A stretch of 64,000 nucleotides of DNA from Haliotis cracherodii (lineage: Eukaryota): positions 68,076,001-68,140,000 of the forward strand of contig NW_027266297.1 of assembly GCF_022045235.1 (NCBI RefSeq), given 5' to 3'. Position 1 is the first letter of the stretch, and each line of letters opens with the position of its first letter. This document shows positions 1 through 64,000 of the stretch, in pieces. Made by a program: the position numbers and the translations under genes. The notes under the pieces are model-generated. The model did no database searches. It was not told the origin of the DNA and worked only from the letters and a program-made list of their open reading frames with translations.

Positions 1-156
1 CATTCAGCTTTGATAAAAATTATTACTAAAACCAGTTTTGTAAATTTTAATCATGGTTTGCCATGCAATTGTAAGCAATTAATGCTCTAAATCATAAAGT
101 CTGTGTCGGCATTAAACCCAACTCCCTTACTCACTCACTCATTAGTATTTCAAATT

Positions 157-644
157 GACCGCCTCCGTGGTAGAGCGTCCGCCCGGAGAGCGGAAGGTCC
201 AGGGTTTGATCCCCAGCCGTGTCATACCAAAAGACGTTAAAAGATGGTACTTGTGGTTACCCTCTCTGGCGCTTGGCATTAAGGGGCTAAAACAAGGACT
301 GGTCGGCTCGGAGTCAGTATACTGTGTCTGAGTGGGTATTCATGTTAAACTGAGGCATGGTATATCAGTGAGCTAGCACTATAAATCGGCATCAGTCCGG
401 ACTAGTACAAGCAGCCACACACACGTGCATGCACGTCGCTATATAAGTGCAATAATCTTGGACGCGACGTTAAACCCCATTTCACTTCACCTCACTGAGG
501 CATGGTATCTCAGTGAGCTAGCACTATAAATCGGCATCAGTCCGGACTAGTACAAGCAGCCACACAAACACACACACGTACATGCCCGTCGATATATATA
601 ACCAATAATGTTGGACGCGACGTTAAACCCCATTTCGCCACCAC
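157..644 (+). mobile_element. tRNA-derived SINE family A (Meta-domain-like core) with tandemly duplicated 3' part
   Basis: A/B-box-like head, core GTCATACCAAAAGAC...ATGGTACTTG...CTGGCGCTTGGCATTAAG, tail GACGTTAAACCCCATTTCAC. Other copies or fragments at about 1640-2010, 3213-3338, 11515-11637, 20968-21212(-), 22773-23075(-) and 61413-61763(-). Confidence 0.85.
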
Positions 645-713
645 CATAATTCAAATTGTGTTATACCGGTATTACCGTGCACCTCTGTAAATAAACTTCC
701 TCTAATTTTGTAG

Positions 714-854
714 GATGCCAGCGTCTTGCTGATTTCCTGGACAGCATCAGGAAGGACTTCAAGCAGGCAGCCGCTGTATACAAGACGAACTGTGAGGAGA
801 GCAACTATGGCGTCAGCTGTTACAAGTACGCCAACTATAACATCATGGGAAGAG
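714..854 (+). CDS. COA7: COA7 internal coding exon (141 nt)
   Basis: AG acceptor 712-713, GT donor 855; COA7-like translation. This frame is missed by the ORF track. Confidence 0.9.
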
Positions 855-3112
855 GTATATGAAATGGCGGTCGTCAGTCCCTCTGTCTTGTTGCTACAGA
901 TGTCTCAGATTATACCTACTATGCATCCATATACTGTCTCTCATGACTTCCACTCTGTGGTATTGTGGGATATGAAATAGTGGCACTCTGTTCCTCCTCT
1001 TTGTCATTATCATATTTTTTACATGACAAACCATGATTCGAATTTACAAAAGAATTGGAAAGACATTTCAATACTATTGTCACTAAATCAAAGATCAATA
1101 ACCTGTGTGGTTATATATTAAAGGTGTGACGATGCATCGATGGATTGCGATTCTTTACTTTTCGATACAAGTAACGATCACAGTTGCACACTAAGTAAAA
1201 AATATCAATTCTAACCTTCATATGTTTGATTTAATAACTGTTCCACTAAACACAAATCAGTAGTGTATGTTAATAGTGGAAGCGTAAATATTTTCATTTG
1301 TTGTGCCTTACTTGACACTGCCAACTGTAAATCGTCAGTGTGCCAGGTATTTTGCCATGCTGTCTATGAAGAAGATGGCTTACGCACAGATAAGAGCACA
1401 TGCGAGTATCGTGATACATATCGGATCAGGAGTAAGGTATCGTGATACGTATCAGATCTCACAGCTGGTGTATCGTCCCAGCCCTATCATAAATGGGAAA
1501 CATATCATTCAGTTAGCCCTCTGACATACCAGACCGTGGTCATAGAATCAGGCATTTCACATTTCAGACATAGATAGTTCTGGTATTTGTGCTGCCACGT
1601 TAATTAGGGAAAAGTAACTGATCATAATATTTACTGGACAGAAGGTCCGGGTTCGATCCCTGGTAAAGTCATACCAAAAGATATTAAATAAATGTACTTG
1701 TGGGGCGGTCTGGTAGCCTAGTGGTTAAAGTGTTCGCTCGTCACGCCGAAGACCTGGGTTCGATTCCCGACATGAGTACAATGTGTGAAGCCAATTTCTG
1801 GTGTCCCCCGCCGTGATATTGCTGGAATATTGTTAAAAGCGGCGTAAAACCAGACTCACTCACTCAATAAATGTACTTGTTGATTCCCTGCCTGGCGTTC
1901 TGCATTGAGGGACTAAAACAAGGACTGATCAACTTGGAGTCAGTAATGTGTCCTAGTGGGGTATCCATGTTCACCTGCGGCATAGCATCTCAGTGGGCTG
2001 GCACCATAATAAGGGCAATAATCTTTAATGGGAAATCAAAATCCAACATGGATTTGGAGTGGGAGTGTATGAGCTTCTCCCCTTTTAGAAGCATACTGAT
2101 CATGTTGATACACACCATTTATCTAAACCATTTGGTGACATTTCTCCCAACAAAAATAATTTAATTGACTAAATTTTTATTAACAAATGCCTTGTATTTA
2201 AATTGACTATCCCTAAAAAAGGCTGGACCCCCCCAACTCAATTACCTAAAGGCTGTATCCACACTTGAAAATAGCCATCCATTTCACCAAGACTTGTGCA
2301 AGGACCACGAAAATTGTTTAGTCAAGTTTAGCCCTATTTATAACACCAGGGCACTTTAAATCTTCAAAGAATAAAAGATGAGTTTTGATCTGTTAATCTA
2401 ATCTCAACAAAATGACCACAACTACTTTTGCCTGATGAATTATCTCCCTTTCACCATGGCAACCAAATTTTGAATTACTTCAATGTAAATAGAACGGCTT
2501 TTGTTAATGTAAGAGGCATGTTGTGAACGCTTCATGGAAATGTTACTCATTCAAGCTGTACAGATGCTAATTAGTTGAGAAAAAAACCATCAAAATTGTT
2601 CCTTATGAAAAAACATTTTATCCTTTCTAACAGGCTGTCATATACAAATATAATGATCCCATCTCTTTAACATTGCAGGTATGGAAAAGAACGAAAAAGA
2701 GGCATTGAAGTATTACAGTAAAGCTTGTGCCCTCGACCATATGCCAGCATGTCACAGTGTGGGCCTGATTCATGGGAGCAAGAAGGTCTGTCCTCCCGAT
2801 GACATGGGGGCAGCCTTGAAGATGTTCACGAAGGCGTGTGACAAGGACTTCCTTCCCAGCTGCTACTACATCAGCGGCATGTACATCAGGGGCAGTGACC
2901 AGGTGCCCAGGGATATGAAGAAGGCGTCCGAGTTCTCCAAGAAGGCATGTGAAATGGGGCATTTGTACGCATGTTCCAACTTGAGTCAGATGTACAGGAG
3001 GGGGGAGGGTGTGGAGAAGAGCACTAGCTTGGCGGACAAGTTCGAGAAGAAGGCGCAGGAAATACGGGATGGTAGGACACGAAAGGAAAGAACTATAAAA
3101 TTCGGTGAATAG
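714..3112 (+). CDS. COA7: Cytochrome c oxidase assembly factor 7 (Sel1-like repeat protein), last two coding exons; join(714..854,2679..3112); first exon lies upstream of the window
   Basis: Exon 714-854 (tag|GA...AGAG|gtatat) translates GCQRLADFLDSIRKDFKQAAAVYKTNCEESNYGVSCYKYANYNIMGRG. It splices in frame to 2679-3112, which has Cys-rich Sel1-like repeats (KACALDHMPAC, KACDKDFLPSC, KACEMGHLYACSNLSQMYRRGEGV) and ends ...IKFGE*, as in COA7. Confidence 0.93.
1702..1865 (+). mobile_element. Short tRNA-derived SINE family B nested in a family A copy, 15-bp TSD
   Basis: GGTAGCCTAGTGGTTAAAG A-box, GGTTCGATTCC B-box, (ACTC)n tail; TSD AATAAATGTACTTGT at 1687-1701 and 1866-1880. Other copies at 8290-8427, 62222-62306(-), 62823-62885(-) and 63267-63390(-). 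Confidence 0.88.
2679..3112 (+). CDS. COA7: COA7 terminal coding exon
   Basis: ttgcag acceptor; ORF 2681-3112 with SEL1-like repeats; TAG stop. Confidence 0.93.
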
Positions 3113-4184
3113 GAGCATAGTTTTTATTAGACATAGTTGATGATGGATAACGTGCATTTTTGAACTTATTCCTATCTCTCATTATGAATTTCTTCCTTTT
3201 TCTTTGTTAAAGTGCGGCATGGTACCTCAGTGAGCTAGCACTATAACTAGTACAAGCAGCCACACACACACATGAATGCACATAGCTATTTAAGTGCAGT
3301 AATTGTGGACGTGATGTTAAATAATTTCACCTCACCTCCTTTTTCTTTCAATCCTTACTTGGAGACATGCTTGAACAATGAGAGAGTGAAGGTGGCAGTG
3401 AGAAAGAGAATGATGTGGCGGGAGTATTCATGTGATCAGGTCGTCTAGGTTTCCATGTTTCGCAGGGTGGTGACCATGGTGATGCTGAGATGTGTTTGCA
3501 TGAATTGTTTTTTGAAGCTGAAAACTTTGTTCAAGCACGTTTCCACGTAAAGATCGATAGAAGAACGGAAGAAATGCATAGTGTGAGATGTGATAATTAT
3601 ATAAATGTACAAGTAATTGTAAAATGAACAGTTGGAATATTCTGCAGAATTTGGTGGATTTGTTTGTGTTCTATTATGACCAATTGTCAGCAATATTTTT
3701 TAATATGGAAGAATAATCAGATGTTTATAGGTATTTGGTCTCCTATGATCATTTACATATATATTTGATAAGGTTTGTTATAATCACGTCATGGAAAATA
3801 TCGAAATCTATCAAATGTGAACATTTGTTTCATATGAATAGAGTTGTGAAAGGTTGTTTATTCAGTGATTGAGTGAGGTTATATTTAACGTTGCTGACCA
3901 GTGAGACAAAGGGTTGCTTTCCATGCAACTTGTTTGTATCTGATATCTAATGGCGTGATTGTAGTAATAGTTTGTGTGAAATCTACCCCAGAAGGTTTAT
4001 GGAACAAAATGAGCTGTAGGCGGCATGGTTGCCAAGGCTGTCGGTCAGCAACATCTAGGTGTTTCATGTATGTTTGGCAACAGTTTCCATTGTCATGTTT
4101 CAAGTCACTTTTATATGCTTGACAGGCCTGGTTGTCTAAGGTGCTGCTGTTCACTGTGCAAGATTATGTCCGTCACAACTAGGT

Positions 4185-4730
4185 GGGGGCATGTGTGGCT
4201 CAGTCGTCTAAGACGCCACGATTCACTGTGCAGAGTTGTGTCCCTTGGGTATGCCAGAAACTTATGATTGTGGGTTCGAATCCGAGATGCCCAGGGGGCA
4301 CGAGTGGGCCAGTTGTCTAAGGCGCCGCGATTCGCTGTGCAGAGTTGTGTCCCTTAGGCACGCCAGAAACCTGTGATTGTGGGTTCGAATCCCGGTTCGC
4401 CCCGATTATGTTTCTAGGTTTGTCAGCACCATACCCGTGCTCGTGGGTTTCACCGAAGTGGTAACTGTCTGAGACCTGCATCACTTCGGGCTTTTCTCCC
4501 ACATTAAGCTGACACGGAGTGATATAACTGGAATACTGTTAAAAGCAGCATTAAACCCAACTCACTCACTCACCCAGCTTGCCCAATTAGGTTTCTAGGT
4601 TTGTCAGCATCATACCCATGCCTTTGGGCTTTTACCAAAGTGGTAAATGCCTGAGACTGACATCTATTTCAGGCTTTCCTGATGTTAAGCTGTCAAGCCT
4701 TGATGTAACTGGAATACTGTTCAAAGCAGC
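4185..4730 (+). mobile_element. Cluster of SINE family C (partial + full + partial)
   Basis: Repeated GGGGGCAC...GTCTAAGGCGCCGCGATTCGCTGTGCAGAG...GGTTCGAATCC head and (ACTC)n tail. Confidence 0.85.
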
Positions 4731-5121
4731 ATGTGTTTGTTTTATATTTAAAGTAAGAAAACTTGAGATGTCATCACTTACTGTTTTTATAATGAGCAAG
4801 GGTTGGCTGTGAGCTCAGTGCAGCAGGATTGCTATTTTTGTAGCCTGCTTGAAGAAATGTGAGAACAAATTAAACAAGTGGGTCCCCATTATCAGAATGA
4901 ATTAATTTAGTGTGGGATATTTGTGTGAGTAGATGGGAAAGAATTGTGTGTTGTTGATTATAAGTGTTATAAAAACTTGCAACTTAATGATTGGATTTTG
5001 TTTTCATTTTTTTTATGAAAGGTGGTTATACCTTCAACCAAACACAGAGAAAATTAGTACAGTTATTTGGCTATACCATGTACTGAAGTGAGCTGAAGCA
5101 GGCAGTGGTAGAGAGAACACA

Positions 5122-6020
5122 CTGTAATCAATGGTGACAGGGTTGCCCTGAGCTGTGATTGATGGTGACATGGTTGCCCTGAGCTGTAGTCGATGGTGAC
5201 ATGGTTGCCCTGAACTGTGATAGATCGTGACAGGGTTGCCCTGAGCTGTGATTGATGGTGACATGGTTGCCCTGAGCTGTGATTGATGGTGACATGGTTG
5301 CCCTGAGCTGTGATCGGCGGCAAAATGGTTGTCCTGAGCTGTGAACGACAGCGACATGGTTGCCCTGAGCTGTTATCAACAGCAAAATGTTTGCCCTGAG
5401 CTGTTATCAACAGCAACATGTTTGTCCTGAACTGTGATAGATGGTGACAGGGTTGCCCTGAGCTGTAATCGATGGTAACATGGTTGTCCTGAGCTGTGAT
5501 GGATGATGACATGGTCGCCTGAGCTGTGATCGGTGTTGACATGCTTGCCCTGAGCAGTAATCAATGGTGACATGGTTGCCCTGAGCTGTGATTGATGGTG
5601 ACATGGTTGCCCTGAGCTGTGATCGGCGGCGACATGGTTGCCCTGAGCTGTAATCTGCTGTGAAATGGTTTCCCTTAGCTGTAATCGATGGTGATATGGT
5701 AGCCCTCAGCTGTGATCAGTGCTGAAATGGTTTCCCTGAGCTGTAATTGATGGTGACATGGTAGCCCTCAGCTGTGATCGGTGGTGACATGGTTACCCTG
5801 AACTGTAATCGATGGTGACATGTTTGTCCTGAGCTGTAAACGGCAGCGACATGGTTGCTCCAGGCTGTGATCGGCAGCGACATGGTTGCTCCAGGCTGTG
5901 ATCGGCAGCGACATGGTTGCTCCAGGCTGTGATCGGCAGCGACATGGTTGCTCCAGGCTGTGATCGGCAGTGACATGGTTGCCCTAGGCTGTGATCGGCA
6001 GCGACATGGTTGCTCTGAGC
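5122..6020. repeat. Minisatellite, 31-bp unit, about 29 copies
   Basis: Unit GATGGTGACATGGTTGCCCTGAGCTGTGATY; it explains the repetitive ORFs at 5034-6029. Confidence 0.95.
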
Positions 6021-6261
6021 CTTCAACATTAATCAGTTATGACATAGTAGTCACAAGTAATCACAGGCAAAGAGGTGTTCACCATCTTCAGGATCCAGGC
6101 AATCAGGACGTGGATTATAGTTACAGTTCCCACCACTAGCATCCGGTGCTTGGGGTATGGTCTTGATACATGACAGTTAATATTTGAAGCAGGTTCACAT
6201 GTACACATGACCCGTGGAGATCCGGGGTAGAATAGGACTTCAGTAACCCATGCTTGCCGTG

Positions 6262-8215
6262 TGTGGAATAGGTGAACTTATATTCAATGCCCCCATGAAT
6301 AGGATCCCGGTGTGGAATAGGTGAACTAATATACAATGTCCCCGTGTATGGGAACCTGAGTAGAATAGGTGAACTTAAATTCAATGTCCCCATGTATTGG
6401 GACCCGAGTAGAATAGGTGAACTAATATTCAATGTCCCCGTGTATGGGATCCCGGGTAGAATAGGTGAACTAACATACAATGTCCCCGTGTATGGGATCC
6501 CAGTGTGAAATAGGTGAACTTATATTCAATGTCCCCATGTATTGGGACCCGAGTAGAATAGGTGAACTAATATACAATGTCCCCGTGTATGGGATCCCGG
6601 GTAGAATAGGTGAACTAATATACAATGTCCCCGTGTATGGGATCCCGGTGTGAAATAGGTGAACTTATATTCAATGCCCCATTGAATAGGATCCCGGTGT
6701 GGAATAGGTGAACTTATATTCAATGCCCCCATGAATAGGATCCCGGTGTGGAATAGGTGAACTTATATTCAATGCCCCCATGAATAGGATCCCGGTGTGG
6801 AATAGGTGAACTTATATTCAATGCCCCCATGAATAGGATCCCGGTGTGGAATAGGTGAACTAATATTCAATGCCCCCATGTATGGGATCCCGGTGTGAAA
6901 TAGGTGAACTTATATTCAATGCCCCCATGAATAGGATCCCGGTGTGGAATAGGTGAACTTATATTCAATGCCCCCCATGTATGGGATCCCGGTGTGAAAT
7001 AGGTGAACTTATATTCAATGCCCCATTGAATAGGATCCCGGTGTGGAATAGGTGAACTAATATTCAATGCCCCCATGTATGGGATCCCGGTGTGAAATAG
7101 GTGAACTTATATTCAATGCCCCATTGAATAGGATCCCGGTGTGGAATAGGTGAACTTATATTCAATGCCCCCATGAATAGGATCCTGGTGTGGAATAGGT
7201 GAACTTATATTCAATGCCCCCATGAATAGGATCCCGGTGTGGAATAGGTGAACTAATATACAATGTCCCCGTGTATGGGATCCCGGGTAGAATAGGTGAA
7301 CTAATATTCAATGCCCCCCATGTATGGGATCCCGGTGTGAAATAGGTGAACTTATATTCAATGCCCCATTGAATAGGATCCCGGTGTGGAATAGGTGAAC
7401 TTATATTCAATGCCCCCATGAATAGGATCCCGGTGTGGAATAGGTGAACTTATATTCAATGCCCCCATGAATAGGATCCCGGTGTGGAATAGGTGAACTA
7501 ATATACAATGTCCCCGTGTATGGGATCCCGAGTAGAATAGGTGAACTAATATACAATGTCCCCGTGTATGGGAACCCGAGTAGAATAGGTGAACTAATAT
7601 TCAATGCCCCCATGTATGGAATCCCGGGTAGAATAGGTGAACTAATATTCAATGTCCCCGTGTATGGGATCCCGAGTATAGAATAGGTGAACTAATATAC
7701 AATGTCCCCGTGTATGGGAACCCGAGTAGAATAGGTGAACTAATATTCAATGCCCCCATGTATGGAATCCCGGGTAGAATAGGTGAACTAATATTCAATG
7801 TCCCCGTGTATGGGATCCCGAGTATAGAATAGGTGAACTAACACAAAATGTTCCCATGTATGGAATCCCGGGTGAATAGGTGAACTAATATTCAATGCCC
7901 CCATGTATGGAATCCCGGGTGAATAGGTGAACAAATATTCAATGTCCCCGTGTATGGGATCCCGGGTGAATAGGTGAACAAATATTCAATGTCCCCGTGT
8001 ATGGGATCCCGGGTGAATAGGTGAACTAATATTCAATGTCCCCGTGTATGAGATCCCGGGTAGAATAGGTGAACTAATATTCAATGTCCCCGTGTATGGG
8101 ATCCCGAGTAGAATAGGTGAACTAATATACAATGTCCCCGTGAATGAGATTCCGGGTAGAATAGGTGAACTAACACAAAATGTTCCCATGTATGGGATCC
8201 CGGGTATAATAGGTC
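6262..8215. repeat. Minisatellite, about 48-bp unit, about 40 copies
   Basis: Unit GGGATCCCGGGTAGAATAGGTGAACTAATATTCAATGTCCCCGTGTAT, with variant blocks. Confidence 0.95.
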
Positions 8216-8289
8216 CCCATGCATCCTATCCACGACTCCTGCAATGACTGGGTGGTTACAATGTCCAGGTGATTGTCCTCGTGTCCCAA

Positions 8290-8427
8290 GGGGCGGTCGG
8301 GTAGCGTGGTGGTTAAAGCGTTCGCTCGTCACGCAGAAAACCCGTGCAGCACATTTCTGGTGTCCCCCGCCGTGATATTGCTGGAATATTGCTAAAAGCG
8401 GCGTAAAACCAAACTCGCTCACTCACT
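8290..8427 (+). mobile_element. SINE family B copy with internal deletion and 13-bp TSD
   Basis: CCTCGTGTCCCAA at 8277-8289 and 8428-8440. Confidence 0.85.
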
Positions 8428-9172
8428 CCTCGTGTCCCAACCCAGTGTCGTTGTTTCATCCCTCGTCAATTTGGTTTGCTTTGAACAGATTTGCTGCAGT
8501 ACGTAGGCGCCAGGATATAAATAGATAGTACATTTGTAATTGCAAAGTTTTGCTTGTTTGTTGTTTAACGCCGCGGTCTGTAATTACTGGACCTGACAAT
8601 CCGGGGGGGGGATGGGGGGGGGGGATATCTCGAGCATGGATACGAAGACATACATCAACTACGTCAGCGATCCTGACCACCCGATCACTTTATAGTCGAG
8701 CTGGCCTTCTGAAGACCGGTACTATGGTCCGGATCTTCACTAGGCGTAATTGGCAAGTAAAACATGTCAAATGCCACTTGCAATTTGTAAAATGCAATGG
8801 ATGTGCTTGTAATAGGTATGGAGTCAACACACTACCAACATTTATACAGCGATCAGTTACCCGCAGGAGAAATAATTTAAGATTCACTTCTACCTATAGA
8901 CAGTAGTTTGTAATGTTTTCCTCAGTTCCCAATCGATTTCATAAACAAACGCTTGGTCATACGAATTGCAATTCAACCATGGTAAAAGTGACGTGGCGGA
9001 TTACTATACAGTGGGGCACAAAACTGTTGGAGATGGGCAGCAGGCATCTAGCTATTTAGTACTCAACATCATTTAGTGAGCCAACTGGCCACGGCCAAGA
9101 TGAGAACACACTCCGTGCCAGACGACCAACAAAGGATCGAAATTAAATGTTAACTTGCAGTTTCACGTGCTT

Positions 9173-9435
9173 CACACACACACACACACACACGCACACA
9201 CACACCACATAAAAAAATAACAAAACAAACAAACATGCAAACAACCAACTGCCCCAATATCACAGTACAAGGGCGGGTCCAGCAATTTTAAAAGACTAGA
9301 AAGGTCCAAACTTCCACAACCCTCTCTCAGATACGTTTGCAGCCTACAACATACTACAATACGCCTCCGCCCCCCTCCCACCCCCGCTCAAAAAAAACAA
9401 AACAAAACAACAAAAACCAAAACAAACAAACAAAC
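9173..9435. repeat. (CA)n and (AAAC)n microsatellite / low-complexity tract
   Basis: Directly visible in the sequence. Confidence 0.85.
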
Positions 9436-10419
9436 GAAAAATCGTTCAGCCATTATCATGAATTTGAGGATAGAGATCGACTGGCGCGACGCGCAGAGAC
9501 CGTAATTACATCGGTTTAGGGTCTCTGCCACGTGGAGATCTCTGTCACACATAATATTCTAACTCAAAATATATCTATATTAGTTTGTTTTCCTGTTGAA
9601 CATAGCCCATTTCCGAATTATCCCTTCCATGCGAGAAATCCCTCTCGCACAACCACAACCCTTATCTAGCTTTTCTATGTTGATACATAGCATTTTATAT
9701 ACACTGCTATATAATACACTGGATGGATTCTTCTCTAGTTTGTAACAAACACTAAAGAAACTCCTGGACCAAAAAAAGCCAACAGCCAACTGTATAAAAA
9801 AAGGTCGAAGCTCTCAGCAAGGAGACTATACAAAAAGACTGGTCCTGTTTTCAGTCCGTGTCTCCTCCGTGAGTTTCTACAGATGCGTGTCGTGTTATGC
9901 AAAACAATAAGATCACGCCACGTTGGATGTAGGTAGTTATGTAATTTCCGGCTATGTCATCTACGGAGATCGAATTTCGTCATTACTATGTTTACGCAAC
10001 ACCATCAAAAGCTGTTTGGAGAATAGAAGTGGTTAAAGAATGACGCGGTCTTATCTTAATCATTGGATTCCTAAACGTACTAACAAAGCTCACTGTATGA
10101 TACATATATTGTTTTCATCATAGCTATCTATATCGTATCACGCTTTTGCAATGTAAGGTCCCAGCAAAGACGCGGATGTATGTGTATGTACTGGATTTAC
10201 ATATAAATAGATCTATATTTAGAAAATTATATAATATATATATATCCTAGGTAGGCGCGTAAGTTGAATCCGTCTTTAGTATAAGAGACAAAAACTTTGT
10301 GTACATTGTTTTCAACAATATGTAACATATGTTTCGCAACAGCATGCAATTCAATGTTTTTAAGTATTTTTTGAGTCCCCGGACAGGTCAGATGAATTGG
10401 TGATGTGTTGTCGCCCCTG

Positions 10420-10520
10420 AACGGTAACCACCAGATGGCGCTAGAAGCCGTTCTCGCAAATGATTGGCTGTTTTTTCGGCGGGGAAGTGAAATTTCGATC
10501 CACTTCCGGTCTATATATAC
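10420..10520 (+). promoter_or_regulatory. H2A.X proximal promoter
   Basis: CTCF-like CCACCAGATGGCGCTA (10428-10443), reverse CCAAT (GATTGGCTG about 10462), E2F-like TTTTCGGCGGGGAA (about 10473), ETS-like CACTTCCGGT (10501) and TATA-like TATATATA (about 10512), all within 180 bp of the ATG. Confidence 0.6.
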
Positions 10521-10599
10521 AACATTCGCCCGCCATATTACTATCATTCTCTCTCCATTCGTGACAGTGACAGCAGCGTAAATATTTTCTGAAACAAAA

Positions 10600-11010
10600 A
10601 TGTCAGGCCGTGGCATAGGTGGAAAAACGAAGGCAAAGGCAAAGAGCCGTTCATCAAGGGCTGGACTGCAGTTTCCAGTCGGTAGAATCCACAGATTGCT
10701 CAGAAAAGGAAATTATGCAGAACGTGTTGGCGCTGGTGCTCCAGTTTACCTGTCTGCTGTGCTTGAATATTTGGCGGCAGAAGTTCTCGAATTGGCGGGA
10801 AATGCAGCTCGTGACAACAAGAAATCCAGAATTATTCCGAGACATCTTCAACTGGCCATCCGAAATGACGAGGAGTTGAACAAACTTCTTTCTGGAGTGA
10901 CCATCGCACAGGGAGGCGTGTTGCCGAACATCCAAGCCGTGTTGTTGCCTAAGAAATCCGCAGCTGCCGCCGCCAAAGGAAAGAAGTCATCCCAGTCACA
11001 AGAATACTAA
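10600..11010 (+). CDS. H2AX: Histone H2A.X (intronless, 136 aa, C-terminal SQEY)
   Basis: Complete H2A histone fold ([26 protein letters not shown]...[18 protein letters not shown]) plus an extended tail ending SSQSQEY, the diagnostic SQ[E/D]Phi motif. No other histone genes are nearby. Confidence 0.96.
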
Positions 11011-12223
11011 AATGTGAGACGTGAATATTGTGCTGCTGACATTTTTAGCCAGGACACTGAACATTTCACTGGATAACCGGTGCAACCTGAATGCACGATG
11101 CGTTGTACCAGTATGGCAGACATTTTTGTGTTTCCCGCCAAGTGTGTAATACCAGGTCATATCCGTTGAGGGGCAATGTGTTGTAAAATCAAACATTTTT
11201 AACGCATCCTGTTCATCTTACTTCATACTTCATCATTTCTGAATATTTCTTTTAGAATTTACCATTCTGTATCTTTAACCTTTCTATTGACTTCATTGAT
11301 AATGGTCTTGTTGCACAGAACATAACATTTCAACAAACCTGTTCTAGGACATCATTTACATTCATCTCATTTGTTGGACCAAACATGCATGTGATATATA
11401 TGACATAAATTTTCATGTACACATTCTTGTTTTGTCTTTTATATCTGCTGTGATGTGGGTTGCATTTTTGTGTTTTGTAATATGGTTCAAAGCACTCTTG
11501 GGTCGCTGCTCCATGGCGTGTAGAGCATCTGAAAGGTATGGGGTACAGTCCCTGGCTGTGTCATACCAAAATGCATTAAAATTGGTACTTGTTACCCTGC
11601 TTGGAACTCGTTAAGGGGATAAAACTGGTCAGCTCCATGTTGGTTTGTTGTTTTACGCCGCATTCTGCAATATTCCAGCTATATGACAATAGTCTGTAAA
11701 TAATTGTGTCTTGAGCACACAATACAGTGATTGACGCATCAATCCATGCAATTGGGATATGTTGACATGCATCATCCAAGTCAGCGAGCCTGACTACCCG
11801 ATCCTCTTGGTCACCTCTTATGACAAGCATAGTCACCTTATATGGCAAGCATGGGTTGCTGAAGACCTATTGGCATACTGTGAGTGCAACATGGATATCA
11901 GTTGGCTAGCACTACAAATTAGTCCACACCAGAACAAATATCCATTCAAGTTCAAAACTTGTTTTGTAAATATCAGTATGGTACACGTGCAGTATTATCT
12001 CTCTTATCAGTAGTACACTGATATACTTATAGAATTGCAGCTACACCTGGGCACATGATGTACACAAGCAGTTTCAGTACTCTTTAATGTTATATGGACA
12101 TACTGGTGTATGTTCTTGTATTTTATAACAAGATGAGTACATGAATTCTTACACAACTTTTGTAAAGTCAGTAGGACATGCAAGTTTATTTTCTTTTATT
12201 ACCCATTGTTTTGTCATCCTTTT

Positions 12224-12454
12224 GAGATCTGGGTAAGAATAGGTCTTGGCAACCCATGCTAGCTGTAAAAGGCGACTGATGGGATCGGGTGGTCAGACTT
12301 GCTGACTTGGTTGATGCATGTCATTGATCCCAATTGCGTGGATATATGCTCATGATGTCAATCACTGGATTGTCTGGTCCAGACTCTATTTACAGAGTCC
12401 CGTCATATAGCTGGAATATTGCAGAGTGCGACGTTAAACAACAAAACCAACCAA
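12224..12454 (+). mobile_element. Non-tRNA short retroposon family D
   Basis: Consensus GACCCGTGAAGATCCGGGGTAGAATAGGTCTTCAGCAACCCATGCTTGCCGTAAGAGGCGACTAACGGGATC...ATAGCTGGAATATTGCTGAGTGCGGCGTTAAACAACAAAC. Copies at 6209-6260, 8545-8690(-), 11643-11872(-), 12754-12890, 13891-14102, 18667-18926(-), 39534-39680(-), 40890-41059 and 56007-56177(-). Confidence 0.85.
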
Positions 12455-13369
12455 TCCTTGCGAGCTCCCCTTGGAAAAATGCACTGATCATGACTCATCT
12501 CAGCACCTTACAATAGTCGAATGTTGACAAAGTTCAGTGAAGTCGATTCTAGTTTGTCATTCCACCAATGGAAACGATACACCTGTGCACATCAAGACAT
12601 TGTTGCTAGTGCAGAAACATTTTTTTCAATAAAATTGGATATTTCTAACCATGCTAACCACATGGGTAATGCCACCTATTGTGATAAATACCCTGGACCC
12701 ATCTTGTTCCTTCCTGTCCAAGAGTATTGTGAATGGATGTTTATTTTATTTTCTAGAAATAGGTCTTCAGCAACCCATGCTGCCGTAAGAGGAGACAAAT
12801 GGGATTTGGTGGTCAGGCCCACTGACGCGGTTGACGCTTGTCATTGTAGCCCAATTGTGTAGATAGATGCTCATGATATCAATCACAGGTCCAGTCTATT
12901 TGTCAAGGGAGGGCAATTCATAGAACATCCTTTATACCAGGTGAATCCAATCAACAAAATAATCTTTTCCCAAAAATGAGCAACAGCAGTATACTTTGAT
13001 ACCTTTTATTTATTTTGTTTCAAATACTTCCATGTGGTATGTTTCTACATCGTAATTCACTGTCATGGTATGCATGATCATGAGTAAACATTCAGACATC
13101 CATAAAATATATTCTGACAGACCAGACCAACACCATTACAATGTTTTCAAATCATTCTGATACATGTAATATCTTAAGTGAAATGTATAACAAATTGTTA
13201 CAAAAATCACATTGTCTACACTCTAAACTAGATCCATTGTATTTTCCTTGCTTTATACAACTCAACCTCACCTTCAGTATCTGATGGGACTGACGACTTT
13301 TTTATATTAAGGTTTTGGGTGATAAACATAATGCAAAAGAAGTCTAGGCAGCGGTAGAAACAAACGTTT

Positions 13370-13504
13370 TTGGTCCACTAGTCCTTATAATGATAATATA
13401 TAGCAAAGCCCTAAAAAATGGCAAATGTCTACTAGTCCTTATGATACCTTAACTACTGGGCAGTTTGGCAAGGACTGCAGGACTAGTGCCAATTTCTAAC
13501 CCTG
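13370..13504 (-). mobile_element. Dispersed DNA-transposon-like end fragment (copies also at about 33840-33980 and 62320-62450)
   Basis: Shared TTAGAAATTGGCACTAGTCC...GTCCTTGCCAAACTGCCCAGTAGTTAAGG...GGACTAGT sequence. Confidence 0.7.
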
Positions 13505-13890
13505 CTCGGCATACTAAGAATGAATTGCTGTTTCTTGTAATTCATTTTTGATTTTTGCAATTATGTTTTGTCTTGCTGAAAGTGATGTATCATTAGTACT
13601 GTAAAACTAGCATCCTTCAACAATCAGCATCCATTCATAAAGGAACTGGCTTGATCAAAACAGTTTGGATCAATTGGAAAAAATGCTTTTGTAATGCAAA
13701 TTACACCAAGATAAAGTGAAATGGGTATGTGATGTAATATCTATTTTGAGACATCTTGATAAGATGGTGTCAACTTAAAGCAACCATGATAACAATGGGT
13801 TAGTTATCATAACAATACAAAACCACAAAAGTGGTTCATTACACTTGTGTCCCAAGCTAAATGTTAAACTTTGACAGCATAAATAATTGT

Positions 13891-14102
13891 CTTGTGAAGA
13901 TTCCGGGTTAGACTGGTCTTGTGACTAACAGGATCGGGTGGTCAGGCTCGCTGACTTGGTTGATGCATGTCATCACATCACAATTGCGTATATCGACACT
14001 CATGATGTCAATTTCTTGATTTTCTGGTAGAGATTCGATTATTTACAGACCGCCATCATGTAGCTGGAATATTGCTGAGTGCGTTGTTAAACAACAAACA
14101 AA
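13891..14102 (+). mobile_element. Family D copy with deletion in the head
   Basis: Matches family D body and tail. Confidence 0.8.
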
Positions 14103-14660
14103 GCGTAAATAATAACATATGCACTTGTCCATGTTCAGGGACCAGATATCTTTACACATGTTTGACTTGACTCCTTACAAGTGTAGAGCTGTAAACATCA
14201 AAACATCCTATAAAGGTGATATGCCTGATAAATACTGCACAGACAAAGAGTAAACAACATATAGATTCAGCTTGAGCCAAGCACTAATAAAGCTATGTGT
14301 TATTTCTTGTAATACTTGGTGAGTTTTTTTCTGGTCAGTGGCAGAAATTATAAAAGGTTCCAAAACAGTTTTCCGTAAACTTGGAAAGTGACCTTTTTAA
14401 AGAAGGGTGAAATGAAGTGAAAAACTGGTCTCTTTATCTGTCAATTTAAGTTAGGACTTAAAAGATTTAAAAGTGAACATTATATATGAACCTACATTGT
14501 TTCAAAAAGAGCAACATTTCATTCATAAATACTTGCCTAAGTTAAATGTAAAGGCGTAATGTATTTGTCCATTGTCACCTTGGTATTGTGACGTCATAGT
14601 TTCCTAAATGTTATGACTTCACGTAACTATATGTTACTACTTCATGTCCGTTATTCAGTT

Positions 14661-14709
14661 ATGGCCTGATGAGACTCGTACGTGGTACAAGTTGAAAGTG
14701 CTAGCCTAT
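14661..14709 (+). ncRNA. Minimal type I hammerhead ribozyme motif (Penelope-like element terminus), partly decayed
   Basis: auGGC-CUGAUGA-[GACUCGUAC gug GUACAAGUU]-GAAA-GUGC-UA|GCCuau, followed by ATTAAA. Confidence 0.7.
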
Positions 14710-15883
14710 TAAAACTGTGTTCAATCTTACTCCACTTATTTAATTATTACTATATATATATTGTGAAATCCTGGTTGGTTCATTACCAAGTGCTCTGAAT
14801 AAAAACACCCTGCTTTCACACATAAACACCAAAATCTATCCCCACAAACTAACCTCCACAGTGCAATACTCATCTCTTATCAGGTGAACATTTAATACTG
14901 GCAAAATACAAATGACACACAAATCATAAAAAAAAAATCATAAAAAAACTGTTATGAGAAAACTGCACTAGCATTGTCAGTTCAGGAACAAAGTATTTAC
15001 TTCATAATTGATATCACCACAATCAATAACCCGATTCCAACTACCGGTATCACAATCCTTACTTCAACAAAAAGGTCAACACTTTGCCTAATCCTGACAA
15101 CCAAAAGATTAATTAAAAACAAACTTGAAGAAATTACATTCCTGTGGAAAGATAAGCTTTACAAAAGGCAGGTACAGTGGAACAGTCTCTTGAACCTGAA
15201 GTGAGTTTGGATTTAACGCCACTCTGAACATTGTGAGTAAGTGGGTTGGGTTTACGCCGCTTTTAACAGTATTCCAGTTATATCACTACGTGTCAGCCTA
15301 ATGTGGCGATGCAGGTCTCAGACGTTTACCACTTCGGTGAAACCCACAAACATGGGTATGGTGCTGACAAACCTAGAAACAATCAGGGCGAACCAGGATT
15401 CGAACCCACAATCTTAGATTTCAGGCATGCTCAAGGAACGCAACTCTGCACAGCGAACACTCTAAACAAAGTTTCAGTAATATCACAGCATATTGGCATA
15501 ATGGAGACACAGGGCGCAGACAATTACCACTTTGGAAAAACCCATGTTCAGCGGCATGTACGGACTAACCAGGGCTTTAGAAGGCCATGATGGACAGTGT
15601 GTGCACAGTGACTTGCCTCACCTTGGTCAGAAAGTAAAGTAAGGCCAGGCGTTTTATATTTTTTCGATTACGGATCCGCTGACTCTTGAGAAAATGTAAA
15701 AAATAAAAAATCAGATTTCCCTTTTTTTTCCCCGCCAATAGCCGCGTAGTCAGTTATTTTATTTGTTATCATCACCTTTTGATAAAAAACATGAAAAAAA
15801 TAATACATCTGGCTTCCCCCCCCCCCCCCCCCCCCCCACCTCCAACCCTGGAATTTGGGCTGAAAAATCTGTAATCCTAAATA

Positions 15884-16410
15884 CAGTCGTGCCCCGCTTA
15901 TACGGACTTCGGATATCCGGAAACCTCGGTTCCAGGACGATTTTCATTCAAAACGAAATAATGACTATATAAATTTACCCGTATATGCGGAAATTCAGTT
16001 TCCGGAACCGGACGGTCATTTTCATACACAAAACACTGAAATGCACACAAAATTGTCTCACTTCTCCGGACAATACATATAATCCTTCCGCTGATGGTAA
16101 TCCTTTGACTCGTGAGAAGTCAATTAACCAAGTGACACTGAGTTACGTTTGAGCTACGAGCTTGTTTATTGTACATGTAATCCCCAAGCACAAGTTTGTG
16201 GCTTGTATAGAGACCTTGATGAAATATATCGAGAACACAGGCGATCTGGACAATTTGGAATTATTGTTTAAAATTCAACCTCAAAATGTGGTAAAGTTCA
16301 AACTTCCATGACAGACTTCCAGTAAGAAGCTGGTTTCAGTTATACGGAAATTCGTTTATGCGGACGAATTGAGAATTGATGCAAGTGTCCGTATAAACGA
16401 GGCACGACTG
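15884..16410. mobile_element. Tc1/mariner (pogo/Tigger-type) MITE with TA TSD, nested inside another TIR element (15642-16438)
   Basis: TA-CAGTCGTGCCCCGCTTATACGGAC...GTCCGTATAAACGAGGCACGACTG-TA; outer TIRs AGGCCAGGC / GCCTGGCCT. Confidence 0.85.
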
Positions 16411-16789
16411 TACATGTATTAAAAAAAAAGCCTGGCCTAAATGATTACCTAAGACAAAACAGACTGATGCTTGTTTGGCAACATTTTTGTCTATACATAT
16501 TTTGAATATAAAATTACAGCAGCTTCTTGTCAAGGTTTGAAACAATTGCAAATATATCTCACTATTTACACACTATTTCTTGTACTTTTAGCTATCTGGA
16601 GGTATATGAACCAAAAGTCTTCACAGGAAACAATGGTTATTACCCAAACTGACCATCAACGCCTCAAGGACTAGGCATTAAAATAGGCCTGAGGCTTCAC
16701 ATGCAAGAGTTCAAATAAAGAGTCTTCCACTGTACAAAGTACAAGTAATATGTTCATGATCTGTTGTGTGCAACTAAACTATCAAAGAT

Positions 16790-17073
16790 GAGTGAGTGAG
16801 TGAGTTGGGTTTAACGCCGCTTTTAACAGTATTCCAGTTATATTGCGGCGTGTCAGCTTAATGTGGGAGGAAAGCCCGAAGTGATGCAGGTCTCAGACAT
16901 TTACCACTTCGATGAAACCCACGAGCACGGGTATGGTGCTGACAAACCTAGAAACATAATCGGGGTGAACCGGGTTTCGAACCCACAATCATTGGTTTCT
17001 GGCGTGCCCAAGGGACGCAACTCTGCACAGCGAATTGCGGCGCCGTCGATGACTGGGCCACCCGTGCCCCCCG
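16790..17073 (-). mobile_element. SINE family C with 11-bp TSD
   Basis: Full reverse-complement copy flanked by ATCAAAGATGA; another minus-strand copy at about 15233-15468. Confidence 0.88.
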
Positions 17074-17738
17074 ATCAAAGATGAAGGAATGCAAACAAAG
17101 ACTCACAAAGTCCCCAAAAGAGTATCACTGAACACGTCTAATAACACATCAGCTTCCCACACAATGTTGATGTTCCACACACAACTATCAACATTTTACA
17201 TGAGAAATATGCTCACCATCAAAAGAAACACAAATTCCATACATGTTGGCTATTATATGAAGAACTACTCAGACTATAGAGATATTAGATTGGTTTGACA
17301 TACAAACGAACATACTGTTATGTTGCGTGAACGACACTCATAACGCATCACATGTGACGTCATAGATCCATGACTCAAGATCCACTGTTTGTCTCGTGCA
17401 GGATTAGTGTGTAAAGTTTGGAAATTGCGTGCAGCATATTGTGGTAAGAATAAAGACACGCTATGGTAACACTTGACTGTTTGTTAGTTTTGTCATTTAG
17501 TGGTTCACATTGGAAACATCTCTCCTCAATGTACCTAATTCTATATATGTTTTAATGATTGGGTTTCTTTTGGCGTTGAGTATAGTACAGCAGTGTGTGC
17601 AGATTACCTTCAGTGAATTAACGAATCTGTAGCCCACAATGCCCAGGGAAAGTCAACAATATCATTGGCCATAAATGTTCCTACTCCTATCACTATGATC
17701 AGTTGTGTCATAATAATGAAATGTCTTCAATTTGTATT

Positions 17739-18252
17739 CAATCTCCTTAAAATCAGATCTTAGTTCTCGCTGTCGCTAAACAAATATCTGAGGACATCCC
17801 ATTACGGGTCACGTCAGACCGACCTTTCGCAAACTCTGACCGACCAATGGTATTACAAGAAGACAAGAAGTCGATATTAGCCAATCAGACGGCAGCTTTC
17901 TCGTGATTTACGGCACTAATTTCAAATTGGCGACTTTGCTTTGAAACATATTTTGACAAATTCTCGCTTAAAAATTTGAAACCTGAACAAAAGAACATTC
18001 TTGAATGGCTAATATATGGTCTAGATTGTATAGATTCAGTCGTTAAGCCCGTAACTATCATTTGGAATACACTGTTTTAAAGTTTTCGAGGCTGCATGAT
18101 TAGAAATCACATTCCGACTGTGACTTTCATGATCTGGTAAGCAACGCTCTGATTGTTCGGATGAAAGGTCGTTCTGACGTGACCCCTAATGGCATGTCCT
18201 CAGATCCTTGTTTAGCGGTAGCGAGAACTAAGATCCGATTTTAATGAGATTG
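17739..18252. mobile_element. Mutator-like MITE with long (about 90-bp) TIRs and 9-bp TSD
   Basis: CAATCTCCTTAAAATCAGATCTTAGTTCTCGC...GCGAGAACTAAGATCCGATTTTAATGAGATTG; TSD ATTTGTATT at 17730-17738 and 18253-18261. Confidence 0.88.
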
Positions 18253-18435
18253 ATTTGTATTAAAACTGTTCAGAACCCTCTACAGTACATCTTAAAACTG
18301 TCACAATTCACTGCGATCCAGTATGAATCCACCTTAGAAGACAAAACTATCTCTCACAGTGCACCCTCTATAGCTGTCTGTTTCAGATTCCCAACATTTG
18401 ATATATATATATTCTACAGCAGTGGGAGGCCAACA

Positions 18436-18480
18436 TTAACTGCGGATCTTCTCAAAAATACCTTTTACCTCTTCCCACAC
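18436..18480 (-). CDS. CMPK1: CMPK1 exon 6 (terminal coding part)
   Basis: ttacag|[17 protein letters not shown], matching the short C-terminal helix of UMP-CMP kinases. Confidence 0.85.
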   Translation of the reverse strand: MWEEVKGIFEKIRS

Positions 18481-21400
18481 CTGTAAGTAAATAAAAAACA
18501 TAATCATATTAAACTGCTTGAAACCAGGTGTCATGTCCACACTGATGTAAAAATACTACTCCACTTTTGGCTTTTAATACACAAAACTGACTCTCATAAT
18601 ATGTCTGAGAGTTTGTTTAAATAGAGTTACATATTTGACTATCAGTACCACGAGTTGACTAATATATTTGTTTGTTTGAAGTTTAATGCCGCACTCAGCA
18701 ATATTCCAGCTATATGACGGTGGTCTGTAAATCATCAAGTCTGGACCTGACAACCCAGTGATTGACATCATGAGCATCGATCCAAGCAATTGGGATCGAT
18801 GACATGCTTCAACCAAGTCAGCGAGACTGACCACCGGATCCCGTTAGTCGCCTCTTAAGACAAGAATAGTTGCCTTTCATAGCAAGCATTGGTTGCTGAA
18901 GACCTTTTCTACCCCGGATGTTCATGGTACTTCTGACAGGTCCCGCAACATGTTGCCCACTTAGCATATCCCATTGAGGCAGCTTGTGAGTTGGCGAGTG
19001 AATGTTTTTTAACACCAGGGTCAACACTGTTCCAGATATATCACCGGACTGTAAATAACCAAGCCTAGACCAGTCATATCAGTGGTTGACAGCATGAGCA
19101 AATCTAAATGCCAGCAGAGTTCGACTGCCTCATCCATAGAAACACATATGCAGATAAAAAAACACACAGACAAACAATCAACACATACACAAAGAACCAA
19201 CACACATGCAAACAAAAAATACACACACTAACACACACTAGGGCTGGGACGGGTAACTCGGGTACCCAGGACTACTCGGACCGGTGGTTAGTCACGTGAT
19301 ATGTTGATGATTGACTAAAGTTACCTAGAACTCTATGGTTAAACTACAAGTCAGAATTTCTTTCTGACTATGCACCCATTCCATGTGATTTTTTATATAT
19401 GTATCTAAATACGTTTTGCCAGGGCTATTCCCAATCGGACATTTTGAGAAAGCTGAGACTTTCGGTGGGTACCCGGGTAGGGTCGGGTGATAGGGGGGTA
19501 GGTACCCGGGTATTAAATTTGGACTCGTCCCAGCCCATTANNNNNNNNNNNNNNNNNNNNNNNNNNNNNNNNNNNNNNNNNNNNNNNNNNNNNNNNNNNN
19601 NNNNNNNNNNNNNNNNNNNNNNNNNNNNNNNNNNNNNNNNNNNNNNNNNNNNNNNNNNNNNNNNNNNNNNNNNNNNNNNNNNNNNNNNNNNNNNNNNNNN
19701 NNNNNNNNNNNNNNNNNNNNNNNNNNNNNNNNNNNNNNNNNNNNNNNNNNNNNNNNTATATTATTATTGCCTCCATTCCCTCAAGGACTTACATCATCCA
19801 GCGTCTTGTCGGCTTGTATTTCTGACACAAGATTCAGATTGCGGTAATGTTCAATCACAGGCAGTGTTGAGTCTCTGTATGTGACAATCCTGGAGTACAA
19901 ACAAATAAGGATATCAAAACGTGAAAACTTCAAGATTAAAGCTGTCAGTTGAATGAAATAAATAAATGTATAATATATCTATGCTGTGTTTAAAAGAAAT
20001 ACAGTTAAGCCTGAACATATCAACTTGTTAGGACTATAAACATAAGGTTGGTTTATAAGAATATTTTAAATTCATCACATGTTACAGCTCACAGAAAAGC
20101 AAAATTATTCACTTTTTATCATTCTTTGTTTACTAAAACTACAAACACACTTTTATGTTTATACAAGTATAACATTCAACAACATCATGATTTTTTACTT
20201 TTCTCTTGAACTCATTTAATAATAATCAATAATTAATTTTTGTTGTGTTCATTGAAATTCCTGTATTCTGATTAGCTGAATTGGTCATGTTTTATTGCAT
20301 TCATTTCCCAATGAATTTAAAAAATTAAGCCACGCCCACCGAGGCACACTACTTTTATTACTGCGGAATTTGGGGGAATTCCAATATTACAGTCAAGAGA
20401 ATTTCCTTTCTGCTCACATTCTGCTTTCTGTATTGTCATGCACATTTAGCGACATTCATGCATATTCATTGTCTAAACTTCCCTGTGAAACCAAAGGCCG
20501 AGAAGGAATGAAACAGCAAACATGCAGGCTAGCTCGCCTGATTTTTCCCCCCCTCGCCTGTTTCTTCCCTGCTTGCCTGTTGTTTTTTTCCCACTCGCCT
20601 TTCACAACTTTTATGCGGATTCACAGTTTGCACATCCTCAATGAACAAAAATACCCAACACAGTCAATACTTAAATGAATTCATAATTAAGAATTAATTG
20701 ATGAATACTTCATTATTTTTCCAGAGACAACTGCAGTTTCAAAGCCTTTTAGCATTTTTCTAAAGTATGTCAAAGAATGTGTTCTTACAATTACAATTTA
20801 TTTACCTTTTCTTTAAACTTTCTTCATTGTCATCTGATCTGCCGCTAGTTTTGCCTCTGTTTAAACAACGTTCAATACAAACCTGCAACAAATAAACTGA
20901 AACTTTGAACATTTAACACATGGGGTCGGAAAATAGGCACCATAGTGGATTAAATTGCGTTCAAGATTAGTGCACTTATATAGTGACATGCACTATAGTG
21001 CTAGTCCACGGAGATACCATGCAACAGCTTTAACATGGATATGCCCCTCTCAGACACAATATACTGAGCCGACGAGTGCTTGTAAATCCCCATAATGCCA
21101 AGTGCCAGTCAGGGTAACAACAAGTACCATCATTATTTTCTTTTGGTATGACGTAGCCAGGGATCGACCAACCAACCTTCTGCTCCCTGAGGAGACACTC
21201 TAGACCACGGACGCAGACACTAATCATATCAGGAAGTTGTGTTGATAATTCACTTTGAGGCTCATATACTTCCCATGCAAGCCCCGACTGAGGTTAATGT
21301 ATACAAAAAATTCACATAATAGAATGGAGACAACATATTCATTATTCAATGACTGATTGACTGCATATTACTGCAAAATAAAGAGGGCTCATATGCAATC

Positions 21401-24400
21401 ATGAATCATATAGAGAATCCACAGCTCACATGTCCATGCTGCCATCTGAGTGCTTATGCATATACATTTTGTGACACTCAATTAACATGCATGAAGGAGT
21501 AAACATGGACTTACGCCATCTGAACAGTTGAAGAACAACACCCTCTTTATCTCGGTCAGTTCAGACATGGCTCGGTTCCATCCATCAAGGTTATCCTGGT
21601 TCCGAGGAAATCCATCGATCAGAAAGTTTTGTCTACCACTCTTCTCCATGGCCTGGAAGACAAAATAGTGTTCCCCTCTAGAACTAGTTTCTGGTTACGT
21701 CGAAACCTAATTAGTAGATTCACATGTTTGTTCAAACATCAACAGTCTCAGAAAAATCAAATCTTTTACTCTAATACGATACCTCAAAGAAGAAAAATAA
21801 GACAAAAAGAATTTCTCTGAGCAGCATTTTTGACACAGTACAACTCCCAAATGATTAAGTCGCAATTCCTCTGTGAAACACTTGACACAAGCATTTTCTG
21901 CTGATCAAGAAGACAAAATGAGTCCTTGGTTTACTGGCCCCAGGTCAAATATTTTCTCAGCAATCACTGATAGAAACTCACAAAAACATTCCAAGACTTG
22001 ATTTGACGAACAATATCTGTGCTTCAGAGTCAATTTGAAACTAAGATTATTGAAATACAATAAAACACGGATACAGTGTTCCCTCGTTATTGCGCCCTTC
22101 GATATAGTGCTAATTCGGTTATAGAGCGCGGTAAAGCATAGCTCCCAAAATTTAAGAACATTTTCAATAAACTCAAGTTTTCCAATGACACGATGTTTTC
22201 CCCATATCAGAAAACATTATCAGCTGATAACCGCGATCACGTAACACCGGAAATACCAGTCAACAAATCTGAACTGAAGTACCCAATTTAATCCTATTAT
22301 AATAATATCTGGTAATATAAAAAAAGGTTCATTGTTTATCTGGACTAATGTTTGCAATAAAAATGTTTTAATTAATTACAAAATTTCATTCAATAATGTT
22401 TACAATAATTTCTGCGAAATCGTATGCGAAGTGATCGTAAGCTCGCACAACTGTATAACAAACGCGGATAGCAAGTGCAAATGGATACAACGAACTGTTA
22501 AAATCACGATTTATCTCCTATATAATCATATAAAATGTGTATATATAACGAACTCTGTGCCATCTTGCCAACCAAGGTTTTACAGGTAGTAATGTGACTG
22601 AGTTGGGATAAACATAGGACATGTTGTCAGCACAATGTTAGTGTCAAGTCCAGAGAGAAGCAGGTTATAGACATTTGCCCTTTAAGAAGAAGCAAGCATC
22701 GTAAGTGGGAAAAAATCAAGGATCTCAGCCCATGATCCTGGGGTGGCAAGGGGATGTAACTCTTTAGAGTGAGGTGAAATGGGGTTTAACGTCGCGTCCA
22801 AGATTATAGCACATATATAGCGACGTGCATGTACGTGTGTGTGTTTGTGTGGCTGCTTGTACTAGTCCGGACTGGTGCCGATTTATAGTGCTAGCTCACT
22901 GAGATACCATGCCGCAGTTTAACGACTCCAAGCCGACCAGTCCTTATTTTAGCCCCTTAAAGCCCAGCGCCAGACAGGGCAACAACAAGTACCATCTTTT
23001 AACGTCTTTTGGTATGACGCGGCCAGGGATAGAACCCCGGACCTTCCCCTCTACCACTAGACCACGGAGGTGGTCACTCTTTAGAGTGAATTGCAGCCCA
23101 CTATGACAACTGGGCCACTACTGGAGAACCAGCAATGGCCATGTACACACCCTGTGCAGCAGGGAGCAGGTGATTTCTACGGGCACGATGGTTCCATTGC
23201 GAATATGCTTTTCAATCTCATTGCCAAACGTGGAATCCTTGTTCTGGCGTTCTTCTCGAAGTAAATCACCAGCAGAAAGATGAAGAAATCCAAATTCCTA
23301 AAACAAACAACATGTACAGTGTTAGCTACATTAAGTTGACAACATATTCTTATCAGATACATAACAATTTATATATGTGTATACATCAGATAATGGTAAA
23401 GATCAATCTCATTAAAATCAGATCTTAGTTCTCGTTAAAGAACTGAGGACATCCCATTAGAGTGTCAGGTCAAAACGACCTTTCATCCGACTAATGAGAG
23501 TGTCGCATGCCAGATCAGGAAAATGACAATCAGAATGTCTTTCCTAATCATGAAACCTCAAAAATGGTTAACACAGGGTATACCGAACAACAATTACAGG
23601 CTGAACAATAGATTCTGTTAAAGCAATTTTCTATTTCTTGTTTCTATAGGATAAACATATGAAACGGAAGAGACGTTCCATAGCACTGCCATACAATCCC
23701 GGCCACCTATTTGATATTCCAGAATTTTCATTTGTCCAGTTTTCAAAGTTCCAATCCATATCTTTCAACGCATTGTCTGGAAACTAGTTTGAAACTAGTT
23801 TGAAACTAGCGCCATAAAGCTTGAGAAAGCTGCTTTCTGATTGGCTAATGTCAACTTGTTAGTCATTGTCTTGGTCAGTCAAAGTTTGCGAAAGGTTGTT
23901 CTGGTGGGACCAGTAATGAGATGTCCTCAGATCTTTGTTTAGTGGTAGCGAGAACTGAGATATGATTTTAATGAGATCAGATTAAGATTGAAAACTCATT
24001 TGCAAACAAGAAAACTTAAGTTGCCCATGTTATGTGTGTTCCTGGTCCTTCAGCTTAAATATTGAATTGGAATCTTCCTTACACCCATAGTTCCTGCAGC
24101 CCCTTGGAATGTACCAGTAATCTGGATTGTGTACCCCTTGGAGTTCATGTACCTGTAATCTGGATTGTGTACCCCTTGGAGTTCAAGTACCAGTAATCTG
24201 GATAGTGTACCCCTTGGAGTTCATGTACCAGCAATCTGGATAGTGTACCCCTTGGAGTTCATGTACCAGTAATCTGGATAGTGTACCCCCTTGGAGTTAA
24301 TGTACCAGCAATCTGGATAGTGTACCCCCTTGGAGTTAATGTACCTGTAATCTGGATAGTGTACCCCCTTGGAGTTCATGTACTGGCAATCTGGATAGTG

Positions 24401-25807
24401 TACCCCCTTTGAGTTCATGTACTGGCAGTCTGGATAGTGTAACCCCTGGAGTTCATGTAGCATCAATCTGGATAATGTACCCCCTTGGAGTTCATGTAGC
24501 AGTAATCTGGATAGTGTACCCCCTGGAGTTCATGTACCGGCTATCTGGATAGTGTACCCCCTTGGAGTTCATGTACCAGCAGTCTGGATAGCGTACCCCC
24601 CTGGAGTTCATGTACCAGTAATCTGGATAGTGTACCCCCCTGGAGTTCATGTACCTGTAATCTGGATAGTGTACCCCCTGGAGTTCATGTACCAGCAGTC
24701 TGGATAGCGTACCCCCCTGGAGTTCATGTACCAGTAATCTGGATAGTGTACCCCCCTGGAGTTCATGTACCAGTAATCTGGATAGTGTCCCCCCCCTGGA
24801 GTTCATGTACCAGTATTCTGGATAGTGTACCCCCTTAGAGTTCATGTACCAGTAATCTGGATAGTGTCCCCCCCTGGAGTTCATGTACCAGTAATCTGGA
24901 TAGTGTACCCCCTTGGAATGTAGCAGCAATCTGGATAGTGGACAGATTAATTGGAGCATCTCGCATCTCACTATAATCTCATATCTTAGCACATATAATT
25001 TACAATCACCCTATGCTATTCTCATCACACACATCCCATTACCATTTCCTCTTTAGAAGTTAATAGTCCCAAATTATCATGTTAATAGAATCATTTCATT
25101 AAACTGTGTACAGGTTGTGCATAACTTTTCGTGGACATGTGCCACACCCAGGATAACTAGGAGTTGTATGTTCATGTCATATTTCATCTGATTACCTCTG
25201 ACACAGCACATACTCTCAGACAATAACATGAGAAATATGATCGCCTAATTCAGGTGTTGTTGGGATATAAAAACACAGTATTTCACACGAAAAGTCGAAA
25301 ACTGTCAATTATTCGCAACAATCATGAGGACAGAACAATGTCAACAACATTAAAAGACTTATTAAAGTACTTTAAATTTGGATCATCAACAAAATATCTT
25401 TTTCAGATTAGTCTCCTAGCAAGATCTATTGAGATGAGACAACATGGTCTGATGCCCTTTTCCCATCTAGGACAACGTACATTATTGTCCTTCAAGAAAT
25501 TGAGCTATCTACTTTATGTGATGTTATTAGGATAATCATTTTATGATATATTTCTAAATAGATCAAACTTAAGTAAACAGACAAAAATAAAGTGTTATTA
25601 AAATTACCTATTCAAACTTTTTCCAAAATGCACAGGGCTTGCAACTTATCTGTTCAGATAAATTAGAACTAAAGCTTTAAAACATTGAATATGATGTCAT
25701 CAGTATTGAAACATGTACAGTACCTTATCTATTCTCTCACACTGCGTCCCTTTTCCAGCCCCGGGTCCACCGAGTACAAACACAACACCATACTTCGTTT
25801 CTGACAT
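18436..25807 (-). CDS. CMPK1: UMP-CMP kinase, 195 aa; complement(join(18436..18480,19793..19889,20806..20882,21515..21652,23151..23297,25724..25807))
   Basis: Six exons with GT-AG boundaries and consistent phases give [28 protein letters not shown] / [17 protein letters not shown]...[13 protein letters not shown] / ...[13 protein letters not shown]... / [26 protein letters not shown] / [15 protein letters not shown]... / [14 protein letters not shown]. The P-loop, DGFPR and GRSDDN motifs of UMP-CMP kinases are all present. Confidence 0.96.
18667..18926 (-). mobile_element. Family D near-full-length copy in last CMPK1 intron
   Basis: Reverse complement of the family D consensus, including the structured 5' head. 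Confidence 0.85.
19239..19536. mobile_element. hAT-like MITE
   Basis: TAGGGCTGGGACG...CGTCCCAGCCC termini with internal GGGTACCC palindromes. Related ends at about 1121-1486 and 36868-37340. Confidence 0.65.
19541..19756. other. Assembly gap (216 N) in last CMPK1 intron
   Basis: Run of N. Confidence 1.
19793..19889 (-). CDS. CMPK1: CMPK1 exon 5
   Basis: [32 protein letters not shown]; cag|...|gtaagt. Confidence 0.92.
20806..20882 (-). CDS. CMPK1: CMPK1 exon 4
   Basis: [25 protein letters not shown](R); cag|...|gtaaat. Confidence 0.93.
21515..21652 (-). CDS. CMPK1: CMPK1 exon 3
   Basis: [46 protein letters not shown]; cag|...|gtaagt. Confidence 0.93.
22773..23075 (-). mobile_element. SINE family A copy in CMPK1 intron 2 with 14-bp TSD
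   Basis: Reverse-complement copy flanked by ACTCTTTAGAGTGA at 22759-22772 and 23076-23089. Confidence 0.88.
23151..23297 (-). CDS. CMPK1: CMPK1 exon 2
   Basis: [49 protein letters not shown]; tag|...|gtgtgt. Confidence 0.93.
23404..23979. mobile_element. Second, older copy of the Mutator-like MITE (opposite orientation), CMPK1 intron 1
   Basis: Same TIRs as 17739-18252; TSD degenerate. Confidence 0.8.
24100..24940. repeat. Minisatellite, 38-41-bp unit, about 21 copies, in CMPK1 intron 1
   Basis: Unit GGAGTTCATGTACCAGTAATCTGGATAGTGTACCCC(C)TT with a variable C-run. Confidence 0.95.
25724..25807 (-). CDS. CMPK1: CMPK1 coding exon 1 (P-loop GGPGAGKGT)
   Basis: ATG at 25807, donor AAG|gtactg. 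Confidence 0.93.
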
Positions 25808-26859
25808 GATGGAATGTTGCGGAATACTAAACGTGTTCAGGTACTTCGAGTTTGATATTATTTTGCCACCGAGAAGCCCGCTCCCCAAATGGCGTAAACG
25901 AAACAAAGTTCGAAAAATTATTGCTCTATACAGCACTCTGAGTCAAAAGATAAAATGAGCCTTTCTGACAACTCTGATCAGGTGATGACAAATATATAAA
26001 CAAATGACAAATAAAATCGCAGAATGGTGAGGTGTCCCTCTGTACTTCGAGCAAGTATTGACACAGGATTTAAACTATACCAACCAATAAAACTAGGTCA
26101 AATATACCAAATTAAAGTAACGTTGATTTTCTGCAAGGTTCATAGACTCAGTAAATAATTCCTAAACATATCACGAACAATAAATACACACTGATATGTT
26201 TAAACTCTCGACACCTCCATGTGGCAGGGCATATATGCGGTTGTTACTAAAAGACGAAATGGATTTACACGCGAATTTGTACATCTTACGATTTTCAACC
26301 AAGAAAATTACACTTGTATGGCTAGTAAAATAATGAAATATGTTTCATCATGATAAACCAAGAGAAATAAACACGGCAAAATATTAATCACGGATGAGGT
26401 ATGAAATAGTTTTAAACTTTAAGTTTAGATATGGTAATTCAAATGATCTTATCTAAAATTTCTAAATTGTTTCCTGGGAAATCTACTATCGATATCATAT
26501 TCACTGTTTCATTGGCATTCTTTATCCGCGAGTTTCATTACCTGTGTGTTATTTGTTATTCTTACTGTACATTTGGATTGATCCAATTATATGTATGCTA
26601 GTGTTAATACCTTTAATACCTGTTACTCTGCTGCTTATCACACTTCATGGCAATACCTCTCTGGACTAACATCCAGTCATACAGAAAAAAACAGTTGTTA
26701 AATTATCTTAATAAAAATATAATAAAAAGGAGCCCAGAGACTCTCTTCGTTTTCACTGCAGTAATCTAGACTTGCCAAACATTATAGACTTGCATGGGCT
26801 GTATTGGATATATTTGTATCAGGGTCTGTAAGACAGACTTATACATCTCATCACTTAGC

Positions 26860-27300
26860 TGTTGTCGCTCCAGTTGATAACGGTGTACGAATCTACATCG
26901 AAACGTCGCTATATGTAATAAACCAGAACTTGTTATCCATAAAGTTGCACGTTTTCTTAGATATCATATTCTTCTGCCTAATGCCTGCAGTTGAAGGGAT
27001 GACTCGGTTTAGATAATACGTTTCATTGAGTGTTCTCTTGTGCAGTATACCTGTTTATCCTGCACAGTTGTCCAGTAATAGTGTACGTGTATAATATATG
27101 CCCATATATTTAATCACTTTCATATCAAGGAAGAGAATTTATGGATGTTAACTTGTTTATTAGGAGGGTTTTGGATTACATTGTATATGCTTACTTCCTT
27201 GTCGATAAGCATGTACTCCGAAACGTTGTGTTCCTCATAATAAAGAAGTTGACATCCATATATTCTCTTCCTTTTGTGTATCACTTCTAAATGCCTTTCA
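26860..27300 (+). mobile_element. Degenerate Penelope-like terminal relics in the CMPK1-STIL intergenic region
   Basis: TTGATAAC-GGTGTA...TACATC-GAAACGTC...AATAAA (26874-26922) and CCGAAACGTTG...AATAAAGAAGTTGACATCCATA...ACTTCTAAATGCC (27218-27295) both resemble the arm at 41819-41925. Confidence 0.65.
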
Positions 27301-27779
27301 AACACTTTAATATTTTTGGAAACTCTTTTATTTACATTCGGACGACGTTTCTAAAAGAACATATTTTACGTTCATGCTTTAGTTTTCAAACAATCATGTC
27401 GGTCGAATTTGAAAAAAACAAACAATATGCTTCTCTGTTTATCTGTTAAGCTTAATGAACATACCAGGCGTCTTATTCGTTAATCCACAAAATACATGTA
27501 TATCTTATTGGGAGTACCGTACGTAAGTGTAATTGCTAATTCAGCATTGTTGTTGATCGGATTAGCGCTGGCAATAATGGACACCACGGAGTTGTATTTA
27601 CATACAAACTGAATGTGCAACGCTGATAATGTTTTAAACAATTATCGTTAGAAACCAGTTGTGACACTTTCATAATTTATAACAATATTTTTTTGTTGGT
27701 AATTCAACTCGGTATATACTTAATATTATTGATGTGGTTAAAAACATAAATCCCTATGTTCTTTTCGTTTGGAAATCCT

Positions 27780-27872
27780 AAGTTTTGATTTGAAATCTAC
27801 AACGAGGCAAGTGGCCGACATGCGCAGTGAGGAAATGGTTTGACTGCTAAGCGCCAATGTTGATGTTTACAG
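27780..27872 (+). promoter_or_regulatory. Probable STIL promoter and non-coding first exon
   Basis: CHR element TTTGAA (27789-27794), NRF1-like ACATGCGCAGT (about 27818) and a strong donor CAG|GTGAGT at 27873, in a locally CpG-richer patch about 2 kb from the CMPK1 start. Confidence 0.55.
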
Positions 27873-30800
27873 GTGAGTGCAGGCAATGCGTTGTTAATCA
27901 TAGAGAACACTTATGCATTAACTCTTCCTTATCATGAAATGTGTGCAGTTAAGGATGTGATAAAGAATCATGTTACTTTGAAATACGTTTTGGTGGCTGC
28001 TCCGATTAATCACTGGCATAAAATAATCGTCTGTTCGGACTGCAAACGTACAGAAACCTGTCAACGCGTGGGAACTTCAAAAGGTCCAGCGACTGCAATC
28101 GATAGTGTTCTACATCTGTCGTATTTTACACTCCGATATTGAATGATGTTTGATTTACTGATCTAAGAATTCATGTGAAATTGCACCAGTTGAATGACCC
28201 TACATATGTCAAGATCAAGTAATCACATGTTAGTTGTAAAGTCATTCGCGGGACGCTGTCAAAACATGTAGGGGCGTGTTCTGTTTCCATGAGTGGTATT
28301 GGCCGGCGTGAGATTGACATCGGCATGTGAGGAACTTGATATTGTTTTATGTCTATTGTTGACATTTTTTGGTTATTCAATCACGTTTGTTTTCTTATGA
28401 TTGTACAACACTCAATCAACTGACAAAATGCTCTATGAAGTAAGTCTGAAATACTAGTATTGTGCATAATACATTTGGATATACTGAATGGCTCTGGGTG
28501 AATAGTTTATGTTCAAGTCTCATTTATGTCAAAGTTACTCATCAACAGTCATCAATGATCATGTTAAACCAATTAAGTGTGTTTGGTGTGCATCATTCCA
28601 CTAGGGAGGATCATGGATGCGTAATTACAAGCTAGGAGTCCATCAGTGGCTTTGGATTACATTACAAATACTATGAAAGGTAAGTTGACAAGGACTTGTA
28701 TATATGATTAGTTACGAATCCTTACCAAGGGGCTACCGTACCAAAGGGGTTGATCCATTTGAGGAACTGAATTTAAGTATTTCTATTATGTTCGTCAGTT
28801 CACATTATCACACTCACTGCCTCAGACCTTCGAGTGATTTGCTTTTCCCAACACAACTGAAAGTGAATTTATGTTGTCCTTTATCTAATGAAGATTATTA
28901 TACCCTTGCTAAAATGCATAAAAACATTAGATTAATTACCAAATTCAAATATGTACTGTTATATTTGATCATGTTTCACAAATAAATGTTTTGAAAGACG
29001 AGTTCAGAGAACTAGTGCATAAGCTATTCCACCAATTTGTATTAAGTTTAAAGTATGGAGGATTGGTGAAGATTGAAAGACCCCAAATAATAATGGTCAT
29101 TATGGACTACGATCACTGGAATTCCTATTGTCCTGGGCACAATGTAGTAGTTTTGGGCTCAGACAAGTGTGAATTTTTTTAAGGCTCAGCTGGCTACACC
29201 AGTATGCAACATTTGAAGTTCAATATGAAACTTCTGTTTTTTAGTTGTTTCTTGTCATCATTGATTGTAGTAGTAAACTGAATAATTATTGTCTAATCAC
29301 AATGATCCTATTCCATAATGCCAGTCCGATACTCGTTTAACATGGACATATGAGAATCATACTGTTGACTGTGGAACAGGGATAAATTCATTAATCATGT
29401 TAATAGTTTTTCAGATTAAACAATAAAAATATTACAAATGCAGATTCATTTTAACATAGGTCTTTCATCCTGTGTTATATACAGTAAAGTCAATGATTCA
29501 ACAAAAGAAGTTACAGTTCTATTTTGTTAACATTTTAAACAAGTAGAAATACACAAACCTATGAATTAAATACTAATATTAGTATTGTTGAACTTGATGT
29601 TGGCATTGAAATTGAAAAGTGCACTTGTCATAAGCATGATCAGAACTGCTTGTTGGAAAATGTACTAGCTTAGTATATTTTTTTGTTTACTGAAGGTGGT
29701 ATGTCTCTCATCTCAAAACTCAGTAGGTCCCTCTGCCATTATGACTAACCAAGACTAGCATGCAAGTTTATATGGTTAACATTTAGCAGGATATTATATC
29801 ATGAAACACTTTGCACCTGCATATCACAATCCCATAAAGAAGCACTTTGAAACTTGATATTAAAGATTAAATTTGCTGATCTTCCATTGATATATCTATC
29901 ATGACAAATAAAAGTCTCTTTACAAAAAAGCAGCTGCAAAATACTTCTTGCCAATCATACTGTTCTTTATAATTGTCAAGAAAGTTATGTCAAACACCAC
30001 ATCATGCTTGACCTATCCAGGCAATGAAAAACAAACCTTTCTTTTTATCAGTATTTGTAAACATATCACAACAGTTTATGGTCTGCTTTGCTTAAAAAAC
30101 ATGTATCTTCAGCATTGTTGATAAAGATTGTTGACTACGCATGCTAGGTGAAAAGTAGTTATCAAAGATGTTTCTTTATACTTGTTCTGTTAAAAGATGG
30201 GCAAGATGCAGTGTAATGTGCAGTCTGTTGAGCAAGGTCAATATTGTCCGAAACTCAAGACAACTGTTTGATCATCAGTACTGTTGCCTTCAACATGTTC
30301 AACATGTAATAGAATGTCCAGTGATTGAAGAAGTGTATGAAAACATTGAATTATGCAAAATACTTTAGTTAAAAACAAAACTTGCAGGATGGAATAATTC
30401 AAAGTATTCAGTAGCATACATATTTGACCTGTTTATGCATGGAAAGATGGGACAAGGATATACAGATATGATTATGTTCATACAGTGCTCCAGATAATGT
30501 TTCAACCATACCCACAGTACTGGTCATTATCAGAACTGAGAACCGGGCTTTTTTTTTCATGCCAATAAGAACAATACTGCTCGTTTGTAGAATTGACGAA
30601 TGCTGATATGATATTGCACCATCAGCATTCAAAGACTATCAGTTGTACATTCAGATTCTGGTGCCAAACTAATGTAAACATAACCGAGACGAGAGAATTC
30701 TAGTGTGCATTATTATTAGCCAATGACAATGCATGATTGGGAGGAAAAATGCATGAATGGGAGGGAATCCATATGCTGCTGACACAAAATGATGTATTCC

Positions 30801-33800
30801 TGTTTAAGTGGAAGGTATATTATGATAACATTAACAATGTTTTGAAGAACGTTTTTGAGAATAAATAGACAAGGTATGGTAACACTTAATCATGAGAGCG
30901 TATCATGTTGTTTGTCCCATATTTGATATGGTTGTAATTTGTAATCCGTTGTTATTTGACTTGTTTTTATCCGTATAATACACTGATATGGTATCTATCT
31001 GGAGCACTGTCATACTTCAGTTTCTATTCGTCAACAATATAGTAAGTTAATGTACTGGTATTTCATGTCTTTAGATTGGCATATAGAAGACTGTTAGACA
31101 TGGAGTGACTTTTTGATATTATTTTTTTAGATGCTGTTTCAATGCTACGTCTTTCATCATGATTAACAGTATTTCAAATTGTGATCATTTATTCCTGGTA
31201 AATTATTACAAGTTGTAATTTAAGATAACATTCTCTTATGTTTCTGCATCATGACCCTGTATGGATAGAGTAGAAATGACATTCCTGAGACATGTTTCTA
31301 ATGTGCTGAACATCTAAAATCTTGTAAATAGAAATGTGAAATGTTTATAATATGATAGGACAGGCCTTTATCATGTTATGTCATTAAAACAAATCTTCAC
31401 GTTTGCCTATACCTTTGGTTACAATTATACAATGGCACAAAAAATATACTAAACGTTCTGGAATGCAGTAAGTCAACATGATCTAAACATGCCAAAATAT
31501 GTGGGCTATCATCCTGTGCTGGAAGCTTGATGTAATTAGTTGAGAGGCCTATAGAGTAGTATACATCTAACTAAGTTGCTAGCACCAGGCTTTATCTGCT
31601 TATGAATAGAACATTTACAATAGCAGTGGAACATAATCCTGTAATCAGATTAAGGACAATCAGAGACCTATTGAACCTACACAGATTTTCTCTGTCTTTT
31701 CAGACAAGATTAGTACTCCTACGTAAAGCCCTTGATATGTAGTTAACTAGCCTACTGTGTTTTTCATGGCCTGCTTTAATTCACTATCAAGACTTGTTGC
31801 ATGGTCTGTTAATTCTGTTCTTTCAAAGGCAATCTGATTATGATTGGACTTTTGTGCAGTTTTTTTCTGTGAAAACCCTTGCTAGCACTCAAGTATTTTG
31901 GGTTGAAAGGTAAATATGTGGTAAGTATCATTTTATATTAAAAAAAGGATAATGGTACCTACTTTCAGACTGAAAAATAGCAGACATATATTAGGTGTTT
32001 TTAGATAGAAAAATGATATTCTGTGAAAGCAGTTTGTGTCTTCAGCCACTAGTACAATGCCTGTCAAGAAAAATGGTTTTAGTAAGCTCAGGTTGTTTGG
32101 TAATTTAGAAACCTCAGAAGCAGATGTCAGTTTTAAGAGAATCCAAATTGTAATTTGGAAATTCCCAAATAATTCTTTTAATTTTTTTCACTTATTTTTT
32201 CTTCTTCTGAGACCTGGCGCAAGAAAGACAATGATAAAAAGGCAATATCAGTGTAAGGATAAAACAAAGGAACATTGGAGTACTTTTCCCCAAAATTTTG
32301 AAAAAAATAGCACCTAGCTCCCACCAATGGCATCAGCACGTACTTGTAAATCCAAGATATATCCATAGCTTCTGACAGTCACAGCTCATACCAAAGAAGT
32401 ACATAAAATCTGCTGAAAAAGATGGGGAATCTGAATGATGAAAAGGTATACTAAAAGCAGTTGCAAATGTAAGTTAATGTGTATTTCATCATGTAATTTA
32501 TACTTGGTACTGCTGTTTGTCAGTTTACTTCATTGATAATTTATGATTTTACGAAGTTATGCCCAGTTTAATAGGGCCAGTCCTTAACCCCAGACAAAAA
32601 TAAAAAGATCACCTGGTCATTTCTGAACCTGACCTGTCATTTCGTGGTTAATAATTCACTCAACCCATGAGAATTCAATTGTAGTTATTTAAGCTCTGTA
32701 TGCTGCTTGATTGTGTTGTTAAGTAGTCCTATCATTTTAAGACAAATTATCTTTTATGAATTTAGTATGTGCTTGTTCCAACATGCTTATATGTATTTCA
32801 TGCAGTCGAATGACTAGCATGTGGACACATTAAGTGAGCCAGCATTCATGGACATAATTGTGTAAACGTCTTTTATCCCGCTGAAAGAACTATTTGTAGT
32901 TGAATAAATGACTATTGAATCAAAGGGTGCCCAGCAGTCAGTATGGTTTGAGATATGCTATGTTAGGCTACTGGCCACATAGGAGGTGGCAGTATGAATG
33001 TGTGGCAAGGTAGCCACCTTTTGTACCCTTCGCTGTGTATAAGGATTTGAGCTTGAGTATAAGAAACATGAAATTATGACCTTCGCAGTCTGTGACTTGA
33101 ACCAGTAGTCCAAAGCTAAAGTCATGTAAAATTCTGTTTGGTTTAGTAAGGTCTGTCAATAATAGTCCCTATAATAACAACACTTAAATCTAATGAAAAG
33201 TTAGCTAATGTCTGTCAGTGTTGTTCTTGTTAAACAATTAATGATTGGTTGGTGCCTGGTTCCTTCCAAGGACCTCATCAAGAAATCATAAAGATGATTT
33301 ACCAATTCTATGAAAGTCGATTTTCATGACAGGTAAATTTCTTGTTAATTGACTCCATTCATTCCTCGATGATATGTGTCTGTGAAGATTTCAACTCACA
33401 AATAATTTCAGATAGTCTGAATGTCAATGAAGTCAAGAGCCCATGCCCACAACATTCTACAACCAGCCCCAGTGTCATCCAGTTCTCATATATGGGCATA
33501 TCTTTGCTGTTTTTCACCAGTAACTGCCAAAGGTTTCGCCTTGAACAGTAATCTTGTAGCATATATCCCCATAAGCTATATCATGTACATATGTAATAAA
33601 GATATTTTGTGATTTCTGAAAGAAATCCTATTTGTGCAGGATTATATTTAAGATCTAAAACATTGATATCATTCAGGATAAATCGATCATTTGTTATTAT
33701 AATAAAATAAGCATTTTAAACTTTTCCACTGTTTTTAAGGAACCAAACCATGAAGTCTATGATTTATCAATGACTTATGAAGCAGTTCTTCAGGACCATT

Positions 33801-34203
33801 ATGTTAATATAAACTTAAACATTTATACACTTTTAACAGCGTTAGTAATTGGCACCAGTCCTATCGTCATGATCGTCCTTGCCAAACTGCCTAATAGTTA
33901 AGGTATCATAAGGACTAGTAGAAATTATCCTTTTTAAGGGTTTTGCGATATGTTATCATTATAAGGACTAGTAGACTAAAACTGTATCTAATTATGCCTT
34001 TACATGTCCTAAATAACCATGCTAACAACAGTGTTACAAATATTACATTTTCACCTGAAGTTAGTGCAATGTGTTATCTGGTCCTGGATACAAGCCTCTG
34101 TGTATCACACCTTCCATTCCATCAGACCATTAGGGAAAGGTGTGGTGCTAACTCACATTTAAGTGCTGACAATTGTTGTGATCTGTTTCAGCCTTTTCTG
34201 TCA

Positions 34204-34322
34204 ATGGCTGTCCCTGTCCGCTTGAAGAACATGCCCGAACACATCCGGGCACAATATGGCTTCCCTTACCCTCAAGTGGAGCCCCGGTCTCAGAGACAGC
34301 AATGTATGGATGGTAGTCAAGA
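34204..34322 (+). CDS. STIL: STIL coding exon 1
   Basis: Acceptor at 34191, ATG 34204 ([13 protein letters not shown]...), GA|gtaagt; the phase fits the next exon. Confidence 0.7.
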
Positions 34323-37300
34323 GTAAGTAGCAGTGCCCCAATTGTCCCTGTCACTCTTTATTGACTTCATATCTGGTTTATGAACATCAAGCTCAAGAAC
34401 ACTGTTATATAGAATTATGGGGAACATTTATTGGGAAGGAGATAAGTGAAATTAGAATGGCTTAAATCAGTGCTTGACATTAACACTGGTCCGCTGGTCC
34501 GAGTCTATTTTTTTTTAGAAGGACCAGTAACATTAAATAAATGGTGGTTTAGTGTTGTTTTGGGGATGAAGAAAGTAACGTACGTTTGTACAACTTTTGA
34601 AATCAACAAAAGATCAAGTCTAAACTCTAGGCACCATTGTGTCCTGTAGAGACAAGGACAAGTTGATTTTTTTATGCTGGTCCTTTGGACCACAGACAAA
34701 TTTTGGCCAGTGTCAAGCACTGTTGAATACTAATATAGGGTATGAAATTTTTATTGAATGCACTTTTTCATTGATGTCAAAGTATGCATAAACATGTTCA
34801 GTTAATGTGTTATCAAATTCCTGATTTGTTGTGAATTTTGAAGTATATGTTCTGATTGAACCAGTGTTATTATTGCAGATTATGTGAAGATTTACAAATG
34901 TTACAATTTCCAAAGACGAAGGTGATCCTTTGGGATCACACAGTCACTGGGCCACCGGTGTACCTTCACTTTGCCCAGTACAGGTATGTTGTGTTTTTTT
35001 CACATTTTGGGAGATTCATGTACAGTGATACATATACTAGTACATGCATTGACATATACTCTCCAAAAAAGGTAATTGAAAATAGTCGAAAATAACAGAT
35101 GATTACAGAAATTCAAAGAGGTGTCAAATGATGGTATTGATAAGAAAAAGGATGGTCTTGGTGTAACGTGACAATCAACAGAACATGTTGGCCATGTATT
35201 GTAAGAGTGCAGACAACCAAGAACTGTTTATGACTTGCTGCCACGATTGATCAAATATTTGTTGATGATAAATGGCACAACTATTGGCACCAGTATGTTT
35301 ATGACTTACTGCCACGATTGGTCAAATATTTGTTTATGATAAACGGCACAACTATTGGCACCAGTATGTTTATAACTTACTGCCATGATTGGTCAAATAT
35401 TCGTTTATGATAAACGACACAACTATTGGCACCAGTATGTTGTCTCAGTAGTAGTTGTCCACTGACACTTCCAAGGACAATATGCAGTGGCATTCTGGCA
35501 GTCATAGTGATCCCACGCTATATCATTACAGACCCTGAACAAATACTGCATTAAAGAATAGAGAGCTTATGTGTTAATGTGGAAAATGAAAATCAACGAT
35601 GTTTATGGCTCAGAGTGATTTCATGGCCTTTCACTGCAGTGCCAATATCAAGAATGTCTCCTACTCACATGCATGGAGGAATTGCAAGGTCCAGTTGCAG
35701 TGTTTTTTGGGCATTGGGTTTTGGTTCTGAGACCTTTGTGGCAGTCGTTTTTCAAAGCCGATATTCCTTCTGACAGCTGATAAAGACATTTATATTTCAT
35801 GATCCCCTACTGTTTTAGAGTATATGTGATGGATGAATGACTTTCAGTGTGAAAGACACCATGTGGCAGGTAAAATATGCTTTTGTAATAGAAGGCAACT
35901 ATCACATTAATGTTGCATCTAGAGCCACCAACAGTAAAATAGGTGACACTGAATTGAATATGGAGCATGTGGTGCAGTCTTTCATTTTGAATATAAAGTC
36001 CAGTATTTGGTGTAATGCTATTGTAGTGTTTCTCTGGATAGAACCTTGATATTGCATGCATGTACAGAGTTCCAGATAAACTGAGTATCTGCGTAAAATA
36101 GGCATCAGAAATGCAGAAATATGCAGTAAAATAAAATCCAAGTGTATCAAATACGCAACGAACATTACAGATATAAAACTAAAAATTGTGCGTATCATCA
36201 AAATATTGTGAAGAAACCCTGCGTATTCGATTAGCAAATCAGCAACTTATTTTGAAATTATAAAGGTGCATTCTGTCAACCTTGCCAAACTGCACGATGA
36301 CAGTTACATCATGATCATTTGCCGTCACACTTTCTTGTGGAAGTGTCATGGTATTTTTGAGTCCTATAAAGCTCTCGAACGGACACGACATCAGTTTGCA
36401 GGGACTAGATGAATAGTGTTTTTAAATATTTAACTTAAATACCCACATGTGTAAAAACTAGTGGGTAACAGAAATTTGAATACCCAGATAGAATTACTGA
36501 TACCCAATGATTTTAAAATGCATGGGTAAAATACCCACAACACCAAAAGTTATCTGGAGCTCTGATGTACTTTAGTTAACATAGCAACCTTATCGTTAAA
36601 TAGTAAGTTTGAGAGACTAAGTTGAAGCAAGGAGACACATCATGCCTCAGAACGAGGAAATTGAAGTTTAATAGTTTGTTTCTTACATGTACTGTGGAAA
36701 TGTATATATAACATACATTCTGTATTTGTAGGAAACCCCGGATATGTCTATCAGAAAAAGTGTTGCGAATTGCTCACCGCCAGTGTATCAGCTGTGGTCA
36801 GTCTCGGGACTGTGTCCTGATTGGAAGCCTCAATGTAGATGATGGTAGGTCTAACTCTAAGCATTGTAGGAGGGGTGACTATTGGTCTGGAAATCACTAT
36901 TGCGATAACTATTGATATTGCAAGCAACTATTGCAATAAATATTGATAGTTTTCAGTGTATCATCTTAGATGGATTTTAGAGTTGGAATAAACCTTGGAA
37001 CTTAAATTTCCTTAGAATGTGATTACCATAACAACAAATAAAAGTAAAGTTTGAGATATGTCTGATTTGTTTTTTCTTTACCCTAATTATTTAAGAAAAA
37101 GAAACTTCCACATTACCATGTGTAAATGACTCCACTCATGATCAAAAGAAGGACAAATTTGGACAGCATTGCATTTATTTTATTGAAACTGTAAAACTAC
37201 GGTAAATACAATCAAAACTATTGATATTCCTAAGTGAAAACGAATCTATTGATCGGAAACTGATTTAACGATCGATTTATTGACTTTAAGTGCTTACCAA

Positions 37301-40300
37301 TAGCAAGATATCAATATTTTGATTTATCATGACACCCCTACATTGTAGCATTGTATACAAAGCCTGTCCAAGTTAGAACAGCTGCAATTAATTTTACTTT
37401 GAGTGTTTTGATATTTTAAAAAGTGCCGGTTGTCCACTGGATATATCCTGAAAATTGAATATGTTTTTATTGTCTGTGATTTCCGGAATGGATTTTTTAA
37501 TGTTACATATTTTCTTTGCATTTTCAACGTGTTCTACTCTTTGGTGGTCTCTAATAATGAATTGTACCAAAAGGTTAAATCTGTAAATGTGTTTTGTAGA
37601 TGGAGATGGTATGATGTTCAGTATCGACCGATTAGACAATCGACCTAGTAGTGCTTCCACCCTGAAGAACCTGGCACCTGGTGATGTGATGATTCCCATA
37701 CTGGTAAGCAATGGAATATGGCGATATCTTTTTACTCCATACAGTGCTGTTTAGTGATATCATCCGGATTTCACATTTCAGGATTAATGAATAATTTTTG
37801 CAGAGTAATGTCCTTGGATGGAGATGTTACTACAATATCCGACCAGGAACCTAATTTACTGTGCCAAAGTCACACCTGTTCAGTACATGCAAATATTTAC
37901 AACTAATTCTGTTCAGTTGTTCATGGTATATTCTTGATCTGCCAATCATAATTTTGAAAATGTGTAGGTTAGTTTTATGTAAATTTCTGCTGTAGATTTA
38001 ACAACAAATATGTATGTAGCCAGCAGGGCTTGCTCCTTTTAAAAATTACTGGCCCTTCTCCAAACTAACTGGCCTACAACTTTATGGTGGGGGCGAAGTA
38101 GACCAACCTGTGGTCGCGTTGCCACCTAGCGGGGCTCTGAAATCTTTAGAACTCCTCACCACTGATACACCTTTTCCTGCACTCTGAGATTAAATCTTGG
38201 CTTCCAGTTGACTCATTTCATGGGGATTTATGAGCAAATAATGATGTTGTACACAACCTTACAAAATGGTGGCTGGTTGTCATTTCACCGAGATGATCAA
38301 CATATATCTTTCTTTGAGTTAATGAGACCTCATCCCCCCTAAATATTTTCTCATCAAAATTGCATCATTCATGACACAATATGGAGAAGCATCGAAATTT
38401 TGACTAGCCAGACGGGCCATGTACATAAGATTTCAGCAAGCCCTTTGTAATATTACCTGGACACGGGCCCATGGGCCAGCAGTTAAATCGACTCCTGCAC
38501 TTGTATTGTCATATTTCATATTTTATGTTCTTATTTTTGTGTGTGTAAAATTGTCTTATTGTGGATTTCATTAATATTAATTCTCCCCTGTGTTGTGGCA
38601 GATGAGTGTTAATGGCGGTTCTAGAGGTGGCAGCTCAGTGGAAGACTATACTAATGCACTCAAGGTAGGTACATGGAGACAGCATTTCCGATCTGAACAA
38701 CTTATTTCCTTTTAAGAGGGGGGGCACGGGTGGCCCAGTCGTCTAAGGCACCGCGATTCGCTGTGCAGAGTTGCGTACCTTGGGCACGCCAGAAACCTAT
38801 GATTGTGGGTTCAAATCCTGGTTCGCCCTGATTATGTTTCTAGGTTTGTCAGCACCATACCCGTGCTCGTGGGTTTCACCGCAGTGGTAAACGTCTGAGA
38901 CCTGCATCACTTCGGGCTTTCCTCCCACATTAAGCTGACACGCCGTGATATAACTGGAATACCCTGAAAAGCGGTGTTAAACCAAACTCACTCACTCACT
39001 CCTTTTAAGAGAGTCTCATTTGTGATCTCATGTTATTGCAGTGAAAGAATGCAAGTCCTATAAGACCTCATCTCATACAAAATCAAATCTTCATATTGTT
39101 TGTTTGGAAAGACTCAGTATTTAATCTATCATTCTTGTTTGTTTCAGTTACTAAAACAGCGCTGTGAGAGCAAAGAGACTGTGGATGTGTGTAACTTCCT
39201 ACTCACCAAGGGCTGGTGTAACTTCTATAGTCGAGGGGACCAGTCCATCGCTCACCTTGACTTTGATGTTGTCACATTAAACACAGTCATCAAGGCATCT
39301 CCCATAGTACCAGTGCCCATTGTACCTACAGCCCTGTCTAAGAACCTTTCAGGACCCAGGAGTATCAGCCATGTGCAGGGAACTCCCAAGAGTGGGTAAG
39401 TTGGATGTACTTTTCCTTCATCAACTTGATCTTTCTTGTTCTACTGTACTTTTGACAAGGTACATATTGTGAGATGTCGGTGTAAGAATTGTATGGCAAT
39501 GATCAGCAAAAACCTTTCTAGAAGAGATATCAGATTTGTTTGGTTTGTTGTTAAATGCTGTACTCGGCAATATTCCAGCTGTATGTTGGCAACTTGCATC
39601 AAGCAGGTGATGGCTGGCAGTCGACCAAGCCTGACAACCTGATCCATTTAGTCTCTTTGTCCAACTAGCATAGCTTGACAGTACAACATAGATGACCAGA
39701 TACAAATTGTATCAATGTCTTACTGATGAAGGTAATATCTTGTGCTGGAAACAATATCTAGTTCATGATATTGGTAAACCTCTATGTATTTGTGGCTGTA
39801 CAATCAGTGACTGTTGTTTGCCTGCTATTGATGCTTTATGTTTGATTGTGCCAGCTACCTTACAATGGACCACACTCGGAAACTGTTACTGGTCCTCGAA
39901 TCGGATCCCAAAGTGCTTAATCTTCCAGTTGTTGGCATGTAAGTCAAATTCTTTGTTTGTTTCCATTTACTGTGCTCTTCACAGCAAAGACTGGCATCCA
40001 TTGAACTGTCCTCTTCTCTCACCCTCGAAAATCCGAAATGGACAAGACCAAACACTATCACTACAAGAATGTGTGTTCTTGCATGCATTGTAAGAAATTA
40101 AAAGGGCCTGATAATTACTGACCAATACTATTTCATTTGTGTGGACTAATAATTCATTATGGAAATTGGTTTAGGTCTGTAAGGAAAATTCCTACTGATC
40201 TGTAAAGTATGTTCTGTTGTTAAATTTTCAGCTGGGTGTCCGGTGTTGCGATGATTCACCATCCGTTTGTGTGGGCTAGCTGTGTTCGCTACCTCCATAA

Positions 40301-43300
40301 CAAGGTCCTGCAAGACAGGTAGGTCACATTGCTTATTAAAGTCGGACTAGAGATAAAACATCCAACAATGTGTTGTCATTATCAGATAAATGTGGATTAC
40401 AAATACGATATGAAGAAAGTAGTTGCTCTTCCTTCATTTATGTTGGGGGGGGGGGGGGGGGGGGGGGAGACATTTTCATGCATCTGATTCTGCAAATGGT
40501 TATTTACTCGTACAATTTTTTTTTAATTTTATAAGTGTTAACAGCATTTCTGGCTACATGTTCTGGACTATAACCTGGCAATTCTACTAGCTAATATAAA
40601 TGAGAACATTTTCATATCTTTAAGTTATATTTATGGTGTAGGCAAAGTATTTAATGCCTACCTGTGTGGTTTTGGGCTGACATTGATTTGATCTGCCTTG
40701 TAGGGTGTGTAGTCCGCCGGAAGGGTTCTTAGTGGTGCTTTACAGCCCACTCCATTCTCGTCCAGAGTTCTATGATTGCAACACTACCACTGGAAACAAC
40801 AAGCTCAGCTTTGACCTGTATGGTGGATATGAAGCAACAAACCTCAACACAGTAAGACATTTCTTTCATGAATTATATACCCTGTGGCAACCCTGGGTTA
40901 GACTAGGTACCTAACAACCTGTGCTGGTGACCAAGTGGATTGGGTTGTCAGACTCGGTGACTTCTGTGATTGCATGTCATGGTACCCTGATAGTCGACCG
41001 TTTATCACAACATAGATCACTGGAATGTCCAGAGTGAGGCATTAAACAACAACAAACAATCATGAATCATAGCTGTTTTGTTATCAGTGATTTGTAGTTA
41101 TCTTCTTTCATGATCACTTTCTGATAGAAAACGTCAAACCAGTTAGGTACCTACCTCATCCCATTGGTCAGACTGTTAGTCCAGCTGAACATGCACAAAA
41201 CTGGGTTTGATTCCTCACATTGGTAAATGTTGTCCCTGCTAAGATATATGACAAAAGAATGAATAAAAAATAGAGCTGACTTGAGTCCGCAAATTGATAT
41301 CCAGTAATCATGGTATGATAGAGATTAGACTGGATACACTGGGGACAAGAGACTGATGGTCAGTGTGTTGCCTTGTAGAGTTCCGTGAGTCTACAGAATG
41401 GCCTGCTGGAGTGTGAGCTGACCAGTGTCCAGCAGGGGAAGAAGCGGGAATTGTTTGATGCTGCCCTCACCCACTGTAAACAGCCAATGTGAGTTGGAGT
41501 TGCTCTTATACATAATACCTAGATCCCTGTGTTGAAAATATGGAACAATCCTTGGTTATTGGTTTGTGTTCATATCAGTCCAGTCAGAGTGAGAAAATTA
41601 AGAAAACCATCACGACTAGGTATCTACTAATGTTTTTAACAAAAATAAAGGGTTTAACTGGGTCACTGCTTCCAAGTTTTGTTTAAAGATGAAACATTTC
41701 ATGTTTTCAGCCTTGATCATGTTGATGTAGCAAGACGATTTCTATGGATGAACAACTTCTTTATGACAATTAGTGCGACGTTTCGGTGTAGATCCTAACA
41801 CCTTTATCAAGTCACTTGCTTGATAAAGGTGTTAGGATCTATACCGAAACGTCGCACTAATTGTAATAAAGAAGTTGTTCATCCATAGAACTCGTCTTAC
41901 TTCATCACACCAACTTCTAAATGCCACTTAAAGAAGACATGTTGATGTAGTTCTTAATAGTCCTAAGCTTGTCCACCTTGATGTTAAGATTTACATTCTT
42001 ATTATTTTGTCATGTTGTGAAAACTAGTATAGATGAGTGTTTATGTTGAAGCAGGAGTGAAGTGTGTCCTCAGACCCAGAAAGAAGAGCGTGGTACAGGT
42101 TCAGAAGATATTGTGCCCAGATCAATGCCAGCTCCACATCAGGCCAGGGTAAGCCTAGACAGTGTTAGAGACTAAGCGATGTTCTAGGGTCTTTGAGTTT
42201 GGTTTTGTTGTAGTATGTCAGTCCAAAGACCCCCTAAAATGAAGTTGTGTCAGGTCCAGCTGAAGAAATAATTGTTCGAACCAGTTACAATGCAGACCCG
42301 TTCGCACAGCGCCCACATGACCACGGAAGTGATGACATCACTATGTTCATATTACTGGTTGTCACCAGACTGACTGTTCAACAAATTTGTCCAGCAAATT
42401 TGTGTTACCTGTTTTTTACATTGTTTATGAATATATGTGAATATCTCCTATCATCGAGTTGGTGTTTTCATGTTCTACCATGTATTTTTGCCAGAGCATT
42501 AATATTTTTAATGTGAGGGTGACTTGTCATCGTAATTCTTATGTGGTTTGTTGTTCCTGTCAGCCATTTTGCGTGGTATTGTACATGGAGGCACGTGTTT
42601 TCTGTGCTTATTTATGGATTGGTATTGCTTACCTAAAGCCTCTCCTTAGCTTCTAACTTGTGTTTACATGTTAAACAGCATCACTGTAATCCTTAAACCC
42701 TACAAATTGGGTTCAAACATTGGATTATTATCCCTTATATTTGAGTTCATTTGGTCGTTGCAACTTCTGCTTTGATTGCAGATTTATGTTTGCCTGTTGC
42801 GTCCATTGTTGTGGAAAAAAGTCATTTGAGGACCATCACCCACTGTGTCTTGATTGTACTGGTATCTGTTTGATGGGACAGAAGTGTCACTTTTGTTCTG
42901 CATTATCCCCGCTTTACCTGCTTTACCAAGTATATCCAGGTATCCAGAAAGCGCCTTGCACAGCAGCCCCTACGGCACAAAAAGATGATGTTGGACTCAC
43001 ATGAATCTGTTGTTCAGGAGACGCCAGAGACCCCTTTTGTTGTGTCCCAGCTGTCGATCTTTGTTTTGATTCTCTAGAAGGACTCGGACAAGATGTGAAT
43101 GATACACAATCTAACCATATTCAACAAGCTATACCTAGAACGTCCTCCATACTTCCAAATGACAACTTTAAGACTGCTCAGGACTAGAATCAAGGCCAAC
43201 GATTACCTGATCACTCTTGATTTGCAGGATGTGTACCTGCATGTATCTATCCATCCCAGCGACTGCCGATTCCTCGGGTTCCAATTCAAAGGTGTCCACT

Positions 43301-46300
43301 ACCAATACGCAGTTGTCACAATTGGCATTTCAGGGGCCCTGTGGCTATTTACTTGCAACACCAAGCCAGTGGCCTCCTACCTCCACCTGATGAACATTCG
43401 GTTCCAATTCTACATAGACGATTGTCTACTGAGCCATCTGGGTTGGTGACCCTGCTCCTTCGCCAGGATTTATCAGGTGTCTGTTCCATCAGCATCAGAA
43501 GGCCAAGTTTCATCCACCCGCATGGGATCTGAACGTGGTACTTCGGTTTCTGCATTTCAAGCCTCTCCATGTAACTTCCTTCTTTAACCTCACCAAGAAA
43601 ACGATCTTCCTCTTAGTGTTGGCTACAGTGGGAAGGGTCAGCGAGCTACATGCACTCAACATTACCAGTGTTCGCTTTTAGCACAGAGCAGGGAGCAATT
43701 CACCTCGGACAACCTGACAGGTCCTTCACCATACGACCTCTCTCCTCAATTGTGGGCTTTGAAGATGAAGAACTAAGTGTTTTTATCCATTGCGCCAGGA
43801 CTCTATGTGGTGCCCGAAAACGGCTGTTCGTTCACGTCTTCTAGACATCAATGACTGAAGTCAGCCACAATATCATATCCCTATGGTTACGTGCCATCAT
43901 CCTTCAGTCGTATGAGGCCGCTGGCCTTCATCCTCTTGAGTCAACAATCATGAGATCTGGCAGTCGCCTCTATGATGGCTCTCCACTGTAATTGCTACAT
44001 CAGAACCATCATGGAAGGATGCTTTTGGAGATCTGACCTGAGGGACATGGCCTTGAAAGACGTCAAAGGTGTACACAGTTTTGGTCCTCGGGTCCTCCGG
44101 CAGGTCACCAATCCTATATGCCAATAACATCTCCATCTGTCCAGAGCCAGCACTGGCCCAGTAAGTCAGTTTTCATACTCGAGGGCAAGCTGTTTTCTAT
44201 TGCTGCATTTTACCTGGACCTCCTTAAACTATTGTTCTTTCCGCGGACAGGATTGGAAAAGTGGCTGCCAATCTTCATAAGTCATGTACTGGACAGCTGT
44301 CTAGACGTTCCCTGGACCACATCTGAAAATATGCCCACCACCGTACAGAGTAATGCAGGATAAGTTAGAAACAATTTAAGTAAAATCTAAATATATTTTT
44401 CACATTTGTATATTTATCCTGCATTACTACGTCTAAGGGCCCACCCTTCGCAGATCTGCCGCCCCACCCTTCGCAGATCTGCCACCCCACAATGTCTGCA
44501 GATGTTATGATTCAAGAAGCAATGTGAAGTTACGTGACGTCCTCACTTCCGTTGGCGCTGTACGATGAGGTCTGGGCTTTTTCTTCAGCTGGACCTCACA
44601 CAGCTTTGTTTTTCTGTCAAAAGAAAAATATTTAAATTTTACTAAATTTGTATAGTAGATTAATATAAACATGATAAAGTAATAGATGGTATATAAAAGA
44701 AAATGTTTTTCATAAATTGTTTACTTGATGTTAATTAATGTTTTTCAAAATTAATGGTAACAATGTTTACATTTTCAGATGTTTTCAGCACAGCCAATGG
44801 TACCCGAGGTTTCTTTGTATTTTCCTGATTCTCCATCACAAAATATGCCATCCACTCTTCGATCAGAGGCTGGGAAATCTCATGGTCAGGGTCCTAACAA
44901 GCACTCACAAGTGCCACAAGACTTGGTCAGGCATATGACGTTCAGTCCTCCTGTGACACCAAGAAATGGTGTTGATGCTGATCCCTCCACTCCCAGGAGC
45001 CTTCCAGAGATGTCACACAGTGGGATACCCCGACCACACAAACATGTTGCATTTACCAGGGTGGATGAAGAGTCTCAGCCAAACTCTATTCCACCTTCTC
45101 AGGGTCACAGAATGATGAATGGAGGTCACAGTGTTAATATGGGTGGTGTAATGCATGGACAATACTATCAGGGTCCCTACATGCAAAATGGACATCAGCA
45201 GCAGAATTCTGTGCCAAGTGGATGTGAAAATAATGTTCAGGGTTACAATCAAGCTGAGCAGTATAGGCAGTGTACCAAACAGGGTGTGGTTGATGCCAGA
45301 ATGACTCAACATGTTCAGAATGCATATGTTAACCAAAGTGTCCAGGATTTAAACATTAACCAGAACTGTTATCCACACAATCAAACAAGACATTTGAATG
45401 GAAATGCTCCACAGCATTCTGTTATACCTCCTCATCAGTTAAATAGTGCTCTTCCCCTCCCACATGTACAGCAGCCCTCTCACAAGCCCCAACCTACAGC
45501 CCAGCAAACCAGCATTCCACCTTCTGGGCCTCACCTACCCCACCAGAGCGTGCCTGTACCCCAGGGGTATCACCCCCAGCCAACACAGCCTCCATCTGCT
45601 CCACTCTCAGCACCTACCTCGGCTTCCAGTGTACCCACTCAATACACACAACTCAATAGTGCTTTTACTCCTAACCCTCACCAAGGAGGGCTTATACCTC
45701 ACCACCCCCAGCAAGTGACAGGGTATCCTCCCCAGCAGAATCTGCTTGGTTTTGTACCTCAGCTCCAGACTTCCTATTCATCTAGTCGAGTTCACACAGA
45801 AAGCACTTGTAGTGGTAAATCTAGTGATGACAGTGGTCTTAGTGTCACACCAGACAGGTCCAACCCATCTCCTAAAACAGGCAGCCCCAACACACCAGAC
45901 AAGACCAACTCTAATCTCCCATCTGGGATAGACACTATAAACTGGGAACAGGTTCCCCCTGAGATCTATCAGTTAATCTTGGCCCAGAATGCTCAACTTC
46001 AGCAACTACAAACTCAGATGCAGCAGCTCTTGAAGCAACAGTCGCCTGTCGAGACTACACCAACACCACGCACAGTTCAAACGGAATCTGGGATTGGGGT
46101 GTCACCAAGTACAAGAGAGACATGTGAAACAGCTGTCAACACAACACTGTTCTTCCCCAGCCCTGGAGAAACCACGCTTCGCCATGGTGTCCAATCAGTG
46201 TCCATGCAGACCAGTCCAGTAAAGACAAAATCACCACAGTCTTCAACGACGGTCCACCATCAACAAGGACCAGAATCCCAGCCCAGCAGCTCCACACAAA

Positions 46301-49300
46301 CCCCCGTGGAGATCCGGCACAAGGGAGCCCTACCCCTCAACAGCACACAGCGAGATGACAATGACCAGCATGACATCACACAGGGCGACCTGACAGCTGT
46401 GGTGGACAACATCGGTCTACACAATCAGACAGTTGATAGTGTCCAGTCTGAGCTCATCCTGGACATGCCTAGCTACCAGTCTTCACCTACCAGGTGGGTA
46501 ACACTAACAACACAATCATGCAATAAATAGTGCAGGCAGACCTAAGCAGCAGGGCTATGTTACAGTATGCTACTCAAATAAGCTCTTTCTTATCTGAGGT
46601 TTGGAACAGGTGGCTACTTTGTCTAAGCCATCACAATTTACTATGCCAAGTAATGTCCAATAGGCATGTCTGGATCCTGTTATTGTGGGTTCCAATCTAG
46701 ATTTGTCGTGATTATGACCCTTGTTGTCAGCACCATGCCCCTGGATTCAGGAAGGTACTAAATATTCAAGACCTGCATCACTTTGGGCTTACCTCCCATT
46801 TAGCTGACATGTCTTGTAACAACAGAATACTGCTCACCTGTGGTTCATGCTGGTGTTATAATAGTATCTGCTGCAGTAAGTGTTCTATGTATTCTTGTAT
46901 GTGTGTAGTTGTTGGTCAGGTTCATGTTTGGCAGATGTGAATGTTTGGTTGCCTTGTGCTTTAATATTTGTTGACATTTCCAGTCGTTCGCCAAAAGAGT
47001 CTGGGTCTCTTGACGGCAGCTATCAGACAAGCCCCATCAGTGCCAGCATGTGTGGCAACAGCAAGGTGAGCCTTCAAACAGTCTTATTTAACTATCATGT
47101 CAGAAAGCATTGTTCGGCTAAAAATGTCTTGGTTCTCAGGCACTGCCGCATCATCATAAAGTCTGCTGTATGTATCATTTTAGTTCCATTTTCACCTGGG
47201 CAGTGAAATGCTGCATTAGTAAAAACAACATGATCCAATATAGCGTGCAGTTACTTCCCTTTATATGTGCACTGTGTGTGATGGTCATGTCAACCGTAGA
47301 AGCTTGTTTTGGCGTTTACAAATTTGGTACTTTAAGACATGAAAATTAAGATAAAATATCACATAGCATGATGATTTACAAATTCAATGGTGTTTGTGTA
47401 CAGTATGCCAGACAATGTTTGATACGCAGAGATTAAGATTATGTGTGTGTCAGCTGTCCACACATTTTCTCCTTCATCTATTGGTGATGTAGTTTTAGAA
47501 TACTTAATATCATGGCAAATATCATGAAAAGAAATTTCAACACAGTGATAGGAAGACCGAAGACTTTGTATCTCTAATGACTAATGTATATTTCAAGGCG
47601 AGTTCATGGTGAGTTGAAGTGATTTGCCGATCAGTTCATACATGATTTCACCAAAATTAATGTAAACAAAATTGAATGAAATCTTGGATAAACATAATAT
47701 ATTAGATCACAAACAATACACAATGAACATGTTTATAGCCAGGTAGTGTAATATCAGGAGTAACTTATGTATTTCAGTACAGATTTATTGACATCCTACT
47801 TCTGGTGTTATGTGCTCATGGTGACGTTTTGAAATAAAATTGCAGCTCATTGTATGCGTGTATTATGCACACATTGGTAGTCATACGGTAGTCAAGTACT
47901 GTATTCTAGTGTACCCTATTATTTTTGTTATTTTCAATCTGTTTGATATTAAAAGCAATGTATGTATATTGTGGTATTGTAAGACTTTTCCATGATCACA
48001 AGTTTTAAAATAATTGTATTATAATGAGATTGTAAAATTGTGTCAAGAAAATTAATACTAATTCACTGGATTTTGTTTTGAAAATAAGACACAGGTGACC
48101 ATGAAAACATATATGCATCAGCTATTAATCACACAAAGCTGGTAAACAGGGCAGATTTTGTTGTGTGCTCTTGATAGCATACATTCGATAAGATGAAGAT
48201 TCAAAGAAGTTGAGTTCTGTGCTTTGCAATACATGTAGCAACAAAGCTTGGTCTTCCTGACCACCACTAGCTGCTTCAGATTGGACCAAGAGACAAATCT
48301 ATTAGTATTTTACTCATCAACAGATCAAGGAATACATTTATGTAGGGAGGCCATTTCCCAGGTTGATTGTACACAACTGTTTATTTGGTTACATACTAGG
48401 TTGAACAAAAAAAAAAAGTGGGGCCACCTGCCGAGACTATATTTTCAAAAGTCATTGCCTGATTACCAAGTCTTTTAGTTTTTGTAGCCTTAAGGTTGTG
48501 GGAAAGAGTACCCCCAAGAAGTCAGTTTGGGTCTTAAAGAAGAAATAGAATAGTTGCAGTGTGTTTTACTAGAGGCGGAAGGCGAGGACTTCAAATATTA
48601 AAGAAGACGAACAATTGCAGACATTAAACTTGTTGTCCTAGATATCATGAAGTTGCACATATGCACTTTAATTCTACAGGAATCGTCTTCCCAGGGGGAG
48701 GAAGGAGAGAGTGAGGTTCTGGATGAAGCTTACTATGAACACTTGCTGGTAAGATCATTGAGATGTGAAGATGAATTGAAGCAACACCAACTATTTACCA
48801 CATGTGTTCTCATGTACTCGCTTGTGTTTGGGGGCACGGGTGGCGCAGTCGTCTAAGGCGCCGCGATTAGCTGTGCCAAGTTGTGTCCCTTTGGCATGCC
48901 AGAAACCTATGATTGTGGGTTTGAATCCCGGTTCGCCCTGATTATGTTTCTAGGTTTGTCAGCACCATACCCGTGCTCGTGGGTTTCATGGATGTGGTAA
49001 ACGTCAGAGACCTGCATCACTTTGGGCTTTCCTCCCACGTTAAGCTGACACGCCAAAATATAACTGGAATATTGTTAAAAGCGGCGTTAAACCAAACTCC
49101 CTCACTCCCTCCCTCACTCACTCACTCACTCACTTGTGTTTCTAAAATTGGTTGTCAAACAAATAGTTTATTATACAAAGTCTGTTTAAAGTGATGGGAA
49201 CAGAAACACATTTGTGATCAATATACATTTTGCAAATGAGAACCTCCTGCATATAAATGCATACAAAATGTATATTAAATAGTGCGTAAGGTTAAATCTG

Positions 49301-52247
49301 GATATTATGAAGTGAAATACCACAAGTGAATGAAATCCCTAAGCAATGGTATTAAACATTTTTATTCCTAAAATTAATGATACGATAAGTTGATTTCCGT
49401 GTTCCCTTTGAGCTCATTATGTCTATATCTATATTAGATCCTTTGTAGAAAATCCAATGACTTCGTTGAAGAAGTTATTGTTGCTTCATATCATGTGAAT
49501 TTCTTACTCCTGTCTGCTGATACTGATGATCATCCTATTTTGCATTATTGTGCTTGGATTTATTAGTATAACAGTGTTTAGCATGATGCGTACGTCTTTA
49601 TCTTTTTGTACCTGTTAGGATTAATGAAGAGATTTCAAAGGCACTGATTAACTATTCCTCCCTCCCTCCTCCAGGGCAATATCCGACAGTTGTTGGGTAA
49701 GCACAGTGATATGACAGAGACCGCCAGTGAGACAACAGATCTGCAGATGAAGCTGCCTGACTCCACTCAAGGGGACACAATCCTGCCCAGTCTCCCTGCC
49801 ACACCCAGTAGCAAGGCCTCAGGGTCTGGCGGACCTGCACACGCACTTCTGTCTCACTTACAGTAAGTGAATATCAGATACAACTACAGAGCTTGGTTGT
49901 TGTTTGTAGTATGATTTGAGTCATGGTGTACTGGTACTTGTCAACTCTTTGCTCCAAGAATCTGCTGGTCATGGCATTACCTTCAGGTGGACCTGATTAT
50001 GATTCTTAGTCTGCCTGCACCATGTACATCTTGTTGGCATGTCTCCTAAGGTCATGTTTTTTGTGACGAGTGGTTGTATCATTCAGTGCCAGTTACTGCT
50101 GCATCTTTACTTGTACAACTCTGAGACTGGTCGTTGCTGCATCTGAAAACGTTGTCCTGATAAATTTCCAGTCATGGAAGTACCATATTTTCTTGGGTAT
50201 AGTGCACCCTTTTTCCCCCAAAAAACACAGCTATGTAGAAGGTGGTGCACATAAAGCATGCAATAATGAGTTTTGATGTTTTTTCTCCCCAACGCAAGGA
50301 CATTACCGTGATCATGTAACATCGGAAATACGATGTCAACAAATCCGCACTAAAGTATGCACATTTATTATGTAATTACACTGTCTGTTTATAAAAAGTG
50401 TCCATTTTATATCTGGACTTATGTTTGTATCTTATTTCGTTAATTTAATACAAAATTCCTTTTAATATTGTTTTAGTTAATTAAGGCAAAATCGGGTGTG
50501 AAGCAATCGGAAGATTGCACACCTCATCGTTATTAACAGCAACCACGATCAGATTACCGCTATTGACGTCTTGAAACAAACTTTAGTTGACAGAGAATGG
50601 ATACATATATCATAAATGCCATACTTTGAACCGTTAAAAGTCATATTTGTTGTTGTTTGACGATTCTATTTCAACATGAGATCATGTGAGCGGGAGCCTC
50701 GATGGTGATTGGTCAGATAACGGCAATTATAATCAGCTGCACCATAGTGCTACGCGTAGGGTTCTTATTATTTTGAATATATTTAATTAAAGCTGACACT
50801 AAAATAACATGATATTGGAATATATTATTCCTAATAAAAAAATAGTTGCAGGTACAATTTTCCCGATCCTTGCATTAAATCCTTTAAAGATATATCATTG
50901 GGTAAGTTTTAACCGAATCACCAGCAGAATCCAAGAAAACGTGTACAGATGTTTGTTGTTTCCGTCTTAGCTTACGAGAAAATACACAAGATAATCCTAA
51001 TCCCTGGATGTGAAACAATGCCTAGCAGAACAAAAATACAATTTAAACGGTAGATCAACATGTCTGGTGATTTTGTATGTCAAATTTCAAATTTGTACTG
51101 ACCAAGTTTCTTATCACCTGTTCGTTTATCGTAATTCACTGAAGGGGTCTGGTGTAATTTTTTTCTGCGCATAATATACAAATATTTATTTTTAAAAATA
51201 CTGAATCCGCTAGAGGGGCGTGCGCATTATACTTGGGTGCGCACTGTACTCAAGAATATAAAGTAATGTTTTTTATACTGGAAGCATTTTGTCGGACTTT
51301 AGGAACTCTGAGCAAAAGGCGGTGATGGGGCCACTTTTGTTTTTGGAAGTACTTAAAAATATCTAGAGTAAAACTGATGAGTCACAAATATGACCAATCT
51401 CATATTTGTTTCCAGGTTGAGAAATGGAGCCGACACAACCTTCATCCCCCGCATCAACTATCTGTCCATGATGCTGGACTCTGACTCCGACACATCCATG
51501 GAGATCAACGCCATGGCTCTCAAGTACCTGAATGATGAACAACTCACACAGCTGGGCAAACTGAGAAAGAACTCCCTCAACCTTCCCAAACCGGTATCCC
51601 AGAATGCACTGCTGCGAAGAGTCCTCATGTCGGACACCACCATGTCCCCAGATGTGTCACAATATGGTATGTCCTCCAACAACGTTACCATGGGAACACG
51701 GAGGTATTTAGAGAAATATGGCTTGTTGAACTCCACTAATGGTACAGATGAAACTGTAACTGATGAAACGCTTCAGTTAAAGGTAGACTACAGTATAGCA
51801 GCTTCCCCAGATCGATTAAGAGGGGACAGTCAACTCAATGTAGCTTCCCTAGCAGGCCGCTCAAGGGACCACAGCACAGATGTAAGAAGTCCATTATGTG
51901 AAAGGACAAACAGAGTTGACAACTACTCAGGGTATTCCAGTAGCAGTAATGGGTCAAAGAGTCCTATCAAGAAAGACTTTGTGGCATACTCGCCGTCACC
52001 TCGAGACCCAAGAAGGCATTATCCAACATCTCCAATAAAGCGCCATGTATCGCCTCAACATACGGTCCACAGAGAAGAGGATTCCTCACCAGGGTTACCC
52101 AATCATTGCAGGCGGTATGAGGAGCCTCTGAACCAGCATAGATACCCTAGCACGAACACTAGTGAATTTCAAGTGTTTAATACAACAGAGACAACAGACA
52201 ATATTCTAGACATAGATAAACTTAGGCAAATGCCAAAGCTGTTATAG
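34204..52247 (+). CDS. STIL: SCL/TAL1-interrupting locus protein (centriole duplication factor, SAS-5/Ana2 family), about 1386 aa; join(34204..34322,34879..34983,36732..36844,37600..37703,38602..38664,39148..39395,39855..39938,40232..40318,40704..40851,41379..41488,42055..42148,44779..46493,46984..47065,48680..48748,49675..49862,51416..52247)
   Basis: 16 GT-AG exons total 4161 nt in one open frame. Conserved blocks: N-terminal domain ([26 protein letters not shown]; [12 protein letters not shown]; [21 protein letters not shown]), CPAP-binding PRxxPxP ([11 protein letters not shown]), central coiled coil ([26 protein letters not shown]), STAN domain ([20 protein letters not shown]...[11 protein letters not shown]) and C-terminal TIM ([14 protein letters not shown]). 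Confidence 0.95.
34468..34722. mobile_element. hAT-like MITE
   Basis: Perfect 12-bp TIR CAGTGCTTGACA / TGTCAAGCACTG; TSD not clean. Confidence 0.7.
34879..34983 (+). CDS. STIL: STIL coding exon 2
   Basis: [35 protein letters not shown]. Confidence 0.9.
35225..35441. repeat. 71-bp tandem repeat, 3 copies
   Basis: TGTTTATGACTTACTGCCACGATTGGTCAAATATTTG...CACAACTATTGGCACCAGTA starting at 35225, 35296 and 35367. Confidence 0.9.
36732..36844 (+). CDS. STIL: STIL coding exon 3
   Basis: [37 protein letters not shown]. Confidence 0.9.
37600..37703 (+). CDS. STIL: STIL coding exon 4
   Basis: [35 protein letters not shown]. Confidence 0.88.
38602..38664 (+). CDS. STIL: STIL coding exon 5
   Basis: [21 protein letters not shown]. 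Confidence 0.85.
38719..38999 (+). mobile_element. SINE family C with 12-bp TSD (STIL intron)
   Basis: TCCTTTTAAGAG at 38707-38718 and 39000-39011. Confidence 0.9.
39148..39395 (+). CDS. STIL: STIL coding exon 6
   Basis: [13 protein letters not shown]...[32 protein letters not shown]. Confidence 0.92.
39855..39938 (+). CDS. STIL: STIL coding exon 7
   Basis: [28 protein letters not shown]. Confidence 0.93.
40232..40318 (+). CDS. STIL: STIL coding exon 8
   Basis: [29 protein letters not shown]. Confidence 0.92.
40704..40851 (+). CDS. STIL: STIL coding exon 9
   Basis: [49 protein letters not shown]. Confidence 0.92.
41379..41488 (+). CDS. STIL: STIL coding exon 10
   Basis: [36 protein letters not shown]. 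Confidence 0.85.
41731..41937. mobile_element. Penelope-like terminal fragment inserted as an inverted repeat, 13-bp TSD, carrying a variant hammerhead motif
   Basis: 80-bp arms 41732-41811 and 41819-41898; TSD CATGTTGATGTAG at 41718-41730 and 41938-41950; UGC-UUGAUAA-A-stem II-GAAACGUC-GCA at 41817-41856. Confidence 0.8.
42055..42148 (+). CDS. STIL: STIL coding exon 11 (PRxxPxP motif)
   Basis: [31 protein letters not shown]. Confidence 0.87.
42242..44650 (+). mobile_element. Decayed DIRS1-like tyrosine-recombinase retrotransposon in STIL intron
   Basis: Gag-like DHHPLCLDC...CHFC (about 42830); RT fragment FQMTTL...[14 protein letters not shown]...FYIDDCLL (43099-43449); YR fragment [22 protein letters not shown] (about 43590); ITRs 42242-42342 and 44534-44606; ICR 44350-44428. 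Confidence 0.88.
44779..46493 (+). CDS. STIL: STIL coding exon 12 (large, P/Q/S-rich, coiled coil)
   Basis: ORF 44779-46530 cut at donor AG|gtgggt 46494; contains QPMVPEVSL and the coiled coil. Confidence 0.92.
46984..47065 (+). CDS. STIL: STIL coding exon 13
   Basis: [27 protein letters not shown]. Confidence 0.83.
48680..48748 (+). CDS. STIL: STIL coding exon 14
   Basis: [23 protein letters not shown]. Confidence 0.83.
48830..49132 (+). mobile_element. SINE family C with 9-bp TSD (STIL intron)
   Basis: CTTGTGTTT on both flanks. Further copies at 55706-55890(-), 63960-64000(-) and a degenerate one at 46677-46830. Confidence 0.88.
49675..49862 (+). CDS. STIL: STIL coding exon 15
   Basis: [15 protein letters not shown]...HALLSHLQ; ccag|...|gtaagt. 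Confidence 0.83.
50183..51265. mobile_element. pogo/Tigger-like non-autonomous DNA transposon
   Basis: Left end TACCATATTTTCTTGGGTATAGTGCACC is imperfectly complementary to right end GTGCGCACTGTACTCAAGAATATAAAGTA. Confidence 0.55.
51416..52247 (+). CDS. STIL: STIL terminal coding exon (STAN and TIM domains)
   Basis: PRINYLSM...[12 protein letters not shown]...KYGLL...[13 protein letters not shown]. Confidence 0.95.
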
Positions 52248-52267
52248 TAATGGCTTTTTTTAGGTTC

Positions 52268-53334
52268 AATAAATAAATTATTTAGATTAGAAAAATATAT
52301 TTCTCATACTCAAATATAACTGTGATATCTATTATAGTTAATGTTTTTATTGGCACAATATTATGATTACATAGATATTTTGTCTTAGGATATTATCTAT
52401 ATGAATAGAATCACTTAAATACTAGGTAGACTGTACGAAGAACACTCCTTTCAGCATATGGTTCGAAGTCTTCGTCAAAGTATCGAATGATAAATGTATT
52501 TGTAAGCATTTTCTGAAAAGGCCATTTTCCAAAGATAAAATATGGGCTTCCAAAACTGCTTGTAGACTAAATGCAAACACGGTTGATAATCACGTTTAGG
52601 AGTTTGTGTGCTTGTTGGATGCAAGTGTTCCTCAGACTTTTGACATAAATTGATATTCTCACTCTTTGTCGGAGGTAGGTGTGCATGTGATCAATATGGA
52701 AGATGTGTGACAGAAAGGATGTTTTAATTGTATATTTTCCTTGACTGTGATATTTTTCTATTCAGATATTATGTGCATTGGTACTTTGAGTGTCTTTGTG
52801 TGTTCAGTAGTTACGGCAGTTGAAGTCCCTTCTTTCATGAAATTATACAAATGGAATAAGGATTACTCATGATACACTACATCTGATATCTGAAATGATA
52901 TTAACAAGCAGGCCTTTAGTACTTCTGTCCCAGCTCTGCCTGCTGCCACTCTATGGAAGGCCTTGAGTTTGTCATTTAACGTAAGTAATACTCTCAAATA
53001 AGGGAAAGGTGTTTTGAAAGGCTTCATTATTGATGTATGTTGAGATAAGTATTACAATTAGTATTACATCGCGTCAGATAGCAAGTATCAGGACTTTCTG
53101 TATTGTTGCACGTCCAGAAAATATGAATGTTTAAGTCATAATTCACTGAAGAATGTTTGTTTTTGAACTGCCACATTGACAATTTTGATAAAGTATGTTC
53201 ATAGTTTTGAGATGGTTCTCACATGTTCAACGAATGTCAGCGATTTCCTCCATGACTCACAGGCCAGATATATGTAGATTTGTTTTTAAATGTTTTATAG
53301 TTTTGTTATGTACATAACATCCTAATTTAATAAA
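52268..53334 (+). terminator. STIL polyadenylation signals (proximal AATAAA 52268/52272, distal AATAAA 53329)
   Basis: AATAAA hexamers downstream of the stop; the distal one is followed by a U-rich tract. Confidence 0.5.
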
Positions 53335-53744
53335 TTATTTTAATATTACCTTGTCTTTTATTTCTCTTTTCCAGAGATTTTAAGTGGAAATTCTGTTGGT
53401 GAAGATTTTGTGTGCTGGAGTATTCCTAACCATTGTTCTACACCACTAAAGCTTTAATTTCATAGGTCAGAATTCTAACTGTTGATCAAGTCAGGCCTGC
53501 TCAATGAGTTACTGAACTTGAATGGTCCCAGGAAGTTTACATTGTGGGAAGGTGAATGTATTCTTACATGAGAGTGACTACTGCCACATGTCACTAACAT
53601 CCCCCAAATAGTAACCCCTATTTAGCATACAATTCATTGTTATCCAAAATACGCTTTAGCACTCTTGGGGTGGAGAGAGTGGTCAGTGAGGAGGTAACTG
53701 GCTGGTCAACCTATCCTTGCAGCAAAAACCAAAGAGTATTGTAT

Positions 53745-54835
53745 CACACTCCGATGAATCTGATTTGTGTTTGTCGACAATCGGGTCAGTGTCGGGCGTG
53801 ATCCAATGAGGCGAAATCGATCGATGAAGGAACTAAGCTCAAAGCTTAGTTCGCCATCGGACGCCATTTCCGGTCGCAAATCGAGTCAGTGTCGGATGAA
53901 TGTCGTGTCAGTCCGATGTGTGTGTGTCAGAATCGTGGTGTGCAACTATCGGACGTGTCTAACAGACGTCTGACAGCAATCGGATGAGTGTCCGATAATT
54001 AACAGTCATCTGACGCTCATCTGATTGCAATCTTCGGTCTGCCCTACGCGCCTGATAGCAGCCCATCAATTCAATTCTCATCGGAGAAATCGTTGGGACA
54101 TTGAAGGGTAATCGCTCATTAACTCAACTGCCATGTGACACATATCGTACTACGAAAGGAGGGTCAGCCGACACTCACTTCGCAGATTTTCATCGGACAC
54201 TACAGCACCAAGATCCTGAAGATGGCTCCAAGAAAGAACAGGAATGTTGGAGGACAGAAGGCAAATGAGAGGCCTCCCAGCACTCCTCAATCTCGACTGC
54301 CAGAAGACTCCTCTGTGCCTCCTCCTGAAGATGCAGAGGCGGAGGATAGGCCTATTCAGGCCCCAATCACTGCTCAGCCACACGGCTCTCCCTGCATCTT
54401 GTTGCACAGTTTGTTGCTGGAGCATAAAAATACAGCCCAGGGCTGCAGCGTTGCGAAGAAGTTGATCCATGTCTAGTACTGTCAGGGGGTGCAGCCCGCT
54501 TTTATACTCGACTGTTGATTTTGGCGACAAACCCGGTATTGGGTCAGTGTTCGATTACTCTACGATTGGTGTCTGGAGAGTGTTGGAACTGTCAGATTAG
54601 TGTAAGGTCACCCTCGAATTACAATCCGACCGCAATCGGATCGTTTGGCCACCGCCGATGAAAATGGCATACAGACATGGGGCCGCCACCAGTCTATCAT
54701 CCGATTACCTCGATCAATGTTGGATCTCTATCGGATTTTATGGAAAACGGGGACCCAATAAAGAGGATGTCGGGCGAACTTTCATCAGAACTCATGGGAA
54801 CGCTGAAATGTTTGCAAAATTGGGATCAGTTGGGC
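53745..54835 (-). mobile_element. CpG-rich transposon relic, possibly PIF/Harbinger-like
   Basis: Abrupt CpG-rich island with many TCGGA/CCGA subterminal motifs. Minus ORF 54150-54530 has a Q-rich, then RRRHRGVFW segment reminiscent of Harbinger transposase N-termini. No catalytic domain or clean TIRs seen. Confidence 0.4.
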
Positions 54836-56442
54836 TTCAGATCAGGTACCAATGGTCAGTGGAATGGGGGTATTGACCACAAGGCTACCCGACCTCCCCG
54901 GGACACTGATCTGTCAGGACACACAAGCTCATTCTAGTTGGTACAAGCTTTGGCTGCTGTGAACCTATGTGCCCCAAGCTCTGTAGCACTGTGGACTAAT
55001 GCGAGATTAACAGAACTGCCCCAATTCGTGTTTTTCTGTCAGAGCTTTTAAGCCTTGATGTTAATCTCTCATAACCTCTAATTTGCCAGCAGCATGAAAG
55101 AATAATCAAAACAAGCATCCGGCAAATCTGACAGAATTTTTGCATATTTTTGGGATGCCAGTAAAGAAAAACCTAGCCACAACATTTTAGGAGCAATTGA
55201 ACAAAGTTTGCACATACACTGAAAACTTTTACAAATGGACATGTCACATTCTATTAAACATGTAGACATGCTTCCATTATACATGCGTAAATAGCAAAAC
55301 TGAAAGAGCTTCAGATACATCTTTGCCCCACATATGTTTAATTGATCTCAAGGTAAATTCTAAGAAAGACAAACTCCACCTCAACAATCTATGATGATTG
55401 TTCCTCAACTTAAAAAGTAAAGTCATTCGATTGTCATCAGCGAACCCTTCAATAGGATCCTATGTTGTACTATCCTATGTTGTACCCAAATACAACTCAA
55501 AATGTTGTGGAGACAACACAAAGGCAAGGGTTTCTCTATCATTTGAAGAGTAATTTTTCCTGGGCCTTCTTTGAGAAGTAGCCCACTTAGTGGTCAATGC
55601 CATTTTGTATCTTCCACACCACCAGCACTAATGTCACTTGGATCAACTACCAGCTTAAATGTTTATCTAAGACCTGGTGTTTTCCAGAATGGAGAAATCA
55701 TGAAGAGTGAGTGAGTTAAGTTTAACGCCGCTTTTAACAGTATTCCAGTTATATCACGGCGTGTCAGCTTAATGTGGGAGGAAAGCCCGAAGTGATGCAG
55801 GTTTCAGACGTTTACCACTTCGGTGAAACCCACGAGCACGGGTATGGTGCTGACAAGCCTAGAAACATAATCGGGGCCGACAGTGCCCCCTAAATATTGA
55901 ATAGGACACGCTTACCAAAGCTACCTGGTAGTAGCCAGCAAATTAGCGACCGGGACTTGAGGACTTGGGTCATCCCTCCACACAACTATTGATAGAGCAA
56001 ATGGGATTTGTTTGTTGTTGTTTAATGCCGCACTCAGCAATATTCCAGCTATATGACGGCGGTCTGTAAATAATCAAGTCAGGACCAGACAATCAAGCGA
56101 TTAACATCAAGAGCATGGATCCATGCAATTAGGATCGATGACATGCATCAACAAAGTCAGCAAGCCTGACCACCCGACAGTATTTCAGTTATATCATAGT
56201 TTAAAAAATATCTGGGGAAAAAAGCCAACATTGTCACTTATCAAATTCACAAGAACTATTATGGTGCTGAAAAAGGCATATGGTCGGGGAGCATCTGTGC
56301 ACTTTCTCTGCGAGTGGTCGGGGAGCATCTGTGCACTTTCTCTGCGAGAGAAAATGACATTTGTTTGCAACAAATATCTGCTAATACGACATCAGAGGAC
56401 ATGCAACACATAACACACACAACAAGTATCAGTAATAATACC

Positions 56443-56448
56443 TTTATT
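56443..56448 (-). terminator. Probable MED26 poly(A) signal, implying a 3' UTR of about 2.8 kb
   Basis: AATAAA on the minus strand, at the end of a repeat-free AU-rich stretch running from the MED26 stop. Confidence 0.45.
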
Positions 56449-59221
56449 GTTCCTGCATTTCACAAGAACAAAACAAATTGTGTCATCACTCCACAAAATA
56501 ATCAACATTTATAGAATTTTATAGAAATTTAATGCAAATTATACACAGGCTGATAGATGAAATGATGAGGACAGTTACAATCATAGTAATATGAATGACT
56601 CTTCAAATAGTACATTTCTGCCTCCCAAATACCAAGAGGTGTTAAAGGGACGTCACCACTTCACTCTTCCATTCATCATCGCTTGCACAACTCTTACACC
56701 GTGGCCCAGTGACAGGTCACATGACTAGATGCACAGTGCTACCTTTTTACCATAATCTAGGTCACTCTGCAATTCTCTCATCAGGAAGTGCGTAGAAATT
56801 GTGACAAGAAACAAACATAATTACATGTAAAATATTGCTTGAGTTAAGCATTATCTAAATTATGCAAAAATAGGTAAATGTACATACACTTACATATTTT
56901 GAAAATATATTAGAAACCTTTGAAAGTAAGAAATAAATATGAACATAGGACAAACTACCAACACGCTATTCCAAGACTGCAAAAATATCTTCAATAATTC
57001 ATGGCAATGGCCAATTTGTTAACAAAATAAGTTTTTGATTTATGATTCCCACATAAAAAGGTGCATGTTTTGTCATTACAAAAAAAACAGCAGCATACAA
57101 TATGCCTTTGCAATCCAGTCAACATGTACAGCTAAAAAATCACAGAGAATTATTTGCAAACACATTTTCAGAAACTAGAAAGTGCCAAGCTAGCATGGCT
57201 AAGTGTAAACAAAATAATTCAATATGCATATTTTCAGAAAACAGTAATATGTTGCACATTTTCCACTTGTGGTATGAAACAGTTGTCATTGCACGATTCA
57301 TGTTACATTCTAGCTGGCTTGCACCCCAATCTAAACCTCAAGTTCCGTAGATCATGTTGCATAGATATTAAACAAGTAGTATTTTGTTTTCACATAACCA
57401 GCAGTTACAGGTCCACTAATTAAACACAAGGAATACGACTACAGTCTCTACTTCTCCCATAAGTCCCACTAGATCCAACTGTAAACGATCACTACACCTA
57501 GGTGTACTCTGTGTATTCAAGTTGTGTAAGGATCTTCCTATTGTACTGTCATTTTGATATTCTGCTTTTACAAATAGAAAAAAAAGAACCAGAAGAATGC
57601 ATTCATACAAAGTTTAGTTGACAGTGTAAACAGGGATTTGTCAACATGATCAATATCATACCACTAATTTGGATGAGCATCTGACAGGTGATAATTCTTG
57701 AAATCTAACTTGATGAAATCTCATGTTTTGGCCACTGGAAGTATGACAACACAATGTACGCACTGATGTCAATGAAAGTGAAAATATTCAACAAATATGA
57801 CCCAAAAAATACACTTCAGTTGTCAACCGAAACTCAGCACCAATAGCTGCATGCTGGCAAGATTAGAAAACTCTCAAACTTTGCAGACATCGGATAAACT
57901 GGTGCACATTTCCCAGTACTGTATTGTATTTTTAAGCCCATTGTTGTTATAGTCCCACTTCTAGCTATTTTTTTGTATCACAAATAAATTCTTTTTTGAC
58001 AAATGATTGTATCAGTATACCTTTCTGAAGACTTTGTAAATTGTAACTTACCCTATTTCTCCCCGTATCTAGACCAAAACTAAAGACATAAAAAATATGG
58101 CATATGACTGAGCTGGAGAAGATAGTCGGGGGGGAAATGACCAGCTGAAATCACAACATATACTGTGTGTAAAACAAAGCCTTGCAGAAATCAGAAGGCA
58201 AAATGCAAAACTTGACATGTAACCTATTTGCTTTAAATAGTTTTATGTTTCAATGCAATCTCCAGAAATCAACCTGTGTTCCACATGCAAAACATAACAT
58301 TGCTTAAAAAAATTCTAAAAAAAAAATAAAAAAATAAAATAAGGGATCATGAACATATTTGGTTATACTTCTGTGTGGTGAAGACTGAGCACACAATGTC
58401 CCAAAATGCCGCAAAATATTCACAAACCCCAACATTTTTGTTTTGTTCAGTACACACTCATTCCCCCCCACAAAGCACCCTGTTATATTTTCCCGGTACA
58501 AAACTCTTCCAGACTTATTTTTAGTGACTACTACTAGTCTGAATCAAATTTGAAATTTGAATGCTACTACTTGAAAATATCCTGTTCTGAAGTTGTTTGT
58601 ACAATGAGGACTAAAAATTATTTATAGGTACAAAAGTTCTGTGCCATGTCCACTCATAGTATCACTGGACAAGTCAAAAGCAAGAGTCAGTAAGTTAAAG
58701 ATCATAACGGATTTCAATTTCTTATGTCTTTGGCTATAATTACTCTCAAAGATCGCTATATTCACATAAAATTAAAAAATAACAATAACTTGTGAACCTT
58801 CCTTCTATAACACGGGAACAAAGGATCAGACTTGATCTGTATTCGTACCTGTGACAATCCTGAGTTTTCATTTGCAGATCAACATGAACATATTCTTGAA
58901 CAGTTTACAACAGTGGTGTCATATTATTGAAAAGAAAATGGTGAAAAGTAGACAGCTGTGCACAGAACAGATACTGTTTGGTTGTGACTCGCATCATGCA
59001 TCATTATCCTCCCTTGAAACAAACATGGAATGCATTAGGGAAGGTTATTTTTTGTCCATGGTCATACCAAAAAGAGAACCTACCTATGAAGATGAACAAA
59101 AAGTCACCCTAAACTGATATGCATGATTTTGGCCAACAATCCACACAAACAAGTACAACAAAGTCAACGGGTTTCAAGTCGGAGAGGTGAGGGGATATAA
59201 AAAGGCAGCACTGTTACATAA

Positions 59222-61276
59222 TCAGTCATCTATATTGACATAGGGCAAGATGTGCAGTAGAGTACCATCATATGCTGAACGAGACAAAGTCTGTGACCAA
59301 TCATGCCACACCCCATCCACATCATAACATCCATTCACATTGTCCCACTCCTGGGAGTGCAAACGTTCCACTTCACATTCTTTTCCTGCTGTGGCTTCAC
59401 CTAATGAATATTCATGAGACTCCCAATCAATGCTCTCTGCATCAAGGGGAGGCAACAGTCTTAGTATTTCTTCAACACTTAATTGCTTCTCTGCCATTTT
59501 GGCTTCAATACCATTTTCAGTTTTAACCTCGCTGTTCGAGAAACGTGTATGATTATCTGCATTAACACTGAAGGAGTCACCCAAGCTATCATGATGGGCT
59601 TCTCCAAATGAATGCGAGGAATTCATTGGAGATTCATACTTATTCAAACGATCATCTTTAAATGGACTGAGTTGGTCAGATGATTGGTTGACTGAGGATT
59701 GGAGGAACTTTTGAACCATCTCATTCTTTGTCTCACTGAGTGACATTGATGATGGAGCATCTAGAAGAGCCAGGTTCTCACTACTCATACTGACACGTTT
59801 CTTGGGTCGTTTCACACCAGGTGGCAACACAGAACGAGGTGCATCCACCTCTTTTTCTATCTGATTGCTCTTAAGTTTATTCATGATATCATTACCATAG
59901 CTGGTACTACCAGTCCTTTTTTGAAGCTCATCAATCAACTCAGCGGTGGTTTTGACCTTAGGAGGTTTTGAAGCCTTTGCAGAGTCAGATTTTGAATTTA
60001 AATGTTTCTTTGATATATGATGACGAGATGCATCAGTTGTATCAACTGGGGAAACAGGTGACAACTCCCTGCAGCCCCTGGAATAAGTTAACGATGTAGC
60101 ACTATTTGATCTATCAGGGTCCACTTTATCGCCCTTGTGATGTTTATGAAAGCCTACAACCCCATTTATTGTAGGATCCCTCTTATCTTTTGAAAGACTT
60201 GAATTGTCAGTTTTTGGCTGTTTCTTAGGCACACTTTGTGGGCTTTTGGTTCGTGTCCTTTTTCTATTTGCAACATTTGTTTTTGAAATGTCACTTTGAT
60301 CCTTTCTTGAGCCTTTATCACTAGAATTCGAAACTGAAAACTCAGTGGAATGATTTGATTTACGTGCGAACACTTCTGAACTGTCCTTGTCCGATTCACT
60401 CTTTCCTTTGCCCTTGAATTTAGAATTTGAATTATTCTTCTCTTGATCATACTGCACTCCTGACAATGGCGTGTTTGGCCAACTTGAGTTTGAGTCCTCG
60501 TTATTACTTGGTGTTACAGGGCGAGAACCTAAACAAGGAGTATGGGCACGACTACTTGGGGTTGCTGGACGGCCTCCCAATGATGCTGAGGATCGTTCTG
60601 GTTTTGGTGAACGAGTTTTTGGACTGTTAGTGTTCTTGGTGTTGAGGCTAGAGTGTGGAGAGTCCATAGAGGCATGCTTGAGTGCTGGGCTGTTGCTGCG
60701 GGAGTTGTTGCCAAGTACTGGAGATGCTCGGGACCCTAGGGTAAGGTGGGAGAGGGTGGGTGTAGTGGATCTCCCACCACTTAAAGCTTGAGATGTCCTG
60801 CCCATTAGTCCCGGGCTACTGCGAGCAGTTTGTAGGGATGGAGTGGATGGCTTACCACTGGAGGGAGTGCTTTTTAGGCCTGGACTGAGACGAGAGGCCT
60901 GTAATGTTGGGGTGGCAGGTTTGCCTCCCCTGAGGGCAGGGGAATTGCAAGCACGGGGGCTCCCTTTAGCTATCTGTGGTGTGAGAGGCTTGCCCCCAGC
61001 CAGAGCTGGAGACATGCACTTTCTGCCTGCATTAGAGTCACTGTGAGAGAGTGCAGGAGAGGAGATGCCACCTTGCCGACCTGTCCCCTGTAAAGCCGCC
61101 ACGCCCCTATGCTGGGGTGGGGTCACTACCCGATCTCCATTAACTGCTTGTTTAACATCAGGATCAGGGTTAAGGAGTTTCTGCCAGTTGCGCACCAGCT
61201 TCTTGGCCCTCTTTGCCAACTGTTCATTTGTTGTTTTCTTCCTAAGTTCATTAATATGCTTTCCAATTCTTGTTTG
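59222..61276 (-). CDS. MED26: MED26 terminal coding exon
   Basis: ttttcag acceptor at 61277; long ORF to TGA. Confidence 0.94.
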
Positions 61277-61929
61277 CTGAAAAATAGCAAATAGCAAATA
61301 TTTGTGCATAAATCATTATAGTGCATTTTATAAAACAGCAAATATCTTTCAAAAAGCAATTTATTTACTAAACAAGCTACTAAAGTTGTCTTAAAGCGAG
61401 AGAAATGTAATCAGGTGAGGTGAAATGGGGTTTAACGTCACGTCCAAGATTATTGCACTTATATAGCGATGTGCAGGTGCGTGTGTGTGTTTGTGTGGCT
61501 GCTTGTACTAGTCCGGACTGATGCCGATTTATAGTGCTAGTTCACTGAGATACCATGCCGCAGTTTAGCATGAATACCCCACTCAGACACAGTATACTGA
61601 CTGAACCAACCAGTCCTTGTTTTAGCCCCTTAATGCCGAGTGCCAGACAGGGTAACAACAAGTACCATCTTTAAACGTCTTTTGGTGTGACGCGACCAGG
61701 GATCGAAACCCGGACCTCCCGCTTTCCTGGCGGACGCTCTACCACTAGACCACAGAGGCGGTCAGAAATCAACTGATGGTGGCCAGTATTAGAGGATATG
61801 TCCTGAACATCTTCTTTGTTAGCTTGGAATACCCCTTCACTGTGATACCCTTACCTCCAAGGCCTCCCTAGTGATGGGATATTGCTCCAGTATGGAGATG
61901 ACCTCCAACACTGCCGCTGCATCACGTAC
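59222..61929 (-). CDS. MED26: Mediator subunit 26, last two coding exons; complement(join(59222..61276,61855..61929)); first exon lies beyond the window
   Basis: Exon 61855-61929 [25 protein letters not shown] joins [35 protein letters not shown] (TFIIS-N-like domain). The C-terminus [17 protein letters not shown]...[11 protein letters not shown] is the Med26_C motif. Confidence 0.95.
61413..61763 (-). mobile_element. Full-length SINE family A copy in MED26 intron
   Basis: Near-complete reverse complement of 157-494. Confidence 0.88.
61855..61929 (-). CDS. MED26: MED26 internal 75-nt exon
   Basis: cag|GTACGT...TTGGAG|gtaagg. Confidence 0.92.
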
Positions 61930-64000
61930 CTGAAAAATAGGCATAATACAGTTGACCAGAAATGACAGACACTAGTATCATCAGATATTCTCTCTGGTTC
62001 ACTTTCTAGGAAAAATGGAAAGGCAAGATATTTTTATGTGGTGATGATACTGAGGAAAGGCCTATCAATTTGCTTGAGACATGAAAATGTGCTAATGACA
62101 TTTGTCTCACAACATCTGATAACTAGATTACTTTTTAATATGGACAGTGTGTGGTAGTCATGGATATAAACTACATGCCAAGTAATAATTTGGCTGATGG
62201 GATTAAACTGCTTCCCATTTTCAGTGAGTGAGTTGGGCTTTATGCCGCTTTAAGCAATATTCCAGTAACATCACGGCGGGGGACACCAGAAATGGGCTTC
62301 ACACATCCCATTTTAGTATTCAGTATTAGAAACTGGCACTAGACCTGTTGTCCTTGCCAAAGTGCCCAATAGTTAAATTTCCCATTTTTACACCTTTTGC
62401 TAAATGCTATCATTATACGGACTAGTGGACTAAAAATGTTTGTTTCTACTACTGGTCTTCTTATTAAATATTGAATAGTATGGAAGAATAGTACATATGT
62501 CAATAACATGTGTTACTATCAAATCATAATTCTAGATTATGAGTATATCAAACAATCTAAAAGCTAAAACACACCCAACATTCCTTCAGCATTGGCCATT
62601 AACACATAGGTTTAGAAGACATGATGGCAAGTAAAGTGACCAATTCACAAAAACAAATTGATTGAATAGTAAACAGGAATCGTCTAATTAAATGAGGACA
62701 TGTTTCCAAAGTTGGTAACCTTGACTACCCCTGAAACAATATACACCAGTCATGACAAATTTTGTGGGGAACATAATACACAGAGCACATGTTTCATGCC
62801 ACAGCCTATGCTACAATCTTTTAGTGAGTGAGCATGGCTTTACTCCGCTTTTTAGCAATATCACGGAGGGCGAACACCAGAAATCCATAAGCTTTTAAGA
62901 CTACTTGCCCGAACATAGCTTTTGGCATCATTCTCAGTTGAGAGTTTAATGGTTCTCATGAGGACTATTATTAGATCAGCTTGCAAGACTGAACTGAATT
63001 TAACAAGACTCAGGCTTTGGACAAATGGCCAATTTCGCCGACTGAGCCACAAGTAGCTGATGTAACACCAGTAGAAGTTAAAAGCTACAGTTGCACAAAT
63101 ATTTGTAAATATAGTTTCAAAACTTCAAACAGCAATCTCCGTAACATGTATCCAAAGAAACTTTTATGAACATATGATGTATCCATATTCTTCTTCTTTT
63201 TGGACATTTTTTATTCCTTTCAATACGATACATATATCATATGATGTATCCTTAAGCTTTGAGAGAGTGAGTATGGTATTATCAATATTCCAGAAATATC
63301 ACGGCGCAACACAAGGAATGGGCTTCACACATTGCACCCATGCCGGGAATCGAACTTGAGTCTTCAGCGTAACCACTCAGCTACCCGACCACTCCACCTT
63401 TAAGCCTAGACAAACCCAATAATCATAACATTCTTCTTAGCAGCTGACTCAACCTAGTAAATAGTCATGTATGACTGTGCTGATAATGCCACGGAAACAC
63501 CATTGTAGAACTGGTACAACTATTGGTAATACTAGTGCAGTTAGTGTTGACAATCACTGACACATCAACATCTATAATCAATATGATGCACGCTATATCA
63601 GAGAGAATGTTGCTTTTGACAGCAGACCACGATAACAGAATGTATCATGCAGCCTGTGAAATTTGAAAGGAGGTAGTTCACAATTAAACTAAAGGGTCGT
63701 AAACCAATGGAATCAACTCAATATCTGTCACACTGCGACTATCGAAGCTGGCGAGAGATTTGACACTTTACCCATCATGAGACCGACAACAGTTCCAATC
63801 TGTTTGATTCATATCTACAAGCTTGAACAAGAACACTTAGGCCACTTGAATTATTCACACTGGCTCTTTACATCTTAATCATGTTGATATGAATCCTGTT
63901 TGTCAATGTTATCATAAATGATATGTTGGTTACAGGTTTGTTCATTTTCAAACGAGTTGGATTTCATGCCGCCTTGAACAGTATTCCAGTTATATCGCGG

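What the first reader, a model, noticed from the sequence alone, without database searches (positions are those of the whole stretch)
41718..41950. Inverted-repeat Penelope-type insertion carrying a U3-A8 covariant hammerhead core
Seen: two near-perfect 80-bp inverted arms with a 7-nt spacer and a 13-bp TSD. The right arm reads UGC-UUGAUAA-A-GGUGUuAG(gau)CUAUACC-GAAA-CG-UC|GCA, followed by AAUAAA. Known: the hammerhead core CUGAUGA has a tertiary C3-G8 pair that tolerates U3-A8 covariation. Penelope-like elements carry minimal hammerheads with very short palindromic stem III (here ACGU) that cleave as dimers, and they often insert with inverted ends. Inference: this is a fairly young PLE terminus with a variant ribozyme on the STIL sense strand, about 120 nt upstream of exon 11's acceptor. 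In the pre-mRNA the long hairpin would probably sequester the ribozyme and create an ADAR or Dicer substrate.
Basis: partly seen in the sequence, partly recalled or inferred. Interest (0 to 1): 0.7.

Follow-up and report, generated by a model that had tools for sequence, protein, structure and literature searches.

The report
Penelope stub; ribozyme cuts recorded genome-wide
This 220-base hairpin in an intron of the STIL gene is an ordinary, recent stub of a Penelope-type jumping gene whose self-cutting RNA motif is a published variant and is predicted to be locked away here, but across the genome a small class of copies of this family begins exactly at the predicted cut site, which likely means the ribozyme does cut in the germ line.

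Summary
Observation confirmed. 41731-41950 is a 220-bp insertion with a 13-bp target duplication; a related organism holds the empty site. It consists of two head-to-head copies of the terminal repeat of a high-copy family that carries an RT + GIY-YIG ORF elsewhere, so it is a Penelope-like element stub. One arm bears the 34-nt tail and one does not, as in 63 of 66 classifiable pairs. The U3-A8 minimal hammerhead is a published variant (PMC4209133) and is predicted to be fully paired in the hairpin. No RNA data were available.

The more interesting result is genome-wide. Most arms start at a TATA/Inr-like site, but a minority start exactly at the first base after the predicted cut: 32 matches (24 loci) against 2.4 per upstream position, repeated in a sister subfamily. 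Head-to-tail arrays of the predicted 43-nt 5' product also exist. This likely records in vivo cleavage, which I did not find in print; stalling of the reverse transcriptase is not excluded. This scan has noted the same patterns before on other DNA.

The parts
41718..41730 (.). Target-site duplication, left copy (13 bp)
   Evidence: family mode 12-13 bp
41731..41811 (-). Inverted, tailless arm of the terminal repeat (about q5-q86; q1 = 41815). It carries the hammerhead core on the minus strand but keeps only 1 bp of helix I
41812..41936 (+). Direct arm of the terminal repeat with tail (q-2 to q122)
41812..41816 (+). Initiator-like TCACT; likely transcription start, where most arms of the family begin. 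It forms the hairpin loop here
   Evidence: 33 of 86 arms start at q-4..+3; TATA-like box about 35 nt upstream in longer copies; the same arrangement is described in PMC3846280
41817..41856 (+). Minimal type I hammerhead: helix I 41817-19/41854-56, U3-A8 core 41820-26, extra base 41827, bulged helix II 41828-45, GAAA 41846-49, palindromic CG, predicted cut between 41853 and 41854
   Evidence: a private C-to-T at 41842 turns a G-C pair into G-U
41865..41870 (+). AATAAA, part of the family sequence; paired within the hairpin here
41903..41936 (+). 34-nt Penelope tail between the two preferred 3' ends; holds the ORF's ATG (41921) and first five codons
   Evidence: ORF start seen in L215
41938..41950 (.). 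Target-site duplication, right copy
41489..42054 (+). Host STIL intron (about 565 nt; 345 nt without the insertion)
   Evidence: boundaries inferred from splice signals and reading frame

Best explanation
This is a recent, non-coding stub of an endonuclease-bearing Penelope-like retrotransposon, likely made when both nicked strands of the target each primed a short reverse transcript, and its hammerhead is predicted to be inactive here. Shown: family identity, target duplication, empty site, and the pairing of one tailed with one tailless arm. Inferred: the element's protein nicked the two strands 13 nt apart; one 3' end primed at the tail site (q122) and the other at the tailless site (about q88), the two start sites known in vitro for an anole element; each copy ran to the RNA's 5' end at the initiator-like site and the two were joined head to head. 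Inferred for the family, not for this copy (about 60% likely): in the germ line the hammerhead sometimes cuts the element's RNA, and both products can be copied, which leaves about 4% of arms starting exactly at the cut. This copy starts at the likely transcription start, so it came from uncut RNA. In STIL pre-mRNA it would form an 80-bp hairpin with no shown role for the host.
For: Family: at least 739 and 1051 exact matches to two 20-21-nt patterns, 0 for reversed controls. RT ORF (RVT_1 E 6e-8) with a GIY-YIG-type C-terminus (weak hits: Pfam GIY-YIG E 0.014; group I intron endonuclease E 0.003) directly upstream of the same end. Of 111 loci, 74 are head-to-head pairs; 63 of the 66 classifiable pairs join a tailed to a tailless arm (binomial P 7e-16 against even odds), and 50 of 74 have an 11-15-bp duplication. 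The two arms often have very different 5' starts (for example L061, L070, L074), as independent priming predicts. 5' starts of all 86 contig-1 arms: 33 at q-4..+3, 8 at q12-36, 25 at q37-53. Genome-wide, of 94 matches, 32 (24 loci) start at q40 against 26 over q29-39 (hand count); sister subfamily, 100 of 168 listed: 21 at q40 against 31 over q29-39. Arrays of a 43-nt unit from the initiator to the cut site: L292 (at least 12 units) and L295 (at least 5), and a single unit in L284. Two-strand nicking and extension and two RT start sites bounding the tail are reported in PMC11167929.
Against: No RNA or biochemical evidence was obtained. The downstream control is not flat: positions q44-57 average about 6 starts each and peak at about 15 when scaled to the genome (100 of 152 listed), so q40 exceeds the highest downstream position only weakly (Poisson P 0.05). 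5 of 32 and 6 of 21 q40 calls are ambiguous because of CpG decay. Only 3 (4 with an ambiguous one) of 13 loci where a unit restarts at the initiator end exactly at the cut (P 0.07 or 0.014), and two other arrays end at q35-36. Helix I is only 2-3 bp and shows no compensatory change; overall covariation does not beat shuffles clearly (30 of 500, 9 sequences). Rfam gave no hammerhead match at E up to 10. PMC11167929 found no RNA-seq reads ending at the cut site, and cleavage was not needed for insertion in vitro. The transcription start is inferred from motifs and junctions only.
Confidence: 0.75

Rival explanations
1. The inverted arm arises by fold-back self-priming of one cDNA or antisense template, and the tailless end by endonuclease resolution, as proposed in PMC3846280 and PMC8557442.
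For: In this copy both arms start within 7 nt of each other, forming a hairpin with a small loop. The tail/tailless pairing is also compatible with a fixed resolution cut. Palindromic junctions are described in PMC3846280.
Against: Many pairs have arms with 5' starts tens to hundreds of bases apart, or with unrelated DNA between them, which a single fold-back does not give. The junction here shows no terminal complementarity for priming (sequence). Both ends are RT start sites in vitro.
Confidence: 0.2
2. The pile-up at q40 comes from the reverse transcriptase stalling at the folded hammerhead, or from microhomology and AT-rich joining, not from RNA cleavage.
For: Helix I's 3' strand is q40-42; starts are also raised over q44-57; some q40 junctions share a G, or in one case GCA, with the partner arm.
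Against: The peak is one base wide (q39: 1 and 1; q40: 32 and 21; q41: 7 and 9) in two subfamilies whose sequence differs just downstream. Units that end at the other side of the same bond also exist. A stall would be expected at the 3' edge of a helix (q42-43 or q31-32), not at the scissile bond (inference).
Confidence: 0.35
3. The hairpin is a miniature inverted-repeat DNA transposon (MITE or foldback element).
For: Short, non-coding, long inverted arms, target duplication.
Against: The arms are the 3' end of RT-encoding elements, end at two different sites, and vary at their inner ends; 37 of 111 loci were not scored as head-to-head pairs.
Confidence: 0.02
4. The insertion has become a regulator of STIL (RNA editing, small RNAs, early polyadenylation or self-cleavage of pre-mRNA).
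For: Sense-strand hammerhead and AAUAAA in a short intron, about 117 nt before an acceptor; 80-bp hairpin with a longest perfect run of 25 bp.
Against: The insertion is young, absent in a related organism, one of many such pairs in this genome, and both signals are predicted to be paired. No sign of selection was tested or seen.
Confidence: 0.05

Closest known systems
Insertion units of endonuclease-bearing Penelope-like elements (Adineta vaga Pen2a_Av, PMC3846280; general scheme in PMC8557442; passages read)
   Same: Head-to-head inverted pLTR, optional 31-40-bp tail at one end, target duplication, TATA plus TCACT initiator-like motif, first codons of the ORF inside the terminal repeat.
   Different: Here the unit is cut down to two short arms with no ORF body; the duplication is 13 bp (family 11-15) rather than 8-10.
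Minimal hammerheads of metazoan PLEs: U3-A8 variant of Schistosoma mansoni Cercyon; Drosophila virilis-type variant (PMC4209133, parts 1-2 of 4 read)
   Same: U3-A8 core, extra base between positions 9 and 10.1, G10.1-C11.1 pair, long helix II, palindromic positions 15.2-16.2; a bulge in helix II and a 2-3-bp helix I as in the D. virilis type.
   Different: It combines the U3-A8 core with the bulged helix II and very short helix I; whether that combination is in the paper's supplements, or in Lunse et al. (not held), I could not see.
Poseidon element of Anolis carolinensis in vitro (PMC11167929, parts 1-2 of 4 read)
   Same: Two RT start sites that bound the tail; nicking and extension of both strands; hammerhead near the ORF start.
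   Different: That study found no RNA ends at the hammerhead cut site and did not analyse the 5' ends of genomic arms; here the ORF starts 67 nt downstream of the cut rather than inside the ribozyme.

Membership tests
EN+ Penelope-like element (insertion of) | Family ORF with RT and C-terminal GIY-YIG endonuclease upstream of the same terminal repeat | tested here: met
   L031/L040, L215 and related subfamilies; endonuclease profile hits are weak; the ORF body is absent from this copy
EN+ Penelope-like element (insertion of) | pLTR holding a hammerhead motif and the ORF's first codons | tested here: met
EN+ Penelope-like element (insertion of) | Adjacent inverted 5'-truncated copy and 30-40-nt tail at one end only | tested here: met
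   this copy, and 63 of 66 classifiable pairs
EN+ Penelope-like element (insertion of) | Target-site duplication with an empty site | tested here: met
Penelope/Poseidon clade within PLEs | Placement in an RT tree; no Zn-finger-like linker between RT and EN | tested here: inconclusive
   No tree was built; no CxxC-type linker is visible by eye in the translations
Minimal type I hammerhead (min-HHR) | Conserved core with a 3-8 pair (U3-A8), GAAA and a UH cut site | tested here: met
   core invariant except position 7 in 9 of 9 aligned sequences from three subfamilies and one older copy
Minimal type I hammerhead (min-HHR) | Helix II with G10.1-C11.1 and covariation | tested here: met
   98% of cells paired, one compensatory pair (G-C to A-U in 3 sequences of one subfamily); not clearly above shuffles
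Minimal type I hammerhead (min-HHR) | Stable helix I (4-5 bp in the published consensus) | tested here: not met
   3 bp here, 2 bp in most relatives, 63% of cells paired; this matches the published D. virilis-type variant instead
Minimal type I hammerhead (min-HHR) | Self-cleavage as a dimer or with protein help | not testable with these tools
   only indirect junction evidence
Rfam hammerhead families | Match to a curated covariance model | tested here: not met
   no hammerhead family among 8 matches at E up to 10
Non-LTR retrozyme | Tandem units each with a complete hammerhead on one strand | tested here: not met
   one complete motif on the + strand, partner inverted
MITE / foldback DNA transposon | Symmetric terminal inverted repeats with fixed ends, unrelated to an RT | tested here: not met

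The most novel reading that the evidence does not exclude
The minimal U3-A8 hammerhead of this Penelope family cuts the element's RNA in the germ line, and the genome keeps fossils of both products: arms that begin at the first base of the 3' product, and tandem arrays of the 43-nt 5' product. Together with the near-obligate pairing of a tailed and a tailless arm, this gives a two-primer, run-off model of Penelope integration that can be read from genomes alone.
Probability: 0.6. Interest if true: 0.65.

Novelty: new member of a known kind. Interest (0 to 1): 0.45.

Why it matters
The locus itself is ordinary. [quoted passage not shown] If the q40 peak records cleavage, it is indirect in vivo evidence that these minimal ribozymes work, that cleavage is a side path (about 4% of arms) rather than a required step, and that counting junctions is a cheap way to score ribozyme activity in any genome. 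I found no such analysis in seven literature searches; most subscription journals are not held, and the supplements of the cited papers were not read.

Tried and rejected
Rfam: only chance hairpin matches. One search was swamped by a sister subfamily and not used for counts. Sequencing runs: no RNA holder listed, so editing, small RNAs and expression are untested. The raw DNA runs X19 and X20 gave almost no depth on the unique flanks (about 1 in 100 reads read), so no genotype within the species; one other sample of the same organism (X2) holds both junctions. A second lay of reads to count starts at the cut site was dominated by sister subfamilies and showed only single contig joints to 41854: uninformative. 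A 175-nt tandem array on contig 23 lacks the hammerhead core pattern, so it was rejected as a retrozyme. The idea that the LINE found upstream of the hammerhead is strictly site-specific was rejected: 3 of 30 unselected copies lie there. A PDB sequence search gave only weak RT matches. Lunse et al. could not be read. My notebook figure of 23 arms at q37-53 was a miscount; one search gives 25.

Full report
1. Observation. The sequence is as described. Arms 41732-41811 and 41819-41898 pair at 77 of 80 positions around a 7-nt loop, far beyond chance (z -21.6). A 13-bp direct repeat flanks the unit, and a contig from a related organism lacks exactly the 220 bases and keeps one copy of the repeat. 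The host gene is STIL on the + strand; the intron runs about 41489-42054 by splice signals and frame. Below, q counts from 41815 = q1.

2. What it is. The right arm plus its extension is the end of a dispersed family: 1602 first-look candidates, and 739 and 1051 exact matches to two short patterns with none for reversed controls. At L031 the same end follows an ORF with an RT domain (RVT_1) and a GIY-YIG-type C-terminus (weak profile hits). L215 shows the ORF's start: its ATG lies in the last 16 nt of the window's right arm. Three subfamilies (about 95%, 70% and 60% protein identity) carry the same U3-A8 hammerhead after their ORF. This is the textbook layout of an endonuclease-bearing Penelope-like element: pLTR, inverted 5'-truncated partner, optional tail and target duplication (PMC3846280 and PMC8557442, passages).

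3. The hammerhead. Folded alone, the right arm gives helices I and II of a hammerhead (-7.0 kcal/mol). In context every core base is predicted to be paired with the left arm (unpaired probability 0.003 or less). Across 9 sequences the core is invariant apart from position 7; helix II is 98% paired with one compensatory pair, helix I is only 2-3 bp, and covariation does not clearly exceed shuffles (30 of 500). The U3-A8 change, the extra base after A9, the palindromic 15.2-16.2 positions, and the bulged helix II with very short helix I are all described in PMC4209133 (parts 1-2 read). Rfam does not detect it. The two cores of this copy are on opposite strands, so the tandem dimer cannot form here.

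4. How the unit likely arose. 3' ends are bimodal, near q88 and q122. Among 111 loci drawn in genome order from two pattern lists, 74 are head-to-head pairs. Of the 66 with both ends classifiable, 63 join a tailed with a tailless arm, 2 are tail-tail and 1 is tailless-tailless; 8 were unclassifiable; the set includes this locus and two duplicated loci. 50 of 74 have an 11-15-bp duplication. PMC11167929 (parts 1-2 read) shows that a Poseidon protein nicks and extends both strands and starts reverse transcription at two sites that bound the tail. The simplest reading (inferred) is that each nick primes its own cDNA, one from each start site. Arms of one pair often start far apart, which a single fold-back does not explain. 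5' starts of all 86 contig-1 arms cluster at q-4..+3 (33), on a TCACT about 35 nt behind a TATA-like box, the promoter layout noted in PMC3846280. I infer run-off at the transcript's 5' end. The window's copy (starts q-2 and q5) is of this commonest class.

5. A second class starts at the predicted cut. In one search, 25 arms start at q37-53 and only 8 at q12-36 (a few of these are internal deletions). A genome-wide pattern that displays the letters at q26-40 gave 94 matches, classified by hand: q40, 32 (24 loci; 5 matches ambiguous); q41, 7; q29-39, 26 in all; 20 point mutants or longer arms and 9 internal indels were set aside. A sister subfamily, 100 of 168 listed: q40, 21; q41, 9; q29-39, 31; 39 set aside. 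Poisson P against the upstream mean is 1e-14 and 8e-6; against the downstream mean of about 6 it is 4e-7; against the highest downstream position (about 15, 100 of 152 listed and scaled) it is only 0.05. So there is a one-base peak at the scissile bond with a downstream shoulder, in roughly 4% of arms. Many q40 starts are joined head to tail to another element fragment, as template jumping from a 5' end would give. Units ending on the other side of the bond also occur: of 13 loci where a unit restarts at the initiator, 3 end exactly at q39, two of them as arrays of a 43-nt unit, and a fourth is compatible (P 0.07 or 0.014); two other arrays end at q35-36. I put in vivo cleavage at about 60%; stalling or joining bias remains possible. 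An A precedes G40 in 21 of 32 and 17 of 21 junctions, which I cannot explain; oligo(A) tails were not found.

6. Consequences for STIL. None is shown. No RNA run was on record. The insertion is young (1-2 private changes per arm) and absent from a relative. ADAR or Dicer action on an 80-bp duplex is plausible from general knowledge but untested.

7. Literature and earlier notes. Seen: PMC4209133 parts 1-2 of 4; PMC11167929 parts 1-2 of 4; PMC8557442 passages and section 15; passages of PMC3846280, PMC6765202, PMC8782182 and PMC2377424; part 1 of 5 of bioRxiv 10.64898/2026.07.22.740005. Lunse et al. was seen only as a citation. No supplements were read; those of PMC11167929 and PMC4209133 may bear on novelty. 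Seven searches showed no report of genomic junctions at the cut site. After reaching these results I found that this scan's AI notes describe the same patterns in other genomes, and the LINE hotspot in this one; they are not independent evidence.

8. Verdict. The feature is real and correctly read, a new member of a known kind. The locus alone merits low interest; the family-wide junction record raises it to 0.45.

Noticed in passing
L003, L034, L038, L051, L060, L239, L245, L257 and others: A LINE with RNase H and a (TAAG)n or (TCAG)n tail (at least 3598 exact matches) repeatedly sits about 14 nt upstream of the pLTR's initiator, in the same orientation and in all three subfamilies. 3 of 30 unselected copies lie there: a strong hotspot, not strict targeting.
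   Followed up: partly
L292 (G000:C12, about 6,570,000) and L295 (G000:C12, about 76,130,000): Minisatellites whose 43-nt unit equals the predicted 5' cleavage product, from the initiator to the cut site.
   Followed up: partly
junctions listed: The base just before the cut-site G is A in 38 of 53 junctions; possibly an untemplated addition; unexplained.
   Followed up: partly
L002, L009, L155, L162, L168, L181, L182: Short head-to-tail tandems that jump from about 40 nt inside the ORF back to the initiator, often placing two hammerheads about 170-230 nt apart on one strand, where dimers could form.
   Followed up: no
window 26866-26941 and 27208-27295: Two older, diverged relatives of the same terminal repeat; the first keeps the U3-A8 core.
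   Followed up: partly
window 43099-43680: RT-like reading frames (RVT_1 E 6e-7 at about 43105-43446) inside the next STIL intron: a different, broken retroelement.
   Followed up: no
L169-L180 (G000:C23, 58,766,600-58,768,750): A 175-nt tandem array from the pLTR/ORF-start region of the third subfamily, without the hammerhead core.
   Followed up: partly
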